From a virus: a stretch of DNA of 64,000 nucleotides. The notes beneath the pieces were generated by a model. It saw nothing but the letters and a program-made list of their open reading frames with translations, was not told the DNA's origin and did not search any database. This document shows, piece after piece, positions 1-64,000 of this stretch (position 1 is the stretch's first letter; every line of letters begins with the position of its first letter). The stretch is taken from the UHGV virus genome UHGV-1351772; one strand, written 5' to 3'. Made by a program: the position numbers and the translations under genes.

Positions 1-1
1 C

Positions 2-568
2 TATTACCTGGACGACATGAAAACCGGTGGACGTCCAATACTTGATGTCCATATGGCCGTCACGCCTGTGGCAGGACAAGCCTATACCTTGCCGCCTGCC
101 GGGTCTTATTTAGATGGTGCAACGTCTGGTGTACTAGCCTCTACCCAATTTGTTGTGGATAGTCAATCTGCAATGCCACGCATTTCTTCACCTGAGGTGA
201 AAAAGCTTGGACCTAACACGATTAAAATCAAAGACCCTGGCATGTTCGTTTATGCGACCAAACTCCAGGTTAAATTCGAGATGTCTGAAGACTTGAACGA
301 AATCAAACCGGCCTTCTATCCGGTTGTTGCAGATATGGCACTCTACGCTACAAAACAATATATCTACAACAAAATGATTTTCGATATGGATTCTGGTCGT
401 CTCGAAAACGGTATGGAGTTCGGTGCGTTTAAAAACGTCATCGAGGGCTATTCCGATGCGGGTGAAATGTTCAACGACAATTTACCACGTCTACAACGCG
501 CAATGGTACACAACGACGACTCGGGCAACCGTTACAACTACATGTCAGGTGGTCGCTTCAAATCGTAA
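2..568 (+). CDS. hypothetical protein; the ORF is open to the window edge and the first ATG is at 17
   Basis: The frame is stop-free from nt 2. The ATG at 17 has no Shine-Dalgarno. TAA at 566-568 is followed by a strong hairpin. No motif recognised. Confidence 0.6.
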   Translation, partial: YYLDDMKTGGRPILDVHMAVTPVAGQAYTLPPAGSYLDGATSGVLASTQFVVDSQSAMPRISSPEVKKLGPNTIKIKDPGMFVYATKLQVKFEMSEDLNEIKPAFYPVVADMALYATKQYIYNKMIFDMDSGRLENGMEFGAFKNVIEGYSDAGEMFNDNLPRLQRAMVHNDDSGNRYNYMSGGRFKS

Positions 569-584
569 CAAAAAAAAGAAATTC

Positions 585-614
585 TACCCACTACTCGTTT
601 CGGAGTAGTGGGTA
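585..614. terminator. bidirectional rho-independent terminator between convergent genes
   Basis: 12-bp stem TACCCACTACTC/GAGTAGTGGGTA with loop GTTTCG. An A-run lies upstream and T-rich sequence downstream. Confidence 0.8.
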
Positions 615-622
615 CTATTCTT

Positions 623-1003
623 TCACTGCAACATATTCTTCAAATGACATGCCGTTCCTGTCGTCCACGCCACCCCATTACGGATGTTTTCAGGTTGTGC
701 ATTCACCAATCTGCGTAGGCTAATGATATTCTCCGCAGGTCCCGCAATCGGTAACGTGTAGGGTACCGTCATTTCAGCCATATACTGAACGACATCTTCA
801 AACCCTTCCGGTACAGACCAATCAATCACACTACCTTCTGGAATATCGTTGTATCGCGTGTTTTTATACTCGCCGGGGTGCATCACAAAACCCCATTCCA
901 GAGACGAAAGCAGCTTCTCGTCAAGCTGGCTCCGAATCTTAATTTTACTCAATGCGTCCGGATGCACCAAAATCACGTCCAGTGGACGCAGTGTAGTATT
1001 CAT
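623..1003 (-). CDS. hypothetical protein (126 aa)
   Basis: ATG is preceded by GGGAGAG. The gene is closely spaced in a co-directional block. No motif recognised. Confidence 0.65.
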   Translation of the reverse strand: MNTTLRPLDVILVHPDALSKIKIRSQLDEKLLSSLEWGFVMHPGEYKNTRYNDIPEGSVIDWSVPEGFEDVVQYMAEMTVPYTLPIAGPAENIISLRRLVNAQPENIRNGVAWTTGTACHLKNMLQ

Positions 1004-1022
1004 TTTTCTCTCCCACTATAAC

Positions 1023-1427
1023 TCAATGGATATTTGACAGCTTATTGGTTGCCTGGTACTGGAAACTGTATACCGCATCCAATAACACAGAGAAAGCTTC
1101 AACTAACGGTATCTGTTGACGTTTTACCCCGTTGGCTAATTCGCTCATAAACGAATTAACTAGTTTCGGAGTAATCGCATGGACTTCCGTTCGGGTAAGG
1201 TGGTAATTCGTACGTATTACCGGAACCTCATCGTTTAGTAGCAAAGCAGGTTCGTCAATGGATTTCATTTCAGTCAACCATGCTTTAAACTCGGGGTGAT
1301 TTGCCAGTATAGGTAAGAGCGTATACAGAATCAAATCGTCTAAACGACTGCGAACTAAAATCCGTTCTGGAAAGATGTTGTTCTCTAACAAACTATAAAA
1401 ATCGTAATGTGGTTCTTCGATGTTCAC
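1023..1427 (-). CDS. hypothetical protein (134 aa)
   Basis: GTG start is preceded by AGGAGG. No motif recognised. Confidence 0.65.
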   Translation of the reverse strand: MNIEEPHYDFYSLLENNIFPERILVRSRLDDLILYTLLPILANHPEFKAWLTEMKSIDEPALLLNDEVPVIRTNYHLTRTEVHAITPKLVNSFMSELANGVKRQQIPLVEAFSVLLDAVYSFQYQATNKLSNIH

Positions 1428-1477
1428 GGTACCACCTCCTATAAATACATACCAGTACCGTAAAAATCAAAAAAAAT

Positions 1478-1494
1478 GGGGACGTATAGTCCCC
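1478..1494 (-). terminator. rho-independent terminator after CDS 1522..1962
   Basis: GGGGAC/GTCCCC hairpin is followed on the minus strand by a T8 run. Confidence 0.7.
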
Positions 1495-1521
1495 TAATCA
1501 CCCTCTATAGCTGATTTATAG

Positions 1522-1962
1522 TTATAGTAGCTCTACGGCATGACGCTCGTGGTAAAGCTCCGCCAACTGTTTCGTTTTAATCCGTAATTCGCCTCGGTCG
1601 TAAACTAATACCCGACCTGCGCCGTTTGTTCCTAACTCTGTGTAAAGTGCTAACCCGTACCGTCTTACAAATTCAATAGCTGGAAACGTAAATTCTTCGT
1701 CATCACAACGAAACACCAACATACACCACGGGCTCGGGTTTAAGTGCTTACGTTCTTTCCCATCCGCCCACCGTAAACTAAATTCATTTCGATTACGATT
1801 CAGCACCCGCTCAACAAATCGTTCTACTAACTTACCAGTCGGTCCATCTTTGGGTAGTGCTTGCCACACCGAGAAACGGCGTGACAAAAACGGTCGAATC
1901 ACCGCTGCTTCATCAAACGAATACCCCAAACACATCAAACCCTCAATGGCATCTATTTTCAT
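1522..1962 (-). CDS. hypothetical protein (146 aa)
   Basis: ATG is preceded by TTAGGAGCAGG. No motif recognised. Confidence 0.65.
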   Translation of the reverse strand: MKIDAIEGLMCLGYSFDEAAVIRPFLSRRFSVWQALPKDGPTGKLVERFVERVLNRNRNEFSLRWADGKERKHLNPSPWCMLVFRCDDEEFTFPAIEFVRRYGLALYTELGTNGAGRVLVYDRGELRIKTKQLAELYHERHAVELL

Positions 1963-2007
1963 TTTACCTGCTCCTAAAAAGTCGAATTAAAACGCTTAGT
2001 ACCAACG

Positions 2008-2032
2008 TTCATACAGGTAACATCTATCTCTA
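2008..2032 (-). promoter_or_regulatory. degenerate copy of the recurring promoter-like motif (minus-strand reading GAGATAGATGTTACCTGTATGAA)
   Basis: It sits directly after terminator 2057..2082 and about 45 nt upstream of the ATG at 1962. It matches the GATAGATATTATC-N3-GTG family with 2-3 mismatches. Confidence 0.35.
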
Positions 2033-2056
2033 AAAATTTGCGATAAAAAAAGAATA

Positions 2057-2082
2057 TACCTACCCCCTTTCGGAGGTAGGTA
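2057..2082 (-). terminator. rho-independent terminator (TACCTACC..GGAGGTAGGTA family)
   Basis: The hairpin has one mismatch and is followed on the minus strand by TATTCTTTTTTT. Confidence 0.75.
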
Positions 2083-2187
2083 CGTTCCCTGTCATCGGCA
2101 ATGAAACTACAGGATTAAAACCCTTCAGGGCATGAGAATGGGCGTTCTCGAAGGGTGGGCTTTTAGCTTTCGGCGGAGCTAAACTGG

Positions 2188-2835
2188 TTATCGGAGAGTA
2201 TCAATGGTTTTACCTTCATTGTTCATGATGTAAACCACATCCCCTGGATAGAAAAATTCGTAAGCATCATCGACGTGTAAAACACCGATCGCCTCGTCAA
2301 CCGAATGCTTACCACTACGGAGCTGATTCTGATAGAAGGTATCGCCATCTTCGTTGATCAACTCACGGATTAATTGGATTTCTTGAGGTGGCATCACATA
2401 CGTCATTTCACGCTGTGTAAAGCCACAAAACCGGCAATAGAAATTATTGCCAGGAATATAAATTTCGTCGACTGGCGAATTCTTTTCTTCGACGGACGGC
2501 ATACGCGGGTTAACGATCACCACACGTGGCACATCCTCTGGAATAGGTCGACCACCGATGACAACGGTCCAATTTGACACATTGTGCAAAAACGGATGCA
2601 GGTTGGCTAAGGTGCTTTTCTGTTCCTCTACGGACATATCAGTTAAAGCTGTATAACCCACCGGTTTCGGTTTTCTCGGCAAATCAATCGCGTTATCAAA
2701 ACACAATTCATTATCTTCGCCATTGGCGACTTTAAGTGCTTCTTTGTAAACACGGGACATTTTGTCACCCAAACGTACACGTTCGTGAACAGTGATGACA
2801 CGGTCGCCGTTAATAACACGTTTTACTGTAAGCAT
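2188..2835 (-). CDS. hypothetical protein (215 aa)
   Basis: ATG is preceded by GAGGTAACAG. No motif recognised. Confidence 0.65.
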   Translation of the reverse strand: MLTVKRVINGDRVITVHERVRLGDKMSRVYKEALKVANGEDNELCFDNAIDLPRKPKPVGYTALTDMSVEEQKSTLANLHPFLHNVSNWTVVIGGRPIPEDVPRVVIVNPRMPSVEEKNSPVDEIYIPGNNFYCRFCGFTQREMTYVMPPQEIQLIRELINEDGDTFYQNQLRSGKHSVDEAIGVLHVDDAYEFFYPGDVVYIMNNEGKTIDTLR

Positions 2836-3379
2836 TTCTGTTACCTCGTACTGTTACTACTACTCGTTCTGTTGTACGTCGCTATACCCCGACGTGTGGG
2901 TTAATGGGACGCGTTGACGTCTGATGAGGCGCAGCAGGCAGTGGCAGCAATGACAGCAAGGGCAGCAATGGTACAAACGCCAACGCGAATAAAAAACGCT
3001 ACTGATCAAATAAAACGACAAGGAAAGTATGAGAAACAAAGACCAGTACCGTCGAGTTAACGCGTAACTCTCAATTCACATTACAGGGTATTCACGTTGC
3101 ACTTAGGGGAAATACCCAGTAATTAAATTCTTGGTGGGAGTAGGTGGGAGGATACCCTCCCACCGTACCACCGTTTCGGCAGTCGTGCTACCAGGACCCT
3201 ACGGCCCTAAACGTAAGTCCGAACTTAATCGGTAGGTGTTTACACGTTTTTAAGGAGCTTTCTACCCGTGAGCAAGAGCAGAAAATATCAGAGCAGGCGT
3301 AACTCAGTTGAAGGCTGACGGGAAAATCTACCCAACATACGTCTGTTCTAATTAGGTTAGTGGGCCGAAGCCCACTGTT

Positions 3380-3616
3380 TTAGCCGTATAGGTAATCAGT
3401 GTAAAGAACCTCCCCCTCAGGATAGTGCGTTGTACCGAGGAGTGTGGCTTCGAGGGTAACCTCTTCCACATCACCATCCGATAACAACTCGCCAGTCCAA
3501 CCTATTTCGGATGGAAGAATTGCACATGCAGCTTCTTCCGTAGGGGCTGCCACAATCATTGCGGAATATTCATCCCAACCAACGTGGTCGGTTCTTTCTA
3601 CTAGATACAAGTTCAT
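3380..3616 (-). CDS. hypothetical protein (78 aa; start moved to the internal ATG with an RBS)
   Basis: GGGAGAAAATT-ATG at 3616. The longer ORF start at 3640 has no RBS. Confidence 0.55.
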   Translation of the reverse strand: MNLYLVERTDHVGWDEYSAMIVAAPTEEAACAILPSEIGWTGELLSDGDVEEVTLEATLLGTTHYPEGEVLYTDYLYG

Positions 3617-3680
3617 AATTTTCTCCCACAGATAACACATCTCGTTTTCTGTGTTGAGAATGAACTTACTGGCTAAAATC

Positions 3681-3756
3681 TGGCGGGGGTGGGAAGTTTC
3701 GAACTCCCAACCTTCGGTTTTGGAGACCGCTGCACCACCAATTGTGCTACACCCCC
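3681..3756 (-). tRNA. tRNA-Trp (anticodon CCA), 76 nt with encoded CCA end
   Basis: Hand-folded cloverleaf. Acceptor stem is GGGGGTG/CACCCCC and D stem is GCAC/GTGC with a GG in the loop. The anticodon loop is CT-CCA-AA. T stem is GGGAG/CTTCC with loop TTCGAAA, and the discriminator is G. There is one G-A mismatch at positions 27-43. From memory, the anticodon and T arms look close to E. coli tRNA-Trp. Confidence 0.9.
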
Positions 3757-3763
3757 TAATACA

Positions 3764-4264
3764 TCAAAACAGCTTAAGTGTTTGCGTTTGACCACCGCTG
3801 TACAGGTCGTAACGTTTCGCCACTTCCACCGCAGTGGGGGCGTCAACGCCAGCACCTAATGCACCCAGGGCATAGTGAGCACCTGAGCCTATCGCATACG
3901 GCGGCTCTACAAACACGTAACTGGCGTATTTGTTGTCTTTGCACTTCGAGGCGTCGATAACGCGTCCGTCTGTCAAAACAGCAAGTACGATAAAATCAAT
4001 CTGCTCGGGATACGTCGTTTCGAATCTAACTCCACCCCGTTCGATACCGCCGAAACGTTCAAGCGTGAGTTCTTGGCGCACGGATTGCAATGCGGCGACA
4101 TCACCTGCCAAACCGATCGCTTTCACGTCTTCACCCAAAAGCTTCCACGACGTACCCTCAGGCGGCGTGTGAATCTTACGGTATTGCGTGGCAGCACTAC
4201 GTTCTTCCACGGTGACTTGACCGTCGCAAGCTAACGTCTTTCCGTCGAAAACAATCGTGGTCAT
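3764..4264 (-). CDS. HslV/proteasome beta-type N-terminal-nucleophile (Thr) peptidase homolog (166 aa)
   Basis: The N-terminus MTTIVFDGKTLACDGQVT parallels E. coli HslV MTTIV..AGDGQAT. Further matches are GLAGD (GFAGG) and AIGSGAHYALGALGAG (AIGSGGPYAQAAA). Confidence 0.65.
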   Translation of the reverse strand: MTTIVFDGKTLACDGQVTVEERSAATQYRKIHTPPEGTSWKLLGEDVKAIGLAGDVAALQSVRQELTLERFGGIERGGVRFETTYPEQIDFIVLAVLTDGRVIDASKCKDNKYASYVFVEPPYAIGSGAHYALGALGAGVDAPTAVEVAKRYDLYSGGQTQTLKLF

Positions 4265-4626
4265 GACAGATTTCCTAACTCATTGCCGACCTCCTGGTCA
4301 GCAGCTACCATCGAATTCGTGCAACGCGTAACATGTTCACGAATCGCTCGAGCCAAACCTTCACGAACGGCTACCAGGAGACACTCTCGATAGCTCGGAT
4401 AATGCGCAATAGGGCTAGGGATGTGTTCCACGCAATAACCATCGTGAACTTCCACCACTACCGTGATGTAAATCTCGACGGGTTGGTAAATCCGCACGCT
4501 CTTGATCAAATCAAGTAACGCTGGCTCCGTGCATCCCCAGTCCTCCGGGGCTTTTAACAGCACTGCCAACTCATCGAGCCTGTACTGAACATCCAATTCC
4601 ACGTTAGTGGTGTTTTTGGAATCCAT
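4261..4626 (-). CDS. hypothetical protein (121 aa; start moved to the ATG with a GGAG RBS)
   Basis: GGAGATTTTAAT-ATG at 4626. There is an ATGA overlap with the HslV-like gene. Confidence 0.6.
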   Translation of the reverse strand: MDSKNTTNVELDVQYRLDELAVLLKAPEDWGCTEPALLDLIKSVRIYQPVEIYITVVVEVHDGYCVEHIPSPIAHYPSYRECLLVAVREGLARAIREHVTRCTNSMVAADQEVGNELGNLS

Positions 4627-5486
4627 ATTAAAATCTCCTGTCGTGGTCTGTGTCACACCAACAGGAAATCCTGTAAAAAAATAATTCAGCTGCGTACCGG
4701 CGTTTCTCAACGGGAGTACGCACCCCTCTCGTCTTTGCGAGCCGTCAAGCTAGAGGACATCACACTGCCAGCGCTACCTGGAGCAGGGTCATTCGACGCA
4801 ACGTCGTAATTCGCATTTTGGCCGCACCTCTGGGAGCGTATCCCACCGTCGGCTGCCCGCAGGTAAGTTCTACGGACCTTTCGCCAACGTCGCTCCCAGA
4901 GGCTGCCACGGTTCACTCGGATTTTCTCATGTGGTCCACGCGTCACTGATAGCGCGGGTTCCCCAACACTCGTAAGTCGGGGAACGGTACCGAGCACCTG
5001 AACTCTGGGGATTCCAAAAATCCCTCGGGGTAAGTACGATTCGCAAATCGATTTTCAAACCCCATAGTAAAACAAACTCCAGTGTTAGGCTGAACGTTTT
5101 GTTTTTCCCAGTACACGGCGAAATAAATTCCATGCACTCGAAAAAACAACCCCCAAACCAACACCCGGTCAGGGGGCTTCGAGCTCTGCTGAATCTTCGC
5201 AGACAGAAATCGTGTTTGAGCTGTGAGCAGTAAACTCCTGAACTCCGAAAAATCTTCGTGGTTGGATTTGTAAATCATCCCACGCAAATCCTCCGAACAT
5301 ACCATAGGGTTTTAACGTTCGAAAAAGGGGAATGGGTTTTACCCCCCTCGGTCAGGTGTTCAGGGTAGACCCCCTACCCGATCCCCCAGGTGGGGATTTT
5401 ACCCTGGTGAATTACCCCGGGTTCGATTTTCGGATTTTCTGGAAAATACCGCTCACCGATCCCTACCCCCTCAGGGGGGTCAGACC

Positions 5487-5496
5487 GAGATCAGAT
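5487..5496 (+). repeat. left copy of the 10-bp direct repeat GAGATCAGAT
   Basis: Identical to 5718..5727. The two copies bracket the CG-block/A+T-core/CG-block unit. Confidence 0.9.
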
Positions 5497-5518
5497 CTCA
5501 TAATAAGGATCGCGCGCG

Positions 5519-5680
5519 TTTTATATATATTTATATATAATATATATTATATATAATAATTATTATATTAATAAATATATTAATATATTTATTTAAATAA
5601 ATAATTAAATAATACCTAAAGGTATTATTATTTTGATCCTAAAGGAATAATATATTTATAAATAAATATATTATACTATA
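5519..5680. repeat. A/T low-complexity core, about 93 percent A+T, with 5519-5614 being 96 nt of pure A/T
   Basis: Direct reading. It contains a perfect 24-nt palindrome at 5570-5593 (AATAAATATATTAATATATTTATT) and a hairpin AATACC-TAAA-GGTATT. It is bounded by CGCGCGCG (5511-5518) and by alternating Pu/Py sequence at 5676-5703 that includes an 18-bp perfect palindrome (5683-5700). Confidence 0.95.
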
Positions 5681-5717
5681 CGCGCGTGCGTACGCACGCG
5701 TATAAGGAAGAGATCTT

Positions 5718-5727
5718 GAGATCAGAT
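5718..5727 (+). repeat. right copy of the 10-bp direct repeat GAGATCAGAT
   Basis: Identical to 5487..5496. Confidence 0.9.
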
Positions 5728-6331
5728 TTTTGAGAGAGTTAAAAATTTAAGATCGATCCGAGAGACTTAGTGTCTCTCGAAGAGTATTAAAAAATTTAAA
5801 AGATCAAAAAACCAAAGCTAGAGAACTACTCAACCTGAATCTTCAGTGTGTGAAGATTCAGTAAGTTGATCAATCCAGCTGATCCGCTAGTACGCGAAGC
5901 GTGAATGTTTTTTTGATCGTCGCGGCGGCCGGTCCGCCGACCCGAGGGTGGGGTGGAACTGGTCGAGGGGAATGCCCCTCAGGCGCTCTCAATCGCGCTG
6001 TAACGAGTTAAACGGGGTTCTGGTACCCAAGTGTACCCCTTGAGGAGATTTTTGCGTCAAAATGCGTTCTAGAGCGTTTTACGATGGGGTGGGTTTTCGA
6101 CCCACTCAGGGATAGGGGTTGGCGTGACAGCTCGAACGACAAAATCGTGGTTTCATGGCGTTGAGTGAAAATAAATTCAAAACCCACAACCAAAAACACC
6201 CTCAAATTCTTCGTAGGAAGCTCTCTGACGAGATAAACGTGGGTAAGGGGTACGAACGTACCGCCTGGAAAGAAAAATGCGTTAGAATCGCTCTCAGCGC
6301 GTTTTTGATTTTTGGGCAAAAAAATAAAACG

Positions 6332-6351
6332 GGGGAGACTTCGGTCTCCCC
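6332..6351 (-). terminator. rho-independent terminator after CDS 6362..7486
   Basis: GGGGAGAC-TTCG-GTCTCCCC is followed on the minus strand by GTTTTATTTTTTT. Confidence 0.85.
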
Positions 6352-6361
6352 AGAATATTTT

Positions 6362-7486
6362 TTACAGAGTCGTCAGTTCTTTTGACGGATAGTACAGTTT
6401 CACATCGACCAAACTGTAACCGGTGGCGTAGAACACCTGATTTCCGACCGAAGCAATAAACCCTTCAGGGTCGATAACGTCAACCGAGAAATCGGAATCG
6501 AATAGCCAGGTTTCTTGTTCCCCTTCCCGTTCGAAAACGGCAGCGTAACGCCCGTATTCTGGGCCTCGGCGGAAACGAAACAGCGTTAATCCTGTCTCAC
6601 GTTCTAAGCCATAAATCACCCCATTTTCTTCGTAGATTTCAGCGCGATTACAGCGTGTAACCGTCAACAACGCAGGCCGTTGTGTCGGGATTGTTTTAAA
6701 CGGTGAAGGCCCATCGTATGTCGTTGAAACCCAATCACCGAGACTGTCTAACGCCAGTGCTCGATACGCGATAGGTGACTTGTAGTTACACAACCTGTTG
6801 CCCTCGGTGTACATCGTGTATTCGATGCGTAACGTAGTACCGATGATGTCGTTCAAACTCAGTTTGTAGTGCGCTAACTGGGCTTGTATACGACAGGACA
6901 GAATTGTACACAGGAAAGTGTGACCCTCTGTAGAACGGCACACAACTCCGTAATCGGTCACTGCCAGTAACGTGGCATCTGTTTTACGGACGGGTTCCAG
7001 GCGAAACACCTCATTTTCAGTTTCTACGAGGAACTGCGAAACCGCTTGGTTTCTGGATTTAGCTTTAATCGTATCGAACACATCACCCGCTTTTACGATT
7101 AACGGTTCTACCACGTTTACCTGAAACGGCAGCGGTTTAGTTGGGTATTGTCCCAACGTTGTAATCGTTACTGAGTTGAGTTCTGGGTCCGATGCGTCAG
7201 GATCACCAGACAACCAATACGTTAGCCATTTCGACAACGTCTGGGGAATGACGCGCGTGGTGTAAAACAGAATTTCGCCATGTAAACCTGCCTCTGCCAA
7301 TTCGCGTGCAAGAAACGAGTTGACCGCGTCGTAGGTACCGTTGCGCAAGATGTCCATACCCCCGACACGAACCAAATCACAAATTACGCCGTGTGGAAGA
7401 ACCCACATTTTGACGTTTTGATTTCGGTCGATGGTACCTTCGCGCAGCATTCTGTGCCAAACGGGTTTACGTAAGTAATTTCTCAT
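6362..7486 (-). CDS. hypothetical protein (374 aa)
   Basis: ATG is preceded by AAAGGAG. No motif recognised. Confidence 0.7.
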   Translation of the reverse strand: MRNYLRKPVWHRMLREGTIDRNQNVKMWVLPHGVICDLVRVGGMDILRNGTYDAVNSFLARELAEAGLHGEILFYTTRVIPQTLSKWLTYWLSGDPDASDPELNSVTITTLGQYPTKPLPFQVNVVEPLIVKAGDVFDTIKAKSRNQAVSQFLVETENEVFRLEPVRKTDATLLAVTDYGVVCRSTEGHTFLCTILSCRIQAQLAHYKLSLNDIIGTTLRIEYTMYTEGNRLCNYKSPIAYRALALDSLGDWVSTTYDGPSPFKTIPTQRPALLTVTRCNRAEIYEENGVIYGLERETGLTLFRFRRGPEYGRYAAVFEREGEQETWLFDSDFSVDVIDPEGFIASVGNQVFYATGYSLVDVKLYYPSKELTTL

Positions 7487-7513
7487 TTTAAAACTCCTTT
7501 AGGTAGAATAAGA

Positions 7514-7538
7514 CTCTCACTAGGATAATATCTATCCG
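7514..7538 (-). promoter_or_regulatory. recurring promoter-like motif (minus-strand reading CGGATAGATATTATCCTAGTGAGAG)
   Basis: The core GATAATATCT(A/G)TC preceded by CAC-N3 is shared exactly with 52611..52635 and 61728..61753. It lies about 27 nt upstream of the ATG at 7486 in a divergent intergenic region. Confidence 0.5.
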
Positions 7539-7559
7539 TAATTATTTCGAGGTTCACTA

Positions 7560-8936
7560 ATGGCTGAACTGGTTTATGATTTTACATCCGGCTGCTACCA
7601 GAAAGCTGGAACTCGCGTCGCTCAGGAATCGTTCGGCCGTGATCCGTTCTTCGATGACGCGGAAACCTCATCGGGTTTGTACTACGACTACGGTTTTGGT
7701 GGCTACGTACCGATGGGATTCTCTGTTGCACACGAAGCCCGTCGCGACGACCGTTTACGTAAAGCGTTTGACGGCGTGTTTAATAAACTCGTGATTGACC
7801 GCAAATTGGCGTCTAAGCTGCGTCACTACGTAAGCGGAATACTCTCTCGTGAAGGTAACGTGGAGTGGTTAGGGTCGAACCTCCTCGGTGTTCACAGCAT
7901 CCGTTTTTTCGATTCGGACCGTAATCGTCTGTTCGATGAAGTTATCAACGTTGACGAAGATTATCTGTCGGAACTGATTAAAGAGTCCCAGTCGATTAAT
8001 ACCGATTGGCAGGTCGCGGGTGATACGTATAACCTGACCATCGTGTATTTGTTGCACCTGATGATTCCAAAGTTTGGCGACAAAGAAATCCTCGCTGCAG
8101 CCATCGACCTGGTGACGATACTCCAGTTTAAATTCTACTCGAGTATTTACTATCACTTCTTTCCGAAACCGGTTGATCTCCCTGCAGCAGAAGCGGCGTA
8201 TTCGATGCTCTCAATGAAATTCGATATTCGACGTTTGGGTAACTGGGGGCTGCATATGGCAGAACGTGCAACGTATTTCTGTTCGCCCGAATACCCGAAC
8301 TACGACGCCGTAAAACGTTTCGATACCCCCGACTTGGTACTGCGTTATATCACCGATTTAAATACACGTACGAAACAAACCGTGAAAGACTACTACGCGG
8401 TGCTCGATCGTGTACGTCGTGAGAATACTCGCGTGGTTAGTCAATCCGCGCGTATCGAGTTAGATGGCCAGTCTGTAATCCGTGATAAAGTCGGTGCACT
8501 AGAGATTGCAAAACAGAATCTGTTTGATGCGTCTTACGACATTAACAATCTGTACAAGGAAGAGTTGGCTCGTGTGGTGCTAGAAATGGTGCCCAAAGCA
8601 TCTCCCGCCGCGCTGAAAACGCTGCTGACTTATATCGCCAGTTTGCCGATTGGTAAGAAGCGTGATGAAATCAATAGCATTATGGAGGATACACTCTCAC
8701 ATGCTTTTGATGAGATTGTTACCAACCGTATCAACTTCAATGATGCGGTAACGGTGTTGCAGCGTATGCGTGCGTTGTATCAAGCATCGAAATCACCGAA
8801 CCCGTATGTGTTATCCCTACGGTCGAGAATTGAGAAATTGGCGGCGAAGGAAACACACATCCGACACGAATCCGCGTTAGCAGCTTTGCGTAATGCGTTG
8901 TTGTTATATTTCTTAATCCGGTCGTTACAGAAATAA
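7560..8936 (+). CDS. hypothetical protein (458 aa)
   Basis: ATG is preceded by GAGGT. It ends at a shared bidirectional terminator. No motif recognised. Confidence 0.7.
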   Translation: MAELVYDFTSGCYQKAGTRVAQESFGRDPFFDDAETSSGLYYDYGFGGYVPMGFSVAHEARRDDRLRKAFDGVFNKLVIDRKLASKLRHYVSGILSREGNVEWLGSNLLGVHSIRFFDSDRNRLFDEVINVDEDYLSELIKESQSINTDWQVAGDTYNLTIVYLLHLMIPKFGDKEILAAAIDLVTILQFKFYSSIYYHFFPKPVDLPAAEAAYSMLSMKFDIRRLGNWGLHMAERATYFCSPEYPNYDAVKRFDTPDLVLRYITDLNTRTKQTVKDYYAVLDRVRRENTRVVSQSARIELDGQSVIRDKVGALEIAKQNLFDASYDINNLYKEELARVVLEMVPKASPAALKTLLTYIASLPIGKKRDEINSIMEDTLSHAFDEIVTNRINFNDAVTVLQRMRALYQASKSPNPYVLSLRSRIEKLAAKETHIRHESALAALRNALLLYFLIRSLQK

Positions 8937-8945
8937 AAAAAGAGT

Positions 8946-8975
8946 TAGCCAGTAACCCTAACGGGTTACTGGCTA
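8946..8975. terminator. bidirectional terminator between convergent genes
   Basis: 13-14-bp stem TAGCCAGTAACCC/GGGTTACTGGCTA with loop TAAC. It is flanked by an A-run and a T-run. Confidence 0.85.
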
Positions 8976-8992
8976 GTTTATTTTAGCTGGGT

Positions 8993-9232
8993 TCAATGGG
9001 GCCCTGACATTACCACGAGGTGTATAGAGTAGACCATATTTAGCGCATAGGTAGCTGACGAACCTGCTACCATCAGACCAAATACTGCAAATGCCTGTAC
9101 ATACCGTGTTTTTCGTAGTGGGAAACCTTGCGAACGTCCGTATTGTTTTATCGCTTGGTAACTCTCGCGGATCATTTTATACGTCGCTATCCACGAAAAG
9201 AACACAAGTAAATAGTAAATTGGAGCCATCAC
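8993..9232 (-). CDS. small membrane protein (79 aa, two hydrophobic segments)
   Basis: There is a 4-nt overlap with the terminase stop, which suggests translational coupling. Hydrophobic stretches are APIYYLLVFFSWIA and AFAVFGLMVAGSSATYAL. Confidence 0.55.
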   Translation of the reverse strand: MMAPIYYLLVFFSWIATYKMIRESYQAIKQYGRSQGFPLRKTRYVQAFAVFGLMVAGSSATYALNMVYSIHLVVMSGPH

Positions 9233-11337
9233 TTCATCCTCTGGCGTTGGATAAGCTCTCTTAAGCTTTCCATTGACGCCACGTTTTGTGTATCAGTGTT
9301 AAGTTGAGCAATGAGGGACTGGAGACGGTTACGAGCAGCCATTGCTTGAACCGGGTCTAATAACCCGTTTGTGGTTCGCACAAGACGCTCAATTTCCCCC
9401 ATCAGTTCCTGCTGTCGCGCCTCCTCCTCGAGTTGTAATTCCTCATCCACCCCTTCACGATTTTCGACTAAATTACGATTGCGCATCATCAATCGACTGT
9501 TGTTGATTTCATAATGCCCCAGGTTATTCCCAAGCAGCAATAACCACATCGCAAGTAACCAAGAAATCACGAGGTCGTCATGACCTGAAGCTTTGTGGTC
9601 AATACGACCATTTTTCTCCACGAGGTTAAGTATCTGGTCGATGAGTTCTCCGCAACGGAGTTTATCCGCGGATAAGCGCAACGCTGTGGTGAATACCTCA
9701 CCGTACAGTTTACGACGTTTTTCCTGGTCGGTTGAGAAACCGATATATTTACGGAATTTATTCCAGAACTTCTCAGCGTTACCAATAGGTCCACGGTGAT
9801 ACTCTTTGTAGAGATCGTCCGTACGTGAGTAGTCCTGAGTGATTCTCACAAATAAACGGCGATGTAAGTCCGTGACGCGAGACTGTAACTGCAGGATAAT
9901 TGCATCAGCCACAGACGAGCCAGTAGACCGTCGTTCCAGGATTAGTACCGTGTTAGGATATCGCACCATAAAATCCGCTAAATGAATCGCGAAAGAGATA
10001 ACGTTAGATTCGTTAACGGTTAATTTACCTGCATACTCTGCGGTCACAGAGTTAACAATAGACATGGCGATCGCGTCTCGACCCACCGCCTCAGAGGTAT
10101 CCAACCCGATGACGTGTCGGTCTTTGAGCTTCGTCATCATCTCCTCTTCGGTGTAGTACCAGTCGGTAACGTAGTTTTGTGGTGAAATATCTTTAAACAC
10201 AGCACGCATACGGGAAGCATTCATACGATCTGCATCTTCCGCTGAGAACGGCTTGTTCAGACCACCGGTAGTCCATTCACCCCCGAAGTCACGACGGATC
10301 TGGTCAGGGGTACCTTTGGCGTTCGCAATCATTGCCGCTAACTGCTCATCGCTGGTACCGAGCTGACGGTGGTTGTACTTCACGTAGAACATGATACGTG
10401 GGACTTCTGCCGTGGAGTTAGAACGGATGATATCAATGAGCTGTTTACGGGTTGGAATGTCGATATAGCGCTCATCCCACATAATCCCCGACGTCATCAG
10501 CTCGTACATGTACTTGCCTTCTTCCGTCGCTAAGTCACCAGGGGTTGTTGCGAATACGTTACCGTAAGGAACACCTTCCGCTTCGTTAATACGGCGAGCC
10601 GCTGTACCGGATGCCAGGGCTGCCGGTAGAATGTGGTGTACGTTTTTGGTAAAGGGGCCTTCGTCCGAGAACAGACGACCAGCGGTGAGTCCACGACCGA
10701 TACCGTTAGCAGATTCTGGGTCGTTTTGGCCGATACCCGTAATCAGTTTGTTACCCTGGGCTAAACACGCAAAAGTTTCGCGGTTATCTGGATCATCTGG
10801 ATGTGCTGGCCACAAGTAAGACGGTAGACCGTTACGTAGTTGCTTAAGTTTGTTAATGGTTTCTTCACGCAGTGCCGGTCCTTTTGTGATAAGAATCGTA
10901 CGAGAGTTTTCCAGAAACCGAATTAACCACAATAGTAATCCGCTCATCCCGACGGTTTTACCATGCTGACGGAGGAACTCGACGGCGGCGTCGATGTTGT
11001 TGAAGAAAATCCAATACATCGAAAAGTTACCACGGTCGATACGGAACGGCGACCCGTATTTCATACCGTCCGCAGGTACCCTGACGCACTCTCGAAACCA
11101 GTACCAAGGGTTTTCAGCACACTCGATGGCGATATACGCTTTCTGCTCGTCCGTTAGGTTTTCGTCAAAAGGATCGACCCCTTGCAGTAAAGGGTTATGT
11201 AAGGCGAGATGAATATAGTAGTGCTTTACACCCAGCTTTTTTAGGATATTTGCAAACTTGATAAACGATTTGTTTGTGGTTTTATCGTCAACAATAGCGC
11301 CTGGATAATAACGCCAGTCCGATTCACGTAGTATCAT
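9229..11337 (-). CDS. terminase large subunit (702 aa)
   Basis: Walker A-like LRQHGKT (compare T4 gp17 SRQLGKT) and Walker B-like RLFSDE. The size and a GAGGAG RBS fit. Confidence 0.8.
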   Translation of the reverse strand: MILRESDWRYYPGAIVDDKTTNKSFIKFANILKKLGVKHYYIHLALHNPLLQGVDPFDENLTDEQKAYIAIECAENPWYWFRECVRVPADGMKYGSPFRIDRGNFSMYWIFFNNIDAAVEFLRQHGKTVGMSGLLLWLIRFLENSRTILITKGPALREETINKLKQLRNGLPSYLWPAHPDDPDNRETFACLAQGNKLITGIGQNDPESANGIGRGLTAGRLFSDEGPFTKNVHHILPAALASGTAARRINEAEGVPYGNVFATTPGDLATEEGKYMYELMTSGIMWDERYIDIPTRKQLIDIIRSNSTAEVPRIMFYVKYNHRQLGTSDEQLAAMIANAKGTPDQIRRDFGGEWTTGGLNKPFSAEDADRMNASRMRAVFKDISPQNYVTDWYYTEEEMMTKLKDRHVIGLDTSEAVGRDAIAMSIVNSVTAEYAGKLTVNESNVISFAIHLADFMVRYPNTVLILERRSTGSSVADAIILQLQSRVTDLHRRLFVRITQDYSRTDDLYKEYHRGPIGNAEKFWNKFRKYIGFSTDQEKRRKLYGEVFTTALRLSADKLRCGELIDQILNLVEKNGRIDHKASGHDDLVISWLLAMWLLLLGNNLGHYEINNSRLMMRNRNLVENREGVDEELQLEEEARQQELMGEIERLVRTTNGLLDPVQAMAARNRLQSLIAQLNTDTQNVASMESLRELIQRQRMK

Positions 11338-11383
11338 ACAGACTCCTCACCTCCTACCCTTTCGGGTAGGAGGCTTGTTATAT

Positions 11384-13024
11384 TTATTCGATGTGGTGCG
11401 CCAACATTGGCGACGCGGCTAAGTTTAACGTATCTGTTGGTGTGCGACGTATCCAACGAATCACTAGCGGAGCGTCCAGTGGTACGCGGTAGTCGATAAC
11501 CTTTTTATCCAACCACTCATCTACGCTATAGGTGTAAACTTTACCCCCGACGTGGATTTCGAAGTGTGTTGGTTCAGGTGGCTCTGATTCATTACGGCGG
11601 TCGTACAACGGATAAATCGGCTCGTACAACAGCTTCAACCATTCCGCCTTAGAGGCCACTTTGTTACTGACGTCGATTTCAGAATAATTGACGTTGGAGT
11701 ATTTAAATTCCGCCCATACGTTTTCCCCATACTTCATACCGTCTGGGAGGTATTCCAGAATGAAGTTCGAGTTCAGTTCGTTACCCGGATTTACAAGCGT
11801 AATAGCGAATGACTGAGACTGAATAAACGCACGGAATTTACTGTCTACTTTACTGATATCGACCTGAACGTTAAGGCGTTGTTTAACACCCATCAGTAAC
11901 GGATCGAAGGTCGTGCCCGTGGTGTAGTTAACGTGTGCTGTTGCATCGTAGACTTTACCGCGTGTCAGGTTATACAGCAAGAAGTCCAGACGATAACCGC
12001 GTGTGGCATCCAACCATCTCGGTACAACGAAAAGTTTCATGCTGTAGGCACCGTCGACCTGCTCTGTTACCGCCGTATAGTTTTTCACAATGGTGTCACC
12101 TACGACATCGGTACCCCCGTAAGTTTCACCTCTGGATAACTTATAGCTTAGTACGCATGGTAGCGTGTTGCCTGAGTTAGAAGCGATGTAGAACGTGTCG
12201 TGTGAACCTGCGTTACGTAGGCCGTTGAATTTCACACGAGCCTGGTCGATAGGTAGACGTTTTGTGCCATCGCTGTAAACAACATCACACCAAAGCGGTA
12301 TAGACTCGATTGGCATGTTGATCGGCAGCGTCAGTGTGGTGCCGTCGTTGTCTACCAAGAACGGTGACACTAACTTAATACCTAACACCGTGCGCGCTGG
12401 CGTTTCTTGCGGCATTACCAGGTTCGTTTTGATAATGTGTGCGTGACCGATTTGCACCACGTTACCGACGTCGGAGTAAACAGCGAACATACATTCTTCG
12501 CCGTTCTCGACCTCAGCTAAGCAAGCACCAGGTAACGTTTGTTTAACGACACGCTCTGCACCTTCGACAGAAATCGTCTGGACCGGTAAGTAAGTGTATT
12601 TCAATTTACCGTCTTTGTAGTAGCCGGAGAGTATTTCCGCACTGTCGTCAACTTTACTGCCTCGGAAAATGCGCACCCCGTCCACATCCGGTCCTTCAAA
12701 GGTGAGTGCGTTATCTAACACCATTGTTGCCGGGAGCTTCGTAGAATCCACGTAGACGCGATATTTATCGCTACGCAGTGGGTAGTGTCCGTTCAGACGA
12801 CCGTCTTGATTAGCCACCCCTACACCGCCCCACGGTTCTGTTTCCCACGACGGTTTGGCGTAGTTAACGCTTATGACGATATCGAAACCGGAGGTGATAT
12901 CGTTAACGATCAGATCTTTCGGGTTCGGTACGTATCCGGTTGGGCGTTCCGGCGCATAGAGTTCTTCAGGACGCCATACACGGAACCCGCGATCCTTATT
13001 AATAATGTCGGTTGTTAAGGCCAT
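11384..13024 (-). CDS. hypothetical virion-module protein (546 aa)
   Basis: Long ORF lying between the terminase and the sheath block. No motif recognised. Confidence 0.65.
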   Translation of the reverse strand: MALTTDIINKDRGFRVWRPEELYAPERPTGYVPNPKDLIVNDITSGFDIVISVNYAKPSWETEPWGGVGVANQDGRLNGHYPLRSDKYRVYVDSTKLPATMVLDNALTFEGPDVDGVRIFRGSKVDDSAEILSGYYKDGKLKYTYLPVQTISVEGAERVVKQTLPGACLAEVENGEECMFAVYSDVGNVVQIGHAHIIKTNLVMPQETPARTVLGIKLVSPFLVDNDGTTLTLPINMPIESIPLWCDVVYSDGTKRLPIDQARVKFNGLRNAGSHDTFYIASNSGNTLPCVLSYKLSRGETYGGTDVVGDTIVKNYTAVTEQVDGAYSMKLFVVPRWLDATRGYRLDFLLYNLTRGKVYDATAHVNYTTGTTFDPLLMGVKQRLNVQVDISKVDSKFRAFIQSQSFAITLVNPGNELNSNFILEYLPDGMKYGENVWAEFKYSNVNYSEIDVSNKVASKAEWLKLLYEPIYPLYDRRNESEPPEPTHFEIHVGGKVYTYSVDEWLDKKVIDYRVPLDAPLVIRWIRRTPTDTLNLAASPMLAHHIE

Positions 13025-13026
13025 GA

Positions 13027-15543
13027 TTAACCCTTGATTTTCAGATACTGGTTCAGCTGAACTTCACCATTCAGATACCGCTCGTTAACGCGATCCAAAA
13101 ACGCGAACCCGAGTTCGTTAACTTCTACGGTTTGGTATTTCACATGCGGATGGAGCTTGACAAACGCTTTATCGTAACCGATGTACGCGGGGTCGAACGG
13201 AAGCAGGTCTTTATACCGCTCCATAATCTCATCCAACTGTGTTGTTGAAATACGATAATCTGGATCGTCTTCCACGAGGGTGAGAACACCCTGTAAGTAG
13301 TCCCACAGGATTTTATTCAACGTAGGTGAATATAGGTGATACAGGTGCGGTAAAGGCACCGGGTTCTGTGGAGGCGGTGTCGGGAACCAGTTAGTCATGT
13401 AATTTTCTACTCGACTATCCAGATCACGCGCTACGTCTCTGAGCGCATACGTGTTCCCCGTTACCAGTGTACGCAACGGTATTGTAGGGTCGTCGACAGA
13501 GTAGGGATAACCATCATCAACAATTTTGACGCCTACCGTGTTGTCCTCGCGGAACACTACCTCGTCGCGTAATAGCAAGGAACCGCCAGCAACGACACGA
13601 ATAACTTTGTCGTCACGACAATCGAATTGGTTGTTATTTGATAACAGCCCGCTTGAGACGAAACCGTGTTTCGGAATACGAAGTTCACCGGTGACACCAC
13701 GACAACGCACCGCGATGTGGTTTTCATCAGTATCGCTCATCCAAGCTTTACAGACTACAACGATTTCTGGCCAAATGACGTGATAATCGATACCGTGTAC
13801 CAGAGGGTGTCCGTTTAACCACACTTCAACAGTTTCCATCGGAATCCACAGAGTGCGTTGTTTACCTTCTTGGTTTCGGGCCAGAATAGGAATACGAATC
13901 TCCCCTTCCCTGACCGCCACATCGATTTCGAAATACAGATGACGATCGTCGTAAATCACCGTAGGATGACGACGAGTACGGTCCACAGTCCAGGTAATGC
14001 TATTACCTTCACGGGTGTAATCCGTCCCTTCCACTGCCTTCAGATATTCGTCTCGTGGAATGTCATCGATAACCTTACGTAACCACAAGTTAACGTTTTG
14101 GCCTTCCTGAATCTCGAAATCGGCGGCGTTATCAACGATAGTTACTGTCTCGGCTTTATCGCCTTCAATCGCCTCGATAATTCTGGTGTTGGGGTTGCGT
14201 GCTTGGTATACGTCGTAACCACGGTTTTGATGTGCCTCTAACAGCAAACCATCGCCATCATACTCGTACACAGTCGAGTTGGTTGCCAATAACGCAGGTA
14301 AGGTAGCGCGGTACCCTCCTTCCGTTAACGTAAGACGCTGAGGGGTATCGGCGGCATAACGGCTTACGGCGTTGTAACCGTAGGCATCAGTACACAAATC
14401 GCGCGTAATATTCTCAAGCTTAGCTGCTGCCAATCGGTTAAAAGCAGCTTGTTCCAGATTAGCAGCCTGCCACTCTGTTACGTTCGCATTCGCACCGATC
14501 ATCGCGTCGATAATCAGGTCATCTGATAATCGGTATAAATCGTGTATGTGCGATGAGTTAAACAACGGCGTAATATCCAGATAGTCATCGCGGATAATCA
14601 GCCTGATGATCAGATCGTCCAGGTCGGTGATTGAGCCACTAAAAACGTTGCGATATTTTGCAATGCGTTCAGTCGGGATTGATAAATCGTTCCATGTTAG
14701 CTGACGTAGCGCCTGGTGGCGGTGACGATGGTAATAACGCCCCCGGCCTTTCCAATAAAGCTGGATCTCCGCATCGTTGTTAAAAATCCAGATGCCATCT
14801 TTTTTCGGAATATGGAGCAAGTATTTTCGTTTGCTATCCAGTTTGGACATAAACGTTTGTAAGTCGCCGCAGCGAAACTCTACAACACGACGAACGCGAC
14901 CATCGACGCGGATGTCGATATCGTCCCACGTTTTAATATCCGCAGGCTTTGGAGAATCAACCAGTTCTCCGTTTAACCAGAACTCAACGTACCCTTTGTT
15001 TTGTTGTTTCAGGTAATTAAACCGATCGATGACCTTTTGGACCTGTTCACGATTCGGCGGTGAATAAAACTCGACGGTCGTCGGGTTGATGTACGGTGCG
15101 TTTTCACCCCCGTTGTAACCAGGATAAATTCGCAGGTAACAAGGGTCGTTGTCCAACCAGGCATACCGATCGGATTGCGGAATAGCCATGTAAACCATTC
15201 CCGCACTGTTACGGTAGAAATAAACGTATTCGGAAGGAATTGTCGTTCCGTTTTCGTTATAGACCTGAATCCAGGTGCTAAAACCGTTTACGCAAGTGGA
15301 CAGTTTCTTCCAACGGTTTAGGGGGATAGCAAGATTCCCCCAGTTTACGTGAAGTTTATCCACCGCATAGGCGTGCCACCACGAATTCTCTTTCGGTAAA
15401 GCGACCGGAATCCGACCGTGTTTGAAAAAGCCGATCGCCCCGGTCTTGGGTGAAAGACGGAAGGGTGCGATGTTGAGCACCCCGTCAAGATATGGACGCT
15501 GCCACGCTTTTTGGATGGCGTGGGCGACCAGCCAGTTCTCCAT
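13027..15543 (-). CDS. hypothetical large virion-module protein (838 aa)
   Basis: Long ORF with an AAGAGG RBS. Its function cannot be assigned from the sequence (see the rejected portal call). Confidence 0.7.
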   Translation of the reverse strand: MENWLVAHAIQKAWQRPYLDGVLNIAPFRLSPKTGAIGFFKHGRIPVALPKENSWWHAYAVDKLHVNWGNLAIPLNRWKKLSTCVNGFSTWIQVYNENGTTIPSEYVYFYRNSAGMVYMAIPQSDRYAWLDNDPCYLRIYPGYNGGENAPYINPTTVEFYSPPNREQVQKVIDRFNYLKQQNKGYVEFWLNGELVDSPKPADIKTWDDIDIRVDGRVRRVVEFRCGDLQTFMSKLDSKRKYLLHIPKKDGIWIFNNDAEIQLYWKGRGRYYHRHRHQALRQLTWNDLSIPTERIAKYRNVFSGSITDLDDLIIRLIIRDDYLDITPLFNSSHIHDLYRLSDDLIIDAMIGANANVTEWQAANLEQAAFNRLAAAKLENITRDLCTDAYGYNAVSRYAADTPQRLTLTEGGYRATLPALLATNSTVYEYDGDGLLLEAHQNRGYDVYQARNPNTRIIEAIEGDKAETVTIVDNAADFEIQEGQNVNLWLRKVIDDIPRDEYLKAVEGTDYTREGNSITWTVDRTRRHPTVIYDDRHLYFEIDVAVREGEIRIPILARNQEGKQRTLWIPMETVEVWLNGHPLVHGIDYHVIWPEIVVVCKAWMSDTDENHIAVRCRGVTGELRIPKHGFVSSGLLSNNNQFDCRDDKVIRVVAGGSLLLRDEVVFREDNTVGVKIVDDGYPYSVDDPTIPLRTLVTGNTYALRDVARDLDSRVENYMTNWFPTPPPQNPVPLPHLYHLYSPTLNKILWDYLQGVLTLVEDDPDYRISTTQLDEIMERYKDLLPFDPAYIGYDKAFVKLHPHVKYQTVEVNELGFAFLDRVNERYLNGEVQLNQYLKIKG

Positions 15544-15553
15544 AGTGGACCTC

Positions 15554-16462
15554 TTACTGGTTGTTTATCGGTTTGGTGTTTTGGTTAAGTAATGTGTCGT
15601 ATGCCATGATAAAAGCGTCTTTACGTTTTGCCACGTCACATTTCTTAATTAGCCCACCTAAACGGGAGCGGTTAAATATCACGTTCTCTAAGCATGTGCG
15701 GGTAATAACAAAGAGAGACGGTGGATATTCGATGGCGCTGGTAACAAGTTGACGATCGTAGCTAATAAAGCTACCCAGGCTCGTTGCCAGCATACCTTGC
15801 AAACTTACTACGCTGAGATCTTTTAAGCGTGCGGTAATGTCTGCAGCTTTTACCATCTCGACAAATTCACCGATATTGCGTGGGAACAGGAACTCTGTGT
15901 TTCCGGTAACAGTTTCAAAAATCTGTGGTCCGAGGCGAAGTTCACGTTCTAACTGTTGCTGCATTCTTAACATTTTAACTTCATCTTCGAAGTTGTTGTA
16001 GAACTGCCCTACGGAGAACAGGGCAGCGAGTGCCTTGACTTGACCACTTTGATATGGAGCAAGTGCGTAGGTGTGTTCAATTGCATCGCTAATCCACCTG
16101 CTGAAGATCTCATGGTGATAAGACATACGTGACATTAATGCACCGAGCTTATCATTGTTCCGTTTCCACACTAATTCCCAACGTGCTTCGTCGAGACGTA
16201 ATTGGTGCTCAATGGGGTTACGGATTTTCAGTACGCCGTTTTTATCGAGCGTAGTGAAAGTTCGTGCGTCAACGTACACGTCATCACCGATGACGATCGG
16301 TAACGGGAACGGTTTTACATCGGCGGTTTCGATAACGTAATGTACTTCGTCAGACTGTGCAACGGTCTGATTGACTTTACGCGCCAGTTCCAAATCCGCG
16401 TGTAAGCGGGTAAGGTCTATGGTATTAAACGGAGTACCGTTGTAAGCGTTTTTGAGTGCCAT
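15554..16462 (-). CDS. hypothetical protein (302 aa)
   Basis: First gene of the minus-strand block, divergent from the sheath gene. Confidence 0.65.
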   Translation of the reverse strand: MALKNAYNGTPFNTIDLTRLHADLELARKVNQTVAQSDEVHYVIETADVKPFPLPIVIGDDVYVDARTFTTLDKNGVLKIRNPIEHQLRLDEARWELVWKRNNDKLGALMSRMSYHHEIFSRWISDAIEHTYALAPYQSGQVKALAALFSVGQFYNNFEDEVKMLRMQQQLERELRLGPQIFETVTGNTEFLFPRNIGEFVEMVKAADITARLKDLSVVSLQGMLATSLGSFISYDRQLVTSAIEYPPSLFVITRTCLENVIFNRSRLGGLIKKCDVAKRKDAFIMAYDTLLNQNTKPINNQ

Positions 16463-16524
16463 GAGTATGATACCTTAGTATGACCCTTTTTCAAGGTCTT
16501 AAAGACTGAATATGGAGACGTTCC

Positions 16525-18582
16525 ATGAGTTTTATTCCACGAAACGGCGCGCCATTGAATAACAAGCAAGGGTGGCAGGATAACTCTGTCCCTGAGCTTG
16601 TCCGGACCCCCACGGGTGATCCGATTCATAAGCCGCTGATCTTCACCTTTGCATCACGCGGGGTAGACGACGAGGCGTTCCCGTTATCCGGGGATAATGC
16701 ATTGTCTCTGCTTGGTCGTGATTTGTTCGACCTGCGTGGCGATTACGCGACGTTCAACACACCCTTCCAGGCGATGTTTAATGCCAATGGTAACGAGTGT
16801 ATGTATCAGCGTCTGGTACCGGAAGATGCGAAAGTCGCAGCTGTCCGTCTGGTGGCTGACGTCCTCGAAACCAAAGTTCCTTCATACGAGCGTGTGAACG
16901 GCATTATCCAGTATGAAACTAACGGTAAGCCGAAGAAGAAAGCGGACGTTGATGGCTTGAAAGTGGTTTTCCGTCTGCAAGTTGTCGAAGATGTAAGCAC
17001 CCTGAAAAAAGGTGTGGTTACTGAAGGGACAATGACCGACGAAACTACCCAGGCGAAATCAAAGCTCTATCCGATCTTCGACATTAAAGGCCCGTACGCG
17101 GGTGCTGATGTCAACGGTTTCGGTTTTAAACTGGTTCCGCTGAACGAAAAATCCAGCCCATCTATCGCGTCTGCTTATCAGACCAACGTAGGTGGACGTA
17201 TGTACGCACTGCAATGGTTTGAAACCTTAGCAGGGGTTACATCGCCGGTAATTTGGAAGACCCTTAAAGGTCTTAGCAGCATCAATGTTAGCTTCAAGCC
17301 CGATGCATACTATCAGCCGATGGCTACTCAACTGGACTTCGAAGTCGTTGTTCCAGATGCCTATCGTCAGACGATGCCAGACATCGGTGGTCTGCCGGAC
17401 TACGGTCCTTTCGAAGAGTTCTACATTTACCGTGAAAACCTGGAAACTGTTCTGAAACTGGCACAGTCTAAAATTCAGAATGCGAAACCAGCGATCACCG
17501 ATCCGTATATGGTCGATATCTTCGGCGGCCTGGATTTAACCGGTCAAATGTACGATGGTCTGCAAGTTAGCCCATCTGATGAAGTGGGTAAAGTTGTCTT
17601 TTCTGCTTCTAACATTCACTATCTGCAGGGCGGTAGTGACGGGACGATGGGTAATGATGCTTACGACAAACTCGTGCGTCGTGAGATGAGTCAGTTCCCG
17701 GACGGCGGTAAAGTCCGTTACGATAACGAACTGAAATATTCGTTAGGCTGCTTCTGGGACTCCGGTTTTAGCATGGATACCAAGAAAGTGCTGACCAATT
17801 TCATTGGTCGTTCTCGTAACACGTTCTTGACACTCTGTACTCACGTTTATAACGAAGGTCGTAATGACTTACAAACCGAAGAGAACGTGAAGACAGCGCT
17901 GATCGAAATGATTACGTCCGTGCCTGAGTCGTCCTATTACGGTACCCCGGCGTGCCGTGGGATGATTACTGGCCAGTCTGCTTTCATCCGTAACTCGAGC
18001 TACAAGAAACCGGTTCCGATGTGTTATAGCATTGCGAACTTCTTCTCGAAGTATCTCGGTTCCGGTGAAGGACGTGCAAAACCGGCGTATCGTTTCAGCC
18101 GTGGTGAAGAGACGATCATCGAAGATCTGTACGATTTGAGTATGCCGTGGAAAGGTAACGAGATTTACGCGTCCGACTGGGATGTGTCCCTGGTTACCGC
18201 ACGTTCCCGCGACTACTATCGTTTGTTCATCCCAGCTATCCAGTCCATCTATAGCGAAGAACGTTCAGTGCTGAACAATGCACTGTTTAACTTTATCCTG
18301 ACTTACGTTTATCGTGTCAGCGATCAGGTTTGGGCAGATATGTCCGGTGAAAGCCGTATGACGGACGACGAACGCGCGAAAATGATTGAAAACAAAATCA
18401 CCGAGCGTTTGGAAGGTCGCCTGGATAATATTGCCGACATTACCCCGAGTGCGTATATGACAGCGGACGATAAAGCCAATGGCTACTCTATCACGCTGGA
18501 CATTAAAGCTGAAGGCGGTGTACTGTTGTCGCAGTTCAACACGACGATCAAAGTTTATCGTCGCAACAGTACGGAGGTCTAA
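16525..18582 (+). CDS. probable contractile tail sheath protein (685 aa)
   Basis: Sheath-like pattern seen by eye. The N-terminal part reads KPLIFTFASRGV..FPLSGDNALSLLG..FNANGNECMYQRL. A mid segment reads YLQGGSDGTMGNDAYDKL. It is followed immediately by a roughly 290-aa gene (tube position). GGAG RBS. Confidence 0.55.
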   Translation: MSFIPRNGAPLNNKQGWQDNSVPELVRTPTGDPIHKPLIFTFASRGVDDEAFPLSGDNALSLLGRDLFDLRGDYATFNTPFQAMFNANGNECMYQRLVPEDAKVAAVRLVADVLETKVPSYERVNGIIQYETNGKPKKKADVDGLKVVFRLQVVEDVSTLKKGVVTEGTMTDETTQAKSKLYPIFDIKGPYAGADVNGFGFKLVPLNEKSSPSIASAYQTNVGGRMYALQWFETLAGVTSPVIWKTLKGLSSINVSFKPDAYYQPMATQLDFEVVVPDAYRQTMPDIGGLPDYGPFEEFYIYRENLETVLKLAQSKIQNAKPAITDPYMVDIFGGLDLTGQMYDGLQVSPSDEVGKVVFSASNIHYLQGGSDGTMGNDAYDKLVRREMSQFPDGGKVRYDNELKYSLGCFWDSGFSMDTKKVLTNFIGRSRNTFLTLCTHVYNEGRNDLQTEENVKTALIEMITSVPESSYYGTPACRGMITGQSAFIRNSSYKKPVPMCYSIANFFSKYLGSGEGRAKPAYRFSRGEETIIEDLYDLSMPWKGNEIYASDWDVSLVTARSRDYYRLFIPAIQSIYSEERSVLNNALFNFILTYVYRVSDQVWADMSGESRMTDDERAKMIENKITERLEGRLDNIADITPSAYMTADDKANGYSITLDIKAEGGVLLSQFNTTIKVYRRNSTEV

Positions 18583-18585
18583 TAG

Positions 18586-19461
18586 ATGTCTATCAAAGAA
18601 CGCATGATTTTACCTGACCAGGGCCTCCACGTCGATGGCGGCCAGTACGATATGGTTAACCCCTTTTCGTCTGGTCAAAACGGTCCGGTCGGCCAGGTTG
18701 GTAAGTTCGTTACCAACGCCCACCGTCTGCGTCGTAACGTAATCGCACGTGTGATGGAATTCCCTCGTTGGGTTGATTACATGCCGAACCCACAACTGTG
18801 GCGTCAGGCAATCAAATCGTTCATCGAGGTTCACACCACGATTACCGGTCTGGACAAATCCCTGAGTGCTGAGTACGTACAGACCCAGCAGGGACGTAAC
18901 AACCGCGTTCAGTATGAAGCTGGTCTGGTAACGGAAGCACTGTCTTCGGTTACGCACACGACCCCGGATAAACTGGGTAAAGTGTATCAGAACATGCTCT
19001 GGGCGTGGTTGGTTTACGGTGTTTGTGATCCGCACACAGGCCACCCTGGTCTGGCGGCAATCAACCCGAACGTGCCAGATCACTTGCCGGATATGTACAG
19101 CATGACAGTGCTGTATTTCGAACCGGATGCGTATCAGCGTAAACCGCAGAACGCTTGGTGGCTGACGAACATGGCTCCTGAGTCTAACGGTCAGGATATC
19201 GGTGAACGTGACCCGAACACCGGACCTCAGACCAACGAACTGTCTATCACCTTCACCTCCCAGCAATGGACAGGTTGGGGTCCGATGCAGGCAGCTCAGA
19301 AAGAACTGGAGCGCATGAAGCTTTACGGTCTGCGTCCTTACGAACGCAAACTGTGGCTTACTCCGTCTCAACAGACCAACGGTATCAACCCAGACGTCGA
19401 TGCTACGGCTGGCGGTTATCGTTCTGTGTCCGACGAGCAGATGGCAAATCAGCTTCGTTAA
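18586..19461 (+). CDS. probable tail tube protein (291 aa)
   Basis: It starts 3 nt after the sheath stop with a GGAGG RBS. A 253-aa stop-free antisense frame is consistent with strongly biased codon usage. The call rests on position only. Confidence 0.4.
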   Translation: MSIKERMILPDQGLHVDGGQYDMVNPFSSGQNGPVGQVGKFVTNAHRLRRNVIARVMEFPRWVDYMPNPQLWRQAIKSFIEVHTTITGLDKSLSAEYVQTQQGRNNRVQYEAGLVTEALSSVTHTTPDKLGKVYQNMLWAWLVYGVCDPHTGHPGLAAINPNVPDHLPDMYSMTVLYFEPDAYQRKPQNAWWLTNMAPESNGQDIGERDPNTGPQTNELSITFTSQQWTGWGPMQAAQKELERMKLYGLRPYERKLWLTPSQQTNGINPDVDATAGGYRSVSDEQMANQLR

Positions 19462-19477
19462 GCAAAAAAAATAAGTT

Positions 19478-19504
19478 TACCTACCTCCGTCAAGGAGGTA
19501 GGTA
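19478..19504. terminator. bidirectional terminator (TACCTACCTCC..GGAGGTAGGTA family)
   Basis: 11-bp perfect stem with loop GTCAA. A8 lies upstream and a T-run downstream. Confidence 0.9.
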
Positions 19505-19508
19505 GCTT

Positions 19509-20066
19509 TTATTTTTCTTCTTGCGCCAGTTGTTTACGGGCAGAAGAACGAATAATTAAGTTTTTCATCTGCATTAACAGCAGGAACGTAGAGAGTAGAT
19601 CGAACGTGGTGGGTGGTGTGTTGGTGGTGTCGCTGGGATAAGCAACACGCCACAGTGTTAGTTCTGTGTCACCGTTTCCTTTTTCGTTACGTATAATTTC
19701 GTTGTTGTGCAAGCTAACCAATTCAGATTCCAACGCTTCTAATACATCTTCACCGAACTCAATCCGTAAGAGCTGTTTGAAACGGATAACGTAACCGGCG
19801 ACGACATTACCGACTGAACTGCTACGTATTTCGGTTAAGAAACGCTGGTAGCCGTTGATAGTGTGTGGGATCGTTTCAGCAGGCCATCCCGCGATGTGTG
19901 GAAACGCATCACCTAAAGTGGCTTGCATAGACAACGTAAAGATTTCACCGATCTGGTTAAGATGGCTAATGACTTCTGTACGGTTCATGACGTTAGGAAG
20001 CGCGACGGCCCGTTCTGTATTCGGCTTTTCTTGAGCCACGGGATAACCATCGAATAAGTTTTGCAT
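19509..20066 (-). CDS. hypothetical protein (185 aa; start moved to the ATG with an AGGAG RBS)
   Basis: CAGGAGATAAAACA-ATG at 20066. Confidence 0.6.
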   Translation of the reverse strand: MQNLFDGYPVAQEKPNTERAVALPNVMNRTEVISHLNQIGEIFTLSMQATLGDAFPHIAGWPAETIPHTINGYQRFLTEIRSSSVGNVVAGYVIRFKQLLRIEFGEDVLEALESELVSLHNNEIIRNEKGNGDTELTLWRVAYPSDTTNTPPTTFDLLSTFLLLMQMKNLIIRSSARKQLAQEEK

Positions 20067-20095
20067 TGTTTTATCTCCTGAAATCAAAAAAATAA

Positions 20096-20113
20096 GGCGG
20101 TCATAAGACCGCC
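20096..20113 (-). terminator. hairpin terminator or attenuator immediately upstream of the RBS of CDS 19509..20066
   Basis: GGCGGTC-ATAA-GACCGCC is followed on the minus strand by TTATTTTTTT. Confidence 0.6.
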
Positions 20114-20237
20114 CTAGATTTTATTTTCTCCGTCGATGGCTCAGGTAAACCAGACCATCAATCGGTCTAGGTGGCCCTGGCTTCCGAGAAAGAGGTTGTT
20201 GCCATTTCGTAGGATTGATTTTCTCTTCAGGAACAAA

Positions 20238-20256
20238 AGCCCGATATAGTCGGGCT
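20238..20256 (-). terminator. terminator after CDS 20275..20757
   Basis: AGCCCGA..TCGGGCT hairpin is followed on the minus strand by TTTTGTTCC. Confidence 0.65.
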
Positions 20257-20274
20257 CCTGAAATAATGCCGATC

Positions 20275-20757
20275 TTATTCGTCGTCTTCGTCATCGCCCG
20301 CCATCATCGCGTCGGCAAACACTTTGCGCATTTTCCCTTCCAGCTCTTTTGACTTAGGTACACCGTAACCAAAGCCGATAGAAGCTGCCCATTCAGACGC
20401 CCCTACTGTTTCCCCAGTCGGACGTGAGAACACCGTAGAGAACGACGCGTTACCAATATTCGTGGTAAGGTCCAGTGCGACCAGTTCGTCGTCTGCTTTC
20501 GCTTTCTCAACGATAAGTTCTGACGCAACCTTACCGTAGACTTCCAGGAAGTTCGCATCGTGTTGGCGAACCGCATCCGCATCCTGTAGCGTCAGACGAT
20601 AATCGGTGTCGTTCACTTTGATGACCGGAAGTGATTCTTCGTAGATTTTGATTAACGGGTCTGCGTTAAGTACCGCGCTTTCGTCCAGAGTCATTGCCGG
20701 AGTTTCCAGCGCATCGATCATTGCAGCCAGTTCTTTAGTAGACATTACTTGTGCCAT
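20275..20757 (-). CDS. hypothetical acidic protein (160 aa, C-terminus AGDDEDDE)
   Basis: AAGGAA RBS. No motif recognised. Confidence 0.65.
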   Translation of the reverse strand: MAQVMSTKELAAMIDALETPAMTLDESAVLNADPLIKIYEESLPVIKVNDTDYRLTLQDADAVRQHDANFLEVYGKVASELIVEKAKADDELVALDLTTNIGNASFSTVFSRPTGETVGASEWAASIGFGYGVPKSKELEGKMRKVFADAMMAGDDEDDE

Positions 20758-20776
20758 TTGATTTATTCCTTAAGGT

Positions 20777-21448
20777 TTACTGTTGTTGAAGACGGCTTTC
20801 TAAGCCAGTGATGATTTCGTCGGTGAAATACGCTAAGTCGAGCATTTCAACGTACTCTTGGCGTTCCAAGATTTCTTTCGCAAACAATGCGTTATACCAA
20901 TCAGGAACACGAGATTTACCATTACGACCGAACTTATTTTGTACGTGACTGATTGCATGGAATTTTGAATCGGTAACGGATTTTCCATGGTCACGTGCGT
21001 ATAAGTAAGAGCGGTGCATGTAATTTTTAACTTCTTCGACGGTAGGGATACCGCGATCGGCGGCAGCGACAATTTCAGAAACAATGGAATTATAACCACC
21101 TTTGTGGGAACTCCGATGTTCTAATACTGCATACGCTACCTCGGTTACATCGTCGGAACTAAGTTTAAAACGACGTCTGAGAATAGGCGCAGAATCAAGC
21201 ACGTAATTGAATGCTTTGATGTGGTGGGAGGCACGGTCGGCAGGTGTGGAGAAAATATCGTGCGCTGCTACAGCAACCAGAACATTCTTTAAGTGTTGAG
21301 TTTCGTTCAACAGGTAAGCGATACGGACAGCGTTCGACTTCACAGAAAGAATGTGGTCTAGTCGATGTGCGCTATCGGTATAGCGATAGAAATCGCGGAA
21401 GTGGCTAAGTACACGTTCCCAGAATTTATTAATTTCGGTAGCTTCCAT
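20777..21448 (-). CDS. HD-domain phosphohydrolase (223 aa)
   Basis: H..H then HD signature: HRLDH ... VAVAAHDIF ... LEHRSSH. Confidence 0.6.
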   Translation of the reverse strand: MEATEINKFWERVLSHFRDFYRYTDSAHRLDHILSVKSNAVRIAYLLNETQHLKNVLVAVAAHDIFSTPADRASHHIKAFNYVLDSAPILRRRFKLSSDDVTEVAYAVLEHRSSHKGGYNSIVSEIVAAADRGIPTVEEVKNYMHRSYLYARDHGKSVTDSKFHAISHVQNKFGRNGKSRVPDWYNALFAKEILERQEYVEMLDLAYFTDEIITGLESRLQQQ

Positions 21449-21469
21449 TGATAATACCTTACAAGTCGA

Positions 21470-21859
21470 TTAAGAGAATGTGAACTGACAGCGTGCCAAC
21501 AGAATACGATGGTTTTTCCAATCGTCAGGTTCTTGGATAATGTTTCGATAAAGGATATGGTCGGTGCTTACTACCCTTGCAAGCTCTTGCACCATATCCG
21601 GGAGCGTAGATGCTTTTAGCCGATGCGCTTCACGCCACTTAGGAGACGCCATACGGCACAGAAACGCATCTTTAGGTACGATGGTATTGCTTTCCTCTTT
21701 TAACGTCTCTAAATGCGCCTCAACGCGTTTTACGTGGAGCTCAAGTGCTTGTGGGTCTGTTACGAAAGTATAGAATCTGTCATCGCGACGTAAGCTACAC
21801 AGAATCCATAAGGTAAAGGGGTCACGACAAATATCAATGAATTGTTCTGACCAGACCAT
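21470..21859 (-). CDS. hypothetical protein, paralog of 21834..22259 (start moved to the ATG after GGGAG)
   Basis: Shares DPF and KWR(K/E)AH(P/R)L segments with the upstream gene. Confidence 0.55.
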   Translation of the reverse strand: MVWSEQFIDICRDPFTLWILCSLRRDDRFYTFVTDPQALELHVKRVEAHLETLKEESNTIVPKDAFLCRMASPKWREAHRLKASTLPDMVQELARVVSTDHILYRNIIQEPDDWKNHRILLARCQFTFS

Positions 21860-22259
21860 GAGCTGCATCTCCCTGAGTGTTACCTGCGAGTTCAATTGTT
21901 ACTATATCGATATTCGTCATGGCCGCACGCAAGACAATTGCTAAGACCTCATGGTCAGATTCATCCAGTTTGGTCCAAAGCTTTTTATCCGCTTTCACTT
22001 CTGGAAGTAGTTTTTCAATTGATAAATTAATGTATTCGGATAACGGATGTGCTTTTCTCCATTTTTCGTCTTTAAGTGTCTCAACCAACACTTTCATGTT
22101 GCCCGGGAATTCCAGGATTTCTTTTTCTAAATACGCAGAGCTTTGTTCGCGCAGGTATGCTTCATCGGAGAGGAGACGGTTTAAATCTTCAGCAACACCT
22201 GCTGCTCTGACAGCGACCATCATTACAACAAACGGGTCTTTAAATAATTCGTTTTTCAT
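21834..22259 (-). CDS. hypothetical protein (141 aa), paralog of 21470..21859
   Basis: AAAGGAG RBS. Shared motifs are listed for the paralog. Confidence 0.6.
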   Translation of the reverse strand: MKNELFKDPFVVMMVAVRAAGVAEDLNRLLSDEAYLREQSSAYLEKEILEFPGNMKVLVETLKDEKWRKAHPLSEYINLSIEKLLPEVKADKKLWTKLDESDHEVLAIVLRAAMTNIDIVTIELAGNTQGDAAHGLVRTIH

Positions 22260-22308
22260 CTTTAATACTCCTTTAGGTTAAACAGTCGAATAGCGTGTAA
22301 TTCTACAA

Positions 22309-22335
22309 CGCTCACCTAAGTAAAATATATCTAAG
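22309..22335 (-). promoter_or_regulatory. variant of the recurring promoter-like motif (minus-strand reading CTTAGATATATTTTACTTAGGTGAGCG)
   Basis: It lies between terminator 22365..22393 and the ATG at 22259. Confidence 0.4.
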
Positions 22336-22364
22336 ATAATTTTCAATAGGGTTAAAATAAAGGT

Positions 22365-22393
22365 GGGCTAGTCTATTCGATGAATAGACTAGC
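22365..22393 (-). terminator. rho-independent terminator after CDS 22403..22954
   Basis: 13-bp stem GGCTAGTCTATTC/GAATAGACTAGCC, followed on the minus strand by CACCTTTATTTT. Confidence 0.8.
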
Positions 22394-22402
22394 CGAATGG
22401 TT

Positions 22403-22954
22403 TTACTGCACGCACAAAATCTGACCTGAGTATTCGAAGGGATTTTCTGCGAATGTTCTGAGTTGTCGACAAATGGCGTCAACGTCAGGCTCATCCGTCC
22501 GCGTATAGATCGCGGTCCCGTTCTTTAACACCCACTCACGGCAATTCCGGCCATAGTCATCCACTAACAATCTCCCCTTATCAGCGTAAGTCGCTTTTTC
22601 TGCAGAGTTTGTGGTTACGATAACTTTGTGACCAGGCACACCAAAGTGTTTCTCGAAGAATAATTTTTTACACTCAACAACACGGTCGTGATCGAAATGG
22701 TCTTCCGAACCCGACGTTAATATCGCCCAGCATTCCCCCAGACTTTCTACCGTTTCGAGGATTTTTGCGGCCTCGGGTATAGGGTCTAGTTTATAGAAAA
22801 GATCCGGGTCCTTTAAATACATTTCCCGGACCAGTGCACGGCGGTGCAATTCCGGCATTCCATGAAATTCTTGTATGGACATTCCTTGAAAGTGGTGGGT
22901 CAGCACGTATTTGCGCCAACTTGCGAATACGCCGTCACTATCTAAATTGAACAT
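22403..22954 (-). CDS. HAD-superfamily 5'(3')-deoxyribonucleotidase-like protein (183 aa)
   Basis: N-terminal motif I FNLDSDGVFA (DxDG). The size and layout fit NT5C-type nucleotidases. Confidence 0.5.
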   Translation of the reverse strand: MFNLDSDGVFASWRKYVLTHHFQGMSIQEFHGMPELHRRALVREMYLKDPDLFYKLDPIPEAAKILETVESLGECWAILTSGSEDHFDHDRVVECKKLFFEKHFGVPGHKVIVTTNSAEKATYADKGRLLVDDYGRNCREWVLKNGTAIYTRTDEPDVDAICRQLRTFAENPFEYSGQILCVQ

Positions 22955-23020
22955 TTTTGATTATCCTTTTTGTAGAAGTTCCTCCGACACAATAACGGTA
23001 GAAATCGTAAAATAAAAAAA

Positions 23021-23320
23021 TTAAGACTGCTTAATCGAAAGAATGAACCGAAACGGTTCAGTTAACAAGAGGTAAGTACGTGTAAAGTCGATTTCGGTAC
23101 CGGCTTGACGCACATCGCAATAAAATTTCGCGATATCTTGTTGTGAAATACCTGCGACAATGTTGTTGACTTTACGTTTGGTGTCAAAACGTTCAGCGAG
23201 TATCGAAGAAAGCACTTCCTTTCCAGCACGCTCTTGAACGGCATAGATTGTTAGTGCTTTCAATTCCTCAGGCGTTAAAGTTTGCAAAGTCGGAGGTATG
23301 GCAATGTTAACCACTTTCAT
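23021..23320 (-). CDS. hypothetical protein (99 aa)
   Basis: GAGGGAAGC-ATG. Confidence 0.55.
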   Translation of the reverse strand: MKVVNIAIPPTLQTLTPEELKALTIYAVQERAGKEVLSSILAERFDTKRKVNNIVAGISQQDIAKFYCDVRQAGTEIDFTRTYLLLTEPFRFILSIKQS

Positions 23321-23369
23321 GCTTCCCTCACAATCGACAAATTCGGGTTGCAGACCATGAACTGGGCGA

Positions 23370-24008
23370 TTATGGAGTTACAGTGTATTCGTTTAACGCA
23401 GCGTCAAAAATACCCCGAGAGATTTCCTTTGCATCAGAAATCGTAATCTGAGGTTCCCGTTCACTACACGCTACAGTAAGCTCGTAGAATGAACCACCCT
23501 TTAATAGCTGGTTAGCATTCAAACGAACGTCTTGGTTAAGCGCTACTGCTAACGTGTGAGTGTATCCGTTGTTTGCCAGTCGAACTAAACGCAGTTCACC
23601 GACCATACTGGGTTTAATTTCCCAGTTTGATAAGCGGTGAGGAACAATCCACACTTCATTAGCGCGGTAAGGCTCAGCCGACAGCTCTATCGAGGGCTGG
23701 ACAACATCACGTTCGTCGAACCCATACAGATAAAAACGTGGCACAGCGGTTGTGGTTTCCGCAGGTGTAAAGTAGCGACGGACACCACGCAGGCAGCGTT
23801 CTAAATCGACAGAGCAGCAAATACGGGGTACCGTTTTGTCTTCGTCTCTGTAAACGCTATAAGGAATCCGAGGTGTGAAAACCGAAATCTTTCGATCGCT
23901 GATATGCAACGGGGCGCTATCTAACTTTTTCAAAGAAACTTTCTTTGCGGTGCGCGGCAGTTGTTGCTCTAACCACTTCACCAACGAAGGTTCAATAGTA
24001 TCAGCCAT
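23370..24008 (-). CDS. hypothetical protein (212 aa)
   Basis: It abuts the protease gene with no gap. Confidence 0.65.
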   Translation of the reverse strand: MADTIEPSLVKWLEQQLPRTAKKVSLKKLDSAPLHISDRKISVFTPRIPYSVYRDEDKTVPRICCSVDLERCLRGVRRYFTPAETTTAVPRFYLYGFDERDVVQPSIELSAEPYRANEVWIVPHRLSNWEIKPSMVGELRLVRLANNGYTHTLAVALNQDVRLNANQLLKGGSFYELTVACSEREPQITISDAKEISRGIFDAALNEYTVTP

Positions 24009-24812
24009 TTACCACTTCCCGTTACCTAAACCCATAACACGCAGGTTAGTTTTCTTATTAGCGATGGCCAGGTACTCCTGCGCTAACGCACGAACTTCAC
24101 CACGACGAGATTCTGTCGCGATAGTAGACGTAGTGTTAGGATTTCGCAGAATGTCCTCCAGCGCCTGGAGGGAGACGCGACGGTCCAGCAGAACGCGTGT
24201 GGATTCTTGAGCCACTTTACTACCGCGTTGAATCGCAGAGTATTTGTTACAAATCTGCAACCCGTCCTCGATAACCCAGTCAAACGTTACCAGGCGATCC
24301 AGGCGACGCGTTTTCACACCACCTACATAACCTTCACGCACGATTGCACGCAGAGAGAAACACACATTCTGGTGTGGGTTTTCGAGCGCTTCTGCTAAGT
24401 ACGGACCACGTTCACGGTTCGGCTTAATCCAGCCCCAGATTTCCATAACCGGCAACCCGTTACAGGTTTGGTCGGTTGGAATCACTTCAACTTCACGAAT
24501 GTGCATACAGACGTTTTTCGTCTCAATCCATTCGTTGCGATCAATCCATTGCGCTTCGGTCATACCAGGTTCTGGTGCTGGGTGATCTTCTTCCCCGAAC
24601 AGATTCCCTGCCTTCACTTTACGCATAAAGATATTCGAGCGTTCGAATACGTGCTTAGACTCGTTATAGGCGTAAAAAATCCCTTCCGAGTTAAAGATAT
24701 TCAAAGCACCCAATAGTACGCGGTAATAACCATCCGCGTCTTTCTCCAGTGTGGCTGGAGCGTTAACACCGGCTAACGCTACGCAGTTGTAACGCAGTGT
24801 TAAATTGTCCAT
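24009..24812 (-). CDS. probable prohead protease, T4 gp21-like (267 aa)
   Basis: LFGEEDHPAPE parallels T4 gp21 ALGELNHPP (catalytic His region). A downstream segment CFSLRAIV lies at the position of the gp21 Ser motif. This is a by-eye match only. Confidence 0.5.
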   Translation of the reverse strand: MDNLTLRYNCVALAGVNAPATLEKDADGYYRVLLGALNIFNSEGIFYAYNESKHVFERSNIFMRKVKAGNLFGEEDHPAPEPGMTEAQWIDRNEWIETKNVCMHIREVEVIPTDQTCNGLPVMEIWGWIKPNRERGPYLAEALENPHQNVCFSLRAIVREGYVGGVKTRRLDRLVTFDWVIEDGLQICNKYSAIQRGSKVAQESTRVLLDRRVSLQALEDILRNPNTTSTIATESRRGEVRALAQEYLAIANKKTNLRVMGLGNGKW

Positions 24813-24843
24813 TGTTTTCCCCGAGTAAAAGTAAAAGGTAAGA

Positions 24844-25578
24844 TTACCTCATAAACAAATCTTCGAGCGGTTCGGCACGCACCGGGTCAACCTGTAGCGC
24901 AGAACGAATACCACGTTTAAGTTCTACGTCTGCAAGTTTCGCCAGTCTCGACGTTTTGTTAAGTGAACCACTGCGCAACGGAATAAACTGCACAGGGTTG
25001 TTAAGATCGCTATCTTTCTTCAGCGTGTAACGGAAGAACGTTCTCGGATCACCTACTTTACGCTGCGTGTGTGCTGCGTAAACGTCAGCGGTAATCTGAT
25101 CGGCAAATACAGTAAAACCGTTCCATTTCTTGACTTTATCAGGTGCCAAGAGTTCAGCATCATCCGCTGCAGTAAACCAGAAAGGACGATTACCAAAGTC
25201 GTAAATATACGACGCAATGTTGTAAATAGGGTGAGACAACACCTGTAAATTGCGGTTGGGGAAAACCACTGTACCGGGATCAAAACGAAATTCGTAATAA
25301 GGAACGCCAAAGACGTCGATCTCTTCAAACGCCGTTGGGGTAATTTCCATAAGCGTTGTCACGCTGGACACCCCATATGTTTTACGGTCGGTAGAAATCG
25401 CAAAGATCCCTACAATTGTTACCGTAGAAGAAATAACCGCCAACTCCTTCGCCACAAACCCAACGGGGATGTAAATGTAACACCCCCCTTTGGTAGTGGT
25501 GACCGTGCCGTTATTTACCAAGTCCGCATGAACCTTAGTAGGGTCACGACGGGCTGTTTCAATCGCACTCACGATCAC
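24844..25578 (-). CDS. hypothetical protein (244 aa)
   Basis: Long ORF in the block between the RNAP genes and the protease. Confidence 0.65.
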   Translation of the reverse strand: MIVSAIETARRDPTKVHADLVNNGTVTTTKGGCYIYIPVGFVAKELAVISSTVTIVGIFAISTDRKTYGVSSVTTLMEITPTAFEEIDVFGVPYYEFRFDPGTVVFPNRNLQVLSHPIYNIASYIYDFGNRPFWFTAADDAELLAPDKVKKWNGFTVFADQITADVYAAHTQRKVGDPRTFFRYTLKKDSDLNNPVQFIPLRSGSLNKTSRLAKLADVELKRGIRSALQVDPVRAEPLEDLFMR

Positions 25579-25590
25579 CTCCTAAGCGCG

Positions 25591-27051
25591 TTAAAGTTTA
25601 TCGACAAATACTGAGCCTGCGATCCAGTTCAGTACATAGTCAATCATCCAACTGGTTGCGGCTTCTGCCGGGTCGGTGTTCTCAATCATCGCGGTATGAA
25701 TCGTACGCATCAGCGGATCAATTTCGTAGGCGCAGAATACGGAGTTACATGCAGTCCGGATGATAAACAACGTAATGTCTTCGTCTGCGTTGACAAAGAA
25801 ATCATCACAAATACCCATAACAACCTGCTTGACTTCTTCGCGAGTACGCGTCAGTTCGCCAACAGTCAGGTAGCCCTGGTCGAGTTGGTCGATTGCAATC
25901 GAGAACGCTGTTTTCAGCGCCTGACGGTTACGACTTACCCAGTCGAGTTCATTTCGTTTCTGAACGATAATCGCACGACGATTGTAAGCTTCAACGTAGG
26001 CTTTCTGGTTTTCCAGCAGAGATGCGACACGTGCGGAAACGTTATAGTCACCTTCGTCCATCAGGTAAATGGCACCCAACAGGGCTTCAACGATGCCGCC
26101 TTTTTCCAGGTAGTCGTCCATCGTTTCCTGACAGATATAGACGTTTTTCTCGTTGGTATCGTAAGAGTAAACGATGTTACCTGTGGCGACACGGTTAGCC
26201 ACCGCTTTTTCGAAACCGTATACCCAACCGATAGATGTGTAATACGCACGACCCATTTCCGCTTTCCATTTCAGGGCGTCAACACCTGAGTCAGGCCATG
26301 GACGTTCAATGAAGAACGAAGACAACAGCAGTACCAGAACACGTTCTTTTACCATCTCCGGCGCTTTATCTGCAACAGGTACGGTGTAGTTACCTGCCAG
26401 CAGCAGTTTTGCTGCATCGTACATGCTGAGGTTCAGGTCGTTCAGTAATTTACGTACCAGTTCATCGTACGCTTTTACACCTGTTTCCGGAATCTCGATG
26501 TCGGTCGGTACATCGAACTTGATTGGGTCGTAAGTTGTGCCATTACCCATCGGGTTGGCGATTTCTTGAATCAGCGCCTGGACAACCGGGGAATCTACAC
26601 ACGGATCGATACCTACCGGAATCAGGTTCCAGTCTTCGACCAACGGTTTGACATCTTCAATCGTGTTATTCTGGATAACCAGCTGCACAAACGGTTGAAC
26701 AACGTTACGGGCAAAGTCCAGCATCCCGTTGCAACGCTGAATGGCCATGTTTTTCAGTTCGAATAGCGTGGTTTCATGATCGTCAACACGCAGCGCTTCA
26801 ACTTCAACAGCACCGTCACGAATAATCGAAGCTTCCGCTGTACCGTCTACTGGACGTTTAAGCTGCGTAATCGCGGGCAGTTCCTGGAAGAACTGTTCGT
26901 CGGTGATTGTGGTATCGAAAACGCGGGTAGGGTCGACCGCACGGTTGAGCAAATCAACCGGAGAGTCAACGTCTGTGCCAAGCTGAACATTATGCTGTTT
27001 GCACAGTTTCATGGCGTTAGTAACCGCATTCAGCGAGTATAAACTGATCAT
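25591..27051 (-). CDS. hypothetical protein, possibly highly expressed (486 aa)
   Basis: A 197-aa stop-free antisense frame suggests strong codon bias. No motif recognised. Confidence 0.7.
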   Translation of the reverse strand: MISLYSLNAVTNAMKLCKQHNVQLGTDVDSPVDLLNRAVDPTRVFDTTITDEQFFQELPAITQLKRPVDGTAEASIIRDGAVEVEALRVDDHETTLFELKNMAIQRCNGMLDFARNVVQPFVQLVIQNNTIEDVKPLVEDWNLIPVGIDPCVDSPVVQALIQEIANPMGNGTTYDPIKFDVPTDIEIPETGVKAYDELVRKLLNDLNLSMYDAAKLLLAGNYTVPVADKAPEMVKERVLVLLLSSFFIERPWPDSGVDALKWKAEMGRAYYTSIGWVYGFEKAVANRVATGNIVYSYDTNEKNVYICQETMDDYLEKGGIVEALLGAIYLMDEGDYNVSARVASLLENQKAYVEAYNRRAIIVQKRNELDWVSRNRQALKTAFSIAIDQLDQGYLTVGELTRTREEVKQVVMGICDDFFVNADEDITLFIIRTACNSVFCAYEIDPLMRTIHTAMIENTDPAEAATSWMIDYVLNWIAGSVFVDKL

Positions 27052-27341
27052 TGTTTAACCTCTTTATTCGTGCTGATGTTCGCCTGAAGCATCGCGTACA
27101 AACGCGCGCCCACCAGATCTGCGATATCACGTTTCAGCAGTTTCTGATCACCGATACGGTCAGACATTCCTGAGTTACCGCGAATCAGACCATGCACAAT
27201 CTCCGTTGCTAATTCGACAGTATTACCTAAAGACACGTAGTTGGTACGTTGAATGGGACTGTATCCCTCCACGTTTTGCTGGGTAATATTTTTCCCAGTC
27301 GGAATACCGTGTCGCTGTTTGATTTTATCTAGAATAGACAT
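27048..27341 (-). CDS. hypothetical protein (97 aa)
   Basis: 4-nt overlap with the downstream gene. Confidence 0.55.
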   Translation of the reverse strand: MSILDKIKQRHGIPTGKNITQQNVEGYSPIQRTNYVSLGNTVELATEIVHGLIRGNSGMSDRIGDQKLLKRDIADLVGARLYAMLQANISTNKEVKQ

Positions 27342-27388
27342 TCTCTTCTCCGGAGTTTACAAGGGTGGGAGCGACCCACCCCTCGAGA

Positions 27389-30300
27389 TTATTTAAGTGT
27401 CGCGGGTAAATCAGGCACAGCCTCCCCATCGAGTATACGCCCGATGAGAATCCCGGCTTGTTCACCTACAGCATTCGCGGTACCGATACGTTGGATTGAA
27501 CCTACGATACGCGCATCGACGGAATCACGACCGAACAACACGTCCAGGTCATCACCATCCTCTGTTTTGTTGTCGCCGTACATGACTTCTTGTACGGTGG
27601 TTTTTAGCTGGTTAGCAATAACCATCTTATCCGCAGCGGCCATCTCAACGTCGTGTGTAATAAAGAATCGAACACAAAGTGAGTTAAAGGCCAAGGGTAC
27701 ACCTTCAACACGGTAGTCGCCGTTTACACTGCCTGAAACCGGATCACCGCGTCCGACTGCCAGTGCGGCCTTACGACGAATTCTGTCGTATTTACGCACC
27801 AGTTCAGCAAGACTTGGTGTCATGTCTTCGGTTTCACCGTGATACACCACTTCGATTTTATCCACGATACCACGTACCCCTGCACGAGGTGCGTACGAAC
27901 TTAAACTTTGCAACGTTGCGGCTGCTTCCTGACTAAAGGCACTCATATCGCCTGTCAAGTCGTCAGTAAACGTGCATAGGATTGTGTCGACGTCTACGTG
28001 GTCGCCCTCATTCACGATTTCCAAAAGCATTTGGTTGCTGTTAATCGTTACTTCTTTCAGCTTTGTTACCTGCCCCACCATTTTCTTCGCGAACCGTTCA
28101 GAAATTGCGTTGGAGTCTTCGATAACTTCTTCAGCTTCTAATAAAGCAACGGTAGCCAGCACCCCGTTTTTCCAGGAAACCTGAGTAGGATCGTAAATAT
28201 CAGGTTCAAAGTGTTGCTCGTTATACGTAATCACTGCTCCGGCCGGGAGCTTGTCACCGGCTTTCCAGCGTGTTACCAAGGTGTGCGGATAGAAGGTACC
28301 TTCGTGGGGGCCGAACCAGCGCCCTAGAGGAAAGGCTTCTTTACTTCCATCTTCGTACGTAATTTCAATGTGGTCTTTCGACAGACCAGTAATCTTACCT
28401 GCTTTATCAATAACGCGTGCATGTTTCACCGACGTACGGTGTGCGACGAATTTCTCCTGTTCAGTACGGTACGGGGTTGTGGTTGCCCCATTACAACTGG
28501 TGGCAGAACCTAACTGAATCCCAACGAAGTTTTGACGCTTTGCGTCGTCCATTAACGTATCGGGTACTAACCCGTCAATAAACGAAAGGGTATCGCTTGG
28601 TTTCGGGGTTTTCTCTTCACGTTTAAACGTAGTACCGTCAACGGTGTCAAAACGTGGGTTATTGGTGACGAAAGCAGTAATACCTACGTCGCCGTTATCT
28701 ACGGTGTTACCCGAGACTATCCCGATATCGCTGGGTTGGAACTCACGTGTGTGGTAGACCATCGTTTTACGATTACGACCACCTGTACCCCCCATCGTAA
28801 TAACGTCTTTTTCTTTAATTGACTGGATAGGGTTAGCACCTGGTGCCAAAAGTACCGACGGGTCGGAGTTAATTGCACCCCAAACCATGTCTTGCGTCAG
28901 TTCGAACTTACGGTTACTGCCCGGTGCGTTATTGTAGTTACGCATCGCTCTGACCATCGCGGTATAGATGTGGTAGGCAATCCTCTGATTTCCTAAGAAC
29001 ATCATTTCATCGCCGTTAATCTCTGGTAAAGAGTGGTCAGTTTGTAACAGTTCGTTAGAACGTTCCAGCAAGCCAATAAAGGTTTCCGGCTCACCCATTT
29101 TCCTGAGGATACGTGCGTGCATGTCGTCAACAAACGCGGACCGCATCTGTTTCAGCTCGTTGATGTACCGTGGTGTTAGGCCATCTGCATCACGTAATAA
29201 GTTCAGGTAAATGTCTTCACGGTCTGCTTCTGATTCGGTATAAGCAACCAGGTGTTTGAGATAACGATCCAAACCATGCAGAATCATCTTCTGTTGATCG
29301 TTATCGCAAGTAACTAAAAGTTTACAGTCTTGTAGTCGAATAATGCTGTCGTAGGCATTCTTATCAACACGTTGCCCTGCGGGAACCAACTCGTATTGGA
29401 TACCGAAATGTTTCAACATTCCCTGGAGTCCAAGATAGAACGAGAAGATAAAACCAAGCGACAAAGATTTACCCATCAAAGACAGCTCGGTCATTTCGCG
29501 AGGCACTTTCTGGTTATTAAAGCCCAGTACCTCTGCGATAGTTCCCACCGGTTCAACTTTGTTTCCGTTCACACCGTAAAGCATGGATTTGTCATCCATT
29601 GCCAGGATTGTTTCACTACGCGGACGTTTCGCCACCGGCAAAAGTTTGGCAGCATCGGCGTCTCTGAGTTGCTCGTCGTTAAAGAAGTTAACGGCTTCTT
29701 TGTAGTCGAAGTTCCACATATAGCCGTTCGCATTAAAGCTGGCAATACGACGCGCAATCTCCGTATACTGACGCGGCAGATGTTGCGTAGGATCGAACAC
29801 ATTTGCTAAACGTGCGTCGGTGACTTCGGTGTTTGTCGGGTCAACGGCGCGTGTGATGATCGCATTGGTTAACCAACGACCGTAGTCGTTTGCGACCTTA
29901 TCACTACGACGGACAAAGTTTTTACCGTAAGCGGTAGTCAGTGCGACAGTATCCGGTGCAACCTTACGGATCGGTAAGTCCACACGTTGCCGACGCATGG
30001 TGTATTCGACACCATTAGCGACCCAGGTACCGTCTTCGGTCAAGCCTGGGATGGAGAAGCGAACGGTTGTTGGTTCACCACCGACTGGCTGAACACGTAA
30101 AGTGTGGTGCTCGATAGTCCCTGTAACAGAAACCTCTTTTTCCACCGTGTGGTTGTGAACTGCCAGACCCAAACGTTGTGAGCTGGCGACCGCCGCCAGT
30201 ACGTCCTTCGTCATCATGGTCTGGTTGTACTGTTTCACCATCTGGTCGGTGACGTTCTCTGCCCACCCTTCATCAGTAACAAGTCGCTGAACTTTTTTCG

Positions 30301-31555
30301 GTTCGGCTTTAACGACAATATCTTTCTCGTGAACAGTCAGTGCTTCCCCGTAGGTTTCTTTCGGGTTATACGGGTTAGGTAACTGAACGAAACGTTTAGA
30401 CGATTCTGACAGGAACTGATATGCTTTAGAACTTAAGCGGCCCGCTTCAGCTAAGCGTTGTGCTTCCTGTTTAATAATCTCGTCATGCGGAATGACTTTC
30501 TCGACGACGATAGTCGTCGGTTTGACGTCTTCCTTCGGTTCTTCAATAACAACGTCTTCTTTTTCATCGAAGGTGTTATCGGATTCGACCACAGCGTCAT
30601 TAACAACGTCGTCATCATCGACAACATCAACGGTTTCTTCTTCGACGTCTTTAAGGAAAACACGCTCGTCGCCTTCAGGCGTTAGGAATTCCGCTTCGTA
30701 CGCGTTAGACGGTGCTTGTGTCATTACACGCACCAGCGTACGGTAGAACATCCTGGCCATTTGGTCGTCACTTAAACGACCGCCGGATGACTTACGCATT
30801 TTCTCTACAACACCCATGTTCATGGACGTAAAGCCCGTGTTGTGGGTGAAGATAAAGTTCATTCGTGACAGCTGAGTTAAATCCATTCCCGCGAATAAGG
30901 AATCGGATTGTTTTCCATAAGCCCAAGCAAACAACTCCAATAACCACAGCAAGTTGAAGTCCTGGAACTTCTCAATCTTACTCTTAACGCGATCGTTATA
31001 GGTTGTTTGAAACTTCTGGAACGAAGGTAGAGTCGAACCTAGTTCAATAACGAAATAGTTCTGACGCATGTATTCTTGCGTGTCGTATTTGAACTGGTTA
31101 ATCATCAACAGTTGGATGTTACGCAGTCTATCGTACCAGGCTAACTGGGTATCAGGATAGTAATAGTGCGATAGCATCGGTGTGTAGTTCTCGACCAGGA
31201 GAACTTTTAAGTCTTTGCGAACCAGATCGTCTGAGGTAAGACGACGCATCGGTCGGTTTGCACGGTGGTAAGCAAAGATAGCACGTTCTTGCCCCTGAAC
31301 AGGTTTGTTGCGCGGATGACCGCTAATACCGTCTTCCGGTAATTTAAAGTGGTGACGAACCTGTGCAGGTTTTTCTAACGGTTGAATAATCTCGAGTGTT
31401 GCAGGTGGCGCTAACACCACCTGGTCGAGATCAATGACATGGAGTACAGAACCACGTGGTATCTGTAGCTTCTCGAGCGGGATAATCCTCGGATTACCAA
31501 ACTCGTCAGTTTTACGCACCGAGAAGCGTTGGTTAAACTGTTTAATGAGCAGCAT
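27389..31555 (-). CDS. multisubunit RNA polymerase beta-like subunit (1388 aa), lacking the extreme beta C-terminus
   Basis: MGGTGGRNRKTMVYHTREFQPSDIGIVSGNTVDNGDVGI aligns with bacterial beta GPGGL..EVRDVH.SHYGR.CP.ETPEG.NIGL. EDSNAISERF aligns with FEDAILISER. AADKMVIANQLKT sits at the GDKMAGRHGNKG position. An acidic low-complexity insert lies at about aa 300-370. Confidence 0.7.
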   Translation of the reverse strand: MLLIKQFNQRFSVRKTDEFGNPRIIPLEKLQIPRGSVLHVIDLDQVVLAPPATLEIIQPLEKPAQVRHHFKLPEDGISGHPRNKPVQGQERAIFAYHRANRPMRRLTSDDLVRKDLKVLLVENYTPMLSHYYYPDTQLAWYDRLRNIQLLMINQFKYDTQEYMRQNYFVIELGSTLPSFQKFQTTYNDRVKSKIEKFQDFNLLWLLELFAWAYGKQSDSLFAGMDLTQLSRMNFIFTHNTGFTSMNMGVVEKMRKSSGGRLSDDQMARMFYRTLVRVMTQAPSNAYEAEFLTPEGDERVFLKDVEEETVDVVDDDDVVNDAVVESDNTFDEKEDVVIEEPKEDVKPTTIVVEKVIPHDEIIKQEAQRLAEAGRLSSKAYQFLSESSKRFVQLPNPYNPKETYGEALTVHEKDIVVKAEPKKVQRLVTDEGWAENVTDQMVKQYNQTMMTKDVLAAVASSQRLGLAVHNHTVEKEVSVTGTIEHHTLRVQPVGGEPTTVRFSIPGLTEDGTWVANGVEYTMRRQRVDLPIRKVAPDTVALTTAYGKNFVRRSDKVANDYGRWLTNAIITRAVDPTNTEVTDARLANVFDPTQHLPRQYTEIARRIASFNANGYMWNFDYKEAVNFFNDEQLRDADAAKLLPVAKRPRSETILAMDDKSMLYGVNGNKVEPVGTIAEVLGFNNQKVPREMTELSLMGKSLSLGFIFSFYLGLQGMLKHFGIQYELVPAGQRVDKNAYDSIIRLQDCKLLVTCDNDQQKMILHGLDRYLKHLVAYTESEADREDIYLNLLRDADGLTPRYINELKQMRSAFVDDMHARILRKMGEPETFIGLLERSNELLQTDHSLPEINGDEMMFLGNQRIAYHIYTAMVRAMRNYNNAPGSNRKFELTQDMVWGAINSDPSVLLAPGANPIQSIKEKDVITMGGTGGRNRKTMVYHTREFQPSDIGIVSGNTVDNGDVGITAFVTNNPRFDTVDGTTFKREEKTPKPSDTLSFIDGLVPDTLMDDAKRQNFVGIQLGSATSCNGATTTPYRTEQEKFVAHRTSVKHARVIDKAGKITGLSKDHIEITYEDGSKEAFPLGRWFGPHEGTFYPHTLVTRWKAGDKLPAGAVITYNEQHFEPDIYDPTQVSWKNGVLATVALLEAEEVIEDSNAISERFAKKMVGQVTKLKEVTINSNQMLLEIVNEGDHVDVDTILCTFTDDLTGDMSAFSQEAAATLQSLSSYAPRAGVRGIVDKIEVVYHGETEDMTPSLAELVRKYDRIRRKAALAVGRGDPVSGSVNGDYRVEGVPLAFNSLCVRFFITHDVEMAAADKMVIANQLKTTVQEVMYGDNKTEDGDDLDVLFGRDSVDARIVGSIQRIGTANAVGEQAGILIGRILDGEAVPDLPATLK

Positions 31556-31564
31556 TGCTTAGCC

Positions 31565-33184
31565 TTATGGGTTCTTTAATAACGCTTGCGTTGCACGTTT
31601 AATCACGTTGTTGATAGGATTGATTTTAAAGTTCCCATCAGAATCGAACCAGTAGTTTTTCGAGTGTATCCAGTTCCGGTTTTCCTCGAGCGCTTCCTGG
31701 GACATAGGCGCGTTAAACGACCCGGTATCGCCATCGTAGTCACCCCCTAAGCCACCTAGACGTGAAGGGTGTGGTGCCATCGACTCAACGAAGGTAGGAA
31801 CCGACCGGTCAGGGTAGCTGATAGCCCCTCGGGGTTTTTCAGTTTCCCAGTCATCTTCCAGTTCTTTTAAATATAAAGATGACGTGGTGGTCTCCAATCT
31901 TATGGTCGATGAATACGTCGAGCCTCGGCCTGTAACGGGATAACGTGTAACGAAACCGAAATAATCGTTCCAAAGTTCGTAGCCCGACAAATAAAGCAAT
32001 TCGACGAGTGTCATACCGTGGACGAATTTTCGGTCAAACGTTTTAGGAAGTTCTTCAATATCGTAGAACACCTTAAAATGTTTGGTGTCTTGGTAAACCA
32101 ACGCAACGTAGTGGGTGTCGTCCAACATAATCGGCTGATGGCGAAGCCCGCGAGCTTCCATTCGGTTGATTAAGGATTCAATCCCATCGTCGGTGGTGAA
32201 GGTGTCGTATACACGACCACCTACTTCCAAGAATTCACGTTTAAGGGTTTTGGTGTTTACGCCGTAAAGGTTGCCATCACCGGCACGGATGTTACCGAGG
32301 TAACGTTCACGTATCTGGTATTGGGCGACAGGGAGTAATGCTTTTAAACCCTGGTATAAACCAATTTTGGTGTCGGTAGGACGAATAGCGTCTTCACGAC
32401 CCATGCACTTAGACCCCGTCGAGAACGAGGACAGTACGTTACGTGTCCCGTTCATTAATTTACGAGACGTCACTTTACGACGTTGGAAACCCCCTTTACC
32501 GTCTTGGATGTTAAAGAAATACATCCAGATATCGTTGAAGGTTTGTTGCAGCTTCCAGCGTACGGGGTTAGTTAATTCAACACGGGTTGCCCGGTCAGGG
32601 ATCGCCCTGGCGAGAGATACCAACCGACGATACATCCCGCCGATTTCTTCTTCCTGTTCTCTACCATCTTGTCGAATTACTAAATCGCGTAAACCCGCGG
32701 GTAACACGAGAACGTATCGACTAAGACTAACGGGACGGAATTTCAAAAAGAAATCCACGGTTTCGTCACGTTGTAGGGACTCGTTACGCTTAGGTTTTAA
32801 ATCGTTATAGTGATTGAGGAAGAAGTTAAAACCGGTATCTGCGCCTGGGTCTCCCGGCAAGGCCGGTTCGAAATCTTTTTCTTTTTCGCTCCACGTTGCG
32901 TAGCGTTTTCCAGAACAAATTTCTTCGTAGAGTTGTTTGAGTTGGAATAACGCCAAACACACTGTCGGCGAAATGATATCGAGTTTAATATCGATATAAG
33001 AGAAAGTAGAGTCTCGCGCTTCACTCCCCGTGAGTCCAAATATCTCTGTAGAGTAAAGACCTTCGGGGTGAAAGTTTTTTGTTAACCCCTGGAAAGTATC
33101 CGTGGTCGTGACGGGTCGTAATCGCGACACAAGAGACTTGTTTACATTGAGCAGATAAAAGTCAACCCAATTAAGTTTATTCAC
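31565..33184 (-). CDS. multisubunit RNA polymerase beta-prime-like N-terminal fragment (539 aa)
   Basis: GGDYDGDTGSFNAPMSQEALEE (nt 31727-31741 encode DYDGD) aligns with beta-prime [23 protein letters not shown]. GTG start follows AGGAG. The ORF ends about 45 aa after the metal-binding motif. Confidence 0.75.
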   Translation of the reverse strand: MNKLNWVDFYLLNVNKSLVSRLRPVTTTDTFQGLTKNFHPEGLYSTEIFGLTGSEARDSTFSYIDIKLDIISPTVCLALFQLKQLYEEICSGKRYATWSEKEKDFEPALPGDPGADTGFNFFLNHYNDLKPKRNESLQRDETVDFFLKFRPVSLSRYVLVLPAGLRDLVIRQDGREQEEEIGGMYRRLVSLARAIPDRATRVELTNPVRWKLQQTFNDIWMYFFNIQDGKGGFQRRKVTSRKLMNGTRNVLSSFSTGSKCMGREDAIRPTDTKIGLYQGLKALLPVAQYQIRERYLGNIRAGDGNLYGVNTKTLKREFLEVGGRVYDTFTTDDGIESLINRMEARGLRHQPIMLDDTHYVALVYQDTKHFKVFYDIEELPKTFDRKFVHGMTLVELLYLSGYELWNDYFGFVTRYPVTGRGSTYSSTIRLETTTSSLYLKELEDDWETEKPRGAISYPDRSVPTFVESMAPHPSRLGGLGGDYDGDTGSFNAPMSQEALEENRNWIHSKNYWFDSDGNFKINPINNVIKRATQALLKNP

Positions 33185-33260
33185 GCTAAATCTCCTGATA
33201 CGGATTAAACGTTATGGCTAAAAAGGTAAAGATGATTTCGATGAAATCGATCTTGATAAC

Positions 33261-36200
33261 ATGGACGACTGGGACGATTTTGATGAGCCCCCTCGTCAAC
33301 AAGACCAATCGCGTAACCCGGTCATGGACACATTTCGTGCTGCCCGTAAGTCGGCGTTGTCGACTATCTGGCCCGAAAACAAACGTGATCAGGTTATTTT
33401 AAAAGGGATGCCTAAACCTGCGGCAGAAGCCTACGAAGGCTATCAAAACGTTAAAGCTGCAGGTCAAGACATTCTGGCCCATACGAAAGACGAGATTGAA
33501 AAGACGTCTCGCGTCGTCAAGATGCAAGCGAGACAGTTAGGTCCAACACTGAAACGGTATTTACCGGAATCCGTAACACGGAAAATCGACAAGTGGGCAC
33601 GTAACGATCAAATCGACTATGGGAATTACGATCCTAAACAAGCGATGATGGATCGTGAGCTGGACAGCGTGTTCTCAGGCGCACCGCAAACAGCGGACCA
33701 GCAACGTGAGGCGCAAGAGGGGATGGTTGAAGACCGCTTGCGCGACACGATTAAGGACATGAAGTCCGACGCACTGTTCCAGACCGTAATCGGTATTGCA
33801 AAAGACGTCAACTTAACGACTAGCCTAAGTCGTGGCGTGTTGTTGAATGTTCAGCGTAAGCAGTTAGAGCTGCAATATCGGACGCTGTTTGCTTTGCAGG
33901 ATATTGCGAAACTCAAACAAGACGAGTTTGCACGCAACACCCCGGCATTAGAAGCCATCGTTAAGAACACGGCACTACCCGACTACGCGAAGGAAGAGTT
34001 TTCTGAAATTCGTTGGGCTAATGTAAAACGTAAAGCTGCGGAGTGGATGAACCCCTTACACTACGCAGATAATTTCATTGGCCAGATTCGCGAAAACGCG
34101 AAGAAGAAAATCTCGAACATCTTTAGTGATGGTCGTGGGATTCTAGAACAAGTTCTAGGGATGGCTCAGGAAGATGACTTTGACATGTCGGACAGCTCAT
34201 CGTTGTCTCCTGACCGTCGTAACACAAACTCGCGTAATAAAGCGGCAGGTTTTGCAGGTGGTTGGTTAGCAAAACGTCTCTTACAACCCCAGATCGAACG
34301 ACTTCAGAACTGGACGCGTGGCGAGCTAGAGAAAAACCCAGAAGTCATGAAACGCCTACAGTTGGCGAAGTATGGCTTTGGAAATTTGTCGTCTATTTCT
34401 AACTCGGCAATAGCGGGAGAAACAAGCGGTCCGTTAGCTGATCTGTTTCGACTAATGCACGATTTGGGACTAGTTAACCCGCTACGTCGCGAAACCTTAG
34501 CATTAGACGATCGTTCTGCGGAATCTCTTTCTGCGGCGGCGAAGTTCGATCGTAAAGCTTACCTTAGTATCACAGAAGTTATTCCGACGTTACTGTCCGA
34601 GATTAACAAATCTATTCGTCGTGGGTATGGCGAACACCACGATCAGGTTTATGACCTGACCACGCGCGGTATGGTGGATCGCAAAGTTATTGGTAATCGT
34701 GTACGTAAGGCCGTTGCTAATGACGATCAGCGCAAACGTTTACAGACGTACATCAACGACACTGTCGACTTTATCGATAAAGATAAAACGCTCGATAGGA
34801 AAACACGTCAAGCGTTAGCGGACTACATCGAGTCTCGTGCCTCGGAAGGGAAAGCGTTCGATGTAGGGTCTTTATTGAAAGACCCGATGCACATGTATCG
34901 ATACATGAACGCAAACGCTGTGGAAGCGATTCAGGGTGTTTTAGAAGCCCGTTCTGCGGAACTGGTTGGCGGACACCATGAACTGAGTAATGCGATTTCA
35001 AACAAAATCGCCGCTATCCAGTCAACGATTCGTGCACGTCAAGACACGGTTGATGCTGCGTCTGTGATTTACGGCGAGAACGCACTTCGTGATTCCGGTA
35101 TTTTTAAATACGATGCGAAGAAAGACATTTTCGAGGTCGATAAGGACATTAACGATCCCTATACGTTATTTAATGACCTGTCGATGGGTAAGACCCGCTC
35201 TGGACGTTCGTTAACCCGTGAGCAAGAGATTCAGCGTAAATTGCAAAACGGTTCTGCGCTGGGTGATTACTTGCGACGGATGGGTGCAGGCGCAGAGCCG
35301 AGCTTTGAAGACAAAGAACTGTCCAATGTACGTGGCGGTGGAAAAGGAGGTCGTGGTCGCGGTTTAAGCGCACGCCAACTCGCTGCGGTACTTTATGGAG
35401 AGAAATCCACTAACTTTGTTGAACTGTTAAGCAGTCGTCCAGACACGAACGCCGGGTTGGAACAGCAATTCGACCGTTTGATTGATGCTGTACGTAAACA
35501 GCCCGAATCTAGCACAGTGCAAGATATCCTCAAACACGTTAAGAACATGGATGAGGAAGGTATTCTCCTAGCCAGTTTAGGCGGTAGTCGTGATGACGGT
35601 GACGAATCTGAAAGTTCGAGTGACTCGGGTCGTAAACGTCGTCGTAAACGCAAACGTATTGTGCTAGGCGAGACAGGCTTGTTACGCCGTTGGGCTGGGG
35701 TGCTTTGGGATACCGGTTCAGGTGTAGGGCGGTTTGGTAAGAATCTGTTCCTACGTGGGAAAGATCGTCTGCAGGCTTTAGGTGGTTTTATCCGTGGGAA
35801 ATTCTCAGGCGGCTCCTCCGAAGGACCCGGTGTATTTAGCCGACTGAAAGGGTTAGTAACAGGTACTCTATCGACAGGTTGGAATTCTGCTGTAGCTTTC
35901 GGTAAAGGCGTTTTAGGTGTTCGTGATATTTACGATGAACGTGGCAACGTCGTATTACAAGGAAGTCGTTTAGAAGCTGGGGAATATTACCAGGCTGACC
36001 CGAAAACTGAGAAGCTGATTCAACTTAAAACCCTCGACGATATTAAACTGGGACGTGATATTGTCGATGAAGCGGGTAATTTAATCTTAGCTGCTGCTGA
36101 TTTGGCTGCCGCAGGTAAACTGCGTTTCTACAAAGGTGGTAAAGTTCAAGCGCTTTTCCAGTACATTTCTGGGAAAGCAGGAACGGCGGTAAACAAAGCT

Positions 36201-39200
36201 GTGACTTTACCGAAGAAACTTTTAGGCTTCATTTCACCTAAAGCGGCTTCGTTGTTCGAGAAAGCACGTGAGTGGCTAAATGAGGTTCCAGAGGGCGCAG
36301 AGAAAACCCGTTTACAAAGCATGATTTCCCGTGTAACGGGAATGCCAGCGCGTTTGTGGAACAATGCAAAACGCGGGTTTGAGAAGCTCAAAGAGTTGGC
36401 TTCTGATAACCCTCTGACACGTTGGTGGCAGAACCGTAAGGAAGGGGGTTCTGGTGGTGGGTTTAGTGTGTTCTCATGGTCGAACGGCCGTAAAACTAAC
36501 CACATCTTAATCCGTATCTACAAACTCCTTAACCGGAGATTGCCAGGTGAACCAGAAGATGATACCTGGACAGAACAGATGGAGCGGAATACGGGAGCCA
36601 GTTCAGTTAAAGGATTATTCCAACGTGCTAAAGACATACGCGATGGGTTCCGTGAACATTTTCAGGGGTTCCGGGATTGGCGCGGTCGGATGCGTGACAG
36701 AATGTCCCGTTATCGCGGTGCGGTAGGCGATCGTCTTTCTCGTTGGGGCGGTACCGCACGTGGTTGGTTTGATCGTTTCCGTGGCCGTGCAAGCGATATG
36801 GTCGATACTTTCCGCGATCCGCGTTACGATATCGGCACACGTTATCGAATGGAGAGTCGTTTAGCAGGACGCGATGACGATGTTGCTGAGTTTTATCGTC
36901 AACACATCTACGCAAGAGGTAAGGTGTCTAAAACACGTATCATCGATGCGGCAAAAGAAGACTTAGACACCGTAACGGATAGCGCTGGACGTGTGATTAA
37001 TAAAGGGAAACAGAAAGCCCGTAGCGTTGGGTCAGCTTTACTGGAACGCCTGAACCGAATGGTTAATCTTCAGGAAATGTCATGGTTTAACACCATGCGT
37101 GATTCTGCGGAAAAAGCAGGTGCTTCGGATGGTTTGTTAAGAACTATGTTCAGTAAGTTCGGCCAACGCAATAAACCGCCTGCCAGTGATGAAAAACGTG
37201 ATTACTTCCAGTTCTTCCGACGCCGTCGTCGTTCTAAGGAAGAGGAAAAGGCTAAGAAAGAAGCCGAGAAGAAAGGTGGTAAGCGCGGGGTGATGGATTT
37301 CCTTAAAGGACTGCCGTTGGTAGGACCGATTGTGAGTATTTTAGGCACAGTAGGTTCAATCTTAGGTAAAGTCGCGAAATGGGGAATCTTTAAGCCGGTT
37401 GGGTTTGCAGGCAAAGCGTTGTGGAACGTTGGTAAGTTTGCTGTGACTCGTTTGGCTGTCCCTGCGGTGAGTGCTGTCGCGACGGCAGCATCTGCAGTGG
37501 TAACTGCGGTTGGCTGGCCGATTATCGGTTTGGTCGCTGCAGGCGCTGCGCTATCTTGGTTTGCATATAAAACTGCAACCCGTGTGAATGCTCAGTATTT
37601 GGATAACATGCGATTGGCACAGTACGGATTTAGAGATCACGATGAGTGGTCTTCCGACGATGGCGCAAAAGCACGTTATTTAGAAGACAACTTGAAACCG
37701 TACATCTCTTATACAGAGAATGGCCAAGCACAGTTGCGTGGTTTGTCCGGTGACGACGTGAAGAAACTGGCCGAAGGGTTTGGTACTAACGTAGAAGACA
37801 AAGGCGAAATGCTGGCGTTTAGTGCGTTTATGCTACAACGTTTTGTGCCGATCTATTTACGTTGGATTACGGCACTGAAATCCATGGATAATGATATCGC
37901 GTTAGCAGATGTCGGTAATCCTGCGAAAGTGTCGAAGGCAGACATGTTGAATATCTTCAACAAAATGAAGATGTCGAAAGATGCGCCTGCATTCCGTGCA
38001 TTAGAAGATCCCCGCAAGGTTAACCAAGGTTGGTTCTCTAAAGCGTGGGATTTCGTAACGTTTACCCCGGCCGAGTTTTTGTCAGGCGAAGAAGTCGTTG
38101 AAGCGCAAGAACGCGTGCTTCGTTCGATTAACATGCGTCGTGATGAAAAACGTAAGGATGTAAATGCTACAGGCGGTGTGGCCGAAGGACACAAAGTTGC
38201 TTCTGTGGCAGAATCGACCCAAGCGTTGGCTCAAGCGGATGCGGAACGCAACAAAGAAGTTGCGAAAGTCGAAGGTTGGGAAGACGGCACCGAACAAGTT
38301 CAGGTTCAAGTCGACTGGAGAAGCTTACCTAAAGAAACCGATCTCCGTGATTTGGAGTCCGTAAGGTTGAAAGCTTATGGTGCGGTGAGTATTACTCAAA
38401 CAACCCGTAACCTCTATACGCTCTTGGAACGTCAAGTGTTGCAAGACACCGATGTGAAAAGCTGTACGTATAAAGGCGACTGGAAACGTGCGATTGCGGT
38501 GATTGCGCCTGACGCCATTGGTGGGCCAAAAGAAGATCGGTACAAGAACTGGTTCTATAACCGCTTCTTACCTGTCTTCATGACGTACGTGGTTGGGGTG
38601 AAACGTTATGTCCCTGCTGCCGATCCGATGGACCTACGCGTTACGGGTGGGTTCTTGTATGAAATCGCACTGATGATGCGTGGTGCATACAACCTGAAAG
38701 GGGGTATTCGTCAGTCAGTGTGGGAGGTACCGTTTAACCCGTTAGGGGGAGACGCTAACACCGACGCCGGTTCAGTTGCAACGGAGTTAGAGAACCTGAA
38801 AGAACTGTCTAAGGAAGCTGATTTGGCAGTACGTAAAACGCTGCGTGCTACGCCTTCTGCGGGTTTCCGTGTGAACTGGCAGCGAAAAGATCGCGCGACT
38901 CAGATGTTCTTGACCGACGATGAGAAGGAGCAACCGTCTCGACCACAGATGAACACCTCCTCCTCTTATCGTGACCTATTGCAACCAGCGGCAAACGACG
39001 GTGGGAATTACGGCACACCAAACGATTTGGCCGGTGCTTACGGTCAGATGGGAGCTAAGAATTACGCTGCATTTACTACCGGTAACTTCGGCGTGAAACT
39101 TGGCGATATGCAAGACGGTGACTATAAAACGTTAGCGGCTAAGTATCCAATTTCAACGTTGGGTGACGGATTGAAGCCTAACTTGAATGCGGTTGCAGCA

Positions 39201-40337
39201 CTGATTACAGACGTAGCGAAGATGATGGGTGTTCCTCCAGCGTTAGCACTGGGAATGGCACAAGCAGAATCTGGGCTTAGATACGGTATCAAAGCTAAAG
39301 GAAGTTCTGCGGCTGGCTTGTTCCAGTTCATCAACGATACCTGGGGTGCGCAGATGAAAGCTTATGCGAGACGTTATGGTATCCCGCAAACCAACCAGTA
39401 TGACCCGTGGGCGAATGCTCTGCTTGGCGTCCGTCATATTCGTGATAATATCGAGAAAGCCAGAAAGGATTTAGGTGGTATCGATCCTCCAGGTGCAGCT
39501 GTTTACCTCTACCACTTCTTAGGACAAGGTGGCGGTAAGAAATTCCTGCAAGAATGGAAGCGTGATCCGAACGGGCCATCGTCGCGTGGTGCGTCGGCCG
39601 ATCAAATCGCGGCAAACAGCACAATTTTCTACAAGAATGGAAAATTGCGTAGTTTGGATGAAGTGCTCAACATCATGGGTGGTAAGATTGGTGCTGTAGG
39701 AACAAACGCGATCGCGGCTAACCAGGCATCGCTGAAAGACTTGACGACAGGCGTAACACCAATGCCGTCTTCCCCGGCTATCGCTGCAGGCGCTGCTAAC
39801 GATCCGTCTATCACAGGCCCGGCAGATAACCTGCCAGCCGCGAACGAGGCGAATCGCGACTCCGCTTTAGCAGACAAAGGCGCGATGGGTGCTGAAGATA
39901 TTAAAGCTGCAACTGGTGGTGGTCCGGCTGTGCCGAGTCCTGGCGGCGATGTCACGCCGAGCGATGCGTCAGTTGTTGTAGAGACGGTGGGTCAAAATGC
40001 ACGTGCTGATGGCCTGGCCGAAGAAGAGGTTGCTAAAGTAAAAGAAGGTGCTAGACAGCAGATGGAGAAATCGGCCCGTCCTGCACCAACGGTAACTTCC
40101 GATGCTCAGAGCGGTTCTACAGTGAACAGTGGTGATCCGATCAGTGTACAACAGCTGGCGGTTGCAAAAGAGTCTGCAGGCTATCTGAAAGAGATTGTAA
40201 CAATTCTTCGCCAGCGGCCACAGGCTATGCAAAACGGTCCGGCTAACCCGGCGTCAACCGCTCCGGGTTCGGCGTCACGTAACGTGTCAATAACTCAACC
40301 CGCGCCGCAACTCGACGTTAGTCGTAAATCAGCGTAA
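33261..40337 (+). CDS. giant virion-associated protein (2358 aa) with a hydrophobic cluster and a C-terminal-region lytic transglycosylase (SLT) domain
   Basis: SLT signature AQAESGLRYGIKAKGSSAAGLFQFINDTW (Glu codon at 39267-39269) followed by VYLYHFLGQGG. Several predicted TM helices lie at about nt 37290-37575. Basic KRRRKRKR tracts are present. From memory the architecture resembles phiKZ gp181. The start codon is uncertain. Confidence 0.75.
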   Translation: MDDWDDFDEPPRQQDQSRNPVMDTFRAARKSALSTIWPENKRDQVILKGMPKPAAEAYEGYQNVKAAGQDILAHTKDEIEKTSRVVKMQARQLGPTLKRYLPESVTRKIDKWARNDQIDYGNYDPKQAMMDRELDSVFSGAPQTADQQREAQEGMVEDRLRDTIKDMKSDALFQTVIGIAKDVNLTTSLSRGVLLNVQRKQLELQYRTLFALQDIAKLKQDEFARNTPALEAIVKNTALPDYAKEEFSEIRWANVKRKAAEWMNPLHYADNFIGQIRENAKKKISNIFSDGRGILEQVLGMAQEDDFDMSDSSSLSPDRRNTNSRNKAAGFAGGWLAKRLLQPQIERLQNWTRGELEKNPEVMKRLQLAKYGFGNLSSISNSAIAGETSGPLADLFRLMHDLGLVNPLRRETLALDDRSAESLSAAAKFDRKAYLSITEVIPTLLSEINKSIRRGYGEHHDQVYDLTTRGMVDRKVIGNRVRKAVANDDQRKRLQTYINDTVDFIDKDKTLDRKTRQALADYIESRASEGKAFDVGSLLKDPMHMYRYMNANAVEAIQGVLEARSAELVGGHHELSNAISNKIAAIQSTIRARQDTVDAASVIYGENALRDSGIFKYDAKKDIFEVDKDINDPYTLFNDLSMGKTRSGRSLTREQEIQRKLQNGSALGDYLRRMGAGAEPSFEDKELSNVRGGGKGGRGRGLSARQLAAVLYGEKSTNFVELLSSRPDTNAGLEQQFDRLIDAVRKQPESSTVQDILKHVKNMDEEGILLASLGGSRDDGDESESSSDSGRKRRRKRKRIVLGETGLLRRWAGVLWDTGSGVGRFGKNLFLRGKDRLQALGGFIRGKFSGGSSEGPGVFSRLKGLVTGTLSTGWNSAVAFGKGVLGVRDIYDERGNVVLQGSRLEAGEYYQADPKTEKLIQLKTLDDIKLGRDIVDEAGNLILAAADLAAAGKLRFYKGGKVQALFQYISGKAGTAVNKAVTLPKKLLGFISPKAASLFEKAREWLNEVPEGAEKTRLQSMISRVTGMPARLWNNAKRGFEKLKELASDNPLTRWWQNRKEGGSGGGFSVFSWSNGRKTNHILIRIYKLLNRRLPGEPEDDTWTEQMERNTGASSVKGLFQRAKDIRDGFREHFQGFRDWRGRMRDRMSRYRGAVGDRLSRWGGTARGWFDRFRGRASDMVDTFRDPRYDIGTRYRMESRLAGRDDDVAEFYRQHIYARGKVSKTRIIDAAKEDLDTVTDSAGRVINKGKQKARSVGSALLERLNRMVNLQEMSWFNTMRDSAEKAGASDGLLRTMFSKFGQRNKPPASDEKRDYFQFFRRRRRSKEEEKAKKEAEKKGGKRGVMDFLKGLPLVGPIVSILGTVGSILGKVAKWGIFKPVGFAGKALWNVGKFAVTRLAVPAVSAVATAASAVVTAVGWPIIGLVAAGAALSWFAYKTATRVNAQYLDNMRLAQYGFRDHDEWSSDDGAKARYLEDNLKPYISYTENGQAQLRGLSGDDVKKLAEGFGTNVEDKGEMLAFSAFMLQRFVPIYLRWITALKSMDNDIALADVGNPAKVSKADMLNIFNKMKMSKDAPAFRALEDPRKVNQGWFSKAWDFVTFTPAEFLSGEEVVEAQERVLRSINMRRDEKRKDVNATGGVAEGHKVASVAESTQALAQADAERNKEVAKVEGWEDGTEQVQVQVDWRSLPKETDLRDLESVRLKAYGAVSITQTTRNLYTLLERQVLQDTDVKSCTYKGDWKRAIAVIAPDAIGGPKEDRYKNWFYNRFLPVFMTYVVGVKRYVPAADPMDLRVTGGFLYEIALMMRGAYNLKGGIRQSVWEVPFNPLGGDANTDAGSVATELENLKELSKEADLAVRKTLRATPSAGFRVNWQRKDRATQMFLTDDEKEQPSRPQMNTSSSYRDLLQPAANDGGNYGTPNDLAGAYGQMGAKNYAAFTTGNFGVKLGDMQDGDYKTLAAKYPISTLGDGLKPNLNAVAALITDVAKMMGVPPALALGMAQAESGLRYGIKAKGSSAAGLFQFINDTWGAQMKAYARRYGIPQTNQYDPWANALLGVRHIRDNIEKARKDLGGIDPPGAAVYLYHFLGQGGGKKFLQEWKRDPNGPSSRGASADQIAANSTIFYKNGKLRSLDEVLNIMGGKIGAVGTNAIAANQASLKDLTTGVTPMPSSPAIAAGAANDPSITGPADNLPAANEANRDSALADKGAMGAEDIKAATGGGPAVPSPGGDVTPSDASVVVETVGQNARADGLAEEEVAKVKEGARQQMEKSARPAPTVTSDAQSGSTVNSGDPISVQQLAVAKESAGYLKEIVTILRQRPQAMQNGPANPASTAPGSASRNVSITQPAPQLDVSRKSA

Positions 40338-40346
40338 TAACAACAG

Positions 40347-40373
40347 GGGGGTAGGAAACTACCCCCGTTTTTT
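40347..40373 (+). terminator. rho-independent terminator after the giant gene
   Basis: GGGGGTAG-GAAA-CTACCCCC followed by GTTTTTT. Confidence 0.85.
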
Positions 40374-40384
40374 AGAGGTATAAC

Positions 40385-42556
40385 GTGGACGCTAGATCAG
40401 CTAACGACTCAAGCTGGGTCAGAAATCTATTTAAGGGAGAGTTGGAAGGCCGAGATGAACGTTTTCTGGCCTTGCGACGCTACTCTAACGGTATGATGTC
40501 TTTTGAAGATACGACCATGGGCGGTAGCAAAGCGATTAATAGCCCTCCACAGTTTACGTGGTTTGCAGACCCCCCATCAACAGGGGCATTTGCACGACCC
40601 GGTAATCGTGAAGCGGAGAAAAAGGCGTTGGCTAACGGTATGCCAACCTCTTCTTATCGCTTAGGGACGTATTATTACGAAAGCATTAACCAAAATTCGT
40701 TTTACGTACATTGTCGCTTCGGCAAGCCGAAATATCTGGGAATGGCCGCATTCTTTGCGAATATGTACGATTCCAACTTAGCGTATTTAGCGCGTACGGG
40801 CGATTATCCGGGAATGATCCGCACGATAGCAAGTTATATCGGTGCGGCAGCGATATGGGCCACTGTAGGCACTGTCGCTTTTGCGGTAATTTTAATTACT
40901 CCTCGCATTCTCGCAGCAGCGTTGAATAAACAAACGTCGCGTTACTATTACGTTAAACCGACGATGCATCTGTATTTGCGTGCTGTACAGAACATCTTGA
41001 ATACGCAGCTTGTTTATCGTCGTTTGGTTCCCACGGGTATCTTAGGTACCTTCCAGGTTAGTCAAGACGGCGATGGAAAAGGGAACAAAAAAGCACGTGA
41101 TGATGCTTTTGAAGCGTTGCCGGAGGTTTGGAAAAAAGACGGTGAATTCGATGTCTTTAAGATGATCAACCGTTATCAAACCCTGGCGAACTATCAGAAT
41201 CAACGTTTAAAAGAACTTCGTAAGCAGTCCTCAAGTGACGATGATTTCGCCGAGCGGATACGAAATTTCTATTTGGACAGCACATATGGTGCGGCTTCGT
41301 ATTCTGACGATGTGAGAAATTACGAAGTTTCTTTGCAAGACATGGAGCGGTTAGCTGCATCCGAGCGCGGTGGCTATGCGGCGAAAGACGCGTCGGGCAA
41401 AGATATTAATAGTGTTGATGAACTGGAAAAAGGGGTTCTCGATGCGTTTAGTTCCGGGCTACAAACTGGGGGAACGGCAAGCGACCTAGAGGCGCAGGCG
41501 GCAGAAATCCAAAACAAAATGAACGAGGATTTGGAAAATGCCGATGCGAGTAACCTCACCGAGGGACAACAGATTACGATACAGTCCTGGGCGGATAAAG
41601 GTAAAGAATCGACTATGGAGACGTTCTTCGGCGACTTTGTTAAAGTGGTTGGCGAACAGATTGAAGGGATTAAAGCACAGGCGCTGTCCGAAATCTACAA
41701 CGGTTCTCAGTGGGTAACCTGGAGAATCGATGGGAAGGACACCGTCTCTCGTTCGTTCTCTAACTCTACAAAAGAGCCGGAGATCTCTAGCACAGTTAAC
41801 TCAATGACAGCGAAAGCTCGTCAACTTGAAGTAAACTTGTCCGGCGGGCAAACCGGCTTCAACGCGGTCGATTCATTAATTACGGGCTTTAAGTCCGTAA
41901 TGCGTGGGTTAGCAGATACGTTGCATCTAACGGGGATTATGTCGTTATATAATTCATCCGTCATTGACTTCCCAGAGGTGTGGGACAGTTCAGATGCCTC
42001 GGGCGATGATATTAACTTGACAATACCTTTACGTGCATGGTCTGGAAGTGACCTGGATATCTTCCAGGAAATTCTAGTGCCACTATCCTTTTGGATCGCC
42101 GCAGTATGTCCAATTGCGACAGGTAAACAATCGTTCACTCATCCGTTTTATCTGGAGTGTTACTCGCAAGGTCGATTCTCGTTCCGTAATGCTATCGTAA
42201 CATCTTTGTCTTTACAATTCGGTGTGGGTGGTTTAGGTTGGCGACCAGGTGATTCTGTTCCACTGTCTTGTGATATCAATGTTACCATCCGTGATTTGTC
42301 GCGTGTGATGTATATGCCCATCGTTACAGACACAGGTGTTTGGGACGACGATAATAAATTCAGTGAGTTTATGGCGTGTTTGGGTGCAGCGACGTTGTAC
42401 GAACGTACGAACGGTATAGAGCGTGCCAAGATCCAAGGAAGCATTTGGGCGCAGAACTGGGCATCTGCGTGGTCACAGGGCAGTTTTATTAACTCTGCGT
42501 TTGATGTGCTTCCAGCACGCCAGATCGCGAACATCTTCTTGCCGCAAGCACGTTAA
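40385..42556 (+). CDS. hypothetical protein (723 aa) with one hydrophobic segment
   Basis: GTG start after AGAGGT. Hydrophobic segment is IGAAAIWATVGTVAFAVILITP. No motif recognised. Confidence 0.7.
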   Translation: MDARSANDSSWVRNLFKGELEGRDERFLALRRYSNGMMSFEDTTMGGSKAINSPPQFTWFADPPSTGAFARPGNREAEKKALANGMPTSSYRLGTYYYESINQNSFYVHCRFGKPKYLGMAAFFANMYDSNLAYLARTGDYPGMIRTIASYIGAAAIWATVGTVAFAVILITPRILAAALNKQTSRYYYVKPTMHLYLRAVQNILNTQLVYRRLVPTGILGTFQVSQDGDGKGNKKARDDAFEALPEVWKKDGEFDVFKMINRYQTLANYQNQRLKELRKQSSSDDDFAERIRNFYLDSTYGAASYSDDVRNYEVSLQDMERLAASERGGYAAKDASGKDINSVDELEKGVLDAFSSGLQTGGTASDLEAQAAEIQNKMNEDLENADASNLTEGQQITIQSWADKGKESTMETFFGDFVKVVGEQIEGIKAQALSEIYNGSQWVTWRIDGKDTVSRSFSNSTKEPEISSTVNSMTAKARQLEVNLSGGQTGFNAVDSLITGFKSVMRGLADTLHLTGIMSLYNSSVIDFPEVWDSSDASGDDINLTIPLRAWSGSDLDIFQEILVPLSFWIAAVCPIATGKQSFTHPFYLECYSQGRFSFRNAIVTSLSLQFGVGGLGWRPGDSVPLSCDINVTIRDLSRVMYMPIVTDTGVWDDDNKFSEFMACLGAATLYERTNGIERAKIQGSIWAQNWASAWSQGSFINSAFDVLPARQIANIFLPQAR

Positions 42557-42572
42557 TGTTTGAGAGGAAATA

Positions 42573-43136
42573 ATGGCTAATACGCTATTAGGTAAATCAG
42601 GAAAACAACTGGTTTATGAGTTATTAGTAAAAAAGAATCCTGGTTTGGTAGAGAAAGGTATTACAATCGATAAGTTGAATTTTGGTACACCGTCACATAT
42701 TCCTGCGGTAGAAACACCAGAAACCCAATTTACACGATTAAATACCCAACTTAGCGTCCAGGGAATTATTGAACAGAAAACGTTTGGTAAAATCGACGTT
42801 ATTTATCGTCGATTGGATTTAGAGCACCTCTTAGGTGACTTTGTAGTTTCTGTTGCGGGTGTTAATGCGGCTACGGTATCTGAGGTACTACAGCTTTTCC
42901 GCAATAAGTACAATTTACAGATTACCGACGATGAAGTTGAGAACCCAACAGCTGCACCAGACAGCAAAGATAAAACCATCATTATCATGAATGGGACATC
43001 TTTGGCATGGACAGGGCGGCTGGAAGTGTACTTAACAGAGCTGCCGTCCGACGGTAAGGATATTTCGAAGTTGATTAAAGTCACTGAACTTGACGGTTTG
43101 ACGTATATCTCTTCTGGGATTGTTCCAGGCGCTTAA
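42573..43136 (+). CDS. hypothetical protein (187 aa)
   Basis: GAGAGGAAATA-ATG. Confidence 0.65.
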   Translation: MANTLLGKSGKQLVYELLVKKNPGLVEKGITIDKLNFGTPSHIPAVETPETQFTRLNTQLSVQGIIEQKTFGKIDVIYRRLDLEHLLGDFVVSVAGVNAATVSEVLQLFRNKYNLQITDDEVENPTAAPDSKDKTIIIMNGTSLAWTGRLEVYLTELPSDGKDISKLIKVTELDGLTYISSGIVPGA

Positions 43137-43159
43137 AAAAGAAAAAAAATAAGAAAGTC

Positions 43160-43185
43160 TACCTACCTCCGAAAGGAGGTAGGTA
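43160..43185. terminator. bidirectional terminator (TACCTACCTCC..GGAGGTAGGTA family)
   Basis: 11-bp perfect stem with loop GAAA, flanked by an A-run and a T-run. Confidence 0.9.
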
Positions 43186-43192
43186 CTTTTAT

Positions 43193-44023
43193 TTATTTCG
43201 CCAGATCTGCTTCTTTTACAAAGATACCGTCGGCGTTCAGATAACCTTTACGGTCTTTGATTTCGTGCCAGGCCAAAGAGAAACAATGGCGAATGTTAAG
43301 ACGATAATAGAGAGCGAGTCGCGCAAGACGATGTAAAGCCCAACCTAACGTAACAGTACCCAGTTCAGTACGTAAGAACGCAGTAGCGAAGATTTCGGTA
43401 GCCTCTAAATACAACTGGTGTGGATATTTGGTATCGTTTAAACGTTCTTCAACGTCAGCGACATCATCTACCTGCAATTGTAAACCGCGTTCGATGACTT
43501 CAGCGGTTGTCATTCCGCCAGTCACTCTGTCCTTATCCAGTTCCAGGATGTTTACCAGAACCACCAACGCATCGCCGATGCCGTCCATGATCAGTTCAGG
43601 TTTGTTTTTGCTGATACCTGTTGCAATCTCACCAAATTCTTCATAGAACTTTGTGATTTGAGTTTCCAGTTTACCGTTGTCGAGAATACCACGTTCTTTA
43701 GACCAACCTTTAACACGTTCTACACAGTTTTCAATAGAGTAGACCGGAACAGATTCTGTATGCATTACCGTGCCGTTGTAAACAGCATCGGTAAGCTTAA
43801 TAGGCGCTACAATTGTTTCGATGTCCAGTTCTTGATTACCGGTGTGACGTTTACCTTCTACACGAATACGGTTGGTACCAGGGTTTACACCAATTGTGTA
43901 AATAGCATCGAACTGTACTGCATTCTCATTCAGAGCGCGCAGTTGTGCGTTAACTTCTTCCAGGTGCTGACCAGGATTAACCACGATGTTGTAAATAGTG
44001 TTGATGTCAAAACGTTCGCCCAT
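43193..44023 (-). CDS. MazG-like all-alpha NTP pyrophosphohydrolase with an N-terminal extension (276 aa)
   Basis: KFYEEFGEIATG (EExxE) and MDGIGDALVVLVNI (DxxD) motifs lie in the C-terminal half. Confidence 0.6.
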   Translation of the reverse strand: MGERFDINTIYNIVVNPGQHLEEVNAQLRALNENAVQFDAIYTIGVNPGTNRIRVEGKRHTGNQELDIETIVAPIKLTDAVYNGTVMHTESVPVYSIENCVERVKGWSKERGILDNGKLETQITKFYEEFGEIATGISKNKPELIMDGIGDALVVLVNILELDKDRVTGGMTTAEVIERGLQLQVDDVADVEERLNDTKYPHQLYLEATEIFATAFLRTELGTVTLGWALHRLARLALYYRLNIRHCFSLAWHEIKDRKGYLNADGIFVKEADLAK

Positions 44024-44063
44024 CTTAAAACTCCATTAGTTTAAACAAAAAGAATAAGGATTA

Positions 44064-44084
44064 GGGGTGCTACATAAGCACCCC
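44064..44084 (-). terminator. terminator after CDS 44093..44455
   Basis: GGGGTGCT..AGCACCCC hairpin followed on the minus strand by T-rich sequence. Confidence 0.65.
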
Positions 44085-44092
44085 ATGAACTG

Positions 44093-44455
44093 TTAAATTT
44101 TGCAAGCCCCGCCTGAGCAGTTATCGTCTTCCGTGGTTGGATCAGCACCCTTCTCTACGGTAGCTTCCGGGTCTAACCCAGGGATTGCAAATTCGTCAGT
44201 TTCTTTAACGTTTTCTACTTTAACTTCTTCAGACATTTTAGTTCCCAAATTTCTTACAAAGGGGTTAACAGTTTTGATTTTAAGATTGGCAAATGGTGAT
44301 AGTAGCATTGCCAACCGTGGTAGACTTGGCGGTGCCTCTTTATATTGTACAACGCGCACCTTCGACCTACCAGGACCCTTACGTACACGGTTGTAGCCAA
44401 TAAAATATACAGTACCTGTAAAGTATCTAAGGCTGTGAAAGCGTGGTTTCTTCAT
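44093..44455 (-). CDS. hypothetical protein (120 aa); alternatively only the acidic 47-aa C-terminal part from the internal ATG at 44235
   Basis: AAGGAAGTGCG-ATG at 44455. The N-terminal half is oddly basic and the C-terminal half is acidic, ending DDNCSGGACKI. Confidence 0.4.
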   Translation of the reverse strand: MKKPRFHSLRYFTGTVYFIGYNRVRKGPGRSKVRVVQYKEAPPSLPRLAMLLSPFANLKIKTVNPFVRNLGTKMSEEVKVENVKETDEFAIPGLDPEATVEKGADPTTEDDNCSGGACKI

Positions 44456-44575
44456 CGCACTTCCTTTTCGACAACTAACCCATTAAATGTATTACGACGT
44501 CTTTAGTTACTGAGTTTGCCAGTAAGCGGAAGAACTTCATGTAACGGAAAATGCTAAAGAAAACCCCAGCGTTAT

Positions 44576-44920
44576 CTACAATAACAAGACTGTATTTTTC
44601 TTTTCTGTACCCATTTGGTAACCGATGATTTGAGTGATACTCTTCGGTAAGTCTTCGAGACCCAAACGGAATAGCACATCGTCCTCTAAGAACCCTTTTG
44701 GATTAACGAACAATACTTTCCCTTTATGGTTCTTAGCTAACTCGACAGCAAAGTCTGTAAGTCCTGTCTGTCTACCTGTACCGTAGCGGATAGTACGGAA
44801 CTCAGATAAAGCTTTGGCTCCATAACGATCGGTAAACGGATTATCTTTAGAATCCAGATCAGTTAAACCTTTTGATAATTCTTCTACTACGATGTTATAG
44901 TTAACATGAGTTTTAGACAT
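44576..44920 (-). CDS. hypothetical protein (114 aa)
   Basis: AAGGAA RBS. Confidence 0.6.
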   Translation of the reverse strand: MSKTHVNYNIVVEELSKGLTDLDSKDNPFTDRYGAKALSEFRTIRYGTGRQTGLTDFAVELAKNHKGKVLFVNPKGFLEDDVLFRLGLEDLPKSITQIIGYQMGTEKKNTVLLL

Positions 44921-44954
44921 TTCATTGTTCCTTTTAATTACAAGCGAAATAACT

Positions 44955-45251
44955 TTATTGAAAATCTCGTTTGGCCTTGCTGATGATTTGAGATATTCGG
45001 CTTGGCGTCACTCCGTGTATTTCGGCCAATTTCTTGTTACTTAGGCCACCCAATTTACCAACAAGAATATTCAATACACGTAAGTCTTTTAACGTTGCCG
45101 AAATCTTTTCTAAGATTTCGATATCAGCTTGATCAAACTTACCTTTGGTCTGCAATGCTATCCCAGCACGCTCGGTAATAGTTTTTAGCTCAGCTAATCG
45201 ACTAATGCCGAAAGAAGTTAACTCCGCGTACGATTTCTCATTAATCATCAT
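44955..45251 (-). CDS. small helix-turn-helix DNA-binding protein (98 aa)
   Basis: C-terminal LSNKKLAEIHGVTPSRISQIISKAK resembles sigma-70 region 4 / LuxR-type HTH. Confidence 0.5.
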   Translation of the reverse strand: MMINEKSYAELTSFGISRLAELKTITERAGIALQTKGKFDQADIEILEKISATLKDLRVLNILVGKLGGLSNKKLAEIHGVTPSRISQIISKAKRDFQ

Positions 45252-45258
45252 GTACCCC

Positions 45259-46293
45259 TTAGACAGCTATGGGAGCTTTAATTGTGTCGTGCGATTGATA
45301 TCCAACCAATTCGAAGTCTTCGAATTTGTAATCGAAGATGGAATCAGGTTTACGTTTGATAACCAGTTTAGGTAGCGGGTAAGGTTCGCGAGTAAGTTGA
45401 AGTTTTGCCTGCTCCAGATGGTTAGAGTAAAGATGAACATCTACGCCACTATAAACCAACTCGTCTGGAACCATATTGAGTTGTTGAGCAATCATGTGAG
45501 TTAACAACGCGTAAGAAGCGACGTTAAACGGTGCGCCAAGTAGGTAATCGTTGCTCCGCATCATGTAAAAACACGAAAGTTTACGACGAGGGATACCTTC
45601 ACGATCTAAGGTTTCATGAAGTCGTTCTTCGTTATCGATATCTTCGTGGTTAATAAGCGGTGCGTTCGCAAACTTTTCCGGTTCGTTTACTTCGTACCAA
45701 TCCAGTCGTTCAAGCAACGTCATTTCTGTTGTGTAAAATTGGAAATAGTTGTGACATGGATTGAGTGCCATATCGTCCAGGTCACCTACATTCCAGGCAC
45801 TAACGATAATACGGCGGGAGTCAGGGTCTTCACGAAGTTGTTGGATAACTTTACTGATCTGGTCATGTGCTTTTTCATAAACCAAATACGTCGTACTATC
45901 TTCCTTCATATTCCCGATATACTTGTAACCCCGCTGCATTAGTTGTTGTGTACGTCTTACGTCATGACACTCCACAACTTTACAGTCGCGCCATTCCCGC
46001 CACTGGTGTCCGTAGACAGGACCTAAATTCCCTTCTTCATTCGCCCAAGCATCCCAGATTTTTACCCCGTTCTCTTGCAGGTACTTCACGTTAGTGTCAC
46101 CGTTTAAGAACCACAATAGTTCATGAATGATACTTTTCAGGTGAACCTTTTTCGTAGTAACTAATGGGAAACCTTCTTTCAGGTCAAAACGTAGTTGACG
46201 ACCAAATACAGAAAGTGTCCCTACACCTGTGCGGTCTTTCTTGACAACACCGTTATCCAGAATGTCTTGCATTAACGCTAAATACTGTTTCAT
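45259..46293 (-). CDS. thyA: thymidylate synthase ThyA with two insertions (344 aa)
   Basis: Collinear with my recollection of E. coli ThyA: MKQYL..DRTG(V/T)[64 protein letters not shown], and C-terminus IKAPIAV. Confidence 0.9.
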
Positions 46294-46610
46294 TTGTTAT
46301 TATTCCCCATTCGTTTCGTTAAAATGTCTAAATTACGTTGCGCTTGCTCAGGACTAAAAATAATGTTTTCCTGGCTATACGTTACATGGAAATGTTTTTT
46401 GTTAACAATCTCAACCTTAAGGCCACGAACTTCGAATTGCCGTTTAGCCTCTTCAACCTTTTTTGGTGAGATTCTAAGAAGACCCGGAAATAGTTCGTCT
46501 GCAGGAACGTAGTATTTGATTTCCTTAGTTTCGGGAATTAATTCGATTCTATCTAAACTGACGCTTATAATCTCGTCAATCTTTTTCTTTATATTGTCGT
46601 TCACAGTCAT
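46290..46610 (-). CDS. hypothetical protein (106 aa)
   Basis: ATGA overlap with thyA. Confidence 0.6.
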
Positions 46611-46918
46611 TAGATTTTGTCCTTTTCGAGTTCAGTTAAAATTTCAAATAGGTCTGCGTTGGACTGCAGTACGATTTCACTGCCTTCTGCTACAACGGTA
46701 ATTGAAGGCTTCTTACCACGTAGCAAGAACTCCCAACGCATTGTTCTTACGTGGCTGTCGAGTAACTGCTTTAATTTGTGGTTAACTTCGACTTCCAATT
46801 TGCCCAGTAACTGAGGTGTAATAGCTTCGCCTGAGTTTTTGTTATAAAGTGTACGCACTAAAGAACGTAAAGAATAACCAATGCACTGCGAAATTGCCCA
46901 ACCCGAATAGTTTTCCAT
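46610..46918 (-). CDS. hypothetical protein (102 aa)
   Basis: AAGGA RBS and a 1-nt overlap with the next gene. Confidence 0.6.
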   Translation of the reverse strand: MENYSGWAISQCIGYSLRSLVRTLYNKNSGEAITPQLLGKLEVEVNHKLKQLLDSHVRTMRWEFLLRGKKPSITVVAEGSEIVLQSNADLFEILTELEKDKI

Positions 46919-46919
46919 G

Positions 46920-47465
46920 TTAATCCTTCAAAATGTCTTTAAGCTTTAGTTTTGTATAGAACGGAGAACTGCTTAGTTCTTCTGTCCAACTTATACGTCC
47001 GTTCTGTAGAACCCGGTCGAAGATTAGGCCGTTCATCTTTACAATTCTAGCCAACTGATAAAAGAGCGTCGTGAGGTGTAGTCGACGCTCCATTTGTGCG
47101 CGTGCGGTACAACTACGTACCGCTTTGATAGCAAGTACCGCTTCCGGCATCAACGTCACCGCGATTGTCTCAGGATGTTCGTTTTTCCATTTCTTAATGG
47201 CTAGTAGTCTGTGTAACGATTTTTCAAGGGGACGTAAATCCCCGTTATTCATCACGTAAACCAAAGCAGCAAGATCCCACAAGGCAATACCTACTGCTTT
47301 AGCAACAAACAGCCCGTCGTGTGTTGTCGTGGATTCACAGACTTTGCCAATACTTCCGTAAACACGTGCAGTCCATGCGTCTGTCTGTTCGCCAGGTTTT
47401 ATACCCGCGTTATCCAGAAAGTGTTTAAACGCATTAACGTGTTCAGTTAACTGTATTTGTTTCAT
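46920..47465 (-). CDS. MazG-like fold protein with degenerate catalytic motifs (181 aa)
   Basis: Aligns by eye with the MazG at 43193..44023. VNAFKHF..AGI matches VERVKGW..RGI. However EEFGE is replaced by GSIGK and DGIGDA by KAVGIA. Confidence 0.4.
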   Translation of the reverse strand: MKQIQLTEHVNAFKHFLDNAGIKPGEQTDAWTARVYGSIGKVCESTTTHDGLFVAKAVGIALWDLAALVYVMNNGDLRPLEKSLHRLLAIKKWKNEHPETIAVTLMPEAVLAIKAVRSCTARAQMERRLHLTTLFYQLARIVKMNGLIFDRVLQNGRISWTEELSSSPFYTKLKLKDILKD

Positions 47466-47479
47466 TTCCGATACCCGAT

Positions 47480-47944
47480 TTAGTCACGAGACTTTATTTT
47501 AAGGTACGCAACCGCAGCTCCCATGATTGCAATACCGGCACCCCAACCTATCTTTTCTATTACACTCATATCGTCCCATCTTTTCTCTACGTTACGTCGT
47601 TTGGCCTCTTCTGCCCGTTCTCTCCACATCGCTTCGCGTTCCAGACAGCTGGGATTTATTTCCTCTTCACAACGACGTTTCCGTTCTTCTTCCCCAATCA
47701 GTTCTTCTAAATAGAGTCTCGTTTCTTCCACAGCTTGTTCATAGACGTCTATGTGATCAGGAAGAACTCTCCTGTGAGCGGCTTTGTTGCGAACGGAAGC
47801 AATCATGTGGAGTTTCCGTTCGTATTTTGGTTCGAGAAGATGAGCTATGCTTTTGGTCTTCCCATGAAGCCCATGACCGGTACCGCCGAGTTTTTCCACA
47901 AGTTCTTCTACAGAAATTGCAAGATCGAGAATATATCCACGCAT
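47480..47944 (-). CDS. HEPN/DUF4145-like protein with a C-terminal membrane anchor (154 aa; start moved to the ATG with a GGAG RBS)
   Basis: The Rx4H motif SVRNKAAHR is encoded at 47774-47791. A charged coiled segment follows. The C-terminal hydrophobic helix is IGWGAGIAIMGAAVAYL. Confidence 0.45.
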   Translation of the reverse strand: MRGYILDLAISVEELVEKLGGTGHGLHGKTKSIAHLLEPKYERKLHMIASVRNKAAHRRVLPDHIDVYEQAVEETRLYLEELIGEEERKRRCEEEINPSCLEREAMWRERAEEAKRRNVEKRWDDMSVIEKIGWGAGIAIMGAAVAYLKIKSRD

Positions 47945-48004
47945 AATTGTTTCTCCGCTTAAACGTAGTCTTGGGAGACATAAGTTTGTTCCCAACTGTA
48001 AAAA

Positions 48005-48373
48005 TCATTTCAACAAAACAAGATGAATTTGGTATTCGTCATCCGCAGGAGAAGAATAATCGCCAGTTACAGGTAACGTTATATCTTCCAGTAGAGCGTG
48101 GAAGGGTAATCCACGAGCAGCCTCAACAATTCGTACAAGCGGAAAACCCGTTCTTTTAATCCAATTGTAATCGACAAACATAACACCGCCAGGATTTTCC
48201 GAACCTTCCCACACACGAATTTCCACAGTCTTTCCCGAAAAGTTGGCCAGAACGGTGCGCAGTCCTAATTGCACATAACGGGGGAAGGGTACTTCAATAA
48301 CTTGTTTTGGTAAAACAAATTCAGGGAATTTAAAACCGAAACCTTTGGGTGTACTAAAAAACTGAGCTTGCAT
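48005..48373 (-). CDS. hypothetical protein (122 aa), possible ASCH/PUA-like fold
   Basis: FSGKTVEIRVW resembles the ASCH GxKxxExR motif. This is a weak call. AAAGGAG RBS. Confidence 0.3.
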   Translation of the reverse strand: MQAQFFSTPKGFGFKFPEFVLPKQVIEVPFPRYVQLGLRTVLANFSGKTVEIRVWEGSENPGGVMFVDYNWIKRTGFPLVRIVEAARGLPFHALLEDITLPVTGDYSSPADDEYQIHLVLLK

Positions 48374-48404
48374 GATAATTCTCCTTTAGGGTAAAAAATG
48401 AAAA

Positions 48405-48432
48405 TACCCTACTCCTAGTCAGGAGTAGGGTA
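48405..48432 (-). terminator. rho-independent terminator after the CYTH gene
   Basis: 12-bp stem TACCCTACTCCT/AGGAGTAGGGTA with loop AGTC, followed on the minus strand by TTTTCATTTTTT. Confidence 0.85.
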
Positions 48433-48436
48433 GATG

Positions 48437-49096
48437 TTACATACGGGTAACTGAATCCCAGTAATCACGAAGATATTCTTGGTCTTCTGGGTCTTTCGGT
48501 GTAGCAGGGATATGACCGTCAAACTCAAACGGAATCACAGACAGAACATCGGCAATCTCGTAACGTTCGACTTCCAGTTCAACTTTCACCCAGTCACCGA
48601 CGCTGGTACTGCTACGCATTTCGGTGAGGAGATCGTTAAAGTCACCCGAAACCTCAATTGCTGGGTGTCCGGTGGTGACAGTGAAAATATCAATATCCCA
48701 ATGCTTAGCACCCTTATCGGCTAATTCACCCGGTTCTAAGTGAATACGTTTCACCAGGTGCGCCAAATAACCGTCCTTGTAAAAAGAGAGTGCAGAACTA
48801 ATCCCGATATCCGAATTCTCTTCAACCTTTCCGTCCAGGAATTTACGCTTAAGCGTTAGCTGTGCTGTACCGTCTTCTTTAATACGGATACGGCGACGCC
48901 CACCTTCTATCGGCATGAGAATGTCCATGAACATCTTAGTGGACTGTGCGTGTAGCCAATCCCATCCCGCTTGCGTAGGTTTAACCCAGACGCAATATTC
49001 CTTTTCCACTTCGCGTTTAATGGATTCGCCCGCAACGCGAATAACCTCTTCTTCCTGCGCTTTTTCCAATTGCGCAAGGGTATCGAATAATCCCAT
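48437..49096 (-). CDS. CYTH (triphosphate tunnel metalloenzyme) domain protein (219 aa)
   Basis: ExExK motif REVEKEY (nt 49001-49012). Further matches are RRRIRIKEDGTAQLTLKRK, VKRIHL..WDIDIF and VKVELEVE, in canonical CYTH order. Confidence 0.6.
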   Translation of the reverse strand: MGLFDTLAQLEKAQEEEVIRVAGESIKREVEKEYCVWVKPTQAGWDWLHAQSTKMFMDILMPIEGGRRRIRIKEDGTAQLTLKRKFLDGKVEENSDIGISSALSFYKDGYLAHLVKRIHLEPGELADKGAKHWDIDIFTVTTGHPAIEVSGDFNDLLTEMRSSTSVGDWVKVELEVERYEIADVLSVIPFEFDGHIPATPKDPEDQEYLRDYWDSVTRM

Positions 49097-49917
49097 TAGA
49101 TTAATCCCATACTTTCACTGACGCTCGTAATGTCGAACGTTGTGTCGTTAAAGTCGATGTTTTCTACAATAGAAACCACCAGATTAGGAAGCCATTCCGA
49201 ATGGGGTGGTGTAATAACCCGGCCGTTCATAACGTAGTAATGCAAGAACGGTAATCCCATCGAATGGCAGTACGATAACACATTACCTAAGCAGCTTCCG
49301 TCAAACTTCAAGAGTCGGAGCTTACGCAATAATGCGTTTTGAAATGCACCGTTCGCGTAATCGCTAAACTCGCCAGGCCGATAATCCGTGCCCCCGTAGA
49401 TACTCGCCTTTAATCGTCGTCCGTGTTGTATACATTCAGCCCCAGTCAGGGTGCGTAATAAACGGATGTCAGGATATTCAGTTTCCAAACGACCCAAAGC
49501 GTTTATTCCGTAGCCTTTGTAGAACAGATAGTCTACGATCCTTAAATAATGATAGTAGCCTTCTAACGTTAAAAACTGACCGTGAATTGTGTCGAATTTC
49601 GCACCGTTAGGTTGCGCGTAGAAGTTACTGATCATTTTCCCTACGGTAGTACGACCGTTAGAGTAAAGGTTAAGATGGTTGATACCATCGGTAAAAGGGA
49701 GTTTTTCGGGTAACGCACAAACGTAGCCTAAACGACGAAGGTATAGGACATAAACAAAGCGCTCATCAGGAGTAAGCACGATGTTTGACGCGTTAACGTA
49801 TCCATTAGGATTATTTCGCCCAGGTTGATAACCCAGCGTTAATGCCAAAGCTTGATTGTCTTCGCCCTGGCTTTTGATCTTCTTTAATACGGAACGCAGT
49901 AATTGTGGTTCGGACAT
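49096..49917 (-). CDS. hypothetical protein (273 aa), possible NADAR (YbiA-like) domain
   Basis: LYSNGRTTVGKMISNFY ... LTLEGYYHYLR parallels YbiA FYSTSDDYGDFSNFA ... PTSEHYFQAQK. GAGG RBS at ATG 49917. There is a 1-nt overlap with the CYTH gene. Confidence 0.3.
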   Translation of the reverse strand: MSEPQLLRSVLKKIKSQGEDNQALALTLGYQPGRNNPNGYVNASNIVLTPDERFVYVLYLRRLGYVCALPEKLPFTDGINHLNLYSNGRTTVGKMISNFYAQPNGAKFDTIHGQFLTLEGYYHYLRIVDYLFYKGYGINALGRLETEYPDIRLLRTLTGAECIQHGRRLKASIYGGTDYRPGEFSDYANGAFQNALLRKLRLLKFDGSCLGNVLSYCHSMGLPFLHYYVMNGRVITPPHSEWLPNLVVSIVENIDFNDTTFDITSVSESMGLI

Positions 49918-49927
49918 AACCGGCCTC

Positions 49928-51202
49928 TTAAATTGCAAAATAGTCTTCCACGATTTTATCGGTAGACTGGTAACTTACACTGCCTGCAGCAATCACGTAA
50001 TTACGTTTCTCGGTGGTTAGTAGCGCCTGAATCGCATTTACGCCCGCATAGGTGTAAAGTTTAAGTTCAGTCATTTCTGGCGTGATGTTTTTCGCTTTGT
50101 CCCATTTTGCATCTAATCCTTTAAATAGCGTTAATAGACGAGTGCCATACGTTTTGAAACTGACACCGGGTTCAACCCGAAGGTTAGCCATAAGGTTCTG
50201 GATAACGGTGGTTGCGATCTGAGTCCCTTGCCCCGGTTGGAGTTTATCCAGATAGTATTCCGTTGAATCCAGATTACCTGTCGCTGCTGCCTGAATCATC
50301 AGCTCGCCGTACAGTACCTCTTTCGCTTGTGCATCAGTAATCGCTTGAAGCATCGGTTCGATTTTAGCCGGTAAACCATAACTGTTCAGTTTAGTAGACA
50401 GGCCATAAATCAGCGCTGAAGAGGTATTAATGTCTAACGTGGAGAAACTGTTGCTGCCTTTAAAGCTGTTAATCAGGTTATCGATGGCTAGGAAGTCGTC
50501 TAAGTCTTTGTAGCTGTCGAAAGTATGCTGTACGTCATCAACGATCGAGGTGATTTGATAACGCATACTGTTGACTTCGGACATAAAGCCGTTGACTTCT
50601 TGACTAACTTCCGAGGGGAGTTTAGCCAGTTGCCCAGCAATGTTCATCGTCCCTTCGAGACGTTTTTTCACTGAGTTAAAGTCGGTGCCGATACCTGATA
50701 AAACAGAGTCGGTTAAGCTGCCGATGCTGTCCCACCCTTTATTTAACAGTTTCCCCATCCCACCCGGACTTAGGTAGTCTAGCGCTTTTAGACCATCTTC
50801 ATCCTTTTTCTTAAAAGGTTCAGAAACGTCACGCTTTTGTGGATCGAGGACAGGAAGTGTTTCTTTGGTATTAGATGCAAACCCGGGAACTTTTTGTCCC
50901 GGAGATACACCGGAAGCCGAACTCCCAGCAGTCTTACTTCCGCCAACACTGGCGGTATCACTACCGCCAAAAAGGTTACCAATTTTGCTGGTCAGTTCGT
51001 TACCACCGCCAATCAGTTTGTTGAATGTTTCACCCGCACGTTCTGACAATCGGTTGACGCTATCGACCGTGCTTTTAATACCACGCTCCGCATTCTCCAC
51101 CGTCGATTGTACGCGGTTTGCGGCGTTCTTTGCCGTATTAACGGAATTATCGATTGCTGACTGACCTTTATTTATCTGACTGGTTATTTGGTCGATTTTC
51201 AT
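49928..51202 (-). CDS. hypothetical protein (424 aa; start moved to the ATG after GGAGACCAGA)
   Basis: The N-terminal part is coiled and Gly/Ser-rich. No motif recognised. Confidence 0.65.
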   Translation of the reverse strand: MKIDQITSQINKGQSAIDNSVNTAKNAANRVQSTVENAERGIKSTVDSVNRLSERAGETFNKLIGGGNELTSKIGNLFGGSDTASVGGSKTAGSSASGVSPGQKVPGFASNTKETLPVLDPQKRDVSEPFKKKDEDGLKALDYLSPGGMGKLLNKGWDSIGSLTDSVLSGIGTDFNSVKKRLEGTMNIAGQLAKLPSEVSQEVNGFMSEVNSMRYQITSIVDDVQHTFDSYKDLDDFLAIDNLINSFKGSNSFSTLDINTSSALIYGLSTKLNSYGLPAKIEPMLQAITDAQAKEVLYGELMIQAAATGNLDSTEYYLDKLQPGQGTQIATTVIQNLMANLRVEPGVSFKTYGTRLLTLFKGLDAKWDKAKNITPEMTELKLYTYAGVNAIQALLTTEKRNYVIAAGSVSYQSTDKIVEDYFAI

Positions 51203-52010
51203 TCTGGTCTCCAATTTGGTATTCGTCAAGGTTTACCGTGACCTGAACTTCGTAGATTTTATTGTCTTTCTGACGCCTTAAGGTCAGAAGGATTTCGAAA
51301 CTACGAACATCAATTGCCTTGAGTACCCTCATAAACCATTTCCAGGAAAACTTCTTTTTTAACCTTAGATTGTGCTGCATGTTGTGCCGCAAATCATTTC
51401 GTTTCGACGGTGTCTGCTCACAGTTAGCAGGATCGTTAACGAAGTTTGTGGAAAGACGGTACCACCAATCCGCATTCATTTTCATGTTTGCGAAGATAGT
51501 CCAAGTTAGCCGAGATAACGGATGCACCATCATCTTTGCGGTCTCACCACAGTTCTGGAAATAACGGTTCAATTGCGCAGTTGCAGACTCTTTAGGTCGT
51601 TCGTCGTTATCTTCGAACAAATCCCGAGCGAGATCTTCACGCACGCGTGTGGTAATTTCAGATACGGTTTTTGTTTTGAAGTGTCCTCGGTAAGTGGTTA
51701 CACAAATCCGCAGTGTCTCCACTCCGGTAATCACCAACCCTTCTGTAAAACCTCGCCAGGTAAGATCGACAGGTAGTGCAGGAATGTTACCTGAACTCAG
51801 CTTCGTGGAGATACGTTGTATTCGATCGTCCATCGTTGCTTTTGAACGTGTTTTAAATTCCGGAGACAGAATATGTTTGGCGACGGCGAGTTTATAATCC
51901 GAAGGCTTCCATCCGATCAATTCTTTATAATTCCAATATAGTGTTTGAAGTGGTCCGCCTGCACGTTCGTCTTCAGCGTCCACGACCACACTTACTTTTT
52001 TGCTATCCAT
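51168..52010 (-). CDS. hypothetical protein (280 aa)
   Basis: AAGGTG RBS. The 3' end overlaps the next gene by 35 nt. Confidence 0.6.
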   Translation of the reverse strand: MDSKKVSVVVDAEDERAGGPLQTLYWNYKELIGWKPSDYKLAVAKHILSPEFKTRSKATMDDRIQRISTKLSSGNIPALPVDLTWRGFTEGLVITGVETLRICVTTYRGHFKTKTVSEITTRVREDLARDLFEDNDERPKESATAQLNRYFQNCGETAKMMVHPLSRLTWTIFANMKMNADWWYRLSTNFVNDPANCEQTPSKRNDLRHNMQHNLRLKKKFSWKWFMRVLKAIDVRSFEILLTLRRQKDNKIYEVQVTVNLDEYQIGDQNENRPNNQSDK

Positions 52011-52043
52011 CACATCACCTTGTTACAAGGGGTTACTGGTTTA

Positions 52044-52592
52044 TTAAATAGGACGTTCTAAAAGGTAGTGTTCAATCAACGTTTCCAACTCCCGGAATAA
52101 ATGCGCAGTTTGATTTACCAGCGCTTTGTCTTCGTCGGACTCCGGTTTAAGGAACGCCGATTCATAGGGTTGAATTAGCGCGAGTAATTTACCCAGCTTA
52201 TAAGCGGCAACCTCAGGACTGGACGTCCCAAAATAAGTGTCTAGCCATCGGTATTCCGCCAAGTCGTTTCGTTTATTTAAAGCGTCAGGTAATGGCAGCC
52301 ATTCGATTGAACTCCTGTTAATTGCTCGTTGGTATTCATTAATGAGAAATGCCAAACGTTGATAAACGAGGTCAATGTTATTGATACGCAATTCGAGGAA
52401 ACCGCGAAGGCTGGGACGAAAGGGTTCTTCATTTATGTTTAAAGGCAACGTAAGCAATTGTAAGCCGGTAAAGACTCTGACATAGGGGTTGTGGGTGTTC
52501 TTATGGAACTCCTGCTTCAGAGACTCTCTGAGGGCTTTTAAACGATTATTCTCTAACCGTTGTTTAAAACGAGTTATTATTCCTGTTAACAT
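52044..52592 (-). CDS. hypothetical protein (182 aa)
   Basis: TTAGGAGTG RBS. The promoter-like motif lies 19 nt upstream. Confidence 0.65.
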   Translation of the reverse strand: MLTGIITRFKQRLENNRLKALRESLKQEFHKNTHNPYVRVFTGLQLLTLPLNINEEPFRPSLRGFLELRINNIDLVYQRLAFLINEYQRAINRSSIEWLPLPDALNKRNDLAEYRWLDTYFGTSSPEVAAYKLGKLLALIQPYESAFLKPESDEDKALVNQTAHLFRELETLIEHYLLERPI

Positions 52593-52610
52593 AATTCACT
52601 CCTAAAGAAT

Positions 52611-52635
52611 GTCTCACGTAGATAATATCTGTCTG
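52611..52635 (-). promoter_or_regulatory. recurring promoter-like motif (minus-strand reading CAGACAGATATTATCTACGTGAGAC)
   Basis: Exact GATAATATCT core with CAC-N3, in a divergent intergenic region. Confidence 0.5.
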
Positions 52636-52663
52636 ACTTCTTTTTGAAATTGAGGTAGTAAGA

Positions 52664-53128
52664 ATGGCTGACGAAGAAGTGAAATATCAGGCGTTTGATG
52701 GAGATGTGGACGACGAAGAATCGCTTCTCCGCCAAACGCAACAAGCCCGTGTACGGATTGTGAATCTCATCTTAGACGATCCACAAGCACACAAAGACTT
52801 GAAAACGGTAGACCGATTAGGGTCTTTGCTTAACGACGTTGACAAACAAATCATTTCCAAACGTCGCGTCGCTGCTGCACAGAAAAACAGCGAAGCTAAC
52901 CAAGATTTGGCGAATGCACTTAATAGCATCCTCATGCAACGTGGTAATATCAAAATACGTCGTCACGATGAGGAAGTCGAAGAAACCCAGGGCTACCAGC
53001 CCCCCGTTCCTGTTATTCCGGATGTTGAAGTAACAGAAGGGGAGCTGGCACCAGTAGGCGAACAAATCGATGTTAGGTCCATTATGACGGCGGCGTTTGC
53101 ACGTCCTGAGCAGGGCGAGCAAGACTAA
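52664..53128 (+). CDS. hypothetical acidic protein (154 aa)
   Basis: GAGGTAG RBS. It is a lone plus-strand gene in a minus-strand block. Its 3' end overlaps the convergent gene by 47 nt. Confidence 0.55.
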   Translation: MADEEVKYQAFDGDVDDEESLLRQTQQARVRIVNLILDDPQAHKDLKTVDRLGSLLNDVDKQIISKRRVAAAQKNSEANQDLANALNSILMQRGNIKIRRHDEEVEETQGYQPPVPVIPDVEVTEGELAPVGEQIDVRSIMTAAFARPEQGEQD

Positions 53129-53804
53129 ATAAAGCGGCATCTCGTGGGTCGACACCGACCCACTCTGCCATAAACCGGATATGTTCCTTAAACGGGTTAA
53201 CCCCGTCTTGTTTGATTTGTTCAACCAATTCCCCGGTCAGTTCTGGTGTGAGCATGGCAGGGTGTGTGATGGTAAAGCTCGGAATCGGTTTTTTCAAGTG
53301 CGTAGCATTAAGCTTAATCCACTCGAACCAATCGTACATTATCCAGCAATCCCACGCCAACGACAATCTCCCCGGTGTGAGATCTTCTAACGACCAAGAC
53401 ACTAATTCAACTTGTACGTTATTGTAGTACATCCGAAACAGATTCAAAAAGGCTTGAAGTTCTTCGCCCGTTAAATCCGTATAAGGCCACGTATTGATGG
53501 TCAGAGTGGGTTTTTCAATTGGCGAATGCATTTCGATTTCAAGCAACATACACTCGAATTCGTTTTTCATTGTTGCCAATAATTCAGTAGGCTGCGCATT
53601 AATCAACGCGCGCTTATCCCGCTTCCGCCACACTTCATCCCATTTTTCAAATCCAAGTACGCCAGCCCAAGCTTCTGTATAGCGACGACGATAAACGTCG
53701 TAGTCTAGCAATGTTAAGCTTTCAGGCTTAACGGCTTTTACCCAACCTAAACGCGTATCAAATAACGTATCAATATCGATTAAGAAACGCCGAGATAATC
53801 TCAT
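53082..53804 (-). CDS. hypothetical protein (240 aa) with an N-terminal HAD-like DxDxT motif
   Basis: FLIDIDTLFDTRLG is the only support and it is weak. Confidence 0.55.
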   Translation of the reverse strand: MRLSRRFLIDIDTLFDTRLGWVKAVKPESLTLLDYDVYRRRYTEAWAGVLGFEKWDEVWRKRDKRALINAQPTELLATMKNEFECMLLEIEMHSPIEKPTLTINTWPYTDLTGEELQAFLNLFRMYYNNVQVELVSWSLEDLTPGRLSLAWDCWIMYDWFEWIKLNATHLKKPIPSFTITHPAMLTPELTGELVEQIKQDGVNPFKEHIRFMAEWVGVDPRDAALFSLARPAQDVQTPPS

Positions 53805-54469
53805 GACGGATGGCCTATGTTGTTACCGATATGCATCGCTTTTAGGTACGCCGACCACGTACGCGTTGCTTTAGAACTCGTTCGCTCCGCCCCAGGCAAA
53901 TCAATACGCCCTTTACCGGTTTGGCGTAGCGACTGATAGAAAGCACGTTGTAATGCGTCGTTACCACCACGCGCCCACAAGAACTCTTTCAGCGTCCAGT
54001 CGTGACCATCGGAATACATGATGTATGCTTCTGGGAAGGACACCCCAGATGCTTTGGAAGGACCAACGACTTGACCGGAGAGCTTATCGCGGACTTTGTC
54101 GTTTTTCGCAACCGCCATTTTCTTTTCTTGCATCTGTGTCTGACGACGGACAGGCAAGCGTAAGACTAAGTGAGGGTAACGAGTACGGTGATAGACACCC
54201 GTTTTTGGTTCTGTTAACCAGAGTCGTTGCTCCAGGTTTACCCCGAGAATTTTGCACACCTCGATATTGCGCAGGTGGTCAATTTCGACTTTACTTCCCA
54301 CCGGGTTGTAAATAGGTAAACCGTTACGAAGTCGATTAAACTGTTCGTCGGTCATTCGTGCGAAGGCTTTCTTCGCGGCTTCAGCATTAATGCCAGAAGG
54401 GTCTACCAACTTTAAGATTTGTAAGGCGTAGGCTTCCGCCTTTTTACGCCGTGCTGGTTCGAGTTTCAT
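53801..54469 (-). CDS. possible RNA polymerase beta-like C-terminal fragment (222 aa)
   Basis: LTEPKTGVYHRTRYPHLVLRLP..KNDKVRDKLSGQVVGPSKASGVSFPEAYIMYSDGHDWTLKEFL aligns by eye with beta L.[44 protein letters not shown]. Confidence 0.4.
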   Translation of the reverse strand: MKLEPARRKKAEAYALQILKLVDPSGINAEAAKKAFARMTDEQFNRLRNGLPIYNPVGSKVEIDHLRNIEVCKILGVNLEQRLWLTEPKTGVYHRTRYPHLVLRLPVRRQTQMQEKKMAVAKNDKVRDKLSGQVVGPSKASGVSFPEAYIMYSDGHDWTLKEFLWARGGNDALQRAFYQSLRQTGKGRIDLPGAERTSSKATRTWSAYLKAMHIGNNIGHPS

Positions 54470-54743
54470 TGTCTACCGCCTTACGTAAATTGGATAACGT
54501 TTCTGCTTCAAGCAGGTCAATCCAGTAGCTGATAGCTTCCGTGTTTTCAGGAAGTTCGGAACGTACTGGCGCATACCCGTAACGTACTAATAGATTCGAG
54601 TAATACTCAGCGACCTTTAAACAAAAAGATTCCAGATCGGGAAACGGAAGAGTGAAGGCTTCACGAAATTCGGCCGCTGTTTCTAAATTAACACTTGCCA
54701 ATCCTTCACTTAAGCGTTCCACAATCTCCGTTTGATAACGCAT
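54444..54743 (-). CDS. hypothetical protein (99 aa)
   Basis: TAAGGAGTC RBS. Confidence 0.6.
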   Translation of the reverse strand: MRYQTEIVERLSEGLASVNLETAAEFREAFTLPFPDLESFCLKVAEYYSNLLVRYGYAPVRSELPENTEAISYWIDLLEAETLSNLRKAVDNETRTSTA

Positions 54744-54787
54744 GATGACTCCTTAGGTCGGGTAGGGTTTACCCTACCCGAGCCTAT

Positions 54788-56284
54788 TTATTTCTTTTTC
54801 GTCAGGAACTTCGGTTCTAGTCCATCGACAGCCATACCCAGAATGGTACGTGCAGTCAGTGTACGTTTACCACCTTTGGTTTCCTGGTCTTTAAACATCC
54901 AGTATTCTACCGTGTTGTCCAGAATTTCATTCCAGTCCCACTTCTCGTCAATCATTTTGTAAATCTCACCCATGCTGAGATGATACTTCATTTCAAGACG
55001 ATGGTAGTTGTTTTGCATATAAGCAATTGCCGCCGTGATCTCTAAAGCGCGACGTAAGCGTGCGTTATCAGAAATCATATCACGGATTGTCGTGCGTTGG
55101 AATTTCACACCAGGTAGAATGTCCAGTTCTTTGATGGAGCCGCCACTACCGCTTGACGTAAAACCAAAGTCTGACTTCTTCAGCGTGTCACTTAAATAGT
55201 GCCACAGGCTCAGGTGATATAACAGACCCATTTCCTGAGAGAAGATCATCTGGAATTTCACACCAGTGTGACCACCCTTCGCACGATACTGAGTAAAGGT
55301 GATAATCTTCAAGTCGTTTACCGAAGCATTCATCGCTTTAGAACGTGACGTCGGATAAAGTTCTTCGTTAACACCGGTCTGCGCGTTATAGCTCTGGTCT
55401 TTTTTCAGCTCCCCTGATTTCGTCGCGACGATAAAAGAGTTTGTTAAAAAGCTAAGCTGACGGCGAGGAATACCTGCGAATTTTAAATCGTCGTTGGCAT
55501 CGTCAAGAATTTTCGCATTTGCTTTTTGTGCCTGACGGCCACCTGCCATCGCTTTCCCAGAGTCATCGGCCATCTGTGCCACGAAGCCCATGTAAAAACC
55601 ACCACGTGCAAACGCAGACGGCCAGCGGCTCATCATATTCGATTTTTGCAGCGCATCGTGGGCGTTCAGGATGTTCTGATCAGAATCCCCAATATCCGTT
55701 TTTGCGTGCTTGTCTTCCAGCGAACTGGAATGCCACTCTGACAGGGAGTCGATAGAATAAAGCCAGGGGTCCAGGATTTCTTTTAACTTACGACGAACCG
55801 GATCGGGGAACGGTGTTACGCGGGTTTTACCAGACATATACTGTTTGAAGCGTTTTTCAACTTCATCACGAATATAATCACTGTAATACTGTTCCCCAGG
55901 CATTACGTCAGAACCGACCAGGTTATAACGACCTTCGTGGATAAGTTCCAGTACGGATGTTCCGTCGTCGATACCGTTGGCGTTCATGGCAGAGATGTAC
56001 CCAGTTTCTAAACGATCGAGGGCAGCTGACACTTCTGTATCGTACTTAGAACCCCACTCTGCTTTATAACGTTGCAGGATTTGGAAAATACAGAAATCTA
56101 ACAAGGTGGATTTAAAAGTGTTACCGCGCCCTGCGAAACCCATGATGTGGGCAAAACCACCGTTAAGGTAGTACAAACCATCTTCACCTTTTTCGTAGTT
56201 ACCTAAGGCATGATCCATGATGGTGTAAACGTTAAAACGTGGACGAATTACTTCACCGATAACTTGCTTAGTTGGGCCTGCCAT
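54788..56284 (-). CDS. UvsX/RecA-like recombinase (498 aa)
   Basis: GFAHIMGFAGRGNTFKSTLL..YDTE parallels T4 UvsX GLLILAGPSKSFKSNFG..YDSE. A later segment LYSIDSLSEW parallels VFIDSLGNL. Confidence 0.55.
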   Translation of the reverse strand: MAGPTKQVIGEVIRPRFNVYTIMDHALGNYEKGEDGLYYLNGGFAHIMGFAGRGNTFKSTLLDFCIFQILQRYKAEWGSKYDTEVSAALDRLETGYISAMNANGIDDGTSVLELIHEGRYNLVGSDVMPGEQYYSDYIRDEVEKRFKQYMSGKTRVTPFPDPVRRKLKEILDPWLYSIDSLSEWHSSSLEDKHAKTDIGDSDQNILNAHDALQKSNMMSRWPSAFARGGFYMGFVAQMADDSGKAMAGGRQAQKANAKILDDANDDLKFAGIPRRQLSFLTNSFIVATKSGELKKDQSYNAQTGVNEELYPTSRSKAMNASVNDLKIITFTQYRAKGGHTGVKFQMIFSQEMGLLYHLSLWHYLSDTLKKSDFGFTSSGSGGSIKELDILPGVKFQRTTIRDMISDNARLRRALEITAAIAYMQNNYHRLEMKYHLSMGEIYKMIDEKWDWNEILDNTVEYWMFKDQETKGGKRTLTARTILGMAVDGLEPKFLTKKK

Positions 56285-56299
56285 TTAGCGCTCCGATAA

Positions 56300-56599
56300 T
56301 TAACGATTCTTGGTCGGAAGAAGAAGACGGCGGTTGTGCCAGAATTCAAAGTAGGTCTCTACCCACTCAGTAACTTCTTCCGCATTTTCAGGATAAGGGT
56401 TTTCAATAGACTCGAAACGGCGTTTATTACGCTCGTCAATTTCCAGTTCCATAACACGTTTACCGCTCGGGCACGACGTTACGCTCAAGACTTTTCCAAC
56501 TTGAATAGGTTTACCGTTCTGACCTTTTTTAACAGGGGTCAGATAAATTTCCGGTTCTAAACGCGGTGTGGTGTTTCGAGTCAGTAATTTGATTTTCAT
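56300..56599 (-). CDS. hypothetical protein (99 aa)
   Basis: AAGGTAAAG RBS. Confidence 0.6.
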   Translation of the reverse strand: MKIKLLTRNTTPRLEPEIYLTPVKKGQNGKPIQVGKVLSVTSCPSGKRVMELEIDERNKRRFESIENPYPENAEEVTEWVETYFEFWHNRRLLLPTKNR

Positions 56600-56655
56600 C
56601 GAGCTTTACCTTTATGGAAGAGTCTCGGTCATAAGGTTTGGGTGAACTGTAAAAA

Positions 56656-56684
56656 GACTTTACTATGTAACCCTGACTTATAAT
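56656..56684 (+). promoter_or_regulatory. possible sigma70-type promoter for CDS 56698..57486
   Basis: A perfect TATAAT lies at 56679-56684, 14 nt before the ATG region. The -35 is poor (GACTTT at 17-nt spacing). Confidence 0.3.
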
Positions 56685-56697
56685 CCGAGGTTTTAGA

Positions 56698-57486
56698 ATG
56701 AATGTAAATCCACTTGCAGCGTTATCTAGCTTCGCCGCTAAAGCGTCTGCAATCTTACCGAAAGGGTTTAGTGGCCCTCAACAAGAGATTGCATTAACCA
56801 CTTATGACGAGATGTCGGACGTTTCCAAGTGGATGCAACAAGAAAAATTCCTACACTTTGCGGGAATGTTGGTTATCGTTCCACCTGGGTTTAATACCTA
56901 CGTGATGGATCACTTGAACCGCTTAGAATCTGTATGGAGTTCACTACAAAACATCTATACGGGTATTCTGCTACCGGTCGATAAACAACTTTCGGCCCTT
57001 ACACATGATGTGGGGGTACTGTCATTACCGATTGGTTTCCGTTACAAAAACGTTAATTTACCGTTACGTAATGTTAACCCGAAAGACCTGGTTAACTTAT
57101 TAGCGAAATCGTACACTAATAACGTTATTGACCAGCGACCAATTGAGAAGACGTACCACAGCGCGTCTGAGATTGACGTTGCGTTCAATCGTGCTAAAGC
57201 CCTGAACGTTGAAATTACGAAACGTTTACGGACGAATATCGACAAGTCAATCGAGTCCATTCGCACTACGTCAGAAATCTTGTCCGAACAAAACATTCAT
57301 CCGAATGTAGCAAAAGAACTGACGATGATGTTAGATTTTGCATCCGATTGGGTGGAGCTGTTTGGTCTGTTCATGAAACAGGTTAACGAGTTAATCGAAT
57401 GCCTGAACGTTACTGCCGAACGCTTAAAAGCGCTTAAGGCAAACAAAAATAAAAAAGTAAAGTTACCCCTAGACCGTGTGGTCTAG
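56698..57486 (+). CDS. hypothetical protein (262 aa)
   Basis: GAGG RBS. The stop codon is embedded in a terminator hairpin. Confidence 0.65.
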   Translation: MNVNPLAALSSFAAKASAILPKGFSGPQQEIALTTYDEMSDVSKWMQQEKFLHFAGMLVIVPPGFNTYVMDHLNRLESVWSSLQNIYTGILLPVDKQLSALTHDVGVLSLPIGFRYKNVNLPLRNVNPKDLVNLLAKSYTNNVIDQRPIEKTYHSASEIDVAFNRAKALNVEITKRLRTNIDKSIESIRTTSEILSEQNIHPNVAKELTMMLDFASDWVELFGLFMKQVNELIECLNVTAERLKALKANKNKKVKLPLDRVV

Positions 57487-57492
57487 GGGTAA
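57463..57492. terminator. bidirectional terminator between convergent genes
   Basis: 13-bp stem TTACCCCTAGACC/GGTCTAGGGGTAA. Confidence 0.8.
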
Positions 57493-57497
57493 ACTAT

Positions 57498-58397
57498 TTA
57501 TTTCCCACGATAAAATCCAGAAATGTAACTCGGCGCTATCCATCGCCATTCGCGCCAGCGCATTTCTGACATCTTACCACACCATACACGCTTCCAATGC
57601 GCACGACGGATATGTGCGGCGCAATAAATCGCCAAACAAACCTCGTGTCCTTCCTTGCGTTGCTGTTCTATATCTTCCCATTGTACCGGACTTACATCTA
57701 AAACGACTGCTTCACTACGTGGGCGAATCTCTGTATCGGGAACATAACGAATGGTCCTTCCGCGAAATTCTTTCTTCTCACGTTCAGTACGTTTAATTCG
57801 TGACGAAAGGTATAGTCCGATATAGACAGCGTCGAGTAGTCGTTGATTCTCCTTAACCGAAATAAGGAGCGGCTTTAGCTCGACGAAATCATCTTTACTT
57901 TTATCGATTTTGTAAATCTCAAACTCCATGTATACCGATTCTTCACGTTCTTCGCATGACATCACAAAGAGAACTTCTTCGCCTTCGTAAAGACGTCTTC
58001 CGATAAATAACGTGATTGGACTTTCGTCGAGATTTACAGTAACCGAGAAAGTAAATGAAGGGATGGTTTCTATCCAGAAGTACGGGATGTTTTTTAGTCT
58101 CTCAGTTTTTGCTAAGAGTGCCATCAGTTCTTCATCCGAGATGATTTCAACAGCAGCGTATTGCCATCCTAGTCCCAGGGACTGCTTAATCAGTCTGGGA
58201 ATCTGTTCGGTAACGCCATACTCTCGATAGGTCGGATCTTTAACTGGCATAAACGTTACGGGTATTTGACGTTTATGCTCGTTAATGAACCGAATAAAGC
58301 GGCACTGATCTAATCCGTGAATTGTTTGGTGTGCCTTTTCTATTTGTTCGCTCATGCGTCTTAGCGCTTTCCCGTAAAGTCTATTATTCGTTGTCAT
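57498..58397 (-). CDS. hypothetical protein (299 aa; start moved to the ATG after AGGAG), member of a tandem paralog pair
   Basis: C-terminus CAAHIRRAHWKRVWCG...WIAPSYISGF. The longer ORF-track start would overlap the upstream gene by 130 nt. Confidence 0.6.
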   Translation of the reverse strand: MTTNNRLYGKALRRMSEQIEKAHQTIHGLDQCRFIRFINEHKRQIPVTFMPVKDPTYREYGVTEQIPRLIKQSLGLGWQYAAVEIISDEELMALLAKTERLKNIPYFWIETIPSFTFSVTVNLDESPITLFIGRRLYEGEEVLFVMSCEEREESVYMEFEIYKIDKSKDDFVELKPLLISVKENQRLLDAVYIGLYLSSRIKRTEREKKEFRGRTIRYVPDTEIRPRSEAVVLDVSPVQWEDIEQQRKEGHEVCLAIYCAAHIRRAHWKRVWCGKMSEMRWREWRWIAPSYISGFYRGK

Positions 58398-58422
58398 TTT
58401 AATACTCCTAAACACTTTTAGC

Positions 58423-59349
58423 TTAATTGTGGGGTACGTAGCCACGGACAAATGTAGGTGGAATCCAACAAAGTTTTCTCTTTCTTTCACCATTTCTAGG
58501 GCCGACCCAATATCTGCGCCAGTGAGCGCGACGGATGTGGGCAGCCTTAGCATGTTTGATACCCTGCATGGTTTTCAAGTCAGTGTTAAACCCTTTTAGA
58601 TAATTCACTTGTCCTGGCGTGATATCTATCTTAACATCGCGTTCACGAGGTTTAACGTCGTAGCTAATACTACCGTTCTTTTTGATTTCTTTGAACTTAA
58701 TATCATTAAAAGACTCCCTGTAATTGGGCGGGATTAGCGTACACAGAAATATCATCGAAGTAGCGGCTTTGGCCAGAGATAACCATAGCATCTTTTCTTG
58801 TTCGTTCTCCACACCGTCGGCATAGTCGATTTCCACAAGCCCGTTTCCTGCGCTACGAAGCTCTAACGAACAAGTGGCAATTGTGGTAACGCCTTCTGTT
58901 AACCCGTAATCAGTATTTGTAGCAATTATAATAAACCTTCTCTTCCCGTTTTTTCGATAGCCGAGAAAGAAAGTCTCATCCTCTTTACCTACGTCGATTG
59001 CTACAGTCCAAGTAGGTATAAAGTCCAACCATTCTTCAGGGAATTTACTGGGCATCTCAGTCTCGAAAACAAGTTCTCTAAGTGCTTGGTTGGATATTAA
59101 GGAAGCACCACCGTATAGCCATCCAATTGCCAATGTTTGAGCGTGAAGGGAACGGGGATCTTTGAGACCTAACTCAGCGTCGTAAGGTATAAAGGCATTG
59201 GTTAAATGGTTACGATTCTTTTTTATCCATTTCGAGACAGGATTTTCCTTTATTCGGTTTTCTTCCATGACATTTTCAAGATGCTGAGACCCCATTTGTC
59301 TAAGGCAGTCTTTAATACCTTTTACTTTTTTACTTTTGTACAAATACAT
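58423..59349 (-). CDS. hypothetical protein (308 aa), member of a tandem paralog pair
   Basis: C-terminus KAAHIRRAHWRRYWVG...WIPPTFVRGY. AGGAGAATAAACC-ATG. Confidence 0.65.
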   Translation of the reverse strand: MYLYKSKKVKGIKDCLRQMGSQHLENVMEENRIKENPVSKWIKKNRNHLTNAFIPYDAELGLKDPRSLHAQTLAIGWLYGGASLISNQALRELVFETEMPSKFPEEWLDFIPTWTVAIDVGKEDETFFLGYRKNGKRRFIIIATNTDYGLTEGVTTIATCSLELRSAGNGLVEIDYADGVENEQEKMLWLSLAKAATSMIFLCTLIPPNYRESFNDIKFKEIKKNGSISYDVKPRERDVKIDITPGQVNYLKGFNTDLKTMQGIKHAKAAHIRRAHWRRYWVGPRNGERKRKLCWIPPTFVRGYVPHN

Positions 59350-59384
59350 GGTTTATTCTCCTAAAATGGTTAAAAATAAAGTAA

Positions 59385-59402
59385 CCCTAGCCGAAGCTAG
59401 GG
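59385..59402 (-). terminator. rho-independent terminator after CDS 59409..59894
   Basis: CCCTAGC-CGAA-GCTAGGG followed on the minus strand by TTACTTTATTTTT. Confidence 0.8.
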
Positions 59403-59408
59403 TGTCTA

Positions 59409-59894
59409 TTAATCGATTTGGACGTAGTTCGGATAATTGGCTTTTAACCACTCCCACAACTGATATGCAAGTTGACTTTGATCGGCACTGATAAGAGCTA
59501 CTATTTCAAGATAAACGCTTTCATTACTCCAAATCTGGCTATAAAAGCGTCGCCATTCAGGAGCAGTGTAGGGTACTATTACGTCAGGCATGTACCCGTT
59601 GTGCCAGCCATTAACTATCGAACGTAGGGTTTCGATACGGATGTCGTAAAACCGACGTCTGATAGAAGTCCATGTAATAGGCCCTGGCTGATCGAAGAAA
59701 TTGTCCAGATTCATTAGTAATGTCGCACGATATCTCGCAACGATAACGCCAGCTGCCTGTGAAGCTATCCAAACAGCGTCCACTGTTTTTGGAGCTAACA
59801 AGTTACGTATCGACTGTTCCATGCGATCGCAGTGGTTCAGAAACTCATGGACAATGTCGCTATTAGAGAGATTGATAATTGCATTTACGTTCAT
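59409..59894 (-). CDS. hypothetical protein (161 aa)
   Basis: Part of a tightly packed run of five small ORFs. Confidence 0.6.
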   Translation of the reverse strand: MNVNAIINLSNSDIVHEFLNHCDRMEQSIRNLLAPKTVDAVWIASQAAGVIVARYRATLLMNLDNFFDQPGPITWTSIRRRFYDIRIETLRSIVNGWHNGYMPDVIVPYTAPEWRRFYSQIWSNESVYLEIVALISADQSQLAYQLWEWLKANYPNYVQID

Positions 59895-59895
59895 T

Positions 59896-60420
59896 TTATT
59901 GTCCTAAAATTGGGGAGAGTTTGTCTGCGGTGTTTAACAACGCTTTTGTAATTTCGTGGTTGGTCTCTTTTAGGATGGCGCAACAGAGAGTGGTATAAAC
60001 CTCGATTGCTAACGCGATTTCTTGTTCAGTCAGGCACGGTTCGGTACCGTCAATCCCGTAACGTTGCGCCGCATATTCAATTTCAAGTTTCAAACGTTTT
60101 CGTAGTGCCTCATCGTTAGTTAAACGCGTACACGCCCGATCGAAACGTCTATTGTAAGCCTCGATCTTGTGGACAATTTCGCGTCGCAGTTGGTCGACAT
60201 TTACGTTATCATCAAGAGTGATGGTGACGTTGTCAACTAAACAGTAATGTACTGTGTGTCGTAAGTTGTGTAATGTGGCGACAGTAACGACCCGCTCCTG
60301 ATGGTCGCTAAAGCCATGAGCACCACAGAGCTTGCGTGCAACCGCGCCAGAGATTTTCTCCTCTAACGCTATCGGCGTGGCAATGGTTGTTTTCTTACGA
60401 AGCTGAATTAAAATATCCAC
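59896..60420 (-). CDS. hypothetical protein (174 aa)
   Basis: GTG start after CCTAAAGGAGTATAATC. Confidence 0.6.
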   Translation of the reverse strand: MDILIQLRKKTTIATPIALEEKISGAVARKLCGAHGFSDHQERVVTVATLHNLRHTVHYCLVDNVTITLDDNVNVDQLRREIVHKIEAYNRRFDRACTRLTNDEALRKRLKLEIEYAAQRYGIDGTEPCLTEQEIALAIEVYTTLCCAILKETNHEITKALLNTADKLSPILGQ

Positions 60421-60422
60421 GA

Positions 60423-60965
60423 TTATACTCCTTTAGGTTGACCGTATTTTGATGACAGGTAGATGAGCTCGGCATGGCAGATTTTCTCAACTAACCCGAG
60501 TGTTTCAAGGAAAATATCCCGGATACGGGACATTGTTTCGTTGGTAAGAATATCGCTCCAACACGTTGTGTCTATTATATCCGTCGTTGAAGATTGCCGC
60601 TGCAATATGGCGACATACACTTCGTCGAGGGTATCTGGAGCATTATTCTGTAAGTAATGCGCGGCATGTAGAAAGGCTTTCTCAAGAATCAGGTGAATAT
60701 CCGTATCGGGATCAGTTACCCGCACCAAATGTGGGTATGTCATGGCCGAATGGATTTTTCGCTCTAACTGTTCAATGAGATTATTCACCATCGCTTCTGA
60801 ATCCAGGATAGTAATTTCGACCCCACTGTGTTCTTCAGAAATCTTGTTCTCATGTACTGCTATCGCGTCGTGCAGTTCAAACGCAACGCGGCTACGCATC
60901 CCACTTAACAGTTTGTTTAATTTACCCCGTGACTCGCTGAGTGAGAAATCGATAAGTATTTTCAT
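60423..60965 (-). CDS. hypothetical protein (180 aa)
   Basis: 1-nt overlap with the upstream gene. Confidence 0.6.
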   Translation of the reverse strand: MKILIDFSLSESRGKLNKLLSGMRSRVAFELHDAIAVHENKISEEHSGVEITILDSEAMVNNLIEQLERKIHSAMTYPHLVRVTDPDTDIHLILEKAFLHAAHYLQNNAPDTLDEVYVAILQRQSSTTDIIDTTCWSDILTNETMSRIRDIFLETLGLVEKICHAELIYLSSKYGQPKGV

Positions 60966-61708
60966 TATGCATATTCCTGATAAATTGCCCGACCCCGATC
61001 TTCTCGAATCTGGCAGTAAGTTACAACAGCACCATTAGGGATTTGTGCTCCGCTGTCTTCAAGGTAAATAACGCCCGTAGCTTCACAGAGATAAAACGAC
61101 CACAATCGTGAGATACCAAGCCGTGCGTTCTCGTAGTCACTGAATGGCCAGAAACCACAGTGAAGCTCAACATAGTCTCCACGTTCTATCCCGTAAGCAA
61201 TCAATTCTTTTTCCCACAACGTACATTCGGCGTCGTAAATCGAAAACCAGAAACCAACGAGGTTCTTTGTTTGTTTAACGTTGAGCAAGTCGTTATAAAT
61301 GGGGAAGAGTGCTTTATTGAAACTTTCTAACATCTCTGGAGAGAATAGAAAATTCATGTAGTATTCTAGCCATTGATAAACGGCCTCCCAGACATCTTCA
61401 GAAGAGAAATGTTCGAATACAGCGTCATCGCAATCGTAGTTATCGAAGATCCCTGAGAGATCTATTTCGACTACGCCGCGAAGGTCAAAGTTTCGGTTGG
61501 TATTGACAGCCTCGATAACTTCGGAGATGAGACGAGTAAAGACGATTGTGCAAGCCGTCTGTGCGGTATAAAAGAATTCTCCTTGTACGGTTGACCACTT
61601 CGGGTCCTTCAAGTGTTCATTGAAGTATTGTGGCCAAATTTTATAAAAGATTCCCTCGAACAACGAGGGATTGATACGTTGTAATTGAGGGACATAAACT
61701 TTTAGCAT
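60965..61708 (-). CDS. hypothetical protein (247 aa)
   Basis: TGGAG RBS. The promoter-like motif lies 19 nt upstream. Confidence 0.6.
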   Translation of the reverse strand: MLKVYVPQLQRINPSLFEGIFYKIWPQYFNEHLKDPKWSTVQGEFFYTAQTACTIVFTRLISEVIEAVNTNRNFDLRGVVEIDLSGIFDNYDCDDAVFEHFSSEDVWEAVYQWLEYYMNFLFSPEMLESFNKALFPIYNDLLNVKQTKNLVGFWFSIYDAECTLWEKELIAYGIERGDYVELHCGFWPFSDYENARLGISRLWSFYLCEATGVIYLEDSGAQIPNGAVVTYCQIREDRGRAIYQEYA

Positions 61709-61727
61709 TTTAATAACTCCAATGGTG

Positions 61728-61753
61728 TTACACCTGGATAATATCTATCTAAG
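61728..61753 (-). promoter_or_regulatory. recurring promoter-like motif (minus-strand reading CTTAGATAGATATTATCCAGGTGTAA)
   Basis: Exact GATAATATCTATC core. It overlaps the stop codon of the upstream gene. Confidence 0.5.
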
Positions 61754-62413
61754 AATATTTTTAGCGAAAAAAGGATCGACTGTAAACTCCCTCACCTGTG
61801 AGTCATAACCCGAATGTATCTGATCGCTACTGAGCAAATACCCGTCTAAATCGTGTGGAAGAATCCAAGAATCGCCTTGTTTAAAAATACCATAATCTGT
61901 TGTTCCAGAGGAAAAAACGATTTCCTCTGGAGACGAATAGATGTGGCGTAAGGCAAGATCTGACGGCTTTAACACGATTAATCGAACGGGATGTTGACTG
62001 ACTGCCTCTTTAATAAACTGTTCACGATTAAACCAAATTATTTTTTCGGGGTAAGTTTCGAATTCAGCCCATGTCCGCGTGATAACTAATTTGGAAATCT
62101 TTCTCAATTCTTCAGAATGCTCTGCGTAGCCGATACACTCCTTGCGCACTTCATGATTTTCTACCGATGCTGTGAATTTTTGGAATAGGTGTTGTTGGAA
62201 AAAGCCGTTCTCCGGGATATCACAACCCGCGTTGTATAGTGCAATGATCTCCCACAACAACGAAAGAGAAAACACAAATGCTAACTTTTCCACAACTTCC
62301 CAATCTTCGGAGTAAGGGGCTTTAAAGCCCCAATACTGCCGTGCGTTATACATAAAGTGAGTTTGTAAAAACCGAGGGGCTTTTGACAAGACCTCACTAT
62401 AAACGATCAGCAT
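61745..62413 (-). CDS. hypothetical protein (222 aa)
   Basis: 7-nt overlap with the RNase H fusion gene. Confidence 0.6.
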   Translation of the reverse strand: MLIVYSEVLSKAPRFLQTHFMYNARQYWGFKAPYSEDWEVVEKLAFVFSLSLLWEIIALYNAGCDIPENGFFQQHLFQKFTASVENHEVRKECIGYAEHSEELRKISKLVITRTWAEFETYPEKIIWFNREQFIKEAVSQHPVRLIVLKPSDLALRHIYSSPEEIVFSSGTTDYGIFKQGDSWILPHDLDGYLLSSDQIHSGYDSQVREFTVDPFFAKNILR

Positions 62414-63927
62414 TCAAGCTCCTTATCCGTCAATATTCGTTTGTTTGAATAATAGCCGCACCACAACCCATGATATTTTTCCCCAATATAAACCAACGCG
62501 TACTCGATATACTGCCGTTCTGGACGCCGTACCGCCACGTAGAATCGTCCTTCTGGTTCTTTCATACGGTTGATTTCCGTACGCGTCGGTATGTCGATAC
62601 CACGAGTAAGGATAGTTTTAACCTTGTTTTTACTACCAGGGATATGGATGGTTACGTCAAAACCTTTATCTACGTTACGATAAAAATCTTTCTTCGGCTT
62701 ACCTTTCTCATCGTAAAGCAGGTCAGTAATGTCGTTCATCACGACTGAGTTTTTCCCTTCCATGGCATCGCGTAACCAACCTGCAAGCTCATCACGAATC
62801 GTAATGCAGCGATAAGACAATAACGCGGGACGAAGAATTCGTGTAATCGAAAGATCTTCAAACATCCATAGGTTTTTGTCTTCGCTAAAATGCATCCGAT
62901 CGACAGGAATACCGTTACCTGCGGCTTCTGCGAACTTCTTACGTTTTACGAATAAGTTAAAAACAACGGCGATGGGATCAAACTGACGTAAACGGGGCAC
63001 CCCTTCCCACGCTTTCGCAGAGTGGGTATTTACCAACTCGTATACGTTGTTCCATGGTTCTTTGGTAAACATTACGCAGAATTGCGCGTCTGGAATGTAC
63101 TTACCAACGAAGACGATATCGTCCTTCTGTTTTGCATGGTTCCCACCGAACATGTAATAAAGTTTATTACCGTTAACTGTAACAGTGGGATGCGGTTCGT
63201 TCACCATCGGGTAACAGAACTTCGTAACACAGATATCGGGAAAAGCAGACAAATTGACGCCTTCACCAACAACTTCTGGTTGCTGATCTTCCTCAGGCAT
63301 CTCGTCTTTTGACCAATACGGTGTATAGTCTAGCCCATCGCCTCGTGCCGAGATACTTGAACCCTTCCGTGCTAACTCGTCGGCACGCTCGTTTCCATAA
63401 CGTCCTGAATGCCCTTTAATTTTAAGGACACGAACACCTTTCCCTTCTTTCTTTAACCGCTGTTTAACCTCCCACATCCGTTGGATTAATTCCAAGTTCG
63501 CAATGGGCGTACCGTCTGCGCGACGCCAACCGCGTGCAGCCCAACCATCAATCCAATCGTTATACGTGTTGACAACGTAAGATGCGTCGATATAGATAAC
63601 ATAGTTTTTAGCAACGAAAGGTGCATGTTCGAAAACGGTCAGGAAAGCCACGAGTTCTGCAACGTCGGAGTGTGACATTTTTGGTACAGGCACAACACCG
63701 TCAATAAACTCCACAGCTTCTGGTAAAGATGGAAGTTTTTCATCCTTGTTTATCTGGCGGTATCCTGACGTCGTAATCCCCTCGGGAATAGAGGGATGGC
63801 GGTAAACCCGACCATCCTCAATCGTTTCACGATTAAATAAGTATCCATGAATCCCCGCTCCTGTACCGAGCGGGGAGGTCAAATGGCTACCATCCGTGTA
63901 AATTACTGCAACATCAACGTTCTTCAT
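62407..63927 (-). CDS. RNase HI domain (about aa 1-195, with an internal insert) fused to a roughly 310-aa C-terminal region of unknown function (506 aa)
   Basis: IYTDGS (D10), SDVAELVAF (E48), YIDASYV (D70), WRRADGTPIAN, IKGHSGRYGNERADELARKG (H124, D134), collinear with E. coli RnhA. Confidence 0.75.
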   Translation of the reverse strand: MKNVDVAVIYTDGSHLTSPLGTGAGIHGYLFNRETIEDGRVYRHPSIPEGITTSGYRQINKDEKLPSLPEAVEFIDGVVPVPKMSHSDVAELVAFLTVFEHAPFVAKNYVIYIDASYVVNTYNDWIDGWAARGWRRADGTPIANLELIQRMWEVKQRLKKEGKGVRVLKIKGHSGRYGNERADELARKGSSISARGDGLDYTPYWSKDEMPEEDQQPEVVGEGVNLSAFPDICVTKFCYPMVNEPHPTVTVNGNKLYYMFGGNHAKQKDDIVFVGKYIPDAQFCVMFTKEPWNNVYELVNTHSAKAWEGVPRLRQFDPIAVVFNLFVKRKKFAEAAGNGIPVDRMHFSEDKNLWMFEDLSITRILRPALLSYRCITIRDELAGWLRDAMEGKNSVVMNDITDLLYDEKGKPKKDFYRNVDKGFDVTIHIPGSKNKVKTILTRGIDIPTRTEINRMKEPEGRFYVAVRRPERQYIEYALVYIGEKYHGLWCGYYSNKRILTDKELEC

Positions 63928-63929
63928 TC

Positions 63930-64000
63930 TTAATCCCTGGTTAATTGATCACGAATCTGCGGCGCAACATACTCGCCCGTTTTCAGTTCTTCGTGACAGG
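63930..64000 (-). CDS. 3' end of an upstream gene truncated by the window edge
   Basis: The frame reading ..CHEELKTGEYVAPQIRDQLTRD* stops 3 nt before the RNase H ATG. A second frame is also open, so the call is tentative. Confidence 0.3.
   Translation of the reverse strand, partial: CHEELKTGEYVAPQIRDQLTRD

Follow-up and report, generated by a model that had tools for sequence, protein, structure and literature searches.

The window, the whole stretch of 64,000 nucleotides analysed here, carries at 3764..4264 on the minus strand (stop codon included) a 166-codon open reading frame that could be read from the sequence without interruption, and whose 166-aa product fits a proteasome-like threonine peptidase of the PPH family. 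The ATG of this gene (PPH in the following) at position 4264 is the earliest start codon past the preceding stop, has a Shine-Dalgarno-like AGGAAA 9 nt 5′ of it (4271..4276, minus strand, also read from the sequence), and shares an ATGA overlap with the stop codon of a small upstream ORF. The product has the N-terminus MTTIVFDGKTLACDGQVT and the internal segment AIGSGAHYALGALGAG. On the other side, a tRNA-Trp(CCA) gene lies 8 nt downstream (3681..3756, minus strand; ARAGORN, 60.6 bits with Rfam), and annotations indicate that the synteny of PPH and tRNA-Trp(CCA) is conserved with SPN3US, Proteus phage 7 and pEa_SNUABM_29. A second PPH copy was sought across the 64-kb window and none was found.

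The small upstream ORF (4261..4626, minus strand, 121 aa from its ATG) had no match in PHROG or PADLOC. It shares 42% identity with its counterpart in E. coli 98232, where PPH is 97% identical, has an unrelated ORF in its place in the relative L003, and is absent in SPN3US. We rejected it as a conserved protein partner of the peptidase, as it is translationally coupled to PPH but divergent or replaced between close relatives.

The window belongs to the genome of a phiKZ-like jumbo phage, with Pfam matches to PhiKZ_VTX (gp28), phiKZ_gp29PR and DUF7193, and with PHROG matches for a large terminase (9229..11337), split RNA polymerase beta subunits, virion proteins, a UvsX-like recombinase and a head-maturation protease (24009..24812). 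Megablast of the PPH locus against 50,697 phage records returned no match, which places the lineage outside that collection. Versions of about 84% identity exist as two ‘plasmids’, a circular one from E. coli 98232 (NZ_CP173450.1, 221,873 bp) and one from Enterobacter ludwigii (222,441 bp). The 400 near-identical proteins of one cluster came from assemblies of Salmonella, Shigella and E. coli, where their contigs measure ~220–226 kb. We infer Salmonella, E. coli and Shigella as the hosts.

The region around PPH is variable, with small fast-evolving ORFs and tRNAs. In L004, a related contig of 105.9 kb, the first 99 codons of PPH are deleted, including those for Thr2, Asp14 and Lys30, and the remainder is fused in frame to an upstream ORF; this deletion comes from a single assembly and may be an artefact or mark a defective genome. 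phiKZ has no PPH orthologue, and the gene is absent from many phiKZ-like phages. Absence from these phages, the variable region and the N-terminal loss in L004 indicate that PPH is accessory and not essential. In unrelated phages it adjoins lysis genes (lysozyme), an integrase module or the gene for an LPD38 polyvalent protein, and never an ATPase, a context typical of accessory genes for host interaction.

Fold, family and predicted active site

The relationship of PPH to HslV is visible solely by profiles or structure and not by single-sequence search. As a single sequence, PPH matched nothing in Pfam at E ≤ 10 (PF00227 included), scored 12.8 bits against the NCBIfam HslV equivalog TIGR03692 (cut-off 157.75) and 12.7 against NF003964 (cut-off 137), and gave no relevant match in a sequence search of the PDB, while E. 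coli HslV found the ORF with phmmer only at E = 3.8. PHROG 1040, ‘peptidase HslV family’, matched residues 1–165 with E = 1.5e-35. A profile search recovered 1,849 relatives among 8,000 scored candidates, most of them 136–170 aa long with a cluster at 136–148 aa and some with a precomputed PF00227 match, and an exhaustive search of representatives gave 1,112 clusters at E ≤ 1e-3. When an alignment of 97 family sequences (A2), most of which are 26–36% identical to the query, was used as a profile, it matched HslV chains (E = 2.5e-11), BPH (1e-9) and proteasome beta subunits (~1e-6), and its hhalign comparison with E. coli HslV covered 140 columns (97.6% probability, E = 3.4e-12). Among solved structures HslV is the closest, and it is also the top match of the profile.

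These profile matches and the modelled sandwich point to an alpha-beta-beta-alpha fold of the proteasome beta and HslV type, so that the N-terminal-nucleophile fold of the original prediction finds support at both levels. The single-chain structure model places helix H1 at residues 56–67, H3 at 129–137 and H4 at 142–152, with a low-confidence loop at 68–90, the site of H2 in HslV, and a last strand at 161–164 after which no element follows (S12 and H5 are missing). Helix H2 is missing in the model, and the profile alignments show a deletion of ~13–15 residues there. An assignment as HslV proper, or as an HslV orthologue, was rejected, as PPH lacks H2 and the residues of the pocket that holds the HslU tail and scores far under the HslV model cut-offs. 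The earlier label of an HslV/proteasome-beta-like peptidase is thus to be narrowed to PPH.

By matching the published description, the gene can be placed in the PPH family that Fuchs, Alva and Lupas defined in 2021 (PMC8665760), which is equivalent to PHROG 1040 and to the RefSeq ‘peptidase HslV family’. Full-length homologues with 30–39% identity were present in 59 phage records, all from jumbo phages, among them SPN3US and its relatives (gp1), EL-like Pseudomonas phages (gp15, adjoining PhuZ) and many Erwinia phages, and several of these records already bear the name ‘peptidase HslV family’. Orthologues are SPN3US gp1, EL gp15 and phiEaH2 gp185, and the gene in the window is of the ORF1/gp1 type.

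The predicted catalytic residues are almost completely conserved across A2 (codon positions all on the minus strand). Thr2 (4259..4261), the predicted N-terminal nucleophile, is Thr in 96/96 ungapped members and aligns with HslV Thr1; Asp14 (4223..4225), the putative equivalent of Asp17 in HslV and the proteasome, and Lys30 (4175..4177), that of Lys33, are each found in 97/97 and align to the GDGQ segment and K33 of HslV. Gly51 (4112..4114) would correspond to the oxyanion-hole glycine, Gly45 in HslV and Gly47 in the proteasome, and is Gly in 95/97. The GSG motif read from the sequence as Gly126-Ser127-Gly128 (3881..3889) is conserved in 97/97, 96/97 and 97/97 members at its three positions, with Ser127 the likely equivalent of HslV Ser124 and proteasome Ser129, and Asp153-Leu-Tyr-Ser156 (3797..3808) opens a D-x-x-S/T-G-G motif with Asp in 97/97 and Ser or Thr in 97/97. 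Thr3 (96/96) and Gly54 (97/97) are conserved as well. In the hhalign columns, Thr2, Asp14, Lys30, Gly51 and Ser127 pair with HslV Thr1, Asp17, Lys33, Gly45 and Ser124, and the HslV-like N-terminus and GSG segment are present as originally described. We take the C-terminal Y-D-L-Y-S-G-G of PPH to be the Asp166-x-x-Ser169-Gly-Gly motif of the proteasome.

All but one of the 97 sequences begin Met-Thr-Thr, and there is no propeptide. Methionine aminopeptidases remove Met before Thr, and with no propeptide the exposure of the nucleophile would have to depend on such an enzyme. The proposal that loss of Met1 exposes a catalytic threonine agrees with the conservation and alignment of Thr2, the removal itself being predicted.

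Two insertions account for a length of 166 rather than ~140 aa, one of ~11 residues between S3 and S4 and one of ~10 after H1. From Lys30 to the G-x-A-G strand PPH has 19 residues, compared to 8 in 70/97 family members, and the segment after H1 has 35 residues, compared to 25 in typical members of 138–141 aa. The S3/S4 insertion (residues 32–47, HTPPEGTSWKLLGEDV; 4124..4171, minus strand) has a conserved Trp and forms a short beta hairpin in the model. It is common to SPN3US gp1 (FVCPPDEEWWITGERI) and EL gp15 (HEPGEGEYWSVNGDRI), invariant Trp included (alignment A3), and is specific to the jumbo-phage orthologues, most of the PPH family lacking it. In connectase, a mobile specificity lid is inserted at the S3/S4 site (PMC8665760), and by analogy we hypothesize that the hairpin is a candidate substrate gate.

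Conserved non-coding sequence upstream of PPH

Directly upstream of PPH we observed a candidate for a conserved structured non-coding RNA (4680..5480, minus strand), based on folding z-score, homologues and covariation. The 1.3 kb upstream (4710–6008) has no credible ORF, yet its conservation is above that of the PPH coding sequence: relative to L003, ~96% of positions match in 4760–5360, with no third-position bias, compared to 89.6% in PPH. The minus strand of 4750–5350 folded at −240.5 kcal/mol, compared to −195.2 ± 5.6 for shuffles (z = −8.1), while the plus strand gave z = −2.5. The SPN3US counterpart had z = −5.5, and the region is collinear with the unannotated positions 1–1186 of SPN3US. 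With a DNA profile the RNA was found directly upstream of PPH in Proteus phage 7, pEa_SNUABM_29, phiEaH2 and Asesino, and likewise in seven IMG/VR jumbo contigs. For its 3′ domain (~340 nt), RNAalifold predicted 63 pairs, 17 with compensatory double changes, and 97% of cells pair; shuffles had 9.3 ± 1.5 such covarying pairs (0/500) and slid controls 0–7, although the 17 observed ones derive from about four independent lineages only and the structure comes from the same alignment. The candidate matched nothing in Rfam 15 at E ≤ 0.1 and is apparently an undescribed RNA of at least 600 nt, which may be in the same transcription unit as PPH.

The RNA lies next to PPH wherever the full RNA was detected and downstream sequence was available. 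In five more divergent jumbo-phage contigs we detected only the 3′ block, with no PPH within 1–4 kb downstream, while EL has PPH and no detected RNA. The idea that the RNA is an obligate companion of PPH was rejected on both counts, and a linkage that is not universal probably reflects synteny. There is a small chance that PPH is functionally tied to the RNA and the tRNA gene that adjoin it in SPN3US-like phages, either as a protease whose targets are factors of translation or RNA handling, or through RNA-controlled expression. Further upstream, an element at ~5510–5720 is extremely rich in AT, with a palindrome at its centre and GC runs of alternating purines and pyrimidines on either side. 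DNA-level conservation of this element extends as far as Klebsiella phage Miami and Stenotrophomonas phage BUCTxx100, and we regard it as a candidate for a replication origin or a promoter hub.

Mode of action and competing explanations

No AAA+ ATPase was found among the ~45 ORFs of the window scanned with Pfam or PHROGs, where the sole ORF with a strict Walker A motif is 171 aa long. The complete 221,873-bp relative NZ_CP173450.1 likewise yielded no AAA+ ATPase: a DnaB family protein is the single ATPase that PGAP names, and a search for Walker A motifs picked up, in addition, one kinase-like and one SMC/Rad50-like protein as well as structural ORFs. E. coli HslU as query had no match in either sequence. 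The original prediction that no ATPase partner is encoded alongside the peptidase therefore extends from the window to the 221,873-bp relative.

On the basis of these sequence comparisons, the best explanation is probably an accessory gene for an ATPase-independent, proteasome-like N-terminal-nucleophile threonine peptidase. Host methionine aminopeptidase would remove Met1, after which the free amino group of the threonine would act as base and its hydroxyl as nucleophile, with Lys30 and Asp14 in a charge relay as in HslV and 20S beta subunits. Proteasome subunits on their own have no activity until they are built into the ring (PMC8665760), and this standard mechanism might fail for PPH should it not assemble into one. 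PPH most likely works without an unfoldase, because no AAA+ protein is encoded in the window or the 221.9-kb relative and because H2 and the pocket for the HslU tail are both missing. Without an unfoldase, its substrates would be peptides, unfolded proteins or a specific exposed target rather than folded proteins fed by an ATPase, and the Trp-bearing S3/S4 hairpin is a candidate gate for them. Among the three modes first proposed for the protein, acting alone fits best, and degradation of a host defence or regulatory protein is speculation. PPH had no match to PADLOC defence models at E ≤ 0.01.

Hijacking of host HslU, another of those modes, is disfavoured. Here PPH would dock on the host HslU hexamer, replacing or competing with HslV, and form a hybrid ATP-dependent protease for host or phage proteins. 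HslV is the closest structure and top profile match, the N-terminal MTTIV is the same in E. coli HslV, and the inferred hosts Salmonella, E. coli and Shigella all encode HslU (hslVU in E. coli). In E. coli HslV, however, the C-terminal tail of HslU is held by Phe54, Phe57 and Gln114 together with Ala79 and Lys80 in H2 (PMC6429459), and PPH has Gln60, Arg63 and Val117 at the three pocket positions, while the H2 positions, part of the HslV apical surface, do not exist. Occurrence in many phages and varied gene contexts also does not suggest adaptation to one host ATPase. We consider docking on HslU unlikely; binding of host HslU or another host ATPase via a non-canonical interface is conceivable.

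An outside chance, in our estimate, belongs to a connectase-like sequence-specific processing enzyme or transpeptidase/ligase rather than a degradative protease, which would act as a monomer or small oligomer on one defined phage or host target. The lost ring elements and the S3/S4 insert are compatible with such an enzyme. A bolder version of the favoured ATPase-independent enzyme, to which we give a small probability, is a self-sufficient threonine enzyme of non-proteasomal quaternary structure whose hairpin gates the sequence-specific cleavage or ligation of one target, either of the host or of the phage.

It is very improbable that PPH and a second paralogue form a hetero-oligomeric phage ‘mini-proteasome’, possibly in the phage nucleus. 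NZ_CP173450.1 does carry a second homologue, of the gp116 type and with an MTT start (58451–58939, a position outside the window), which matches the family profile at E = 4.3e-8 and maps to the ORF116 position of Erwinia and Salmonella phages. The same pairing, ORF1 with ORF116, has been described in pSal-SNUABM-04 (PMC7823757), and RAY gp116 localises with phage DNA and was classed as an accessory gene (bioRxiv 10.1101/2023.02.24.529968). The two genes are, however, ~92 kb apart, both paralogues retain their own Thr1, unlike the division of labour between alpha and beta subunits, and the second paralogue was found in 16 phage records compared to 59 for PPH and was not detected in SPN3US or EL, which excludes it as an obligatory partner.

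Alternatively, catalysis would be irrelevant and PPH would serve as a decoy or inhibitor, either poisoning the HslV rings of the host or titrating one of its factors. Such a role would be in keeping with phages, in which inhibitors of host proteases are common, and with stand-alone proteasome homologues, which often have no measurable activity. Against this, Thr2, Asp14, Lys30, Gly51, Ser127, Asp153 and Ser/Thr156 are essentially invariant at ~30% identity, which suggests selection on catalysis and favours an active enzyme, leaving the decoy barely credible. Least probable is a virion-associated or head-maturation protease: PPH does lie within ~5 kb of the terminase and structural genes, but the window has a separate, dedicated head-maturation protease at 24009..24812 (phrog_3014, E = 1.4e-104; S80 family in the relative), as originally predicted, PPH had no match to S80, gp21-type or phiKZ gp175-type protease signatures, and many phiKZ-like phages do without the gene, which in L004 is N-terminally deleted.

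The proteasome family is the textbook case of ATPase-dependent compartmentalised proteolysis, and PPH is its only truly viral branch. More than 1,100 clusters that have kept the catalytic set with no unfoldase indicate an enzymatic function under selection in many phages. If true, the self-sufficient gated enzyme would for the first time give a function to a viral member of the proteasome family, and as jumbo-phage orthologues occur in genetically tractable systems (SPN3US, EL, RAY), a new host-takeover or counter-defence activity could emerge.

Relation to known systems

The gene is not as new as was first assumed. The family was named in 2021 (PMC8665760), RefSeq and PHROG 1040 annotate it, and the missing HslU was remarked on for Salmonella phage pSal-SNUABM-04, which carries two such genes (PMC7823757); the family, its phage distribution, the missing H2 and the missing ATPase partner are all already published. 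In the searchable literature on phage HslV-like or PPH proteins we found annotations and the 2021 bioinformatic survey only, and no experimental work. What the window contributes is a further orthologue, divergent and from a jumbo-phage lineage that is uncatalogued, rather than a system of a new kind. The gene shares with the described PPH family its compact size, the direct Met-Thr start, the catalytic Thr, Asp, Lys and Gly, the lack of H2 and of S12/H5, and its occurrence in tailed phages and prophages of Proteobacteria with no ATPase partner, and differs in having 166 rather than ~140 aa, the representative WP_042125023.1 being compared by description only.

HslV (ClpQ) of E. coli has the same N-terminal MTTIV as PPH but reads C-I-Y-T-N-H where PPH has the proteasome-type D-x-x-S-G-G. 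BPH (PDB 5ovs, 5ovu) is bacterial, ~185–200 aa long, retains H2 and has a long acidic pore loop, whereas PPH is phage-borne; BPH assembles as heptameric double rings (PMC8665760). Compared to the beta subunits of the 20S proteasome, PPH has neither propeptide nor alpha-subunit partner, is ~40 residues shorter and lacks H2 and H5. To our knowledge, the stand-alone homologues BPH and Anbu have little or no demonstrated peptidase activity. The likeness to connectase (MJ0548; PDB 6zw0) is that of a proteasome-family enzyme without ring or ATPase and with an insertion at the S3/S4 site.

A structured RNA candidate and an AT-rich element upstream of the peptidase

Directly upstream of the gene for the proteasome-like threonine peptidase (PPH), and on the same (minus) strand, lies a candidate large structured non-coding RNA at 4680-5480 of the window, a region that contains no ORF. 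It is ~96% conserved in a related phage (locus L003) whose coding DNA is ~90% identical, and conservation between the two showed no codon-position bias. Folding stability gave z = −8.1 on the minus strand and z = −2.5 on the plus strand. Within the 3′ domain (4680-5015), compensatory changes were found in 17 of the 63 predicted pairs, a level reached by none of 500 shuffles, with an alignment that holds about four independent lineages and from which the structure was itself derived. Homologous regions of ~600 nt were located upstream of PPH in the jumbo phages SPN3US, Proteus phage 7, pEa_SNUABM_29, phiEaH2 and Asesino, and again in seven IMG/VR jumbo contigs, though this adjacency is not universal. 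The candidate had no match in Rfam, and we found no literature on it.

Further upstream is an extremely AT-rich core of 150–200 bp (window ~5510-5720). At its centre lies a conserved palindrome, AATAATACC-TAAA-GGTATTATT, and its flanks carry GC runs of alternating purine and pyrimidine together with GATC sites. The element was also present in SPN3US (56-258), Asesino, Klebsiella phage Miami and Stenotrophomonas phage BUCTxx100, such that it is kept at the DNA level across genera while proteins there are only ~35% identical. The region looks like a conserved DNA element, for which a replication origin and a divergent promoter hub are both candidate roles.

Peptidase gene start and apparent turnover of neighboring genes

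Public records of the peptidase gene (P0001, P0002 and P0272-P0280) disagree on its start, giving products of 148, 166, 179, 191 and 203 aa. The conservation of Met-Thr-Thr throughout the family supports the 166-aa call, relative to which the 148-aa annotation omits the predicted catalytic Thr and the longer annotations carry a false propeptide. A natural in-frame deletion occurs in L004 (6001-6480), a locus on a 105.9-kb Logan contig (SRR19505508), where the peptidase lacks its first 99 codons, and with them Thr2, Asp14 and Lys30, and the remaining C-terminal 67 residues are joined to an upstream ORF of the ‘NLYLV’ family. This deletion could either signal dispensability or be an assembly artefact.

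A small ORF on the minus strand (window 4261-4626) is translationally coupled to the peptidase through an ATGA overlap and evolves very fast: in one phage with a 97% identical peptidase, the corresponding ORF shows 42% identity. Other relatives carry unrelated ORFs at this site (NLYLV family, phrog_5444-like), which looks like a hot spot of accessory-gene turnover. Immediately downstream of the peptidase, a minus-strand tRNA-Trp(CCA) (window 3681-3756) is shared in this position with SPN3US, Proteus phage 7 and pEa_SNUABM_29. In the closely related episome of E. coli 98232, the tRNA at the same place (L005 3321-3395) is annotated as Ile, and the window and the episome showed no DNA alignment at the tRNA site.

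‘Plasmid’ records of the lineage and a second proteasome-like paralogue

The jumbo-phage lineage of the window had no entry in the phage collection. It has been deposited as circular ‘plasmids’ of ~222 kb in complete genomes of E. coli and Enterobacter ludwigii (NZ_CP173450.1, from which L005-L010 are taken, and NZ_CP134650.1). These deposits, together with a cluster of 400 near-identical PPH sequences from assemblies of Salmonella, Shigella and E. coli on contigs of 220–226 kb, suggest a widespread episomal or carrier state of a phiKZ-like phage.

Beyond the window, NZ_CP173450.1 encodes a second, 162-aa proteasome-like paralogue (58451-58939, equivalent to L007 9451-9939), which also starts with MTT and has the D, K, GSG and D..S motifs. 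Its position matches those of pSal-SNUABM-04 ORF116 and RAY gp116, the latter reported to localize to the phage nucleus (bioRxiv 10.1101/2023.02.24.529968).

What the first reader, a model, noticed from the sequence alone, without database searches (positions are those of the whole stretch)
4627..6361. 1.7-kb non-coding island with tripartite architecture; the main unexplained element of the window
Coding density elsewhere exceeds 90 percent. Here 1.7 kb carries only overlapping, SD-less, compositionally skewed ORFs. The organisation has three parts. First, 4711-5510 is GC-rich and hairpin-dense. Second comes a CG-block / A+T-only core / CG-palindrome unit. Third, 5700-6330 carries a GATC cluster, iteron-like repeats, long hairpins and further G-run/C-run hairpins, ending at the terminator of the neighbouring gene. 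Candidate roles are a replication origin, a packaging or partition site, or a locus for structured ncRNAs. I cannot match it to any element class I know for this phage type.
Basis: seen in the sequence. Interest (0 to 1): 0.75.

Follow-up and report, generated by a model that had tools for sequence, protein, structure and literature searches.

The report
Large phage RNA beside AT-only site
The 1.7-kb "empty" stretch of this giant (jumbo) phage genome holds a large, intricately folded RNA gene of an undescribed family, conserved across several phage genera; beside it lies a one-per-genome A+T-only DNA site with GC "clamps" and GATC clusters that looks like a replication-origin or packaging signal.

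Summary
Window 4627-6361 is non-coding, syntenic and almost never annotated in at least 44 GenBank jumbo phages (Seoulvirus, Erskinevirus, Wellingtonvirus, Machinavirus; family Chimalliviridae). It has three parts.

(1) About 4686-5440, minus strand, is a roughly 750-nt structured RNA gene. It folds 60 kcal/mol better on the minus strand. In its 3' domain, 98% of 757 pair cells are canonical and 19 of 41 pairs show compensatory changes. It ends in a GNRA-capped hairpin, is single-copy, and has a promoter-like TTTTTTAC box of its own. It matches no Rfam family. Its closest kind is the GOLLD/ROOL large phage RNAs: near tRNA genes, with a conserved 3' and a variable 5' domain.

(2) 5486-5705 is a unique DNA site: GATC cluster, CG clamp, about 157 bp at 94% A+T carrying a small palindrome whose counterparts in relatives keep the stem while the sequence changes, an alternating purine-pyrimidine palindromic clamp, then a second GATC cluster. 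In a complete relative it is the only such A+T run and the densest GATC window. I read it as an unwinding (origin-like) site. A pac site or a terminator/promoter spacer are not excluded.

(3) 5705-6361 is a conserved hairpin array ending at a bidirectional terminator; its strand is unresolved.

Functions are inferred, not shown.

The parts
4671..4681 (-). Promoter-like box TTTTTTTACAG for the downstream gene (ATG at 4626). It marks the left limit of the RNA gene.
   Evidence: The same TTTTTAC(A/G)G box lies upstream of other minus-strand ORFs in the window. In the complete relative MET_P1, all 9 exact TTTTTTACRK sites are on the gene strand, and 8 of 9 are intergenic, roughly 50-165 nt upstream of genes.
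4686..5440 (-). Gene for a large structured non-coding RNA, about 750 nt here and about 445 nt in Huxley-type relatives. It has a conserved 3' domain (about 4686-5007) and central domain (about 5007-5200), and a lineage-variable 5' domain. The 5' end is approximate; it could lie as far right as about 5500.
   Evidence: MFE is -340.8 kcal/mol (z -6.3) on the minus strand and -280.6 on the plus strand. The minus strand folds better in all 10 homologues tested. Alignment A1 (19 non-redundant sequences): 41 pairs, 19 with compensatory changes, 98.3% of cells paired against at most 48.7% for slid controls, 0 of 500 shuffles reach the observed value on four of five measures (16 of 500 on pair types). 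The central helix has 6 of 14 compensatory pairs. Covariance model R1 finds one copy per genome, E 1e-21 to 7e-33. There is no Rfam hit.
4692..4722 (-). 3'-terminal hairpin of the RNA, capped by a GNRA tetraloop (GAGA here, + strand tctc at 5'-4705-4708) and followed by the invariant GCUGA.
   Evidence: Helix 8: 9 of 14 pairs have compensatory changes. The loop is GAGA, GUGA, GCGA or GGGA in all 19 sequences.
5440..5449 (-). Promoter-like box (TATTTTCCAG here; TTTTTTAC(A/G)G in most relatives) at the 5' side of the RNA gene.
   Evidence: It is conserved in position in alignment A2. It belongs to the same motif class as the intergenic boxes of MET_P1; site 186488 is the one upstream of the RNA.
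5450..5511 (.). Left flank of the core: a G/C-run hairpin (CCCCCTCAGGGGGG), GATC sites at 5458, 5489, 5494 and 5508, and the conserved box CTCnTAATAAGGATC (5497-5511).
   Evidence: The box is conserved in 15 of 16 sequences of A2.
5511..5518 (.). Left CG clamp (CGCGCGCG; 7-24 nt of CG-rich, mostly alternating sequence in relatives).
5519..5676 (.). A+T-only core (94% A+T). It contains the palindrome AATACC-TAAA-GGTATT (5611-5626) and the conserved TTGATCCTAAAGGA box (5633-5646).
   Evidence: It is the only such run in the 64-kb window, and its counterpart is the only one in the 243-kb MET_P1 genome. It is 100% identical in L153 although the islands differ by 4.4%. In relatives the small palindromes differ in sequence but keep their stems.
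5677..5704 (.). Right clamp: a 28-nt perfectly alternating purine-pyrimidine run containing the inverted repeat CGCGTGCG-TA-CGCACGCG, followed by TATAAGGAA.
   Evidence: It is the longest such run in the window, and its counterpart is the longest in MET_P1. In L099, L145 and L188, 7 of 20 positions differ; all are transitions and all keep both the alternation and the inverted repeat (CGTGTGCG-CA-CGCACACG). The clamp is alternating or palindromic in all genera.
5705..6319 (.). Right part. It contains GATC sites (5712, 5720, 5751, 5755, 5802, 5868, 5881, 5915) and hairpins (5759-5779, 5835-5861, 5891-5903). It also contains the conserved boxes TTAAAAATTT / TTAAAAAATTT, TGATCGTCGCGGCGG (5913-5927) and ACCCAAGTGTACC (6025-6037). 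It is probably transcribed, but the strand is unresolved.
   Evidence: The boxes and hairpins are conserved across genera. Strand tests conflict.
6332..6351 (.). Bidirectional intrinsic terminator (GGGGAGAC-loop-GTCTCCCC). It is strong for the minus-strand ORF 6362-7486 and usable on the plus strand.
   Evidence: The poly-A / hairpin / poly-T arrangement is conserved in relatives.

Best explanation
The island is a conserved non-coding locus made of two different things.

(A) Shown: the left half (about 4686-5440, minus strand) is an independently transcribed gene for a large, highly structured RNA of a family not present in Rfam. It runs from a phage-type TTTTTTAC-like promoter box to a GNRA-capped 3' hairpin, just upstream of the next promoter box. 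It lies 0.6-1.1 kb upstream of the phage tRNA gene(s) on the same strand. By analogy with GOLLD and ROOL (inference), I take it to be a trans-acting, stand-alone RNA or RNA-protein particle made during infection.

(B) Inferred: the centre (5486-5705) is a single-copy cis-acting DNA site. It is a 110-180-bp A+T-only segment whose melting is confined by two CG-rich clamps that alternate purine and pyrimidine, and it is flanked by GATC clusters. I think it most likely works as the DNA-unwinding element of a replication origin. Transcription leaving the core (the RNA gene, and perhaps the right part) would drive negative supercoiling into it. That would open the A+T segment and extrude the small palindromes and the clamp palindrome as hairpins, giving entry sites for phage replication proteins. 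The GATC clusters, together with the phage-encoded adenine methylase, would provide methylation-state control.

The right part (5705-6319) is a conserved array of hairpins and A+T boxes that belongs to this control region or encodes one or more further small RNAs.
For: For the RNA:
- Strand-specific stability.
- Covariation: 19 of 41 pairs compensatory, 98.3% of cells paired, controls far lower; also the central helix.
- About 119 of 757 pair cells are G.U, which would be A.C on the other strand.
- Invariant loops and a GNRA tetraloop.
- One copy per genome.
- Present in 44 GenBank records of four genera plus the window's clade.
- A promoter-box class that is intergenic and on the gene strand in 8 of 9 cases.
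- A homing-endonuclease ORF sits in one hairpin loop in Kwan and Wellington, and an ORF-free allele exists (L093).
- The island ORFs match no protein family.

For the core:
- Its architecture is conserved in all genera.
- It is unique in a whole 243-kb genome for A+T run, GATC density and alternating CG run.
- GATC is 13 observed against 2.6 expected in the window, and 9-20 per kb against 0.8-2.8 per kb in most homologues.
- The A+T arms are identical between strains whose islands differ by 4-19%, while the clamp changes only in ways that keep the alternation and the palindrome.
- The relative encodes a DNA adenine methylase, RNase H, a helicase and a DNA polymerase.
Against: - No transcript data exist; the RNA ends are inferred from motifs only.
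- Nothing ties the RNA's function to GOLLD or ROOL beyond size, context and domain organisation.
- For the origin reading there are no DnaA boxes and no iterons.
- Cumulative GC skew of MET_P1 has no extremum at the island. Skew in this genome may simply follow gene orientation (my inference), since nearly all genes lie on one strand.
- The GATC enrichment is weak in the pEa9 / ChrisDB / Caitlin subclade.
- Derbicusvirus relatives lack the island at this position.
- Several features fit a pac site at least as well: TerL is only 2.9 kb away, GATC clusters lie on both sides, and assemblies end at the core.
- The clamp hairpin followed by A/U-rich sequence could simply be a terminator, and the A+T tract an upstream promoter element.
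Confidence: 0.5

Rival explanations
1. The core is the packaging initiation (pac) site. Terminase recognises the A+T core and its GATC-rich flanks and makes the first cut of each headful series there, with adenine methylation gating the cut as at phage P1 pac. The RNA gene is an unrelated neighbour.
For: - TerL (9229-11337) is 2.9 kb away.
- Two GATC clusters flank a central region of about 200 bp.
- A phage adenine methylase is encoded in the relative.
- The site is unique in the genome.
- Several genome-length metagenome contigs and isolate records begin or end in or beside the core.
- The P1 pac architecture is cited from my own knowledge.
Against: - No small terminase or pac motif is known for these phages.
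- Contig ends at an A+T-only low-complexity stretch are also what short-read assemblers produce.
- Covarying small palindromes and melting-confining clamps are not features of known pac sites.
- GATC enrichment is nearly lost in one subclade.
Confidence: 0.2
2. The island is purely transcriptional: two or three consecutive non-coding RNA genes. The core is only the spacer between them. The right clamp hairpin plus A/U-rich tract terminates transcripts coming from the right, and the A+T tract acts as an upstream element for the strong promoter(s) of the large RNA.
For: - The clamp is a perfect GC hairpin followed by A/U-rich sequence on the minus strand.
- The promoter-like boxes CTTATTA and TTTTTTAC lie just to the left of it.
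- Jumbo-phage early promoters are A+T-rich (PMC7598289).
- The right part holds conserved hairpins.
Against: - This does not explain the GATC clusters on both sides.
- It does not explain the extreme length and purity of the A+T run, which is unique in 243 kb although the genome has many promoters and terminators.
- It does not explain base-for-base conservation of the A+T arms, or selection for purine-pyrimidine alternation beyond what a hairpin needs.
Confidence: 0.2
3. The RNA and the core are one machine. The large RNA acts in cis or in trans at the adjacent site: as a primer or regulator of origin firing (like ColE1 RNA II / RNA I), or as a packaging RNA (like phi29 pRNA).
For: The RNA gene and the core are adjacent: in the 16 sequences of alignment A2, which span all genera, the RNA's promoter box lies about 40-60 bp from the left clamp. 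RNase H is encoded by the relative. TerL is nearby.
Against: - The RNA is transcribed away from the core, not into it.
- No complementarity between the RNA and the core was noticed.
- Adjacency may simply be ancestral synteny.
Confidence: 0.12
4. The island holds small protein genes that gene callers missed or called inconsistently.
For: ORFs of 74-120 aa exist. Some records annotate 'hypothetical proteins' here.
Against: - No PHROG or Pfam hits.
- No conserved reading frame in tblastx.
- The annotated ORFs differ in position and strand between relatives.
- The substitution pattern is compensatory in stems, not codon-like.
Confidence: 0.03
5. The island is an assembly or closure artefact, or a decayed mobile element or intron.
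For: Assemblies often break at the core. A homing-endonuclease ORF is inserted in the RNA gene in one genus.
Against: - Independent isolates and metagenomes give the same sequence: 99.9% in L142, and the core is identical in L153.
- The island is conserved across four genera under clear purifying selection.
- There are no group I or group II intron hits and no interrupted host gene.
Confidence: 0.02

Closest known systems
GOLLD and ROOL RNAs (large 'ornate' phage and prophage RNAs; Rfam families)
   Same: Size class: hundreds of nucleotides, with GOLLD over 800. Encoded by phages. Located near tRNA genes. [quoted passage not shown] Dense covariation-supported structure. Function unknown.
   Different: No match to any Rfam family, even at E<=10 on the window and E<=1 on five homologous loci. 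Different conserved sequences. The hosts are Enterobacterales jumbo phages that form a phage nucleus. The gene is always adjacent to a unique A+T/CG/GATC DNA site.
Transcription-activated phage and plasmid origins (T7 primary origin, T4 oriF/oriG, ColE1 RNA II) - recalled from my own knowledge
   Same: Promoter(s) next to an A+T-rich unwinding element. A structured RNA next to the origin (ColE1). RNase H is encoded by the phage.
   Different: Here the large RNA is transcribed away from the A+T segment. No primer-processing site or R-loop-forming G-rich/C-rich pair was identified. Nothing has been tested experimentally.
E. coli oriC and P1 oriR (GATC-rich A+T unwinding regions) - recalled from my own knowledge
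   Same: A GATC cluster concentrated at an A+T-rich, easily melted region. An adenine methylase is available, here phage-encoded.
   Different: No DnaA boxes and no iterons. The A+T run is far longer and purer. CG clamps and alternating purine-pyrimidine palindromes are not oriC features.
Phage P1 pac site - recalled from my own knowledge
   Same: Two groups of GATC-containing elements flank a central region. It is a single site per genome, and methylation-dependent control is plausible.
   Different: P1 pac is 162 bp with TGATCA/G hexamers and an IHF site. Here the centre is a 160-230-bp A+T/CG module, and no terminase small subunit is known.
phi29 pRNA (packaging RNA) - recalled from my own knowledge
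   Same: A phage-encoded structured RNA with no coding role; here it is encoded near the terminase gene.
   Different: pRNA is about 120-174 nt and unrelated in sequence and structure. There is no evidence that this RNA binds proheads.

Membership tests
GOLLD RNA (Rfam) | Match to the family covariance model at or above the gathering score | tested here: not met
   cmscan against all 4227 Rfam 15 families gave no GOLLD hit. This holds at gathering score on the window, at E<=10 on 4500-6450, and at E<=1 on five homologous loci.
GOLLD RNA (Rfam) | Phage or prophage location near tRNA genes; conserved 3' half and variable 5' half | tested here: met
   tRNA-Trp lies 0.9 kb downstream on the same strand. 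The arrangement is the same in relatives. The 3' domain is conserved and the 5' domain is variable in length, giving an RNA of 445-800 nt.
ROOL RNA (Rfam) | Match to the family covariance model | tested here: not met
   No hit.
Group I / group II introns | Match to the intron covariance models; interruption of a host gene with flanking exons | tested here: not met
   No Rfam intron hit. The element lies between genes, and no split ORF or split tRNA flanks it.
RNase P RNA / tmRNA / 6S / SRP RNA | Match to the covariance models, or ARAGORN detection of tmRNA | tested here: not met
DnaA-dependent origin (oriC type) | Cluster of DnaA boxes TTATNCACA next to the unwinding element | tested here: not met
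   No box with up to one mismatch anywhere in 4627-6361.
DnaA-dependent origin (oriC type) | A+T-rich unwinding element with clustered GATC | tested here: met
   157 nt at 94% A+T; 13 GATC in 500 nt against 2.6 expected.
Iteron-type phage or plasmid origin | Array of three or more direct repeats (iterons) of about 17-22 bp beside an A+T-rich region | tested here: not met
   Only one two-copy 16-nt repeat. Tandem Repeats Finder finds only A+T low-complexity sequence.
Replication origin (any type) | Replication initiates there (marker frequency, nascent strands); GC-skew switch | tested here: inconclusive
   Cumulative GC skew of the complete relative has no extremum at the island. Skew may follow the almost uniform gene orientation (my inference). 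Initiation mapping is not possible with these tools.
pac site (headful packaging) | Defined first cut by terminase, with read termini piling up at the site | not testable with these tools
   Only indirect evidence: contigs and records end at or near the core, which assembly failure explains equally well.
Z-DNA-forming element | At least 12 bp of alternating purine-pyrimidine sequence rich in CG | tested here: met
   A 28-nt perfect alternation at 5677-5704, the longest in the window and in MET_P1. The alternation is kept through 7 of 20 substitutions. Whether Z-DNA actually forms was not tested.

The most novel reading that the evidence does not exclude
The island is the long-sought replication-origin (or packaging-start) module of SPN3US-type nucleus-forming jumbo phages. 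The adjacent GOLLD-sized RNA is part of that machine. It could be an origin-licensing or priming RNA, or a packaging RNA that works with a supercoil-sensing A+T/Z-DNA/hairpin switch. That would be a type of viral cis-element plus RNA cofactor with no described counterpart.
Probability: 0.15. Interest if true: 0.92.

Novelty: new variant of a known kind. Interest (0 to 1): 0.78.

Why it matters
Three reasons.

1. Large, ornate phage RNAs such as GOLLD and ROOL are few, and their function is still unknown. A further unrelated family would widen that class. This one is encoded by culturable Salmonella, E. coli and Erwinia jumbo phages for which amber-mutant genetics exists (SPN3US), so it would be experimentally tractable.

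2. My searches found no described replication origin or pac site for nucleus-forming (Chimalliviridae) phages. The core is a precise, one-per-genome candidate that can be deleted, moved or mapped.

3. The clamp shows natural selection for purine-pyrimidine alternation and palindromy beside a pure A+T tract. That is an unusual DNA-structure signal.

There are also practical consequences. The RNA gene is unannotated, or covered by spurious 'hypothetical protein' calls, in dozens of GenBank records. The core explains why assemblies of these phages break at this position.

Tried and rejected
- Rfam in three modes found nothing but tRNAs.
- Protein-coding reading of the island ORFs was rejected.
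- A sigma-70 promoter scan gave hits no more frequent than chance.
- DnaA boxes and iterons are absent.
- Whole-genome GC skew of MET_P1 is uninformative: no extremum at the island.
- Strand of the right part: I compared MFE on both strands in ten homologues and ran RNAalifold on four clade alignments. The results conflict, so this is left unresolved.
- The 16-mer TAATAAGGATCRCGCG hit nine unrelated viral contigs, some continuing into CG runs. One family's hit lies inside a run of small ORFs, and no tRNAs were found in the six loci scanned. I judged the hits to be chance.
- A resemblance of the clamp (TACGCGCGTA-like) to N15-type protelomerase target sites was considered. I dropped it without a test for a protelomerase gene: no such gene is annotated in the complete relative's record, and the biology does not fit.
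- My first dinucleotide-shuffle script hung; the tool's own shuffles were used instead.
- Literature searches for any description of this RNA, or of an origin in SPN3US-like or nucleus-forming phages, found nothing.
- The 'putative DNA ligase' label of the right-hand neighbour is not supported by Pfam or PHROGs.
Full report
WHAT THE WINDOW IS. The window comes from a jumbo phage related to Salmonella phage SPN3US and to Erwinia phages such as Asesino and phiEaH2. Structural genes are about 75% identical at the nucleotide level. Seoulvirus belongs to the family Chimalliviridae, the nucleus-forming phages. A metagenome contig (CYGL01000001.1, 228,572 bp) is 99.9% identical over the island. The large terminase gene is at 9229-11337 on the minus strand.

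- The island 4627-6361 lies between the start codon (4626) of a minus-strand ORF and the terminator (6332-6351) of the minus-strand ORF 6362-7486.
- Its own ORFs (74-120 aa) hit no PHROG or Pfam family. tblastx against the syntenic region of a relative shows no conserved frame.
- GC content is 49-56% on the left and falls to 25-30% in the centre.
- The centre is CGCGCGCG (5511-5518), then 157 nt at 94% A+T, then a 28-nt perfectly alternating purine-pyrimidine run at 5677-5704. It is the only 60-nt stretch with at least 95% A+T in the 64 kb.
- GATC occurs 13 times in 5450-5950 against 2.6 expected. This is the densest 500 nt of the window (median 1, 99th percentile 6).
- The 'iteron-like repeats' reduce to one two-copy 16-mer.

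THE ISLAND IS SYNTENIC AND CONSERVED, NOT JUNK.
- The same unannotated gap of about 1.3-1.8 kb lies downstream of the homologue of ORF 6362-7486 in MET_P1, SPAsTU and pEa_SNUABM_29 (Seoulvirus), Asesino and phiEaH2 (Erskinevirus), Kwan, Wellington and pEa_SNUABM_11 (Wellingtonvirus), and pEa_SNUABM_9 (Machinavirus). In Huxley (Machinavirus) the unannotated stretch is only about 0.7 kb.
- blastn shows collinear blocks of conservation.
- 44 GenBank records carry the most conserved block, nearly always with nothing annotated.
- Pattern scans of viral and metagenome collections added further members. After removing chance hits and near-duplicates I worked with 19 non-redundant sequences.
- The more distant Derbicusvirus group (Derbicus, Phobos, CR5) has small protein genes at the position and no match to the RNA model.

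THE LEFT HALF IS A LARGE STRUCTURED RNA GENE ON THE MINUS STRAND.
- Window 4680-5500 folds to -340.8 kcal/mol (z = -6.3) on the minus strand and -280.6 (z = -3.6) on the plus strand.
- All ten homologues tested fold 7-76 kcal/mol better on the minus strand.
- In RNA sense, the 3' domain (alignment A1, 19 sequences) gives an RNAalifold structure of 41 pairs, 19 of them with compensatory double changes.
- On that structure, 98.3% of 757 pair cells are canonical, against at most 48.7% when partners are slid by 1-3 columns. The covariation score is 0.415 against at most 0.097. None of 500 column shuffles reaches the observed value on four of the five measures; 16 of 500 do for further pair types.
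- About 119 cells are G.U pairs. These would be A.C mismatches on the plus strand, which fixes the strand.
- The 3' end is a hairpin with 9 of 14 covarying pairs, capped by a GNRA tetraloop (GAGA, GUGA, GCGA or GGGA in all 19) and followed by an invariant GCUGA.
- A central helix (UUUUUCGAG... / ...CUNGACAAAGC) has 6 of 14 compensatory pairs.
- Invariant single-stranded or loop sequences include GGUACCGUGGCAGC, GAACUUACCUCCGG, UCUUGGCGGCUCGGAAAGACGAGAGGGG, CAGCCUAACACU and UUCAGGU. These indicate tertiary contacts or bound partners.
- The 5' third varies in length, so the RNA ranges from about 445 nt (Huxley) to about 800 nt (window, MET_P1).
- A covariance model of the last 148 positions finds exactly one copy per locus (E 1e-21 to 7e-33), one copy in the whole 243-kb MET_P1 genome, and one in a contig mis-binned into a 'Bacillota' MAG.
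- Rfam 15 has no matching family under any threshold I could use. I found no paper describing the RNA.

THE RNA GENE LOOKS LIKE ITS OWN TRANSCRIPTION UNIT.
- Just 5' of the conserved RNA lies a TTTTTTAC(A/G)G-type box (TATTTTCCAG, 5449-5440, in the window). A second copy (4681-4671) sits between the RNA's 3' hairpin and the next gene.
- In the complete MET_P1 genome the exact motif TTTTTTACRK occurs nine times, always on the gene strand. Eight sites are intergenic, roughly 50-165 nt upstream of genes. One (186488) is the site upstream of the RNA.
- Jumbo-phage early promoters are short A+T-rich boxes near -10 (PMC7598289), so a promoter role is plausible but inferred.
- In Kwan and Wellington a 169-aa ORF is inserted in one hairpin loop of the RNA gene on the same strand. 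It matches HNH_3 and the His-Me finger family weakly, both just below Pfam's curated cut-offs. L093 is the ORF-free allele. Homing endonucleases typically target conserved, important sequences; that point is general knowledge.
- The RNA lies 0.6-1.1 kb upstream of tRNA gene(s) on the same strand in every genome examined.

CLOSEST KIND. GOLLD and ROOL are large phage and prophage RNAs 'often near tRNA islands'. [quoted passage not shown] The present RNA shares size class, context and this domain layout. It fails the membership test, which is a match to the covariance models. I therefore treat it as a new family of the same kind, not as a member.

THE CENTRE IS A UNIQUE, CONSERVED DNA MODULE.
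- In all genera the order is: GATC..GAGATC..TAATAAGGATC; a CG clamp; 110-180 nt of almost pure A+T with one or two small GC-containing palindromes; TTTTAAAAGATCCTGnAGGA; an alternating purine-pyrimidine, near-palindromic CG clamp; TATAAnGAA; then more GATC.
- The small palindromes differ in sequence but keep their stems: AATACC-TAAA-GGTATT, TATCCC-TAC-GGGATA, ATATCT-AA-AGATAT, AAACCC-GTA-GGGTTT and TACTACTACGTAGTAGTA.
- In the 243-kb MET_P1 genome the core is the only stretch of at least 60 nt with at least 93% A+T. It is also the densest GATC window (9 per 500 nt; median 1, 99th percentile 4) and holds the longest alternating CG run.
- GATC density around the core is 9-20 per kb against 0.8-2.8 per kb elsewhere in most homologues, but only 2.5-4.9 per kb in pEa9, ChrisDB and Caitlin.
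- The 207-nt core is identical in a strain whose island differs by 4.4%. In strains at 81% island identity the A+T arms next to the clamps are still identical. The right clamp there differs at 7 of 20 positions, all transitions, and these preserve both the alternation and the 8-bp inverted repeat (CGCGTGCG-TA-CGCACGCG against CGTGTGCG-CA-CGCACACG).
- So the A+T arms are under sequence-level selection, and the clamp is under structure-level selection.
- MET_P1 encodes a DNA adenine methylase, RNase H, a replicative helicase and a DNA polymerase.

WHAT THE CENTRE DOES IS INFERENCE.
- I favour a DNA-unwinding (origin-type) element. It is the most meltable DNA in the genome, its melting is bounded by GC clamps, and it carries palindromes whose compensatory evolution implies that a hairpin or cruciform state matters. 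It is flanked by transcription that would feed negative supercoils into it (twin-domain model, general knowledge). It carries the GATC clustering typical of methylation-controlled enterobacterial sites.
- Against this: no DnaA boxes, no iterons, no GC-skew extremum (though skew may follow the near-uniform gene orientation, which is my inference), and no experiment.
- A pac site is a serious rival. TerL is close, GATC groups lie on both sides as at P1 pac, and many genome-length contigs and records begin or end in or next to the core. An A+T-only low-complexity stretch would break short-read assemblies anyway.
- A purely transcriptional reading (clamp hairpin as terminator, A+T tract as upstream promoter element) explains part of the anatomy. 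It does not explain the GATC clusters, the uniqueness, or the selection for alternation.

THE RIGHT PART (5705-6319).
- It is conserved as an array of local hairpins separated by A+T boxes and sequence blocks: TGTTTTTAAAAGnGAATTTTTTTAAA, GGTTAAAAAACAACC, TGATCGTCGCGGCGG, ACCCAAGTGTACC and TGGTTAAAAAGTG. It ends at a bidirectional terminator.
- MFE and RNAalifold comparisons favour the plus strand in two clades and are neutral or opposite in two others. I leave its strand and nature open: one or more further small RNAs, or part of the control region.

VERDICT. The finding is real and more interesting than a generic 'non-coding gap'. It contains a well-supported, undescribed family of large structured phage RNA, and a striking one-per-genome DNA element whose role (origin most likely, pac or spacer possible) is directly testable. 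Shown: non-coding status, synteny, RNA structure and strand, single copy, absence from Rfam, uniqueness and conservation pattern of the core, and GATC enrichment. Inferred: transcript ends, promoter identity, trans-acting role of the RNA, and the origin function of the core.

Noticed in passing
L003 (Erwinia phage Kwan, reverse complement) 1205-1714; same in Wellington (L091): A 169-aa ORF sits inside a hairpin loop of the RNA gene, on the RNA's strand. It matches HNH_3 and the His-Me finger family weakly, both just below Pfam's curated cut-offs. L093 and pEa_SNUABM_11 are ORF-free alleles. It looks like a free-standing homing endonuclease targeting a non-coding RNA gene.
   Followed up: partly
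window 4264-4626 (minus): A 121-aa ORF with no PHROG or Pfam match lies between the RNA gene and the HslV-like gene. MET_P1 has no gene at this position: there the RNA gene is followed directly by the HslV-like gene. It looks like a lineage-specific insertion.
   Followed up: partly
window 3767-4264 (minus); MET_P1 81569-83329: The left neighbour is an HslV-family peptidase (phrog_1040, E 1.5e-35). The relative also encodes HslU, so these phages appear to carry their own HslVU protease.
   Followed up: no
window 4671-4681, 5440-5449, about 48004, about 56655, about 1466 (all minus); MET_P1 nine sites: The promoter-like box TTTTTTAC(A/G)(G/T) occurs only on the gene strand and almost only in intergenic DNA upstream of genes. 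It is often followed 8-12 nt later by a CCTATCnTGTG-like box. It is a candidate phage-RNA-polymerase promoter class for SPN3US-like phages.
   Followed up: partly
L098/L018, L100, L039, L066, L124, L140, L155 (contig ends); SPN3US and several SPFM records (record starts): Metagenome contigs, several of them genome-length, and isolate records start or stop in or beside the A+T-only core. Contig 3300045988_113438 has both ends there and lacks the core itself. Either assemblers fail at this stretch or it is a physical end.
   Followed up: partly
L188 (JAEWFE010000254.1, 'MAG: Bacillota bacterium'): This 13.7-kb contig carries a full copy of the island (82% identical to the window; RNA model score 103 bits). 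It is almost certainly jumbo-phage DNA mis-binned into a bacterial MAG.
   Followed up: partly
window 6362-7486 (minus): The 374-aa right-hand neighbour is labelled 'putative DNA ligase' in two GenBank records. It hits no Pfam family, and its only PHROG hit is one of unknown function (phrog_8136). The label looks unsupported.
   Followed up: partly
L001 (MET_P1) 1796-1867 and 1870-1939 (minus): Two further tRNA-like genes (Rfam tRNA, 31.9 and 39.9 bits) lie next to the annotated tRNA-Asn and are not annotated in the record. The record also has a 1.2-kb unannotated gap at 183,431-184,625.
   Followed up: no
window 5519-5676 compared with L009 and L099: The middle of the A+T core changes length between close relatives: the core measures 162, 207 or 230 nt from the TAATAAGGATC box to the TATAAGG box. 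Its two ends stay identical. This could be replication slippage or assembly collapse in the low-complexity centre.
   Followed up: partly
L190/L193/L196, L191, L194, L197 (unrelated viral contigs): The 16-mer TAATAAGGATCGCGCG recurs in unrelated phage contigs and is followed there by further alternating CG sequence. I judged this to be chance (one hit lies within a run of small ORFs), but did not examine it in depth.
   Followed up: partly

What the first reader, a model, noticed from the sequence alone, without database searches (positions are those of the whole stretch)
4711..5330. GC-rich segment with long-range perfect helices suggesting a large structured RNA
A perfect 12-nt inverted repeat CCTCTGGGAGCG (4827-4838) / CGCTCCCAGAGG (4891-4902) encloses 52 nt. 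An outer pairing GAGCCGT (4739-4745) / ACGGTTC (4908-4914) works with a G-U wobble only in the plus sense. Further stems include GTTCCCC/GGGGAAC (4958-4985) and GGGTAG/CTACCC (5363-5379). This nesting is more than isolated terminator hairpins would give.
Basis: seen in the sequence. Interest (0 to 1): 0.5.

Follow-up and report, generated by a model that had tools for sequence, protein, structure and literature searches.

The report
Conserved structured leader RNA, jumbo phage
The flagged segment is part of a roughly 320-420-nucleotide, many-helix RNA encoded on the opposite (minus) strand, conserved by compensatory base changes across SPN3US-like giant phages, matching no catalogued RNA family, and of unknown function.

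Summary
The window is an uncultivated SPN3US/Asesino-like jumbo phage. The finding lies in a 1.7 kb gene-free gap next to a pure A/T stretch.

The 12-bp helix (4827-4838/4891-4902) is real. In Seoulvirus, Erskinevirus, Machinavirus, Wellingtonvirus and metagenomic relatives it is replaced by different but still complementary sequences.

It is one helix (P2) of a multi-domain RNA, P0-P8, about 5105->4684. Several helices covary strongly:
- P2 domain: 13 of 19 pairs have compensatory changes.
- 3' domain: 14 of 28 pairs, with 97% of cells paired.
- In both, 0 of 500 shuffles reach the observed values.

Loop and junction motifs are invariant, and the P8 tetraloop is always GNRA.

That 7-bp outer pairing is not conserved and clashes with P1 and P6.

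The ORFs here are broken by frameshifts in close relatives. Rfam 15 and the searchable literature have nothing matching.

The element always sits just upstream of the first gene of the leftward operon. It is usually followed by a covarying hairpin that sequesters the ribosome-binding site. Best reading: a structured 5' leader. A stand-alone RNA is not excluded.

The parts
4684..5105 (-). Conserved structured RNA core (P0 to P8), read 5105->4684
   Evidence: It is homologous across five or more phage lineages. Covariation is shown. The minus-strand fold has z -3.5. No Rfam match.
5069..5105 (-). P0 hairpin. Stem AAAACAAAAC/GUUUGUUUU plus CAG/CUG, with a conserved loop CCUAACA (5083-5089). A conserved UAUG follows at 5063-5066.
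   Evidence: The hairpin keeps the same loop motif but has different stems in the window clade, Seoulvirus, Erskinevirus, Machinavirus and L013/L105/L108. Coordinates.
5008..5063 (-). Two lineage-specific hairpins, Ha (5027-5063) and Hb (5008-5024)
   Evidence: In L006, Hb changes from GGGAUU/AAUCCC to GGGGUU/AACCCC, a compensatory change.
4990..5002 (-). Conserved UUCAGGU junction and the P1 5' arm (GGUGCUCGG, 4990-4998)
   Evidence: P1 forms in 16 of 16 lineages and its inner helix covaries.
4910..4920 (-). P1 3' arm (CCGAGUGAACC)
   Evidence: The P1 domain varies in length from 33 to 110 nt between lineages.
4958..4985 (-).
   Evidence: Present in the window clade with some wobble or mismatch variants. 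Other lineages have different hairpins at this position.
4817..4912 (-).
   Evidence: Nine lineages fold independently to the same architecture. On A7, 10 of 19 pairs are compensatory, 89.9% of cells pair, and 0 of 500 shuffles match. On the CM alignment A9, 13 of 19 pairs are compensatory. The window scores 88 bits against model R2.
4794..4806 (-). P3 hairpin CGACG-UUG-CGUCG
   Evidence: The middle pair is A-U, G.U or G-C in different lineages, and the closing pair is G-C or U.G.
4765..4786 (-). P4 hairpin, variable in sequence
   Evidence: 5 of 7 pairs covary among the other lineages. The window clade forms its own hairpin two columns out of register.
4728..4741 (-). P6 hairpin CUCG-CAAAGA-CGAG, inside the invariant block CUUGNCGGCUCG...AGACGAGAGGGG
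   Evidence: Invariant in all 18 distinct sequences. It therefore carries no covariation information.
4691..4722 (-). P7 (4715-4722/4691-4698), a 2x2 internal loop, and P8 (4701-4712), which is capped by a GNRA tetraloop (GAGA, 4705-4708)
   Evidence: 8 of the 12 pairs in P7+P8 are compensatory and 99.4% of cells pair. The loops are GAGA, GUGA, GGGA or GCGA. The window scores 89.9 bits against model R1.
4633..4683 (-). U-rich linker (4671-4683) and hairpin P9 (about 4633-4670). The 3' arm of P9 contains the Shine-Dalgarno sequence CAGGAGA (4634-4640) of the first gene.
   Evidence: RNAfold predicts a hairpin that sequesters the Shine-Dalgarno sequence, built from different sequences, in most lineages. 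There is a weak sub-threshold Rfam hit to Mu-gpT-DE (20.1 bits against a gathering score of 49).
4261..4626 (-). First downstream gene (121 aa, ATG at 4626), which occupies a variable gene slot
   Evidence: Only 42% amino-acid identity in L006, while the RNA is 95% and the next gene 98% identical. No Pfam or PHROG hit.
5099..5177 (-). Terminator-like hairpin T1 with a U-run (5141-5177). It overlaps a second hairpin, H2 (5099-5149), that pairs the U-run with a downstream A-run.
   Evidence: Compensatory changes in L006. Analogous hairpin-plus-U-run modules occur in SPN3US and phiEaH2.
5178..5488 (-).
   Evidence: 78% identity to L006, against 95% for the core. The hairpins are kept within the clade. 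Not alignable across genera.

Best explanation
Minus-strand positions about 5105->4684 encode a conserved, modular, multi-helix RNA of about 320 nt (P1-P8) or about 420 nt (with P0). It is specific to SPN3US-like jumbo phages.

Shown:
- The helices are kept by compensatory substitutions, while loops and junctions (CCUAACA, UUCAGGU, ACCGUGGCAGC, AACUUACC, GGCGGCUCGGAAAGACGAGAGGGG, a GNRA tetraloop) stay fixed.
- The sequence evolves more slowly than neighbouring synonymous sites.
- It is not protein-coding.
- There is one copy in this 64 kb window, and one match in each related locus or contig examined.

Inferred:
- It is the 5' leader of the leftward operon (variable first gene, HslV-like peptidase, tRNA-Trp).
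- It acts in cis on expression of the first gene.
- The universally retained 3' module (P6-P8) lies 28-83 nt before the start codon in the lineages where a start could be assigned. In most lineages it is followed by a U-rich linker and a hairpin (P9) that sequesters the ribosome-binding site.
- The large upstream domains would act as a sensing or binding platform, for a protein, the ribosome or a small molecule, that sets whether P9 opens or how stable the mRNA is.

Confidence by step: structured minus-strand RNA, about 0.9. Cis-acting leader function, about 0.5.
For: Homology and anatomy.

Covariation:
- P2 domain: 89.9-91.7% of cells paired, 10-13 of 19 pairs compensatory, 0 of 500 shuffles as high, slid controls at most 54%.
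- 3' domain: 97.3% paired, 14 of 28 pairs compensatory, 0 of 500, slid controls at most 44%.
- P1 forms in 16 of 16 lineages with different inner helices.
- P0 stems differ around a fixed loop.
- Nine lineages fold independently to the same P2 rod.

Strand: 57 G.U cells against 2 A.C cells. Minus-strand z is -3.5 to -4.3, plus-strand z -1.5 to -2.7.

Non-coding: the ORFs 4707-4997 and 4943-5305 are frameshifted in close relatives.

Purifying selection: the core is 95% identical to L006, against 86% at third codon positions of the neighbouring p166 gene and 49% in the 374-aa gene.

Leader model:
- The element has the same orientation as the first ORF and lies directly upstream of it in every lineage.
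- P9 sequesters the Shine-Dalgarno sequence using different sequences in most lineages.
- In Machinavirus only 31 nt separate P7 from the ATG, which leaves no room for a separate promoter.
- P6-P8 stays attached to the gene even when an HNH cassette (Kwan) or a deletion (pEa_SNUABM_6) disrupts the upstream domains.
Against: - There are no expression data, so transcript ends are unknown.
- A 320-420 nt ornate structure is much more than RBS sequestration needs.
- P9 is absent in Machinavirus and SPAsTU (28-31 nt between P7 and the start). L105 and L108 have long spacers, but no start was assigned in L105, and in L108 the folded hairpin ends a few nt before the ATG without clearly covering a Shine-Dalgarno sequence.
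- The U-rich+UUAC motif before P9 could be a phage early promoter. phiKZ early promoters are AT-rich and centred near -10 (PMC7598289) and have a T-rich upstream motif (PMC8244752). In that case the mRNA would start after the RNA, and the RNA would be a separate transcript.
- The first gene differs between lineages, so no single regulated function is evident.
- P6 and several junctions never vary, which says nothing for or against pairing there.
- The shuffle control does not correct for relatedness. The slid controls and independent folds do address this.
Confidence: 0.55

Rival explanations
1. The element is a stand-alone, trans-acting stable RNA. It could be a scaffold of a ribonucleoprotein, a decoy, or a ribozyme-like RNA. 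It would be made from its own promoter upstream of P0 and would end at or be processed after P7. The neighbouring gene would have its own promoter in the U-rich+UUAC motif.
For: - Its size, modular ornate architecture, invariant loops and GNRA tetraloop resemble large stand-alone RNAs more than typical leaders.
- The downstream gene is not conserved.
- The U-rich+UUAC+hairpin module also occurs at the far end of the non-coding region in SPN3US, phiEaH2 and Machinavirus, as a repeated promoter-like unit would.
- Early promoters of phiKZ-like phages are AT-rich motifs near -10 (PMC7598289).
- In the window clade, a U7-9 run follows P7 after 9 nt.
Against: - There is no conserved terminator after P7. 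SPN3US has AAAAUUU there instead.
- Machinavirus has only 31 nt between P7 and the ATG.
- P6-P8 is never separated from the ORF start.
- Natural loss of P2-P4 (pEa_SNUABM_6) and an HNH insertion (Kwan) are tolerated. This argues against an essential single-unit fold.
Confidence: 0.3
2. The element is associated with a replication origin. It would be either an RNA that primes or regulates initiation at the adjacent 160-bp A/T unwinding-type stretch, or DNA hairpins that act when the region is single-stranded.
For: - It lies about 420-840 nt from a pure A/T stretch (5520-5680) flanked by GC clamps and GATC clusters. The flanking block 5489-5520 is more than 90% conserved across genera.
- Public records and contigs repeatedly begin or end at this stretch.
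Against: - The minus-strand RNA is transcribed away from the A/T stretch.
- At least one terminator-like hairpin lies between them.
- Heavy use of G.U pairs and GNRA tetraloops points to RNA rather than DNA.
- The 3' module tracks the gene start rather than the A/T stretch. The spacing to the A/T stretch ranges from about 170 to about 540 nt to P1.
Confidence: 0.08
3. There is nothing special here: chance inverted repeats, ordinary terminators, or an unannotated small protein gene.
For: - A single 12-nt inverted repeat is expected 0.56 times per window by chance.
- Mechanical ORFs of 96 and 120 aa overlap the region.
- One true terminator-like hairpin exists at 5141-5177.
Against: - Covariation is seen in P0, P1, P2, P2b, P3, P4, P7 and P8 across lineages with 57-79% column identity.
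- The ORFs are broken by 1-nt indels in relatives that are 94-98% identical.
- There are no Pfam or PHROG hits.
- P2 has a 52-nt interior and no U-tract.
Confidence: 0.03

Closest known systems
GOLLD and ROOL large ornate RNAs (Rfam; description from my own knowledge)
   Same: They are large, multi-helix RNAs of unknown function that are encoded by phages or prophages, often near tRNA genes. They were recognised by covariation rather than by experiment.
   Different: There is no sequence or structure match at an E-value up to 10. This RNA is smaller (320-420 nt, against about 580-800). It is confined to SPN3US-like enterobacterial jumbo phages and always abuts the start of an ORF.
Riboswitch, T-box or ribosomal-protein-leader type cis-regulatory 5' leaders
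   Same: It has the same orientation as an ORF and lies directly upstream of it. It combines a conserved sensor-like domain with covarying stems and fixed junctions and a more variable downstream hairpin that sequesters the Shine-Dalgarno sequence.
   Different: No known class matches. The regulated gene is not conserved. The expression platform is missing in some lineages. No ligand or partner is known.
Mu-gpT-DE RNA (RF03012)
   Same: Only the P9 part resembles it. Both are hairpins whose 3' arm is ...CCACGACAGGAGAU plus the start codon. The match is close in sequence over about 28 nt.
   Different: The score is 20.1 bits against a gathering score of 49 (E 0.14), so it is not a member. It covers only 4626-4666, not the flagged helices. 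Other lineages have different P9 sequences.
phi29 pRNA and ColE1 RNA II (phage or plasmid RNAs used in packaging or replication priming; from my own knowledge)
   Same: These are structured RNAs of a few hundred nucleotides, encoded near a genome end or origin, next to packaging or replication functions. Here the terminase gene is about 4.5 kb away and an A/T-rich stretch about 0.4 kb away.
   Different: There is no sequence or architectural similarity and no evidence of multimerising loop-loop complementarity. Transcription runs away from the A/T stretch.
Promoter-early stem-loop (PeSL) cassettes of T4-type phages (from my own knowledge; not checked here)
   Same: A repeated promoter-like U/T-rich motif plus stem-loop flanks a slot in which unrelated early ORFs are exchanged. 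Here the U-rich+UUAC+hairpin module occurs at both ends of the non-coding region, and the first gene is variable.
   Different: PeSLs are short. They do not include a conserved 320-nt structured domain.

Membership tests
Any Rfam 15 family (4227 models) | A score at or above the family's gathering threshold | tested here: not met
   Only tRNA passes, both in the window and in 10 related loci. With E up to 10 over 4500-6400 there are only chance-level hits, such as HDV-like at 15.6 bits and Mu-gpT-DE at 20.1.
Evolutionarily conserved structured RNA (generic) | Helices are kept by compensatory substitutions across homologs, above shuffled and slid controls | tested here: met
   Between 10 and 14 pairs per domain have double changes. 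0 of 500 shuffles match. Slid registers give 31-54% paired, against 90-97% for the true register.
Evolutionarily conserved structured RNA (generic) | Strand asymmetry: G.U pairs tolerated, A.C avoided | tested here: met
   41 G.U against 1 A.C on A5, and 16 against 1 on A7, on the minus strand.
Evolutionarily conserved structured RNA (generic) | The RNA is actually transcribed | not testable with these tools
   No transcriptome of SPN3US-like phages was found.
Intrinsic terminator | A GC-rich hairpin with a short loop, immediately followed by a U-tract | tested here: not met
   P2 has a 52-nt structured interior and no U-tract, and the scan lists no terminator there. A separate hairpin at 5141-5177 does have this form.
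Protein-coding gene | The reading frame is conserved in relatives | tested here: not met
   The 96-aa and 120-aa ORFs have stops or frameshifts in L004, L006, L015-L018. No Pfam or PHROG hits.
Cis-regulatory 5' leader (riboswitch-like) | Same strand as an ORF and directly upstream of it in all homologs | tested here: met
Cis-regulatory 5' leader (riboswitch-like) | An expression platform: a hairpin or terminator that sequesters the Shine-Dalgarno sequence and is coupled to the conserved domain | tested here: inconclusive
   P9 sequesters the Shine-Dalgarno sequence in the window clade, Seoulvirus, Erskinevirus, Wellingtonvirus and L013. It is absent in Machinavirus and SPAsTU and unclear in L105/L108. 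No alternative pairing to the conserved domain was identified.
Cis-regulatory 5' leader (riboswitch-like) | A defined ligand or binding partner | not testable with these tools
   None can be inferred. The downstream gene varies between lineages.
GOLLD/ROOL-type large ornate phage RNA | A match to the family covariance model | tested here: not met
   No hit, even at E up to 10.

The most novel reading that the evidence does not exclude
This is a new class of large ornate RNA specific to SPN3US-like, phiKZ-related jumbo phages. It would work as more than a leader, for example as a trans-acting ribonucleoprotein scaffold, a ribozyme, or an RNA tied to genome-end or origin function. Its invariant loops (CCUAACA, AACUUACC, the GGAAAGA hairpin, a GNGA tetraloop) would be contact sites.
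Probability: 0.25. Interest if true: 0.8.

Novelty: new variant of a known kind. Interest (0 to 1): 0.66.

Why it matters
SPN3US is a genetic model for giant phiKZ-related phages. These phages carry their own RNA polymerases, and some relatives enclose their DNA in a protein nucleus. How they control their first transcripts is largely unknown, and a 2026 review mentions non-coding RNAs only in passing (PMC13282480).

This is a 320-420 nt RNA with strong covariation and invariant loops. There is one copy in this window and one match in each related locus examined. It sits at the conventional start of the genome, beside a candidate origin and in front of a swappable early gene.

That makes it a concrete, testable handle:
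- Isolates exist (SPN3US, phiEaH2, Asesino, Huxley).
- Natural variants exist too: pEa_SNUABM_6 lacks P2-P4, and Kwan has an HNH cassette inside the RNA.

If it is only a leader, it is still an unusually large and conserved one. If it acts in trans, it adds a new large-RNA class to phage biology.

Tried and rejected
- Megablast of 3600-6400 against phage records found no match. Sensitive blastn found only short conserved blocks.
- Rfam at gathering and at permissive thresholds gave nothing.
- The sigma-70 and terminator scan was at chance level. The one sigma-70-like site overlaps the P8 loop, which varies between lineages.
- I tested the idea that TTTAC-N(10-18)-GTRTG is a general promoter. 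The only intergenic occurrence in the window is the one beside this RNA. WWTTTTTACRG is not enriched (13 found, 15 expected). There is no recurrent intergenic 9-mer. The supposed spacer is complementary to the Shine-Dalgarno sequence in each lineage, so it is better read as hairpin P9.
- I looked for a target complementary to the P2b loop (GGTAAGTT). There are six hits against 2.6 expected, none informative.
- The invariant P6 pattern hit 34 bacterial or archaeal genome contigs. By my own estimate about 35 are expected by chance. Of the 27 scored with model R1, one reached 90 bits (L138, probably a mis-binned phage contig). 16 others were listed at 13-19 bits and the remaining 10 gave no match up to E=1. 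Seven (L141-L147) were not scored.
- More distant phage contigs carrying the HslV-like gene (L022-L093) have neither the 3' module nor the P2 domain.
- RNase P, tmRNA, 6S, group I/II intron domain V, hammerhead and the 11-nt GAAA receptor were considered from memory and dropped. There is no Rfam signal, and their defining motifs are absent or not conserved.
- Literature searches for SPN3US transcriptomes, for jumbo-phage structured RNAs and for the signature sequences found nothing relevant.
Full report
**Context.** The window carries typical jumbo-phage genes. Its large terminase (9229-11337, minus strand) is 81-85% identical to those of Erwinia phages Asesino and phiEaH2 and Salmonella phage SPN3US. 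No phage record matches the DNA closely. Near-identical metagenomic contigs of about 220-229 kb exist.

The finding lies in a gene-free gap of about 1.7 kb. On one side is a 121-aa gene (4261-4626, minus strand, ATG at 4626 with an RBS). On the other is a 374-aa gene (6362-7486, minus strand). Downstream on the minus strand come an HslV-like peptidase (3764-4264) and tRNA-Trp (3681-3756). The homologous gap is unannotated in SPN3US (record positions 56-1131), MET_P1_082_240 and Asesino.

**Checking the observation.**
- A perfect 12-nt inverted repeat with a loop of 3-100 nt is expected 0.56 times per window under a first-order Markov model. It is suggestive but not decisive.
- It is the only non-A/T repeat of that kind with a long (52-nt) interior. 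The other five are short-loop hairpins, mostly in gaps between ORFs.
- Folding 4711-5330 gives -196 kcal/mol (z -2.7) on the plus strand and -247 kcal/mol (z -4.3) on the minus strand.
- For the conserved core, 4684-5105, the minus strand gives z -3.5 (0 of 100 shuffles as good) and the plus strand z -1.5 (8 of 100).

**Not coding.** The ORFs 4707-4997 and 4943-5305 (minus strand) acquire stops through 1-nt indels in relatives that are 94-98% identical in DNA. They have no Pfam or PHROG hits.

**Conservation.** Eight close relatives align over the whole gap. The core from P1 to P8 is 95% identical to L006 and L017. Third codon positions are 86-90% identical in the adjacent p166 gene and 49% in the 374-aa gene. 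The first downstream gene is only 42% identical in protein. The core is therefore under purifying selection as a non-coding sequence.

**Homologs in other genera.** I anchored on the invariant GACGAGAGGGG and aligned 22 distinct sequences. The same collinear element is present in:
- Seoulvirus (SPN3US-like, SPAsTU)
- Erskinevirus (Asesino, phiEaH2)
- Machinavirus (Huxley, pEa_SNUABM_10)
- Wellingtonvirus (pEa_SNUABM_11, Kwan)
- several metagenomic lineages (L013, L105, L108)

Sequence motifs stay fixed: UUCAGGU, ACCGUGGCAGC, (G)AACUUACC, GGUGCGGCCA, GAAUUCGGCGUUGCGUCGA, AUCUUGGCGGCUCGGAAAGACGAGAGGGG and GCUGAAU. The segments between them change while remaining self-complementary.

- The window's CCUCUGGGAGCG/CGCUCCCAGAGG becomes GCCAGAG/CUCUGGC in SPN3US, CCCCAGGG/CCCUGGGG in SPAsTU, CUCCAGA-U-GCGGG/CCUGC-UCUGGGG in Asesino, CCUCA-C-GGGAGA/UCUCCCUGGGG in Machinavirus and CCUCAGGGGC/GCUCCUGAGG in L013.
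- Within the window's own clade, the pair at A-U becomes G.U (L006, L018) and then G-C (L017).
- Nine lineages folded separately all give the same rod. It consists of a closing helix P2.0 (UGGC/GCCA, covarying to UGGU/ACCA and CGGU/ACCG), then P2, an inner helix P2a, and an apical hairpin P2b that presents the invariant loop AACUUAC.
- On the MAFFT alignment, 89.9% of cells pair and 10 of 19 pairs have double changes. No shuffle out of 500 reaches this, and slid registers pair at most 54%.
- On a covariance-model alignment of 19 distinct sequences, 91.7% of cells pair and 13 of 19 pairs have double changes. That alignment leans towards the model, but it agrees with the MAFFT result.

**Other helices.**
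- In the 3' domain, 97.3% of cells pair and 14 of 28 pairs have double changes. No shuffle out of 500 reaches this, and slid registers pair at most 44%.
- P3 (CGRCG-UUG-CGUCG), P4 and especially P7 (8 bp) covary.
- P8 is a 4-bp stem (CGUU/AACG or CGCU/AGCG) capped by GAGA, GUGA, GGGA or GCGA, which is always a GNRA loop.
- P6 (CUCG-GAAAGA-CGAG) never varies, so it is uninformative about pairing.
- P1 forms in all 16 lineages tested. It has a constant GGU/ACC and a changing inner helix: CUCGG/CCGAG, AUCUGGC/GCCGGGU, UCGGUC/GACCGG, CUUGUC/GACAAG, CCUGUC/GACGGG. It encloses 33-110 nt.
- P0, upstream, is a long hairpin with a fixed loop CCUAACA and different stems.

**Strand.** Across the counted helices there are 57 G.U cells and 2 A.C cells on the minus strand. 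On the plus strand these would be mismatches. Together with the GNRA loops and the fold energies, this puts the RNA on the minus strand, the same strand as the flanking genes.

It is 7 of 7 in plus sense and 6 of 7 in minus sense, but only in the window clade. Elsewhere it falls to 4-6 of 7 without compensation. Its two arms belong to P1/P2.0 and to P6, so I regard it as coincidental.

**Distribution.**
- A model of P6-P8 (R1) finds one copy in the window (4681-4756, 89.9 bits). It finds none in 70 more distant phage contigs that carry the HslV-like gene. The P2 model (R2) behaves the same way.
- An exact-pattern scan of IMG/VR finds 16 contigs, all jumbo-phage sized or fragments of such phages.
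- The same pattern hits 34 bacterial or archaeal contigs, about the number I estimate by chance. Of the 27 scored with R1, one scores as real (L138, probably a mis-binned phage fragment).
- Rfam 15 has no matching family for the window or for ten relatives.
- I found no paper that describes the element or prints its signature sequences.

**Modularity.**
- pEa_SNUABM_6 lacks P2, P3 and half of P4, through a deletion of about 150 nt at a TAGCC microhomology.
- Kwan and Wellington carry an HNH endonuclease cassette, with its own terminator-like hairpin, between P4 and P6. pEa_SNUABM_11 does not.
- In both cases P6-P8 remains directly in front of the first ORF.

**Relation to the gene.** After P7 comes GCUGAAU, then a U-rich run ending in UUAC(A/G), and then in most lineages a hairpin (P9) whose 3' arm is the Shine-Dalgarno sequence. 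The arm sequences differ between lineages: window UUUCCUGUUGG/CCACGACAGGAGA, SPN3US AUUCUGCGU/ACGGAGAAU, Kwan GGUUAGUUCCU/AAGGAGCUAACC, pEa_SNUABM_11 CCUUGGG/CCUCAAGG. Machinavirus and SPAsTU have only 28-31 nt between P7 and the start codon and lack P9. That leaves no room for a separate promoter, so co-transcription is likely at least there.

**Interpretation.** The structured RNA on the minus strand is well supported (about 0.9). Its function is inferred.
- I favour a cis-acting 5' leader that controls translation or stability of the first, swappable gene of the leftward operon (about 0.5). The reasons are its constant position and orientation, the retention of P6-P8 next to the ORF, and P9.
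- The main rival (about 0.3) is a stand-alone RNA. In that reading the U-rich+UUAC motif is an early promoter for the gene. phiKZ-type early promoters are AT-rich near -10 and have a T-rich upstream motif (PMC7598289, PMC8244752). The same motif-plus-hairpin module recurs at the other end of the non-coding region in SPN3US, phiEaH2 and Machinavirus.
- A role tied to the neighbouring A/T stretch, which is a candidate origin, is possible but less likely. Chance or coding explanations are contradicted.

Positions 5105-5330 hold a terminator-like hairpin with a U-run (5141-5177). That U-run can also pair with a downstream A-run (H2, 5099-5149). Further hairpins there are conserved only within the clade, and compensatory changes are seen in L006. 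SPN3US and phiEaH2 have two or three analogous hairpin-plus-U-run modules. Whether these end upstream transcripts or belong to one longer RNA cannot be decided without expression data.

Noticed in passing
window 5489-5760: There are 160 bp of pure A/T (5520-5680) between CGCGCGCG and ACGCGCGTGCGTACGCACGCG, with clusters of GATC on both sides. The block 5489-5520 is more than 90% identical across genera. Several public records and metagenome contigs begin or end at this stretch (SPN3US position 1, L005, L007, L018-L021). It could be a replication origin or unwinding element, a physical genome end, or merely a point where assemblies break.
   Followed up: partly
window 4261-4626 (-): The first gene after the RNA occupies a variable slot. 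It is 42% identical in L006, while the RNA (95%) and the next gene (98%) are nearly unchanged. Other lineages carry unrelated ORFs there, or none. It has no Pfam or PHROG hit. This pattern is typical of fast-evolving early or anti-defence genes.
   Followed up: partly
L008 (Erwinia phage Kwan) 2836-3496: An HNH endonuclease gene (gp291), preceded by its own terminator-like hairpin, is inserted inside the RNA between P4 and P6. The sister phage pEa_SNUABM_11 (L095) lacks it. The annotated gp290 on the opposite strand overlaps the P2 domain and is probably spurious.
   Followed up: partly
L096 (Erwinia phage pEa_SNUABM_6) about 1440-1460: A natural deletion of about 150 nt at a TAGCC microhomology removes P2, P3 and half of P4. 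P0, P1 and P5-P8 remain intact.
   Followed up: yes
window 4626-4666 (-): This is the 3' half of the hairpin that sequesters the ribosome-binding site. It is nearly identical over about 28 nt to the consensus of the Rfam motif Mu-gpT-DE (ACAC.AG.CCACGACAGGAGAU..A.AUG) but scores only 20 bits against a gathering score of 49.
   Followed up: no
window 3764-4264 (-) and 3681-3756 (-): An HslV-family Ntn peptidase homolog (N-terminus MTTI, phrog_1040) is followed by tRNA-Trp(CCA). This pair follows the RNA in most lineages.
   Followed up: partly
window 5330-5410: There are repeated GGG-UAAAAY-CCC units (minus strand GGGUAAAAUCCCC and GGGGUAAAACCC) and repeated GGGAUCGG motifs upstream of the core. 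GGGAUCGG also occurs in Machinavirus.
   Followed up: no
window 585-614, 8946-8975, 22366-22394, 48405-48432, 57463-57492: These are five short-loop hairpins with perfect arms of at least 12 nt, mostly in gaps between long ORFs. Three share a TACCC start. They may be a phage-specific terminator type.
   Followed up: no
L138 (contig JAEWFE010000254.1, labelled Bacillota MAG): This 13.7-kb contig carries both the P2 domain (85.5 bits) and the 3' module (90.4 bits), with the same model scores as L017. It is most likely a jumbo-phage fragment binned into a bacterial MAG.
   Followed up: partly
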